From Vitrella brassicaformis CCMP3155 (taxonomy: Eukaryota; Protista; Chromerida), in assembly GCA_001179505.1 (NCBI GenBank), contig CDMY01000658.1:1-35628 (forward strand): a stretch of DNA of 35,628 nucleotides. Reading direction: 5' to 3'. Every line of letters begins with the position of its first letter. Positions within the stretch are counted from its first letter, which is position 1. This document shows, one piece after another, positions 1 to 35,628 of the stretch. The notes beneath the pieces are model-generated. The model was not told where the DNA came from, did no database searches, and was given only the letters and a program-made list of their open reading frames with translations. Made by a program: the position numbers and the translations under genes.

Positions 1-160
1 GCAACGTAAGGTCTGTGGATTTTGTGGAGAGTCCATGTAGGACATGTAGTATGCGTCAGTCCATCCTGTCTGACGTCCTGTCCGCCATGGCCTGTCTCAT
101 GGAACGGACAAAGACTCAACAGCCGTCCTGTCTCACAGATCAGTGGATCGTCGGTCTATG

Positions 161-180
161 AACCCTAGACCCTAAACCCT
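161..180. promoter_or_regulatory. Interstitial telomere-like motif (AACCCTAGACCCTAAACCCT) upstream of gene 1; telo-box-like
   Basis: Seen directly. It combines CCCTAGA and CCCTAAA, the reverse complements of the two repeat variants in the terminal array, about 230 nt upstream of the ATG at 410. The regulatory role is inferred by analogy to plant telo-boxes. Confidence 0.45.
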
Positions 181-271
181 GGACCGACTTGCACTTCTGA
201 CAGGTTTTTGCTTGTGACTGAGGTCATCTGCGCCTCGTCATCGCCGTCACAGCGAGCTCCTATCCTGGAAG

Positions 272-349
272 GTGAGCAGCACACAGATCTGTGAGCAGCA
301 TGCTTGATGGACACAATCCTCTGTCTGTCGGCTCTGTCGCTCTGTGCAG
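272..349 (+). repeat. Putative 5'-UTR intron, near-identical to the intron at 19525-19598 (minus strand)
   Basis: AAG|GTGAGC...CTCTGTGCAG|CCT, 78 nt. By manual alignment it differs from the other copy by 2 substitutions and one 4-nt indel. Confidence 0.85.
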
Positions 350-409
350 CCTCTCTCTCGTCGACCACCGCCTCACTCATCTGACCGTCTTGGCCCATCT
401 GGACATCCC

Positions 410-1792
410 ATGCAGCACCACGAGCAGCAGCAGCAGCAGCACCCCGTGTCATACCTGTGTGTGGGCCGGAGGAGCCGCTACCTCCTCGGCGTCAAGGACG
501 TCGTGCGGCTGAGGGCCACCTGCACCTGGCTCAGAGAGCTCTTCGGAGCGGCCCAGCTGAGAGATCGGCTCCGCCACTCGCTGGACTCACAGGCGGGGCT
601 GCGGCGGGCGAATGTGAATGGGCAGCAAGTGCAGCTGCTGCGGTTCGACGACGACCAGTTCGACGCACATGATCTGCTGGCGGCTGTGTGCGTGGTGGAG
701 GAGGGGGACTGGGGCGGCGAGATGGGCGACGTGATTGAGCTGGCGGGGCAGTGCGGCAACTGTGAGCTGCCTGTGCCCCTCAGTGGGGCTGACATCAACA
801 CACACGCAAACATAACGGTGAGCCGGCAAACAGACGGGCGGGGAGGGGACAAAGAGAGAGGGCCTCATTCTCTCTGTGTGTCTGTGATCCGTGTGTATGC
901 GTATGTGTCGGCTCCCCGTGTGTTGGCGCAGCTCAAGATGGTCGGCCCCCACGTCCACTTCAGTGACGGCAGCTGCCTGCAGCTGTTCTAGCACGGCAAT
1001 CAGTGGCGGGCCATCATCGACGAGCCCAACTTTGAGCTGGAGCTCGACCCGCCCCTCCCTGCCGGCCATCTGTTCCAGCAGCACCGGCAGCCACACGACC
1101 CACCAGTGCGCAACCGCATCTTCTACTCGACCGTCCGTGCCCGATGGCTATGGAGCGGTGGTCTGGGGTGCACCGATAAGTCAGTGTCGTCGTTTGCCAA
1201 GTACAAGATCCTCGACCAGTTCCGCAAGACTCACTCACACCAGGATATCAACTGCATGAGTGCAGTGCTCAACAGGTAACACAACAACAGGATAACTGGG
1301 GTGGGCCACGGTGTTGGTGTCTGTCTGTTGAGGGATGTCGGTGGGGGCCGTCTGAACCGCCTGCTCACCCAGTCGCCTCACACACCGGTGGCCGGCTGCA
1401 CGACCACACTCGGCTCGGATGCATATGGGGGCAGCCGATGGCTGGTGCTCACTGACGGCAGCCACCCTTTCGTCGCCTGGATTAACATCTGGGATCGAGC
1501 GGGCAACACCGGTCAGAAATGACAGAGAGGAAGGGAGTGCTGCTGGTCAAATGTCGCGTCTTCTCGTCTCATTGTGTGCAGTGATTGCGTATGTCTACAC
1601 CACAGAGGCGGCTGTGTGCGAGAGTGGTGCCTTCAAGAACCGCTTCCCGGTGACCACTCAGTTGGCTCGCGTGGCGTTGGGGGCGGTGGCGCCGTTCGTA
1701 TTCGACGGACAACTGCCACAGCAGCAGCAACAGCAAGATGACGACAGCGACGATGGTACAGACACCCACACACATGGATGGAAGAACTGCCT

Positions 1793-1836
<44 letters not shown>

Positions 1837-2018
1837 GTATGTGCAGATTCGGACGGCGGCGATGAGATTGTCGACGGTGTGGATGACGGTAGCGGAGGTA
1901 CACAGCAGCACAAACCACAGAGGCCCCCACGTCGACCTGCGTCACATTCATGTGTGTGTGTGTGTGTGTGCGATGGGCAGGTGAGAGTGGCGCAGCTGAG
2001 GCGGAGGGCGGCGGCTGA
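410..2018 (+). pseudogene. Lineage-expanded hypothetical protein family member (Vitrella-type) with acidic C-terminal tail; probable pseudogene
   Basis: Manual exons: 410-817, 899-1275, 1333-1511, 1582-1755, 1847-1897, 1981-2018 (ends ...AAEAEGGG*). In-frame TAG at 989-991 (LQLF*HGNQWRAIIDEP). The intron-1 acceptor reads TAT (896-898) instead of TAG. The frame otherwise continues with consistent splice phases. Family assignment is from memory of motifs such as RFDDDQ..LLAAVCVVEEG and RFPVTTQLARVALG, not from a search. Confidence 0.7.
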
Positions 2019-2961
2019 CCGATCCATCAGCCAACACGCACTGGTGGGTGTGCAGCGATACATCCCCTCTGTCAGCATGTGCCTGAGTGCCGCCCTGCCC
2101 TCTGTGTGTGTGTTTGTTGCCAGGAGGGCATCTCAAGTTGGGTGCTGGCTGTCGTCATTCATCTGTCGCCGATCGGTTTGTTCTTCAGGACACATCGCCC
2201 ACCACTCCCTCACTGTGTGGACCAGCTGCTGCTGCTGTGTGACCCAATGGCTGGCTGCCTGTGGCTGTGGGTGTGAGTGCCTGTGGTCCGCTGCCGGCCG
2301 ATTTTGATGTGACGCCCCGGCCGATGTGTGATTGTGTTTGGCTGGCTGCCTGGCTGACTCACCTGCCGGCCATATCTCTCTCTCGAGGTGACTGTGTGGT
2401 GGAGTGTGTCTGCCGGTGTGTGCCGCGGGTGACGGCCGTGGAGTGACTGAGTTGACTTGGTGAATTGCTCTCACACACAAATGGCCCGGCCCCTCCGGCC
2501 CGCCACACAGACACACAGAGATGCTGCCGACACCATTGACCAGACAGACAGACGACACCATTGACAGAGACGCTGCACTGCGGCAATTTTATAAGGCGTC
2601 CCACCACAGCCCCACTCGTCAATGACAAGAGGCCACTCTCTCTCTGTTGACATGGCCGTCTGAGCGTCTGTGTCAGTGGTCGTCTGTGTGTGTACTGGAT
2701 GTGACACACAAGCCCCGGCAGCCGGGGGGGGGGGGGCAAAGGCCAACGGGGCCAATCGGACAGGACTGCTGAGCTGCGTTGAGTGTGGCTGCTCGCAGGG
2801 ACAGATCGACCGAGTCCCATTCCGTGTGTCGCAGAGGTTTGTTTATTTGCTGTTTGTGCCTTGTCTTAGCTGTTGAGTCACTCACGAATACATAAACACC
2901 CACCCAAATGAGCCGTACCGTCCCATTCATTCATTCACGCGTCTGTCTATCTGTCTGTGAG

Positions 2962-3520
2962 ATGCTCGAGGGCCACCGCACACAGAGAGTGAGGATCATC
3001 ACTCATTGTGTTTCATAACCACCGAGCACGTCACAGTCAGCACACCGATACACAATGCACACCAAAGCAAACCAAACAGATCAACCGATCTCTCTCTCTT
3101 CTTCCCTAAACGTCCATTCACCAGCGCACCACTCGCGTGTCAGTGTCGAAATGAGATCATCACACTGTCGTGTGTGTGTGCATTTCCCTCTGTGTGCATC
3201 TCTGTCGCCGCCCGGCAACCCCAAAGCACCGACCCCACACACGGGCTGATACTCTTGGGTTGCCGTTGGCAGTGATATGCCCACAAAGGGAGAGGGACGA
3301 CACACACATAGAGACAGACGGGCCAGGGAGGCGAAAGCCACGACGGCGACATACACATGGCCGTCAGCTGAAAGTGGCACAGAGGCACATCCAGACAGCA
3401 GTGTGTGTCTGTGTCAGTGTGTCCACCGCACCCCCCTCTCTCTCTCTCTGTTGTGTGCATCTCAGCAGCCGCCGGCAATCGAAGAGCGACAACACAGTCA
3501 CATGCTGACACTCTAGGGTT
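2962..3520 (+). repeat. Dispersed composite repeat, copy A; homologous to 22930-23750 in inverted orientation
   Basis: Shared blocks such as GGCCACCGCACACAGAGAGTGAGGAT, ACAGTCAGCACACC..CACAATGCACACCAAAG and GTCGCCGCCCGGCAACCCCAAAGCACCGAC occur as reverse complements at 22930-23750. Confidence 0.8.
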
Positions 3521-4060
3521 GCCTGACGATCACGAAGATGCACACAAAGGGACAGACAGGGTGGACACACTCAGCAAAACGACGAACCACGATCAGCTTT
3601 TCTGTCTCTCTCTGGGGTGTAGGCCGGTCTGTCTGTCTCTGAGCCGCCCGTGTGTGACGGATGCACCGACGAGAGATCAACACACTCTCGCGAACACACG
3701 TCACAGACGGCGAGGACACAGACAGACGGCAGCCCAGACACCACCCCACACAGCGATTCTCTGTGCAGCCAATCAGCCAATCGTCCCCTTCTCTCTCTGT
3801 CTGTCTGTCTGTCTGTCATATTTCCCCGCCCCCCAGCCGCCGGCCCACACACTCACGGCAGCAGACAGACGGCCCACACGCAAAACCACACACAGTCCAC
3901 ACAGAGAGAAAAGGCCGACCAACACACGACAGCCGTCCCCTCACACACACACACACACACACAGACAGACAGACAGAGAGGGAGTCCGTCGACTCATCGG
4001 CCGATCATCATGCCTCCCACACACAAATGGATCCACACACACACACACACACTCAGACGA

Positions 4061-4094
4061 GCAGCACTCAGCGGCGGTGGGGGAGAGGGCCATC
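4061..4094. repeat. 34-bp exact direct repeat, second copy at 5287-5320
   Basis: GCAGCACTCAGCGGCGGTGGGGGAGAGGGCCATC is identical in both places. Both copies are preceded by AAATGGATCCACACAC. Confidence 0.9.
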
Positions 4095-4594
4095 CAGCCA
4101 CCCATCCAGCCACACACCCACCAAGCCAGCCCCTTTTGTGTGGCCCTTTTGTGTTGTGTTGTGTTGAGTGAGGTGTTTGTTGGACTGTTGGGTGTGGGGC
4201 GGTTTAGGTGGCTGCATGGAGGCCTTGTACGCATGTATGTGTGCGTGTGTTGGCATATACACACAAACAGACCTGAGTACACATATGCCGAAAGCGAGAA
4301 CGGACCTGTTGATTGATATCGATCCATCTGTCTACCTGAGAGTCTGCCTGCCTGTCTGTCCAGCACCCGAACACTGTCTGCGATGCAACTATCGAGAGCC
4401 ACCCACCCATCTATTGACCCATCCATCCAGCCAGCCACCAAGTGTTTTGTATGTATGTACACGCACCACACGCATCAGATCATCCTCCCACCTTCCACCC
4501 CCTCCCACGCCATCTTATCTGTTCTCGTTCTCCCTTCGTCCCTCCCTCCCTCTTAGTTGGTTGGTGATTTGTCCAGCTGTTCGAATGAATCCCT

Positions 4595-5252
4595 CTAGCA
4601 CCCCCTCAGCCGCAGGATGATATGCATCGTCGCGCCATCCTGCACGTTGTAGTCCGACAAGGTGCGACCATCCTCCAGCTGCCTGCAGGGACGCACACAC
4701 ACACATACAGACACACAGACAAATCACATCACATACACCATTCTGCGCCGCGCCCATCGTCCTGGACTCAGTCACCTGCCAGCGAAGATGAGCCGTTGCT
4801 CTTCGATCGGGGCGCCGTCGACACGCTCCACGCCATCCTTGACGTCCGCTACCGTGGCATCTCGGCGGGCCCAGAGGTGGAAGGTCTTGCCTGTGAGTGT
4901 CTTCATGATCAGCTGGATTTACTCACGGGCCTCGCTGCAAGAATGAGGGGCGCCCTCGCACGCACATGCGCTGAGTGTTTCTTCTCATGTGTACCGTGGC
5001 TGTGTGAAGACATAGTCGCCACGGTTGCGAGCGGCCGACTCCGACGCGCCACACACATATCCCACATCACTGCACACAAAGACCACACACACGCAGGCAG
5101 GCAGGCATCCACACAATCGCGCATCGAGTGTGTTCTCCCTCCACCACTCACCGGTGGTTGTATGTGTATCGGTATCCGTAGAGCTCTGCAAACTTTTCTA
5201 AGGCGGCCTGCCGGCGGCGCATCTTCGCCTCGTCGCTGTCGTACTCGCTCAT
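4595..5252 (-). pseudogene. N-terminally extended ubiquitin-like protein ending LRLRGC, with an in-frame TAA
   Basis: Exons (minus strand): 5252-5152, 5069-4995, 4934-4776, 4682-4595, all GT-AG and phase-consistent. Translation includes IQLIMKTLTGKTF...[38 protein letters not shown], which matches ubiquitin ([29 protein letters not shown]). TAA at 4919-4921 is codon 64, immediately before the Ub fold. Confidence 0.85.
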
Positions 5253-6036
5253 CAGTGAAAATGGATCCACACACAGACACACACGTGCAGCACTCAGCGG
5301 CGGTGGGGGAGAGGGCCATCGCGCCACTCGACGGCCGCATCGTCACCATCAGCGCGGCGAAGCCATCGGCCACTCAGCCAGACAGCCACACCTGCACACA
5401 CACACAGACAGACAGACAGACAGACAGACAGCCACATGATGCCTCTGTGAAGCTGTGTTACTTACATCCACACTACACACACCTGACGGTTCGGTGCACC
5501 CATGGCCGCAGCTGCAGGGAGGCTGGACGCAGAGCATCCGCAGAAAGTGACAACTCGATGCCTCTCGCACAAGAATGGCTTTCTCTCCGAGTCTCCTTCT
5601 GACGACCAGAAGAAAATACAGCTGTTTCCTCCGGGGTCAGCTCTGATACCATGGGATGACAACTACAGTCGTAGGAAGCACCTGCGAACGGAAGCAAAGC
5701 AACCAGACCACAGTCATCAGATAGATGGACTCATGCCATCGTCAGATCTGTCGCTCTCACCCTGCTCTTGTGAAGGCACCGATCGCCGTCATTTGCGAGC
5801 TTCAAGTTGACATCCCCGAGCTCCCGGAGGGGCATGAAGCACAAGCCAATCTTCCAGAGCGTCTATTTGTTGAAGGAAGATCATACAAAAGTTGAAGGAA
5901 GATCTCAAAAGATCCCGCCAGGGCCCGGCAAGCAGCGGCCTGCCTGTTCCTCTCGAGGAGTGGACGCATCTCTCCTCTGGCTCTATACCGTCGTGACAGA
6001 TCCCTGCCTGCCTCGAGAAGAAGGGAAGCTTAGAGA

Positions 6037-7457
6037 ATGATGAGTCAGTCATCTCTGCTGCTCGTCCCGCATCCTTCGTATGGCGTGGCGGCCGCCCACT
6101 CGGTCATCCCGCTGGGCTCAGCCGAGACCGTCACGCGCATCCTGCTCCTCTCTATCGACAACATGGAGCTGCTACAGACTATTCACATCGACACGGACAC
6201 CGACAGCAATGTCCCGGTGGGTAACACACACACACACAGAGAGAGAGAGAAGGAGATAACTGTGTGTGCAGGGTGTAATGGAGGGACTGGGCAGCGGCGG
6301 GGTGGCCCTCGCCTGGCACCGGAAGAGCTTCACTCTCGCCGTGTCGACGGGCCGGGCTGTGCGGCTCTACGGCCCGGTCGACGACGCACACGACCTCGAC
6401 ACCAACCTCAAATATGTCCCAAAGTGAGCCGGCCAATGGCCGACCGTCCGCATGAGACGCATTTCATTCATTCATCCCATCGTGGCTGGCTGCAGGCTCG
6501 AGTGTGTCAAGGTGCTCCCACTGCCAGTCTCCCATCTCACCTGGCTCGGCAGCCACCTGTTGGCCGTCCCCTCCCTCCCGCCGCCACCAAGTGAGGAGCT
6601 CGGCGCGCCCCGGGAGAAAGGCCTTATCGGCGGTGTGCGTGAGGCCCTGAAGTCGCATTTCCAGCAGTTCAAGCAGCCGGAGTGCGTGTTGGCCGCTTGG
6701 GAGGGGAGCTTCGTTGGTGGCGGTGGCGGTGGTGTGGGTAGTGATGGCGATGATGCGTCATGTGTGTGCGAGAGGCTGGTGCATTGTGGCGATGAGTGTG
6801 AGGGATTGTGGGCTGCGACGCTCAAGGACGACTTGCCGCCTGATGTGGTCAGGATGACTGTCAGGGCTCTGGCGCCGTCACCAGGTAGGTCAGCTGCTGA
6901 TGGATGGATGGATCTCTGTGCCTGTGTGTATGTAATATGTGTGTTTTATGGTGCGTGCAGCCGGGCGTTTCCTGGCCACCCTTCACGACGCCATCCTCCC
7001 TCCCACGTCAACACACCAAACCCTCCCCTCTGACCGCACCGACCTCCTCCGCACCCGCAGCGACCTCACCAAGACCGTCCGAGTGTTCCACAGACACACA
7101 GCGGCCGACACGGCCACAGCAGCGGCACACAGAAGGGCCGGGGGCCCTGGGGGAGGGAGGAAGAACCGGCTGCTGAACGGGCAGGTGCTCACCCTGGGGA
7201 TGTCCCCCGCTTTGCACGCTGTGGGCGGGGAGGTGTGTGGGGCGGCGATGGGCTGTTTGTGTCTGCGGCACCCTTGTGGTGTGAGGGGGGTGGAGTGGAA
7301 GGAGGAGGGGCTGGGGAACGAGGGGGTGTTTGTGCCGCTGACCTTGGTGTGTGTGGGGGTGGACGGGACGCTCTACATCTGGGGCGAGACCGGCGTCAAT
7401 GTAAAAGCATCACACACACAGACAGACAGACAGACGGACAGCATGACAGAGAGGCAA

Positions 7458-7493
<36 letters not shown>

Positions 7494-10400
7494 GCATGCA
7501 GGAGGAGCTCGATTTCGAGATGCACTGCTCCCTCTGCTTCGCCACCCCCTCGCCCTCCACCTCAGCACCATCGCCGAGCCACTCGCTCCCCACCACCACC
7601 ACACCCCACCTCTCCTTCTGCTGGCTCAGAGCCGCCCGCCCCCGCTCTCTCACCGACCCCAAGCTCATCAGACCCTCAGGTGCGTCAGGCGTCGACCTTC
7701 CGCGACTGGAGATCCTCTCCGGCCGCGCTGAGGAGTCCGCCATCGCCCAGCAGCAGCAGTTCTCCATATTCCACAGAGCGGCCCGCAGCAGGGGCAAGGC
7801 TACCGGTGGGGTGCAGTGGCTTGACGCTTTGCCGGGGCTGACGCCCCACTGCCACCCTGTGGATGAGGGCAACGCTGCGAGGCTGGTCCCTCTGGCAAGG
7901 CACGATGCCCTCGACTTTCTGCTCGTGGCTGGCGCTCCCATTGCTGGTGCCTCCACTGGTGGTGGTGCTGGTGGTGAGGATGGAGAGAGCTCCCCTTTCG
8001 ACGGTGCGGCCACGACTGCGGCTGCTGCTGCTGCTGGTGGGAAAAGGAGAAGAGGCGGCGGAGGTGGTGGTGGTCATGTGGACCGTTGTGTGAGTGTGTT
8101 TGTGTTCCGCGCCCTGGGGGGCCAGCCGAGGAAGACCCCACTGCTCGCACGACTCATCGCCCCGAGCCATTTGCAGCTGCCCTGCAAGGCGCGTGCACCC
8201 CCGCACACACGCACCTGCACACACATGGATGGATGGATGGATGGATGTGTGTGTGTGTGGATTGGCTCAGGTGGCGTGTCTGCTCTCAGCCGATGTGCAG
8301 TGGTCCTCCGAGCGCGCGACGCCATCGATGGGCGTGGTGCCCGACGCCCCTGACGGCAGCACAGGTGCGAGTGTGGTCCTGCCCCCTGCCAGGGTGTGTG
8401 TCGTCACCCCTCTGGGCGACATGTGTCTCTTCGAGCTGAAGCCCGCCCCGCCGCCCAAAACGAGCTCCGACAAAGCAGGCAGGGACAACGACCCGTTCGA
8501 CGCCCCGGGGTCCCACCACTCGACGCGGCCGCCTGTGGTGGTCATGCCGATGCACAGCACCAATCTCGGCGCGCGAATGAGCATTTCCAGGGCCCCTTCC
8601 CCCTCCCCCTCCCCCTCCCCTCTCTCTCTCCCTCTTGGTGCCGAGTATTATGGCATCCAGGGCGGCTGGGACGATGTGGTCGTGTCGGACGATGGCCATG
8701 GTGCCTCTCTGCTGCTGCTCATGCGTCAAGAACGGGGCGGCGAGGGGAGTGGGAATGGGAAGATGGCCTACGTCGCGGAGCAGCCCGTCCGCGCCTTCCC
8801 CTTCCCCTCCGACGAGTCGAGACTCACCACCTCCTCCAGCCTCTTCGACAACCTCCCGACCACCGGGCTCCCATCGCCCGCCGACCCACCTCTGTGTGGC
8901 TATGGGGGGCCGGCAGGGTACATGTGTCTGCAGAGCTCTGCCGCGCTGCACAGCACGGCGCAGTGCAAGTGGCCGGCAAGCGACAAGCAGCATTGGGCGG
9001 GGGCGCTGGGGCTGCTGCGCGATGCGGTGTGGCTGCCTCTGGCGACGCCGCCGAGAGCGCTGCTGGCCATAAGGGCGGGGACACACAGCCTGGTGGCTCT
9101 TGAGGTGAGGGAAAGAGAGAGAGAGAGACAGGGAGAGGCAGGGGCACATGGATGGATGGATGGATGGATGGATGTGTGTGTCAGGTCAACACAGTAGGGT
9201 GTGGTGGCGTGGTGCATCGGCTGCCCTTCTCCTTCCCCTCCAAAGAGGCGGGCGCCTTCCCCGCCGCCCCAATCCGCTGCGACCACGACGGCGGCCAACC
9301 AGACACACCCACCACACCCACCACAACCACAACCATTAGCAACAGGAGGGAAGCGCGTGTTCGACGGCTGCTTGCTACGGCGCTCACACATGTAAGTGGG
9401 CCGACAGAGGGAGGGAGGGAGGGAGGGAGGGGTGGCAGTGTGTGTGTGTGTGTGTGTGTTTAGGACACGTGTCTGCTGTGTCTGCACGTCGAATGGCACG
9501 GGGGCGATTCCACCACGCCGAGCTTCCACGAACTGGTGCTCTGCAAGTGCCGCGACGCTCTTCACGTAAGAACACTGACACCCCCCCCCCCCCCNNNNNN
9601 NNNNNNNNNNNNNNNNNNNNNNNNNNNNNNNNNNNNNNNNNNNNNNNNNNNNNNNNNNNNNNNNNNNNNNNNNNNNNNNNNNNNNNNNNNNNNNNNNNNN
9701 NNNNNNNNNNNNNNNNNNNNNNNNNNNNNNNNNNNNNNNNNNNNNNNNNNNNNNNNNNNNNNNNNNNNNNNNNNNNNNNNNNNNNNNNNNNNNNNNNNNN
9801 NNNNNNNNNNNNNNNNNNNNNNNNNNNNNNNNNNNNNNNNNNNNNNNNNNNNNNNNNNNNNNNNNNNNNNNNNNNNNNNNNNNNNNNNNNNNNNCCCCCC
9901 CCACCACTAGACTAACCAAACAAACACACACACACACACACACTCTCTGTCTGTCTGTCTGTCTGTGTGCATCTGCAGATGGGCGAGAGCAGCATCCGCC
10001 GTGAGCGTCGTCTCGATTTGGAGTACCTCGGGCGAGAGGAGATATCCCTCCCTCCTCACACACAGCAGCAGCAGCAGACACAGCACATGGCGCTCTGCGG
10101 CCTGGGGCTGCCCACCACACCAGCCCTGCTCGCCACCTCACCGCCACTCTCACAGACGGACAGCGATGGTGTGGGTGTGGCGGTATATCGGCTGGAGGCT
10201 CGGGATGGCACCGCCGTGGCCATCGTGCCACATGCGACTGCTGACGTGACTGGCGTCGAAGGGATACTGGACATCGCTCTGACTGAGGAGTGGCTCGCCG
10301 TGCTGACCACCACACCGGACCTGCTGCTCTTCCCCCTTGCCAACCCACCAGCACCCCACACAGCTCCCATCCCTTCTGCGCACTCCCTCTCCCTCACGCG

Positions 10401-13400
10401 CGACAGCGACGCCCTCAACACGCGCATCACCGCCCTCTTCGACCAGCACCTCCACAACTCTGACAAGATTCGGCAGCACATCGCCCGGAGGACCGGCAGG
10501 AGACCCTCCCAGATCGACCTCTCATCGGCAGCTCGCGCGTCGGCGAGGCGGTCGTCGAGGGATCTGTCCATTACTTTCCCTTTGGTTGGCTCGATGTCCT
10601 TCCAGAGGACGGCCAAGGATGGCTTGGCGCTGCTGGTGGACCTCGGGAGGGAGGTGCTCGAGCCGGCTGCTGGGGAGATGCCCTTGTCAAGCTCGGGGCG
10701 GCTGCGCGTCAGCAGCCCGACTGTGTTGGTGCGGGTGCGTGCAGCGGGGAGGGGGGAGAGCTGGACGGCTGTGGGGTTGGGCAAGGTGCCGTCGACTCTG
10801 CTGCTCACTGGGGTGCGGTGGACCGCTGCGGCACAGCTCCTGTAAACACACGCACATACACATACACACACACAGGCGTGTTGATCTGTATTCATTTCTC
10901 ATCTCTCTCTCTCTCTGTGTCTGTGTGTGTAGGTACCTGTGTGTGCCGATCCCCGCTCGTCTGGCCGTCAGCCTCGGCGGCCGCAAGTTCCTCAAGCGCA
11001 GAGAGTCCGAAAGCCACCTCACCCTCTCCCTCGCCCTCCCAACACATCATCAACAGCAACAGCAGCCGCAGCAGCAGCACCCTCCGCCACCTCTCCCCCT
11101 CTGTGTGCCGCTCCCCCACTCCGCCACAGAGCAGCTCGCGCTCGGCGCGCCTCTGCCGATGCACCACCCCTCTTTGCTGATGGAGCTGCTCGCCATGCAC
11201 CCGCCACACATGGCCGTCGTCTCTCAGGTGTGTCGGCGGCTGCTGGCGAGTTTTCGTGTTGATGCTGAGGGCAAGCGGCGGGTGCGCGAGGAGAGGAGAC
11301 GCCAGAGGGAGAAGGAGAGGGAGAGGGAGAGGGGGCTTCCCTCTGGCGCCTTTGCGTGGGCTTCTGCTGTGTCGATAGAGGTGGAGGAGGGGGAGGGGGA
11401 GCAGGGACCGTCCCCGGCCTTGCCCACACCCACACCCACATCCCTCTCCCCCACCCTCGATCTCCCCCTGGACACCCTCACAGCAGCGCCCCCATCCCCC
11501 ACTGCTGCTGTCTCTGCTGCTGCTGCTGCTGCCGCACCCGCCCCAGCTCCCATGACGACATTCGCTCCCGACCCTTTTGACTTTTCCTCTGCATGGGGCG
11601 GCGGCGGTGGTGGTGCTAGTGGCGGTGGGGGCACCGCCGCGGACTTCGCTGCTGAATGGGGGTTCTCTGCACCTACAGCAACAGCAGCGCCAGCACCAGC
11701 ACCACCCATAGCTGCAGCACAAAAAGAGGGAGGCGCAGAGGGCGAGGGTGAGGGAGAGGGTGAGATCGTAACGCCCTCCGAGGTGCAGGAGCTGATTGGC
11801 CTGCTCACCGAGTTCAGCACGCCTGACGATCAGGCAGACACAGAGGGAGAGGGGGAGGGAGAGGGGGAGGGCCTCTGCGGCCTCTCCGCGGCCTGGTGCA
11901 AGTGGCTGCTCCCCCTCATTGCCATGCTCACCCCCTCCCACAGCGGCAGCAGCAGCAGCTTCAGCAGCAGCAACGACCCCCCCGGCGACCACTTCCTTCG
12001 CGCCTATGAGCGCACCCAAACCGTCAAGAAGCTCTCCCTCTCTCCCAGCAGCTGCGAGCCGCTCGGCGAGGGCATGTTTGTAAGGGGGGAGGAGATCGGC
12101 TTGCTGACGTCTGCCGAGGTGGCCTGGGGTGTGATAGGCATAGAGCAGGAGAGGCTGTTGCAGAGGGTGCTGGCAGAGAGGGAGGGGGGCCGGGTGGACT
12201 GGCCGATGCTGAGGGACGCTGGGGTGGGGTTCTGGGTGCGGCAGCCTGGGCTTGTCAGGCAGCTGGCGGAGAGACTGCCGAGGGACATCTACGCAGGTAC
12301 GGTACGCGGAGGAGAATGCCATCAACATGGAACTATCGCGATGGATGGTGTGTGCGTGTGTGTGTGTGTGTGTGTGGCTTTGCAGCCCAGCCAGAGAGGG
12401 AGAAGGACCCCGAGGCCGTTGCGCTGTGGTACGCCGTCAACAAGAAGAAGGCGCCGCTTATGGTGCTCTACAAGGCCGCAAAAAACATGAAGGCAAGCCC
12501 TCCCCCCCCCNNNNNNNNNNNNNNNNNNNNNNNNNNNNNNNNNNNNNNNNNNNNNNNNNNNNNNNNNNNNNNNNNNNNNNNNNNNNNNNNNNNNNNNNNN
12601 NNNNNNNNNNNNNNNNNNNNNNNNNNNNNNNNNNNNNNNNNNNNNNNNNNNNNNNNNNNNNNNNNNNNNNNNNNNNNNNNNNNNNNNNNNNNNNNNNNNN
12701 NNNNNNNNNNNNNNNNNNNNNNNNNNNNNNNNNNNNNNNNNNNNNNNNNNNNNNNNNNNNNNNNNNNNNNNNNNNNNNNNNNNNNNNNNNNNNNNNNNNN
12801 NNNNNNNNNNCCCCCCCCCCCCCCCACACACACAGAGAGAGGCGCTCACCTGCACACGCACACACGCACCTGCACACATGGATGGATGGATGGATAGATC
12901 TTCTGTGCATTGGTATGTGTGTGCCACACACACACAGGTGGTGGATTTCCTCTCCCACAACTTCGACGAGGAGAAGTGGCAGTCGGCGGCCTACAAGAAC
13001 GCCTTCGCTCTCATCGGCAAGAAGAAATACGAAATGGCCTGCGCCATCTTTATCGTTGGCGGGGCCATCCGCGAGGCACTCGACGTGTGCCTGCGCTACT
13101 TGGACGACCCACAGGTGGCCCCCCACACGCACAGACAGAGAGAGAGAGAGAGAGCAAGACATCCGTCTCCCTCTCTGTCTCTCGTTGTCTCAGCTGGCCA
13201 TCTTCCTGTGCCGAATATGGGACGCCCACACACACGACCCCTCCCAAGCCGACGGCTCCTCGCTGCTGCATTCCACCATCCGCGAGAAGATCCTCCCCTA
13301 CGCCAAGAGCAGGGGCGACCCCTGGCTGCAGGCCACGCTCCTCTGGCTGATCGGCGAGTACCAGACCGCCATTGACGCCACATTCCCCACACCAGCGGCA

Positions 13401-16400
13401 GCAGCAGCAGGCACAGACACAGCGGACGAGACTGGCAACGGCACGAGTCATGACAGCCTCTACTCGGCGGGCTCTCTGCGTCACGTCTTCTACACCCCCG
13501 CTTTGCCGGCCTTTCGCAATGCCCTCATGCAGAGCACACCCGGCCGACGGCTTCAAGCCGCAGCCGCTGCTAATGCTGCTGCGCCCAGCAGCAACGGCGA
13601 CCCTGTGGCATTGGAAAGGACCCAGGTGTCATTGGCTGTGCAGTACTACATCTCTCGGGCCTGCCCTCTGCTGGCCCTGCAGCAACTGCGGGCACACAGG
13701 GAGAGGGAGGGGGAGGGGGAGAGCCCAGAGAGGGAGATGGACTTCGCTCTGGTGTCCTCCCTCGCCCGCAGCCTCGGCGCGCTGCAGGAGTCCTCCGACG
13801 AGGCGCTGAGCATCAAAGACCTTTCCGCCACCATCGGGGAGCTCACCCACAATCCCCTCCTCTCTGTCCGCACCTTCGCCAGCGTCTCGGCCACGAGCAG
13901 GCTCACTCGTCTGGCCACAATGCGGCACAGAAGGTTCAGAGCCCCGGAGCGGCTGCAGCAGGAGCTGTTGGATGCCTTTCCCAAGAGCATCCGGCCGAGA
14001 GGAGAGAAAACTAGCGCCCCTCTGCCACTCCCCCCTCATGTCGAGGCCTTCTTTCGTGTGCACAAGACGCCTTTGGGAGGGGGGGCTGGTGTGAGGAATG
14101 AGTGCGACATCCTGGGCGACCTGCTCGTCTACACGCCGCTGCTCGGCATCGCGCCACATTGGGCGGGGATGGGTTTGGTTACTGATGGGGGCAGAGCGGC
14201 GACGGCCATGACGGTCTGTGCGACGGCGCTGCGGGTGCTTTTGCCGGCACTCCGGTGCCCCATGGCGAGCTCTCTGCCTGTGATGGCTCTGCACACGCTG
14301 CTCAACAGCCTCGCCGCGCTGACCTACCCCCCACCACCCCCTCTGGTGGACCAATCGGACGGCAAGGGCGTCTTGCCGTCTGACGTGCTGACGATGGTGA
14401 CGTCGATCGCCGTGGTGACGGCCTCCCTCCTGGCCTCCCACCACCTCTGCCGACAGACCACACTCTTCCGCCCTTCGCCCACGGAGAACGCCATGGAGTC
14501 GCATGATGAAGGCACACATGAGGAAGATGGGGACCAGACCGACCTGTCCTTTGATTGGGAGACGACCTACTGGCGCGGTTTGCAGAACCTCCTGAGTGCG
14601 GGGTTGCTGAGCGAGTCGGGGGACCGTGCTGGTCCTGCAGGGCAGCCGGCGCTGAACCTTGCCGCACTGCAGGGTGGGGCGCTGATGCCCGTGGTGGTGC
14701 GGTACTTTCTGCACCCACAGCCCACTCCTGTCCCCTCCTCGCCCACACACACATCCACGTCGACAGCAACCACAGCAGCAAAGGGCAGCGGGAGGCTCAC
14801 CCGACCTCCGCCGAAAAAGGACCGAGCAGTGCCGGCAGCGGCAAAGAAGAAACCGGCCGATGACGGGCTGTTTGGTCTGGGAGGGGGGCCGCCGCCCGAG
14901 GCAGATGAAGCCATGCTCGGGGATGGCTTTGACGCTCCTGCTGGTGCTGGTGGTGGAGGGGCAAAGGGGGAGAGGGAGAGGGAGAGAGAGCGGCTGCAGT
15001 GGCCTTGCGACCCGAGAGAGCGTGCCAGGTGGGCCGCCGCAACGCTGATCGACTCTCTCGACAATGACACCGACGACAGGGCGACCAAAAAGATGGTGGT
15101 GCGGTTCTTCGAGACGGCCACGGTGCTCTTCCTATTCGAGCGGCTGCTGACGGTGCTCAAGGGCGTGCGGCAAATGGCCCTCTCCGGCAGCAGCAGCAGC
15201 ACCGTGGGCATCGTGCCATCCTCCTCCCCACTGCTGCCATTCTGGTTCTCCCAGCTGATCCACGCCATGCAGACATACACTTTCGGCTTCCTCCGCAGCC
15301 ACTTCGTCGCCGCGGCGTCGGGCAAGCTGGCCGAGTCCCTCGCCCCCTGTTTGGCCCTCACGCCCTCGCCATCCGCCGCCCAGCAGCCGACGAGCGTCAA
15401 GAAGAAGGCCGCTGTGTCGCAGTCGTCGTCGGAGAGCCTGGTGTCTGACAGCGGGGCGCTCGCCCTGCTGGCCGGGCAGATGGGCGGCTGGGGTGCGGAG
15501 GACCTGATCGAGGAGGTGATGGACACGGCCTGGATACCAGAGGCCATCGCCGTGTGGCGCCCGCTCGAAGGCACGAGACGCATCTGTCTGCTCTACGCGC
15601 GCCACCCTGCCCTCGCCGTCTCCCTCCCCTCCCCCCTGCCGGCCCTCTCGGCGCTCATTGCCTACTCCAAGGACGCCATCCCCTGTCTGGCCATCGACAA
15701 AGCACCCCTCACCGCCGCACAGGGCGAGACCGACGGCGCGTCGGGGAGCGTAACGGCGCGCACTGGAAGCGGCTTGCTCGCCGTGGGGACTGCCAAAGGG
15801 CTGCGAGACCTGCACTCGGCGCATTGCGTGCTGTTCCGTGGGCGGACGGGGCCGCTGATGGTGATGATGCCTTCAGGGGCGGGAGGGGGCGGCGGTGCGG
15901 GGGAGGAGGAGGCCATGTCGTGGGAGCTGGCTTTGCACCGGTTCGATGCCGTGGCCTCTGCTTACGACAGCGCCATTGCGGGGCACGTGCTGCGGTGCGT
16001 CCACCCGTCCATTGCCCCAGCTTCGGCGAAACCAGGTGGCGGTGGTGGTGTTGGCAAGGAAGTGGCCATCGACATGTGTGCAGAGCTGCTGCTCAACGGC
16101 ATGTGGCGACCCTCGCCGCCCATTCCCTCCGGACGGCCTCAAGTCACCGGCCACGTCTGGGGGCTCGCGGAAGGCTCCCCTCTCCGCTACCTCGGCTGCG
16201 CCTCCCCGCCCCCACCTGCCGGCCTGCTTGACTCCCACGCCATCCACGGGGGCCCTTACACTGGCAGAAGGCGGCAAAGGACCACCATGGACGTTTTCGC
16301 CTGCAACCCTGGGAGTGCGAGCGACAGAATGCGCCCCGCGACGGCTCTAGGGGCGCACCCCTCCCTCTCCGTCTACGCGTCGGCTCACATGGATGGCGGC

Positions 16401-18408
16401 GGGGTGGTGCTGTGGGGCTTTGGCGAGAACGCCCCCCTCGGCGCGCTGGACTTCGTGACGAGCCTGCCGCACTCGCCGCATTTCTACCGGGATGTGTCGC
16501 CTTCACAGGCCGGGAAGACCTCTGTGTTGCCGTCTTATCACGCGCCACCGGGGGTGGGTGACACCATGGGTGTGGGCGGCGGGGGGTCGAAGGCCGTCCA
16601 GCACGACACAGGGGGCTCGCTGATCATCAAGGGCGGCATGGGCGGCATGAAGAAGACCCCCTCCACACCAGCAATGCTCAACGAGGGTGTGGGCATTGGC
16701 GCCCCTCCCGCAATGGCCCCGAAGCCGCACTCAACCGGGATGCCGGCCACGCCCACACCACAGCACCCCTACGGCAAGGTGAAGCGCCTGGAGTGGAACG
16801 TCTTCGGCGACCGACTGCTGGCCTGCCACAAGAAGGGCGTTGTCAACGTGTGGGCGCTGAGTCGAGCCACCGGGACGACGCCTTATCTGACCTTCCGGGC
16901 GCACACCAACTGCCGCGTGGGGCGGTTTCTGACGCCGGCAGGGGGCGTGATTGCTACGGGGGGGAGGGGGGGGCCNNNNNNNNNNNNNNNNNNNNNNNNN
17001 NNNNNNNNNNNNNNNNNNNNNNNNNNNNNNNNNNNNNNNNNNNNNNNNNNNNNNNNNNNNNNNNNNNNNNNNNNNNNNNNNNNNNNNNNNNNNNNNNNNN
17101 NNNNNNNNNNNNNNNNNNNNNNNNNNNNNNNNNNNNNNNNNNNNNNNNNNNNNNNNNNNNNNNNNNNNNNNNNNNNNNNNNNNNNNNNNNNNNNNNNNNN
17201 NNNNNNNNNNNNNNNNNNNNNNNNNNNNNNNNNNNNNNNNNNNNNNNNNNNNNNNNNNNNNNNNNNNNNNNNNNNCGCCGGCAGGGGGCGTGATTGCTAC
17301 GGGGGGGAGGGGGGGGCCGCCTGTGGGGGTGGGTGGGGGGAGTGGGGGTGGGGAGAAGGGTCCGCTTGAGGATGCGTGTATGTGTATCTGGGACACACTG
17401 GCGCCCGGCAACAAGACAGGTGGGTGTGCAGCACACAACGAGGGAGGGAGGGAGGGAGAAAGAGAAACACGCCATTTCTCTCCCTCTCTCCGTCTGTCTG
17501 TCTGTCCATTGCTGATGCAGGTGCATCGGACGACAGTCAGGCGGCAATGAGTGGTGTGTCGACCACCACTCGTCTCCCGCTGCTGGTGGGGATGGACAAG
17601 GGCCACCCGGATGGCAAGAACTTCGGGGCCTACGACATCGCCCTGTGGACATCCCGACAGCGGCTCGTCACAGGCGGCAAGAAAGGGGAGGTCCGCATCT
17701 TCGACCTGCGCACCATGCGGCCCTTTCACGCCTTCGCCTCTGACGGGGGGAACGTCAAAGTTGGCGAGACAGCTGGCGGTGTGGGTGGGGCGGGGGTGGA
17801 GAGGTTTGACAGATCCATCACACCGCCCTTGTCTTCGGCCGCTGCTGGGAACAACCCCGTGGTGCGCTGCTTTGTGGTCGAAGAGACGCAGAGGCTCGTC
17901 ACTGTCAACGGGGACGCCATGGTCAGACACACACCCACAGAGAGAGAGAGAGAGAGAGAGCGTCGGACCAATGTGTGTGTGTGTGTGTGTGAATGGGCGT
18001 GTGTTGATTCGTTGATTGCAGGTGCGTGTGTGGGACCTGTCGAGCCCGTCCATCGAGCTCATCAGCGAGTCGCCCTTCATGCCGATGCCCGCCATCGAGA
18101 AGGCCCCCCTGACCGCCCCCACGCCACTCCTCTGCCTCCCCACCCATAATTACCCCCAGACGGCCACATCAGCCACCTCAAACACCGGCAGCCAACAGCC
18201 CCCCACCAGCGCCACGGCCGCCATGCTGTCGGTGACCACCGCAGGGGCCTCCACCACTGTCGGGCTCGCCCAGGGCTTCACGAGCCTTGCACACGCCGTG
18301 ACGGGCCGGTCGGCGGCGTCGCGGTTTGTGCTGGACGGGATAATGGTGGGGCCGCACCACCTGATGCTGGGGCTGACGGATGGCACCGTGAGGCTCATTA
18401 GGGTATGA
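6037..18408 (+). CDS. DMXL: RAVE/rabconnectin-3 alpha (Rav1/DMXL-like) WD40 protein, V-ATPase assembly regulator; multi-exon, roughly 3,300-3,400 aa (estimate)
   Basis: Rav1p_C-type segment KKAPLMVLYKAAKNMK|VVDFLSHNFDEEKWQSAAYKNAFALIGKKKYEMACAIFIVGGAIREALDVCLRYLDDPQLAIFLCRIW corresponds to the DMXL motif FSHNF..RW..AALKNAFSLLGKQRFE. C-terminal WD40 repeats: AHPSLSVYAS..VVLWGF, CMCIWDTLAP, LVTGGKKGEVRIFDLR, VRVWDL. Exons splice in phase with no internal stop found. The start at 6037/6040 is inferred, and the gene spans three N gaps. Confidence 0.9.
9595..9894. other. Assembly gap (300 N) inside a DMXL intron, flanked by poly-C
   Basis: N run. Flanking donor CAC|GTAAGA and acceptor CTGCAG|ATG are phase-compatible. 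Confidence 0.95.
12511..12810. other. Assembly gap (300 N) inside a DMXL intron (12493-12937), flanked by poly-C
   Basis: N run between C homopolymers. Confidence 0.95.
16976..17275. other. Assembly gap (300 N) whose flanks overlap by 43 identical nt; probably no missing sequence
   Basis: 16933-16975 equals 17276-17318. Merging them restores the frame TPAGGVIATGGRGGPPVGVGG...CMCIWDTLAP. Confidence 0.9.
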
Positions 18409-18766
18409 GGCAGTGAGTGTAGGGCCCTCAGTCATTGTGTGGCTGTGAGGGTGAGAATGGGAGATGATTTGAGGGCGGAGAGATATCGATCGATCGATCG
18501 GCCGTATTTGTATTTTTGTCCGTTCGGTGTGCATTTGTGCGTGCGTGCTGCGTACACTGACTGGTGTAGACTGACTGACTGACTGACCGGATGACCGGAT
18601 AAGCACCAACCGTTTTCTTTATCAAGTCTCGCTGACATAGCACAACAGATCTACGTATTAACAGCTTCACACACACACACACACACACACACGAAACGAG
18701 GTCTCTTGGTTCAGCCAGCCACACCGCCCATCCATCCATCCATCCGTCCGTCCATCCCTCCATGCG

Positions 18767-19459
18767 TCACGCATCAACGATCTGCACTCTCGCCGTGCTC
18801 CCTATCCCACTACTATCAATGCCGGTTGTCCTGACATCCTTCCAGAGGCTCTCCTCGGGTGGCAGTACCTTGTGGAAATGGCTGACGATCATGTCTTCCA
18901 ACAGCAGCCTCTCCCTGCTGTTGGTGATGATCGATTCTGCACAATCGGCTGCCTCAGGGCCCATGTAAGTGCCGGCCTCCCGAAGAACCGCACAGTAGTC
19001 GTGCTCTTCCCCGTCGGCAATGATTTCGACAACCATCTTGGCTAGCTGCTGCATCACCTCCCCCTTCGGGCGCTCAGGCAGCCGGATGGCCTCTTTGCCG
19101 ATGTTGATGCCGAAGTAGCGGAATTCGCGCAGCAGCGCCTCCTTGTTGACCGATGCCTCCACGTGAATGGGCAGGCCGTGGTGGTAGAACTGCATGATGT
19201 AGGGAAACAGGGAGGGCTCAGCATCGACGAAGACCTGACTCTCACAACACCACACAAGCGCTTCGGCCTGTCACAGACCTGTAGCTTCTACCTTTCTGCA
19301 CGTGTGTCCTACCGGCAGGTCATGTTGGATGCGCCGATACTCGGCAGTGTGCTCGTTGGTGACCAGCTGCCCCAGCAGTGTTTGTGGGTGCCGCTCAATG
19401 GTCGTCCTGGCCACGTGGAACATTCTGCCGCCGACATCGAGTCGAATGGGAGTCGTCAT
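18767..19459 (-). CDS. BTB/POZ (T1/KCTD-type tetramerisation domain) protein, 204 aa
   Basis: Exons 19459-19313 and 19234-18767, GT-AG intron 19312-19235. MTTPIRLDVGGRMFHVARTTIERHPQTLLGQL...VFVDAEPSLFPYIMQFY...ALLREFRYFGI matches the KCTD BTB consensus (LNVGG..F.T...TL...P.T.L; F.DRDP..F..IL.FY; L..EA.FYG). Confidence 0.9.
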
Positions 19460-19524
19460 TACGACACGCACTCACACTTGCAACACGACAGACAGCAGGG
19501 CCAATGTGAATGCAGCTGAGAAGG

Positions 19525-19598
19525 CTGCACAGAGCGACAGAGCCGACAGAGGATCATGTCCATCAAGCATGCTGCTCACAGATCTGTGTGCTGCTCAC
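19525..19598 (-). repeat. Putative 5'-UTR intron of the BTB gene, near-identical to 272-349
   Basis: On the minus strand GAG|GTGAGCAGCACACAGATCTGTGAGCAGCATGCTTGATGGACA...CTCTGTGCAG|CCT, 74 nt, ending 65 nt upstream of the ATG. Confidence 0.85.
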
Positions 19599-19711
19599 CT
19601 CGTTCGATGCTCAGATGGACAGATCAGACAATGGCTCGAGTGATTCATTTGGCCGTTCTCTCGGCCGAATGTGCTGCGCAGAGCTGCCCAACCACCCCAC
19701 AAAGCGCCGCG

Positions 19712-19787
19712 CCTAAACCCTAAACCCTGTGATGGTTCTCACAGCGCCCCATCACAGGGTTCAGGGTTTGAAACCCTACCCTAACCC
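19712..19787. promoter_or_regulatory. Telomere-like motif cluster upstream of the BTB gene, including a head-to-head arrangement
   Basis: CCTAAACCCTAAACCCT at 19712-19728 and AGGGTTCAGGGTTTGAAACCCTACCCTAACCC at 19756-19787. Function is inferred. Confidence 0.5.
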
Positions 19788-19964
19788 GTCAGGTCCCGCG
19801 TCAGAAGCGTGGGTGACAAATGGGTGGCAATCTAACCATCTAGCTACCTGGCTGCACAAACCTACGAACAAATGTCAAGTCTCCGATACATACGCAACTG
19901 CGACAAATGGGCGGACAGAGAAGCGGCCATATGATGTATATGGATCTATCCATCTATTTTTTAC

Positions 19965-22528
19965 CTAACCATAAAGCCAAACCACCACGCGTGCACATGT
20001 CACTGGTGGGGAAGGAAAATTCCTCCGTGGATTACATCCCATCACACAGGCATGCATGAGCGGGAATGTGCAGCGCCTCCGTTCATGCAACATCAGAGCA
20101 GAGGCGAGCAGACCATCGTACGCACCAAAATTGACAGCCAGCCAGACATAGGGAGGTGTCTCTCTGGCAGACAGAGAGCCCCCGCTCACCGAAGTATGTA
20201 CGTGCGATGACAATCGTCCCCCTTTCGCTCCCCAGACAGACATACACGTGTGTTCTGCAATCAGGCAACCAGCCAGCCAGCCAGCCAGCCGCAGCACACA
20301 CAGGACAGCACAGCAGCCACACACAGGGGGGCTCTCGCTGACAGAGAAGGCAAGTACAGATGTCAACCCATGTGGGCAGCTGGATTATGCGCACGTACGG
20401 ACACTGGCTCAGTATATACACGCGAGACGAGACAAAAGTCAAAAACTTGGCCTGTCTCTGGACATACATCGCCCGCTCACATGCACACTGGCTGCCCGCC
20501 TCCCCACCCGCCCATATGCATCACTCACGATGACCGAATTCACGATGACTGCCTTGCGATGATGTCTCTCACCTGTAGCGAATTCCTGCCGGTCATCCTG
20601 GCAGCAATGTTGTATTGGCATCGGCCACCGGGAGCAAAGAAAGCGTTGTCCACCCCCCGCAGCCACCAGTAGCCGTTGCGGAACTCGATCATGCCGGAGC
20701 CGCTTGATCCAGGATTCCCGTCAAATGCATGCCTCACGCTCAGCCGCGTCCGCCTAGAGCCGGCCCGGTTGCATCGGATGTTGAAGTCATCTGTCGGTAC
20801 GACCACACAGTCAATTGAGAAAAGCATGCATTCATGCACTTTGCCTGCCTGCCTGCCCCCACCTACCTCGATTCTCGCAATAGACTCGTTCGCGGTCTGA
20901 GTCGTCGGGGAGCGAAGGGTAGGAGAGCACCCATACGTTGATCCTGGAGGGGGGGAAGGGGAAAGGCGAGCAAAAGCTCCCAATCGGCACAAAGGCTTTC
21001 ATGACCACATTGAAGGTCACGACACCCCAATCGTACTGGCGCCTCTGCCGCCTGCCACTGCTCAGTCATTTGTCGGGCACCTTAATGCGGACGACGTCAA
21101 CGCAGCCGAAAGGACGCTCGGAGCCGCTCTGGCCGGGGCAGAACTTCGCTCTCTTCATCGTCAGCAGATAAGCGAGAGAGACGCACTCGTCCGCGCATAC
21201 ATACATACCAGACAAGTAGAGACCAGACAAGCAGCGATCCTTCGATGGATGGTCGGTGGTCCGTCTTCTGTCTTACTGACTGACTGACTGACTGGCTGAG
21301 TTACTTACAAAGCTTTCTACGAAGACGTTGCCGCCTCCCCGCTTGCGGTTGGTGAAGCAGTGGGCGGCGGTCATGCCTGTAATGGCGCTGCCCGCAACTA
21401 TGCCGCTGCAGCGCGTACCACCTTTGGGTGCATCAACATCCAGAAAGCCGAAAGTACACCAGGGATACTTCACCTGCGCCGCTCCGATGGTGCGGCCGTC
21501 GCGGCCCAGCACACACTTCTCTCGAGCCGGGGTGGTCATGTTGAAGGCGCTGCGAGAGAAGTCACTGTGGGGGGCGGGCCTGGGCCTTATCGGCCAGTCG
21601 GTCGGGAGCGACGCATTGCCCTCACGGATGCCTGGGAAGCAACGCAGGGAGCGAACAGAGGGAATGCCTCAAGCAATCAAGGTATATGGATGCGGGCGTG
21701 GCGTCCTGCCTGGCTGCCTGCCTGCTGACCCACCTTGGTCTTCGTCGTGCATTCCCTTGTCCATGAGCCTCTGGCGCACCTCCTCGTCGTTGCTGGCCAG
21801 CAGACGAGCGTAAGTGTACCCCCCCGGCACAATCGTCACGTCCCGATACTTGCGAGGCTCCGGCTCCTCGTCCTTCTCGTCATCCTCGTCAACCAGGTCT
21901 TTCGGGTTTGTCCCGCCGGTGACGCGCCCGACGAACACGTAGCCGTCAGAGCGGAAGCGATGGACGACCGCCGGCGTCAACTGCCGGTCTTTGGCCTTGG
22001 ACTTGCGGATGTCAGCGAGGCTGACGAAGGAGAAGTCCTCCGACAGCTTGAAGGCCCCATTGCCGATGTCTCCACAGCTGCCTCGGTGGCGGATGTGCTG
22101 CTGCTGACACAGCGCGAGGCAGGGGGAGGCGAAGGTGATGCCGTCGATGACGCCATCCGTGTGGCTCGTCGCGCACACGGGCGACTCGGTTGCGACGAAC
22201 CACTTGGGAGATCTCTTGGGGGCGGAGAGATCACCCAAGTGGCGGCTGGTGAAGGTCGAGCAGTCGCACAAGGAGGACACGTCAGGCTGCTTCGACTCGC
22301 TGGGCGGCGGCTGGCCCTCATCAGTGCCAGTGACGGCGGCGGAAGTGGCGACCGAGGGCTCGGGCAGCAAGGCTGGCACAATACATATGACATCCAGCAT
22401 GACAGGCAGCCAGCATATGTACATATGTAAGTGTGCAGCGCCTAGCTGTGGCGTGTTCTTGTGTCTGTGTGTCCACCTGAGAAGACGAGGAGCACCAACG
22501 CGAGACAAGACGACAATCTTCCCATCAT
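19965..22528 (-). pseudogene. Secreted Kazal-domain plus trypsin-like (V8/PRSS23-type, clan PA) serine protease with one in-frame TGA; 3' end uncertain
   Basis: Exons 22528-22477 (signal peptide MMGRLSSCLALVLLVFSA), 22372-21734 (Kazal: CDC..PVC..TFASPCLALC..GSC), 21667-21309 (VLGRDGR..KYPW..CSG..MTAAHC), about 21152-20867 (VPDK*...YDWGVV; acceptor weak), 20790-20573 (AFDGNPGSSGSGM), then from 20457 small exons to a possible stop at 19965. His, Asp and Ser triad motifs are present. TGA at 21066-21068. Confidence 0.8.
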
Positions 22529-22867
22529 AATGGCAGCGAAGGGGAGGCGGAGGAAGAGGAAGAGAGACGCCGCTTCCCTCCGCTGTTCTCCAACGGTGAG
22601 AGGGGCCCGGAAGCCGTCACGACCGCGAAGCCGTTGGCAACGGCTGACTTCGTTTCATCGAGGGGACTCCTCCGATCGACATCGACGAGCCTGAGCCAAA
22701 GCTATCTATCACGTAAGCGGAAGAGAGAAGAAAGGAAGAAAGGAAGAAAGCCAGCCACGAGGCGTGCGTAGAAAGTGGTCGATCTGTCCGTGGTTGGATC
22801 CATCCACATGTGTCACCCATTTGTCACCCACGCTTGTCTACCATCCACCCCCGTCGCCATCTGTGTG

Positions 22868-22913
22868 TAGGGTTTAGGGTTTAAACCCTAAGCCCTCTTA
22901 AACCCTAAGCCCT
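22868..22913. repeat. Head-to-head telomeric repeats with an 18-bp perfect palindrome TTAGGGTTTAAACCCTAA (22874-22891)
   Basis: Seen directly: TAGGGTTTAGGGTTTAAACCCTAAGCCCTCTTAAACCCTAAGCCCT. Confidence 0.9.
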
Positions 22914-22929
22914 CCCCCTTTCGACAGAG

Positions 22930-23750
22930 CATCAGCCCATGTGTGGTGTCGGTGCTTTGGGGTTGCCGGGCGGCGACACAGATGCCCACAGCGGGGGTTG
23001 TCGAATGCATGCAGAATGGACACACACACTGCTGCTTCCCCATCCCACACTGTGGACGTCTCCGTCTGTGTGTCATGACTGTACATGGCAGCGAATGTGT
23101 CCCTCTGTACTGTACACCCACACACATGGATGTGTGCCGTTCTGTGTCTCTCTCTGTGGTGTGGGTGGGTGGCCAATGCATTCGCAAATAAATGGACGCT
23201 GGATGTGTCTGTGCGGGAGAGAGTGAGGGAGAGAGAGGTCTCTTTGCTTCGGTTGCTGTGTGTGGGAAGGAGAGAGAAATCCGAGGGCTCTGTTTGCTTC
23301 CCTTTGGTGGGCACCGTGTGTCGGTGTGCTGACTGTTGTGGTCTCGTAGGCAATCTCACCCAGTGAGTGTTCATCCTCACTCTCTGTGTGCGGTGGCCGT
23401 CGAGCGGCTGACAGACAGACACTGTCCACACGCACGTCACATGGCCACAAAGGAAGTAAAGACAGCCGATTGCTGCTGGTGGGGCATATGAATTGGATGA
23501 ATTTCCTCCCTCTCTGTCTGTCTGGTTTGTCGTTTTCCTCCTGTCTTTCTCTCATTTGGGTGAAAAGAAGAGAGAGAGAAATACCGGATCGCGCGGCGGT
23601 TTAGTGGAAGAGACTCTGGGAGGGGCTTGTTTGCTTCGCTTTGGTGTGCATTGTGTGTTGGTGTGCTGACTGTCATGAGCTCGAAGGCCATCTATCTGAC
23701 ACAGTGAGTGTTGATCTTCGCTCTCTGTGTGCGGTGGCCGTCGAGGAGAT
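22930..23750 (-). repeat. Dispersed composite repeat, copy B, with an internally duplicated subunit (about 23280-23410 and 23620-23750)
   Basis: Reverse complement matches 2962-3275. The subunit CTCTCTGTGTGCGGTGGCCGTCGAG occurs twice. Confidence 0.8.
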
Positions 23751-24019
23751 CACAGACAGACTGACACACAAGCGGATGGATGCTCATTCAACACACGTGT
23801 TGACGAGGCGGAACAGACTTACTCTCATTCCCACAGATGCGTCATGTCATGTCAGTACGTGTGAGTGCGCACATTCACAACTCGGCAGACACACATTCAT
23901 CCGTCATTCCAGCACAGCACCCCTCTCTGTCTTCTCGTACCAGCCTCTGCATCACATGATGCAGTCAGGCCTCCAGCCCACACACCATATGCTATGATAC
24001 ACACACATACATTCATCGG

Positions 24020-27000
24020 TCAGGCCGCCACAGAGGCAGTGAGCCGCTGCCACACACCGTCACACACACGCCGCACCTCAACCACCTAATTGAATATCAC
24101 ACACAGACGGCCTCCGGATCTCTCCCTCTCTCTCTCTATCTGTCTCTCTGTGTGTGTGTGTGTGGTACCTGCTGATTGAGCTGTGTATGCAGCCTTCTGT
24201 CCTCCCCATAGCAGTACTCGCGCAGCACCTGACAGCCAACCAGAAAACCCCCAACAAAAATCGTCTCGGCGCGCCGCTCCCCACACGCACGTGTACCTGT
24301 TGTTTGTACGAATCATTGCCGTCAGGTGCCTTGGTGTCTGCTGCCGTCCTCACGGGCTGCTGGCGGGCCAGACGCACACCAAACTCCTGCACACACGGCA
24401 TCCATCCACCACACACTCGCACGTCCATCCATCCATCCATCCATGTGTGTGTGTGTGTGTACCTGTAGGGCCGTTTCTACTGTCAGCAGTCGATCAGTGA
24501 TGCTCGCCCACAGACTCCAGCACGCCGACTCGCTCACACCACCCACACCCACACCCACACCCACACCCGTACTCGCCTCTGCCCTCTCCTCCTTGTCAGC
24601 GACCTCATGGACCCTCACACCCACTCCCCCCCTCCCCAGCCGAGCCACCATTCTCTCCACAGCCGCCAGCCGCGGCATTAGGCACGTCAATTGCCGATGG
24701 ATGGCCGCATATTCCGACGACGCCGGCAGCATGGGAGATGACAGAGAGGGCGGCAGGGACGGCTGCGATGGCGAGTCAGCTGGGCCGATCTGCGTGCTCT
24801 GCGTCGCTTTCGGCTCACACACAGGGCGGGATGTGTCGGCATCGCTGTTGCCGTTGCCGTGGTCAGCTGCTGCTGATGCTGATGGTGGGCTGAGAGGGGC
24901 CACCACATCTCTCTCCGCCTTGACATCCTCTCCCTGTTGCTGCTGCTGGCAGGGCGAGTCGAATACCGACATGACGGACAGCACAGAGGGCGACTTGGCA
25001 GCAGAGGCTGTCTGCGGCTCGTTGTGTGAGGAGGGAACTGTCCGCCGGGCGAAGGGCGACGGCGACACACCGACAGAGGGCGACAGCGAGAGACTGCCCA
25101 CATGGGATGATCGAGGCCTCTCGGGCGTCAGGGATGCCGCCGAAGCTGACACGTCCGAATGGGAATAGATAGACAGACAGCTGTCGCTATCCCACAGCCC
25201 ACGGTCGGCCTTGGGCGGCTGGTCCATTGCCGATGCTGGTGATGGTGCAGTGGCCGCAGGCACCACTACCACTGTGACATCATGGCCATGGTCGTCAGTG
25301 CCGATGGTCCCCTCAGGATCTGGGATGCTGGAGGTTACGCCGGCCGCATTCATGGGGCTCTCCGATGCGCTCGATGGGGGGCCGTGAGGGTCCCCCTGCA
25401 ATGGCGGGCTGCGGGCTGACCTCAAACGCACCGTCAGCTGCGGCGAGTTGACGTTGACATGCGACGATGCCGCTGCCGATGCACACGCCGCAATATGGGC
25501 GACGGGCAAAGCGGCCGGCTCGTCGTCGATGGGAAGGTCAGCAGTGTCGGTGGGGCTCTCCCCTCCCTCTCCCTCTCCCTCCCCCTCTCCCTCTCCCGCT
25601 CCCACCCCTGTAGGCCATGTGTGCCAGAACCGGGCTTCAAGGTCGTCATAAGTGGGGTGCGACCGCTCGGGCGTCCTGGGGGTGGTGTTGCTGTCGATTG
25701 GCACCAGCCGAGATGGCCTCTCTCGTGCGTGCTGCTGTGACTGTGACGGCAGCATGGCGCTGCTCTTGTCCGACGCGGTGTTGGTGTTGGTGTTGGTGTC
25801 GGTGTAGCCATAGTGGTCCGACCTGGCCGTGTGCGGCTGGATCGTCATCACAGCACCACTGCTGTCGGTGTCACTCACACTCAGGTAGCCATACACAGAT
25901 GAGGGGGACGGACCGGCGTCCACACGTGCTGCTGCGGCTGCTGCTGATGCCGAGGGCGTGGGAGTGGGGTGGGGTGTGTGTCGGTCGTCGGCTGGCACGA
26001 GGGGAGAGGGTGAGAGGGAGGAATAAGGGTGGCTGGGGGATGGGGTGACTGGCTCGACCCTCTTCTCGACATCCTCCGCTTGTGAGCCACCAGGAGACAA
26101 ACTACCGCCATCTCCTCCCCTCTCTCTCACGGCCGGGCTCTGACTCTGAGATCGAGGCGGCTCTGGGGATGGCGAAGCAGCGCTTGCAGATGCAGGCTGG
26201 GTGCGATCAGCGTCACTTGCTGGGTGTGGGTGGTCCTGTGGACGAGGGGCAGGGGGCGACGGCGCAGCGGAGGGCTCCGGCGATGCGGCGAAGGCCGGCG
26301 GCTCCTGAAAAGAAGACAACAACAAGAATGAGTCAGTCGCCGTCCGTGCACCCATGGCTCTGTCTATCGTGCATCTCACCTGAGAGTCCTTATTCTGCTC
26401 CTGGTCTACCATCTGCCCCCCTCCCCCTCCCCCACTCTCCCTCCCCACCAGCCGAGCACTCGACAGCCCACCGAGGGCACTCCTGGTCGGTCTGGGAACC
26501 CGGCCGCCCTCGGCATTGTTGGGTGGGCTTTGACACACCAGCCTCGGGGTCACAGACACGGCCGGCAGCCCAGATGATGCTGATGGTGTGGGGATGCGAT
26601 GGATGTGTCGGACAGGGCTGTCGGTGCCCTGCAGTTGCTGGAACGACAGGTGGCTTCGAGCAGGGGAGGGGGACTCGTGTGCCTGTGTTGGTGCTCGTGC
26701 TGGCGTGTGACTGTTGGCAGCTTCAGGCTGGTGTGGAGGCGGGGCTGCCAACTCAGCCACGCCGCCAACAGAGAGCCGATAGACGTATGATTGTCCGCCC
26801 TCCCCCAATCCCTCCGTCCTCAGCTCGCCATCAAACTTGACGTCAAACCGATTACCCACAGGGCCGACTTGAATGCCACCAATAGCAGCAGCAGCAGCTG
26901 TTGGCCGCACCGGCGATGGATCCCTCTCACCGCCACCATTCCCACTTCCACCATCATCAGCGGCAAAGTCAGGCGTCCTTGGCCGAGGAAAGACATCATC

Positions 27001-27399
27001 AGGCACAGCGGGCGACAGCACAGGGTCCCTGCCGGTTTGCGCGTCGCCGTAGCCCTGCTTGGGCGAGGAGAACACGTCCGATAGACCGTCGCCAAAATGG
27101 CGCTGCTGCCGCTGCTGCCGATGCCGATGCCCCGGACCACTTAGAAGCGGGTCCTCGTCGCAACTCGACTCATCAGATGTGTCAGCATAAAGCCGATGCA
27201 GCCTTGGATGAGGCGTCCTCCCTCGCAGCAACGGCCGTGGCGGGCTGCGATTGGGCGGACTGGGTGGTGAGGGGAATGGCAGCGGGTGTGCGGGAGCCGG
27301 TGTGGAGCGTGCTGATGTGCGGGGAGGGGAGGGGGGCGGGGAAGGGTCGCGCCACGAGTTGAGCTGCCGACGAAAAGCGCTGCAAAGTGCCAAACACAT
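24020..27399 (-). CDS. Hypothetical 1050-aa low-complexity (Ser/Pro/Ala-rich) protein with C-terminal helical/coiled-coil region
   Basis: Exons 27399-24463 (979 codons), 24386-24297, 24228-24169, 24085-24020, all phase 0 GT-AG, ending ..QRLTASVAA*. A 5'-UTR intron at about 27478-27555 supports the ATG at 27399. No recognisable domain. Confidence 0.75.
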
Positions 27400-27718
27400 C
27401 TTTGGTCTGTGTTTGGTCTGTGTATGCATCATTCATGTGGGTACTTGGTTCCTTCCTTACCGAACGTCGGCAGCCAAGCTGACAGAAAGAGAGATGCATC
27501 ACAGCACAACACAATGAATTGAGTGCGGCCAGCTGTCATGTGCATCCATACTCACCTGCGTAGCTCTTCACTCTGGAGCGCCTGCCTTAGTGTGAACCTG
27601 CTCGCCTGACGACGGTCCATCAGACCCATTCACGCCATCAAATCAAATCGCCATGATCACCTCTCTACACCCCTTCACCTAGAGCGTTGCCGCCGTCTTC
27701 TCTTTCAAAGCTCGCAAA

Positions 27719-29053
27719 ATGGAAGGAAAGCTCGCATGTGAGGATGATTTCAGCAATGCAAATGGGCCTCTTATCCGCCTGTCGTCGTCTGTTAGTGCCC
27801 CGCCGATCCACCGCAGTTGCCTCCAGGATGCATCTTGTCCGTTTCTCGCCATTGCAACCGCCTTCATGGCATCCGCGAGTTCGCATGACGGCGGGTGTCG
27901 CTTCCTGGCATCCTCGTCGTCTGCCGGGATGCCGTCCGTCCACTCTTTATCCCCTCGCCGCGCCATTTCAGCCGCCTTCTTTGCCTCGACGGCTCTTCTC
28001 TGGACTCCCACCCGATGTTCTTCTGCAGCGATGGGAGAAAAAACGAAATCGACTTGTCGCCAACACAGGCGTGCAATGTGTGATGGATCTTCTGAGGCGA
28101 TGGTTGAGGTGCAGAGGACCTGGGAGGGCGCTCATGCTGACGTGGCTGTGCGGCCTTTGGGCGTGGATGAGGATTTGTGGCTGCCGGTCCAAGTCAAGTC
28201 GTGCAAAGAACAGAACAGCAATGGTTGCTGGCACTTCAATTGGGTGCACAAGTATCCCGGCATGCCGGTCGTCTGTGTGGCTCTTTCGGACTTTCGTATC
28301 TGGTGCTATGACGGATCCATGCTGAAGATGCGCATTCAGTGCTGTCATCTTTCCGTGTACGAGAACGGGCAGTGGAACCATTAGAGCTTCCGATGCTCAA
28401 CGGCACTTGAGGGCCCGGCATCTCTGGCTCACAAGCTGCTGTTGGCTTATGAGGACACCTTCTTTGCCAAAGACTCACTGGATAACATCATACTGCAGCG
28501 GTCGGAGACGAGCCAGAAGGGCGAGGCATCCATTGCCGCATGGGCTCCTCTGCTCTCTGCTGCTGGTGTTGAGGTCCATCAGGAGCTCATCTACGAGATG
28601 ACGCCCGTCGATGCTATCTGGTGGTGGAATGGGAAGCGATTCCTCATTCAGCACAAGACAGCCATCCTTCATCACGTCAACAACGGCTCACATCTTGTTA
28701 TCCTCCAGAAGAGCGCCGGCAACAAGGCCACTCAGCTGTACGATGAAGCAGACTTCGACCTGCTGGCTGCCTCTCTGCCTGAAAATCACCATTTCTATCT
28801 CTTTCCCATGGCGGTGCTGGTGCAGCGGCGGCTGGTGAATGGACACAGAGAGAGACGTCAGTGCACCGGGTCAGCAGTTATGTTATGGACCCGAGAGGCA
28901 GAGGCGATGCAGAGACTCAAAGAGGCCAAGCGATGCAGAGGGGGCGGGAGAGCAGACTTCTGGGCGAATGAATATCTGATCGACACACATGCAGCAGATG
29001 GCGGGGTGGGGAGGCTGCATGCAATCCTTGAGAGTGCAGGCTACTCAACATGA
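27719..29053 (+). pseudogene. Intronless tandem PD-(D/E)xK-like nuclease gene split by one in-frame TAG (28382-28384)
   Basis: ORFs 27719-28384 and 28442-29053 are in the same frame with no stop between them other than the TAG. Two motif sets: GAHADVAVRP..WLPVQVKS and TPVDAIW..FLIQHKT..YDEADFDLL (D...QxK variant). The true start may be 27929. The nuclease call comes from motif pattern only. Confidence 0.65.
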
Positions 29054-29229
29054 GACCATGCATACATTCATTTGTGTACAGCGTCGCTTTAGCTGCTTTG
29101 GGTGTGCGTGTGTGTATATGTCTGTGTCTGTGCATGCTTGTGGACTGAGACCATCATGTGCAATTAACGTCGATTTCCCGTCGAGTGTACCCCCCATTAC
29201 AAACGTACCCATACAATATTATCGGTAAG

Positions 29230-31208
29230 TCAGAGGAAGTCAGCATGCGACAGTACATGCACCTTCTTACCCCCCTCGTCTCCCCTGTCCCCTCCGCCCA
29301 TCTCTTTCTCATCTTCCCCACCATCATCATTATGCACATGCAAGGCCGTGTCGGCCACAGCATCGCCAGCTGACTGCGATGGTGGGAGCGGCGGCGTGCT
29401 GGTATCATGTGGCCTTTGGCTGTCTGTGTGCGTCCGCTCAGGCGATTTGGTTGCCATCTGTACAGCGGTGGGGGAGGGAGAGGGAGAGGGAGGGGAAGGC
29501 GGCCTGCACTCAAACACAGCATAGCACAGCATGCGTCCATGTGTCTCAATCAATCCCCTTGTCTGTGTGTGTGACCCCATGCCCAGCTCACCAGAGAGCC
29601 TGAGACATCATCATCTGCTTCCTGCCGTCACCATCACCATCTCCTCCCTCCTGCTGCTGCATGAGCGGCCTTGCCTGAGGTGGGGGCGACGGCACTCTCC
29701 TCTTGTCAACAGCCTCTCGGTCGTCTGGCGGCTTGGCCCCGGGCGCTTTGTGTCGAGCACGGAACCGATGTGGTGAGCTGAGGTGGCGATGTGGGGGAGG
29801 GAGAGGGGGATTGGGGTCTTGGGGTGGAGCTGGCTTGGATGAGTCGATTTGTGGCCACCGAGGGAACCACCCACGGCTGGACCTGCACAGATTGACAGTA
29901 GAGTGGGAACCAGGAAATGCATGGATGGATGGATTGATGGATTGATGGACGGATGGTCCCTTTCGTACTTGTTCCTCCCACCACCCAATGGTCGCTCTCG
30001 AGCAGCAGCAGCAGCAGCACTGGCATCAGCAGGAGGCATCCCCACACTTCCCCCACCACTGCCCACCCCCACCCCAGCCCCCACTCTCTCCACAATCCGC
30101 TGCCGCAGCTGCTCGACCACATCCACCGGACCACAGCTGCGCGAAGTCGGCTGAAACCGGCTGGAATACACCGGCTGCCTCGACGTGGCAGGTGGCCGGC
30201 CCTTCGACGGATGGTGCTGTGATTCGTGCTCTCGCTCTCCACGCCTCCTATTTGGCCGAGGATGGGGATGGGGGGCCTCTGGGTGTTCTGTGTCTCCCCT
30301 CTGTGTGAGACATGGGGGCGATGGTGGGTTGTTCATGTTGTTGTCGCTGCTCTGTGTGTGGCTGAATGAGAGGCTGAGGGACTGCTGGTCGCTGCAGCTC
30401 GGATTTGGGTGAGGGGAGGGGGATTTGGGGGCGGGAGGGTCGGCTGGGGGGGTGAGGGAGATGTCGGGGGGTGGATATTCGCGAGAATTGGGGTTTAGGG
30501 TTTAGGGTTTCCTGCCTAAAGGCAGAAAGGAACGAAGGGGAACAACATGATGCAGTTCCCCTCATGTCGTGTCTGCGTCCTTCGCTCACCAAGTAAGTCG
30601 AGCAGGTGTCTCTGTAGGCGATAGTTGTCACTGCGGAGGCCCTCACACTCCTCCGGTAATCTGTATGTAACAGACAGATGGATCACATGCATCCATGTGC
30701 CTATCTGTGGATGTGTCTCTCTCTCTCGACGCCCCACCCCCACACGCACCCGTCCAAGTCCCGCTGCTGCCTGTCGATGACCTCCCTGTCCTCTGTGTGC
30801 TGACGGCGTAACAACCGACAAGTTTCTGACCGAGGATATTCATAAAACACACACGCACACACAACGTGGCTGATGCATTCGTGGGCATATTCTCTTCTTC
30901 TTTTCACCTTCCTTCTGAGCGCAGTATTCCCTGAGGGCCGTCAGCACCTTCTTCAGCTCACCGGGCGACCGGCAGAAGCCATTCACCTCATCCAAAGGCG
31001 CCAGCAGCGAATCGAAACACACCCGCCCCTCACCATCACCACCGTTGACCTCATCTAACTCATGCTCATGTTCTGCACCATGTGCACCCTCACCCTCACC
31101 ATGAACGCCATTTATCACGTTTGGCATGGAGGGAGATCCATCCGCAGCATCAGCATTGGCTGGGGCACCCGCATCGCGATGCGGCAGGGGAGAAGCGACT
31201 TCATCCAT
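29230..31208 (-). CDS. Hypothetical protein: N-terminal coiled-coil (ELKKVLTALREYC...LRSDNYRLQRHLLDLL) plus Pro/Ser-rich disordered tail
   Basis: Manual model with phase-consistent GT-AG introns: exon 1 at 31208-30908, exon 2 from 30825, exon 4 from 30443, ending ..HADFL* at 29230. Later boundaries are less certain. Confidence 0.6.
30491..30510. repeat. Interstitial (GGGTTTA) x about 3, probably intronic
   Basis: GGGTTTAGGGTTTAGGGTTT lies within the predicted intron of the minus-strand gene, which ends at acceptor CCCCCCAG (30444). Confidence 0.85.
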
Positions 31209-31463
31209 TGCAACTCAGATCCATTCATGCCGCTCCTGGCGCCTACAGGTGGGCAGGGAAGCGAAAGAAAAAGAAAGGGTGAAAAAGGGAAGGGATCGCT
31301 GCGTCTGCGAGCTTAGCTTTGGAGGGAAAGCGGCAGGAAAAGCCTGCATGGCGTCCAACCGAACGACCGACCGAGCTGGCGGAAGTGAGCGAACGACAAG
31401 CGCATGGGATCAAGCTTCAACCACTTGTTCTTGTGTGTGTGTCGTGTGCGGAGCAGATCTGTG

Positions 31464-35628: not shown

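Follow-up and report, generated by a model that had tools for sequence, protein, structure and literature searches.

Subtelomeres are known for ectopic recombination, and the var genes have conserved upstream regions and a conserved intron. Vitrella is the closest photosynthetic relative of Apicomplexa. To our knowledge, the published introner screens cover the introns of coding sequences (CDS) only, so that cassettes in 5' untranslated regions (UTRs) fall outside them. Introners, which are short introns recurring in unrelated genes, are known in Micromonas, Aureococcus, fungi, dinoflagellates and Amoebophrya (PMC9860276, PMC7789003). The main false positive of introner screens is formed by the similar introns of paralogous gene families, in which the similarity extends beyond the intron, and the var genes are the clearest case of this kind (Gozashti et al. 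2022, PMC9860276).

The intron analyzed here is like the var intron class of Plasmodium in that many near-identical introns are located at a homologous position in a fast-evolving subtelomeric family and in that the similarity runs into the flanks. As in the var class, exon evolution is so rapid that certain pairs seem to match exactly up to the borders of the intron. The Vitrella intron is unlike the var class in that it is located in the 5' UTR and not between coding exons, is tied to a leader of 21-28 nt, and also heads a few non-homologous genes. It is like introners in that a short GT..AG intron recurs in more than one unrelated gene, and some introner families also possess neither target-site duplications (TSDs) nor terminal inverted repeats (TIRs). 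Unlike introners, it is present in tens of copies and not in hundreds or thousands, and these copies are mostly paralogous; no copy in CDS, no TSD, no TIR and no case of presence/absence was found in our searches. Furthermore, the unit common to unrelated genes exceeds the intron and leaves exon sequence behind.

We think it probable that this unit is a conserved 5'-UTR cassette, composed of a leader and an intron, of a subtelomeric multigene family. Gene duplication would account for most of its spread, and recombination would have patched it onto a few unrelated genes. With a length of about 120 nt, the cassette would comprise the last 21-28 nt of an upstream non-coding exon, a spliceosomal intron of 74-78 nt, and about 16 nt of the next exon.

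The window, that is, the whole stretch of DNA that was analyzed, is the entire contig CDMY01000658.1 (C658; 35,628 nt) of Vitrella brassicaformis CCMP3155. Two copies of the intron are located in it, copy A and copy B (Table 1). The sequence-only reading of this DNA had reported that the two introns match over essentially their whole length, and our alignment reproduced this: the full-length alignment shows 2 substitutions and one 4-nt indel (CTGT). The identity begins 2 nt 5' of the GT and stops 3 nt 3' of the AG, and no alignment was obtained between the flanks of copy A and those of copy B. One 42-nt piece of the intron is present exactly 2 times in the window, against 0 expected from 100 shuffles. 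As to the internal structure that had been described, GTGAGCAGCA does occur twice in the intron, 19 nt apart, and AGCATGCT is also present, but the inverted repeat that the two GTGAGCAGCA units flank is imperfect. A search of the intron ends found neither a TSD nor a TIR, in agreement with the sequence-only reading, and the same search of the cassette ends was also empty. The two hosts had been described as a gene of a lineage-specific family and a BTB gene. Pfam identified the latter as BTB_2, and the coding exon of the former has no match in Pfam.

Table 1. Features of the window, listed by position in the 35,628-nt contig.
Feature	Positions	Strand	Basis
Contig-end repeat (telomere-associated), degenerate CCCTAAA units	1..203	.	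Genome matches near contig ends
Copy A upstream flank, putative first exon, not the family leader	204..271	+	Relative found for 215-271 only
Full homology block with other family loci (duplicated gene unit)	270..2557	+	blastn against 10-kb loci
Intron copy A, 78 nt, GT..AG, variant A type I with CTGT insertion	272..349	+	Alignment, genome BLAST, pattern search
Exon 2 5'-UTR of family gene, type I	350..409	+	Common to most type I copies
First coding exon of family gene, 136 codons, weakly F-box-like	410..817	+	Six-frame matches in genome
BTB coding exon 2	18770..19234	-	Pfam BTB_2, E 6.8e-6, profile 44-87
BTB coding exon 1, 49 codons	19313..19459	-	Pfam BTB_2, E 2.4e-6, profile 1-37
BTB exon 2 5'-UTR	19460..19524	-	72-75% identity to BTB paralogs, with a deletion relative to them; homology resumes here
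Intron copy B, 74 nt, variant A type I	19525..19598	-	Alignment; leader and intron near family copies
28-nt leader of copy B, upstream exon end, identical to family leader	19599..19626	-	21-mer search
Cluster of telomere-like AAACCCT/AGGGTTT motifs, candidate promoter element	19711..19788	.	Read from sequence
Terminal (TTTAGGG)15 telomere array	35521..35628	+	Tandem Repeats Finder

We then counted the copies of the intron in the genome of Vitrella itself (72,700,666 bases in 1064 contigs). BLAST with the 78-mer gave 40 scored matches, each of which spanned positions 1-78. In the pattern search at up to 3 mismatches, the 3' half of the intron was found in 46 copies and the 5' half in 33, and the reversed pattern, used as a control, in 0. 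The intron is therefore not restricted to the two copies in the window: besides these 46 copies (variant A), there are 7 diverged copies of 74 nt (variant B), whose introns are about 55-60% identical to variant A. The total is about 54 copies, that is, tens and not hundreds. The 21-mer of the leader is present once in the window; with up to 2 mismatches allowed, the genome has 40 occurrences of it and 0 of the reversed control.

No larger diverged superfamily was detected with degenerate patterns, composed either of the splice sites and the core of the intron or of the leader, the 5' splice site and the core; these patterns returned the known copies only, and so did the leader search at up to 2 mismatches. 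In the BLAST and pattern searches there were no free-standing copies, no copies in CDS and no copies lacking a leader-type upstream exon. The tally of UTR against CDS positions placed all copies in a 5'-UTR context and 0 in coding sequence. The spliced junction of exon 1 and exon 2, which a processed retrocopy would possess, was absent from the genome, so that no sign of splicing was obtained in this way. All copies were found with the intron or the leader as the query, so the finding that the patches always hold the whole intron is partly an effect of the search.

In order to see how far the homology extends, we compared the loci side by side, at first with 30 copies and then with all 46. Most of them possess in common a 28-nt leader beginning TGATCTGTCC and also the downstream exon past its ATGCAG start codon, and nearly every copy is accompanied by the conserved 21-28-nt end of the leader exon. 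The pairwise HSPs that span the intron typically cover about 450 nt, and at most 1.1-1.5 kb, on its upstream side; on its downstream side they cover 1.4-1.5 kb, which was the limit of the loci used. When the window was compared by blastn with 10-kb loci (10 loci), the stretch from position 270 to about 2250-2557 was matched at 73-87% identity. On both comparisons together, typical copies are homologous over 1.4-2.3 kb downstream. Over most pairs, the homology ranges from 28 to 1500 nt upstream and from 19 to 1500 nt downstream of the intron. Thus homology through both flanking UTR exons and about 2.2 kb of the gene is present at most other loci, and the absence of related flanks is true of the A/B pair only: the downstream flank of copy A (350 to about 2557) recurs in dozens of other copies, and so do the upstream 28-30 nt of copy B. 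The pair of loci L011 and L016 likewise has the intron alone in common. The sharing that is exact at the boundaries, which had been regarded as the hallmark of introners, is seen in these few pairs only, and most pairs are homologous into the flanks.

About 40 of the 46 variant A copies sit 30-100 nt upstream of a coding exon of the family, at the same place in the 5' UTR, and only about 5-9 copies are in other genes. When a maximum-likelihood tree was built from the coding exon, one clade (support 100/96) contained 23 of the 24 intact copies that bear the cassette. The presence of the cassette requires 3 changes on this tree, compared with a mean of 12.9 in shuffles, and the family members outside the clade have different 5' ends. 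The confinement of 23 of 24 copies to one clade of host genes indicates that the cassette was multiplied by gene duplication. We suppose that this clade belongs to a very large, fast-evolving and partly subtelomeric family and that most of the 46 copies would have arisen by duplication of whole genes.

The coding exon that follows copy A has at least 150 six-frame matches in the same genome (304 candidates), with identities from 92 to 38%. Only weak signs of an F-box-like nature were obtained for this family: 4 of 21 members matched F-box-like PF12937 (best E 0.0055), and matches of ESM features to F-box clusters scored only 0.85 and 0.81. The PDB profile search with the family exon was empty, and the AlphaFold model of the exon had a pLDDT of 39.8 and was unusable. 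In these searches, multi-exon genes were searched exon by exon and not as a joined model.

Reading the sequence from the leader into exon 2, we found that all three frames are closed before the ATG, and the cassette is therefore 5' UTR. In typical genes of the family, an internal exon of about 100 nt appears to end in the leader. Upstream of this exon there seems to be a further GT..AG intron, which measures about 147 nt and abounds in CTGT repeats, and telomere-like GGGTTT motifs are found still further upstream. This arrangement bears on a likeness to the spliced-leader RNA genes of dinoflagellates and perkinsids and to relict leaders, in which a short 5' leader, a GT and an intron-like part of about 75 nt also head different mRNAs. 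In contrast to the spliced-leader RNA, every Vitrella copy then continues in cis through a polypyrimidine tract and an AG into the gene, the leader is the end of the internal exon just described in typical family genes, and there are no tandem arrays or free-standing copies. The Rfam scan of window positions 150-450 returned nothing at E up to 1.

The setting of these genes is at least partly subtelomeric. The (TTTAGGG)15 array at the right end of the window indicates that the contig reaches a chromosome end. Arrays of (CCCTAAA)4 at contig ends gave 366 matches in the genome, against 0 for the control, and on four contigs (C539, C374, C542 and C571) copies of the family are found at distances of 0.8-4.3 kb from (CCCTAAA)n arrays. 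For 36 variant A copies the length of the contig is known, and 15 of these are within 6 kb of a contig end, where 7.8% would be expected on those contigs and at most 17.6% genome-wide; this enrichment is possibly inflated, since assemblies break at repeats.

The left end of the window belongs to the same setting. Window positions 1-149 have at least 116 candidate matches in the genome at 98-100% identity, and positions 150-203 have 85 candidates. These matches are mostly located 20-430 nt from contig starts on the plus strand, or near contig ends on the minus strand, and point inward. The 5' splice site of copy A is only about 68 nt inside the inner edge of this repeat. Within the 68 nt, only positions 215-271 (57 nt) have a relative, at 89.5% identity, and this is located upstream of the same intron in a PALP gene on contig C303. 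We also considered these 68 nt as a diverged form of the family leader and rejected this, because the local alignment was not significant (239 of 2000 shuffles scored as well). The nearest relative of copy A is L012 (C302:119196), with 0 mismatches in the intron, and this sister copy retains the last 17 nt of the leader. The identity of the two introns, together with the remnant of the leader in L012, indicates that the upstream side of copy A was replaced recently. That is, copy A would have lost the family leader after its split from the sister copy.

Copy B possesses the family leader but not the exon 2 of the family. The BTB_2 domain of its host is split across two exons, and two close paralogs of this gene, on C562 and C302, have a leader identical at 21 of 21 positions and a 74-nt intron at the same site, which is of variant B. 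Among the three genes the identity of the CDS is 0.80-0.88 (84% between the C562 and C302 paralogs). The identity of the intron is 0.95 between the two paralogs but 0.55-0.59 between the window gene and either of them. The leader and intron of copy B are instead only 1-3 mismatches from type I copies of the family; over 102 nt, copy B is 97-99% identical to family copies, compared with a divergence of 12-20% in the BTB coding exons. The start of exon 2 in the window gene is still variant B-like. The discordance of intron and CDS, together with the closeness of copy B to the family copies, suggests a patch of short length that was made by recombination. Most simply, the BTB gene would already have possessed an older, diverged cassette of variant B, and a family-type tract of about 100 nt, bounded by the leader and the 3' splice site, would have overwritten it. 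For such a tract, the upstream anchor is good (the 21/21 leader), but the downstream anchor, the similarity of the 3' splice sites over about 8 nt, is short, and this speaks against the proposed conversion. In the genome searches made with the intron and the leader, no match to the cassette was obtained at the more distant BTB paralogs, which are located at C1064:53826, C561:31471, C475:63134 and C403:12266 and, three of them, on C158.

The pair in the window would thus look exact at its boundaries because of two independent events, that is, the loss of the leader at copy A and the overwriting at the BTB gene. A multigene family in which flanks were replaced twice, independently, can produce a signature that looks like that of a textbook introner; one window of 35 kb showed sharing exact at the boundaries, and the wider genome gives a different explanation.

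Signs of exchange were also found among the family members. L065 and L072 have an exon-2 UTR of type I, or a mosaic of types I and II, joined to a type II-like coding exon, and the sub-variants of the intron occur across coding clades. In the four-gamete test, 40.6% of the informative site pairs failed, and the PHI-type permutation test was marginal (p 0.04). We suppose that stretches of 100-250 nt, including the intron, have been exchanged among family members in regions prone to recombination, and that the same stretches may have been copied onto the BTB gene, two PALP genes and a trypsin-like gene, some of which are nearby on the same contigs. The process is likely to have been ectopic gene conversion or templated repair. 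The mosaics, the short tracts of high identity in diverged sequence, the discordant phylogenies and the location near telomeres are like the ectopic gene conversion of subtelomeric families. Unlike the usual ectopic conversion, the tract in Vitrella is a non-coding leader plus intron and crosses between non-homologous genes, which needs either a pre-existing cassette or a templated insertion.

We next consider the hosts outside the family, on which the main rival depends. As judged by Pfam, variant A also heads the C303 PALP gene, which is cysteine-synthase-like, and, on C310, a trypsin-like gene. Variant B heads both BTB paralogs and, on C302, another PALP gene, which is distantly related to the first and of which the N-terminus was read; its 4 further copies, at C249:42477, C302:29294, C302:51869 and C617:21796, precede other genes, and the identity of the host was read for 3 of the 7 copies. 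Among the carriers of the cassette there are thus at least 4-5 unrelated gene lineages. Swaps between existing cassettes can be explained by conversion but the first acquisitions cannot, and for the trypsin-like gene and the C303 PALP gene we found no evidence of a pre-existing cassette. A portable 5'-UTR module of about 120 nt, which entered at least 5 unrelated gene lineages either as a mobile element or by templated repair from the subtelomeric family, is therefore the main rival that we keep, although we consider it doubtful. Such a module would be tolerated only in UTRs, with about 44 nt left after splicing, and its GCATGC core might serve as a shared regulatory element.

In its stricter form, which we regard as unlikely, this rival holds that the cassette is, or formerly was, a small non-autonomous mobile element that inserted into transcribed 5' regions and brought its own splice sites, introner-like but restricted to 5' UTRs, and that the family copies represent one insertion amplified by gene duplication. 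Since splicing would remove only 74 of the about 120 nt, the element would be tolerated in UTRs only. The range of unrelated hosts agrees with this, namely a BTB_2 gene, two PALP genes that are distant from each other, the trypsin-like gene and at least 3-4 further genes. Between unrelated hosts of variant B, moreover, the homology runs from the first base of the leader to about 16 nt past the intron, so that the common unit is leader, intron and about 16 nt; variants A and B have the same limits, and the family-type patch in the BTB gene of the window is leader plus intron only. Nor is the lack of TSDs and TIRs decisive, as many introner families are without them (PMC9860276), though it remains a point against a mobile element. 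The limits of homology to the family, however, differ by host: they are -30/+3 for the BTB gene, -57/+19 for the PALP gene on C303 and -106/+50 for the trypsin-like one. Of the only about 54 copies, about 40 are explained by the duplication of one family; the three close BTB paralogs all have the cassette at the site, so that no empty site is seen; and neither a free-standing copy nor a copy in CDS was found. It had also been suggested that a family restricted to 5' UTRs could act as a mobile expression module. This suggestion was supported in part: besides the family genes, the BTB gene, two PALP genes and a trypsin-like gene have the leader and intron in their 5' UTRs, and the cassette diverges less than synonymous sites do.

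The degree of conservation bears on a second rival, which dispenses with exchange. In 30 intact copies, the mean p-distance was 0.088 for the intron, 0.094 for non-synonymous sites, 0.123 for the 28-nt leader, 0.158 for synonymous sites, 0.205 for the exon-2 UTR and 0.253 for the upstream positions -60..-29. In close pairs, the intron diverges like synonymous sites (0.066 vs 0.070), and in distant pairs it plateaus near 0.10 while the synonymous distance climbs to 0.33. This plateau fits homogenisation, constraint or both, and we think that the intron and the leader may be held more similar than synonymous sites in any of these ways. Between variants A and B, which are about 40% diverged elsewhere, the parts kept are mainly the leader, AG|GTGAG, a 13-nt core GCAGCATGCTTGA, TGTGCAG and the length of 74 nt. 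Such a pattern is what would be expected of a real, spliced intron with a constrained internal motif.

From these values one might propose that the cassette is an ancient regulatory element of the 5' UTR, kept by vertical descent and purifying selection, and that it was relaxed in the two BTB paralogs. The intron is indeed less diverged than synonymous sites, the invariant core and the 21-nt leader are kept across variants otherwise about 40% diverged, and palindromes of the GCATGC type are ApiAP2 motifs, which is a lead only. We nevertheless judge this proposal improbable. Strong constraint should prevent the intron of close pairs from diverging as fast as synonymous sites, which it does. Vertical descent also leaves the near identity of copy B to the family amid diverged BTB exons unaccounted for, as well as the 95% identity of the C562 and C302 introns despite a CDS identity of 84%, and unrelated genes cannot inherit a common cassette. 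The classical introner, in which the intron alone is mobile and creates new introns in unrelated genes, is very improbable, because, apart from the exact boundaries of the window pair and the intron-only likeness of L011 and L016, each member of those pairs has one flank in common with other copies, the homology at most other loci reaches about 450 nt upstream and about 2.2 kb downstream within one host clade, the copies are few and dominated by paralogs, and there is no leader-less copy, none outside the 5' UTR or in CDS, and no TSD or TIR.

We prefer, for these reasons, the reading of a family cassette spread by duplication and patched onto other genes by recombination. Vitrella possesses a fast-evolving, partly subtelomeric family of at least 150 members in which a UTR intron and its leader are kept above the level of synonymous sites, which parallels the upstream regions and the intron of the var genes. 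If a function is confirmed, the cassette may help in the study of co-regulation, or of how the chromosome ends of chromerids recombine.

The possibility of a structured RNA, or of a host of a snoRNA or miRNA, was considered separately and rejected. When both copies, variant B and the entire cassette were folded as RNA, the result was no better than with shuffles (z 0.15 to 1.49). About half of the copies have the 12-nt palindrome in a broken form, which is GATCAATG in type II. A complementarity of 8 bp between the leader and the intron is absent in type II and in variant B, and we treated it as chance.

The candidate for a constrained element is the invariant GCAGCATGCTTGA core, which may have a regulatory role. 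Palindromes of the GCATGC type are described as binding motifs of ApiAP2 proteins in apicomplexans (PMC2965767, PMC4117751), and the resemblance of the core to an ApiAP2-type motif might serve as a lead only.

Finally, telomere-like motifs were observed upstream of several copies. The cluster near copy B is about 110-190 nt upstream of its 5' splice site, and similar clusters are found upstream of the cassette or gene at L040, L041, L031 and L060. In copy B, the C303 PALP gene and the trypsin-like gene, the clusters are about 100 nt upstream of the 5' splice site, and in these three genes the leader is probably located in the first exon.

In the weakly F-box-like gene family that accounts for most copies of the 5'-UTR cassette (leader, intron and start of the next exon), the first coding exon is disrupted by in-frame stop codons or frameshifts in several copies (L008, L010, L019, L027, L043 and L063). 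The pN/pS value among the intact copies was about 0.6. Many members of this family are pseudogenes, or are under relaxed or diversifying selection.

The positions of the features described here are listed in the table. Contig C302 (128.7 kb) holds eight cassettes, of which four have the variant A intron and four the diverged variant B. Two of the latter lie head to head with about 250 nt between them, and this arrangement looks like a bidirectional promoter region.

Coordinates of cassettes, repeats and associated features (L numbers, extracted loci of the Vitrella genome)
Feature	Sequence	Position	Strand	Remark
Cassettes	C302	522, 29274, 43441, 51853, 52219, 72690, 112970, 119196		head-to-head pair: 51853 (-), 52219 (+)
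Telomere array (TTTAGGG)15	window	35521-35628		right end of whole 35.6-kb contig
203-nt repeat	window	1-203		left contig end; at least 116 near-identical candidates in genome
Telomere-type repeats	C571 (G000, own genome)	265866-265921		
Telomere-like cluster	window	19711-19788		
Telomere-like cluster	L040	1096-1140		
Telomere-like cluster	L041	8862-8895		
Telomere-like cluster	L031	2086-2125		
Family-associated repeat	window	2920-3899	+	
Family-associated repeat	window	22925-24005	-	
Upstream region of family gene	L031 (C802)	129-1470		
Trypsin-like gene	L040 (C310)	1373-2500		downstream of cassette
Upstream ORF	L031	2450-2512		equivalent region in L002-L024

A host gene outside the family was found on C310, where the reading frame of the trypsin-like gene runs on for at least 376 codons with no intervening intron, whereas the Vitrella genome is otherwise intron-rich. 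It may have originated as a retrocopy or by gene acquisition, having landed in a 5' UTR of the family type.

The leader forms the end of an exon that contains a short conserved upstream ORF, which consists of ATGGCGGCCTCCTCATCTGCCGCTG followed by a GGT microsatellite and stops at a TGA within the leader itself. Clusters of the telomere-like motif AAACCCT/AGGGTTT were also observed. In several genes they lie about 70-200 nt ahead of the first splice donor or the start codon, and their motifs frequently form the palindrome GGGTTTCAAACCCT. These clusters may represent a telo-box-like core promoter element of the Vitrella genome. A second recurrent motif, TGCGAGCT, frequently in the form ATTTGCGAGCTC, was seen upstream in L047, L048, L053, L061, L077, L014 and L027; it is located a short distance ahead of the 5' UTR in several genes, both family and non-family.

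Two segments of the window align at 76-92% identity to the upstream region of the C802 family gene, and they are a further dispersed element, either a repeat or a fragment of a gene, that moves together with the family.

With regard to the contig ends, the near-identical candidates of the 203-nt repeat mostly point inward and lie 20-430 nt from the ends of other contigs; in this the repeat resembles telomere-associated sequences. The window contig could correspond to a very small chromosome or to the end of a chromosome arm. On C571, the telomere-type repeats lie about 0.8 kb ahead of the family copy at 266716, with family coding sequence to either side (261838 and 266388). They are either an interstitial telomere array or two chromosome ends joined in the scaffold.

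The GC content of the window falls to 0.43-0.46 in 1-kb bins at about 9-10, 12-13 and 17-18 kb, and ORF translations starting in or crossing the latter two bins contain long runs of X. These low-GC bins are probably assembly gaps (N runs) and not true shifts in composition.
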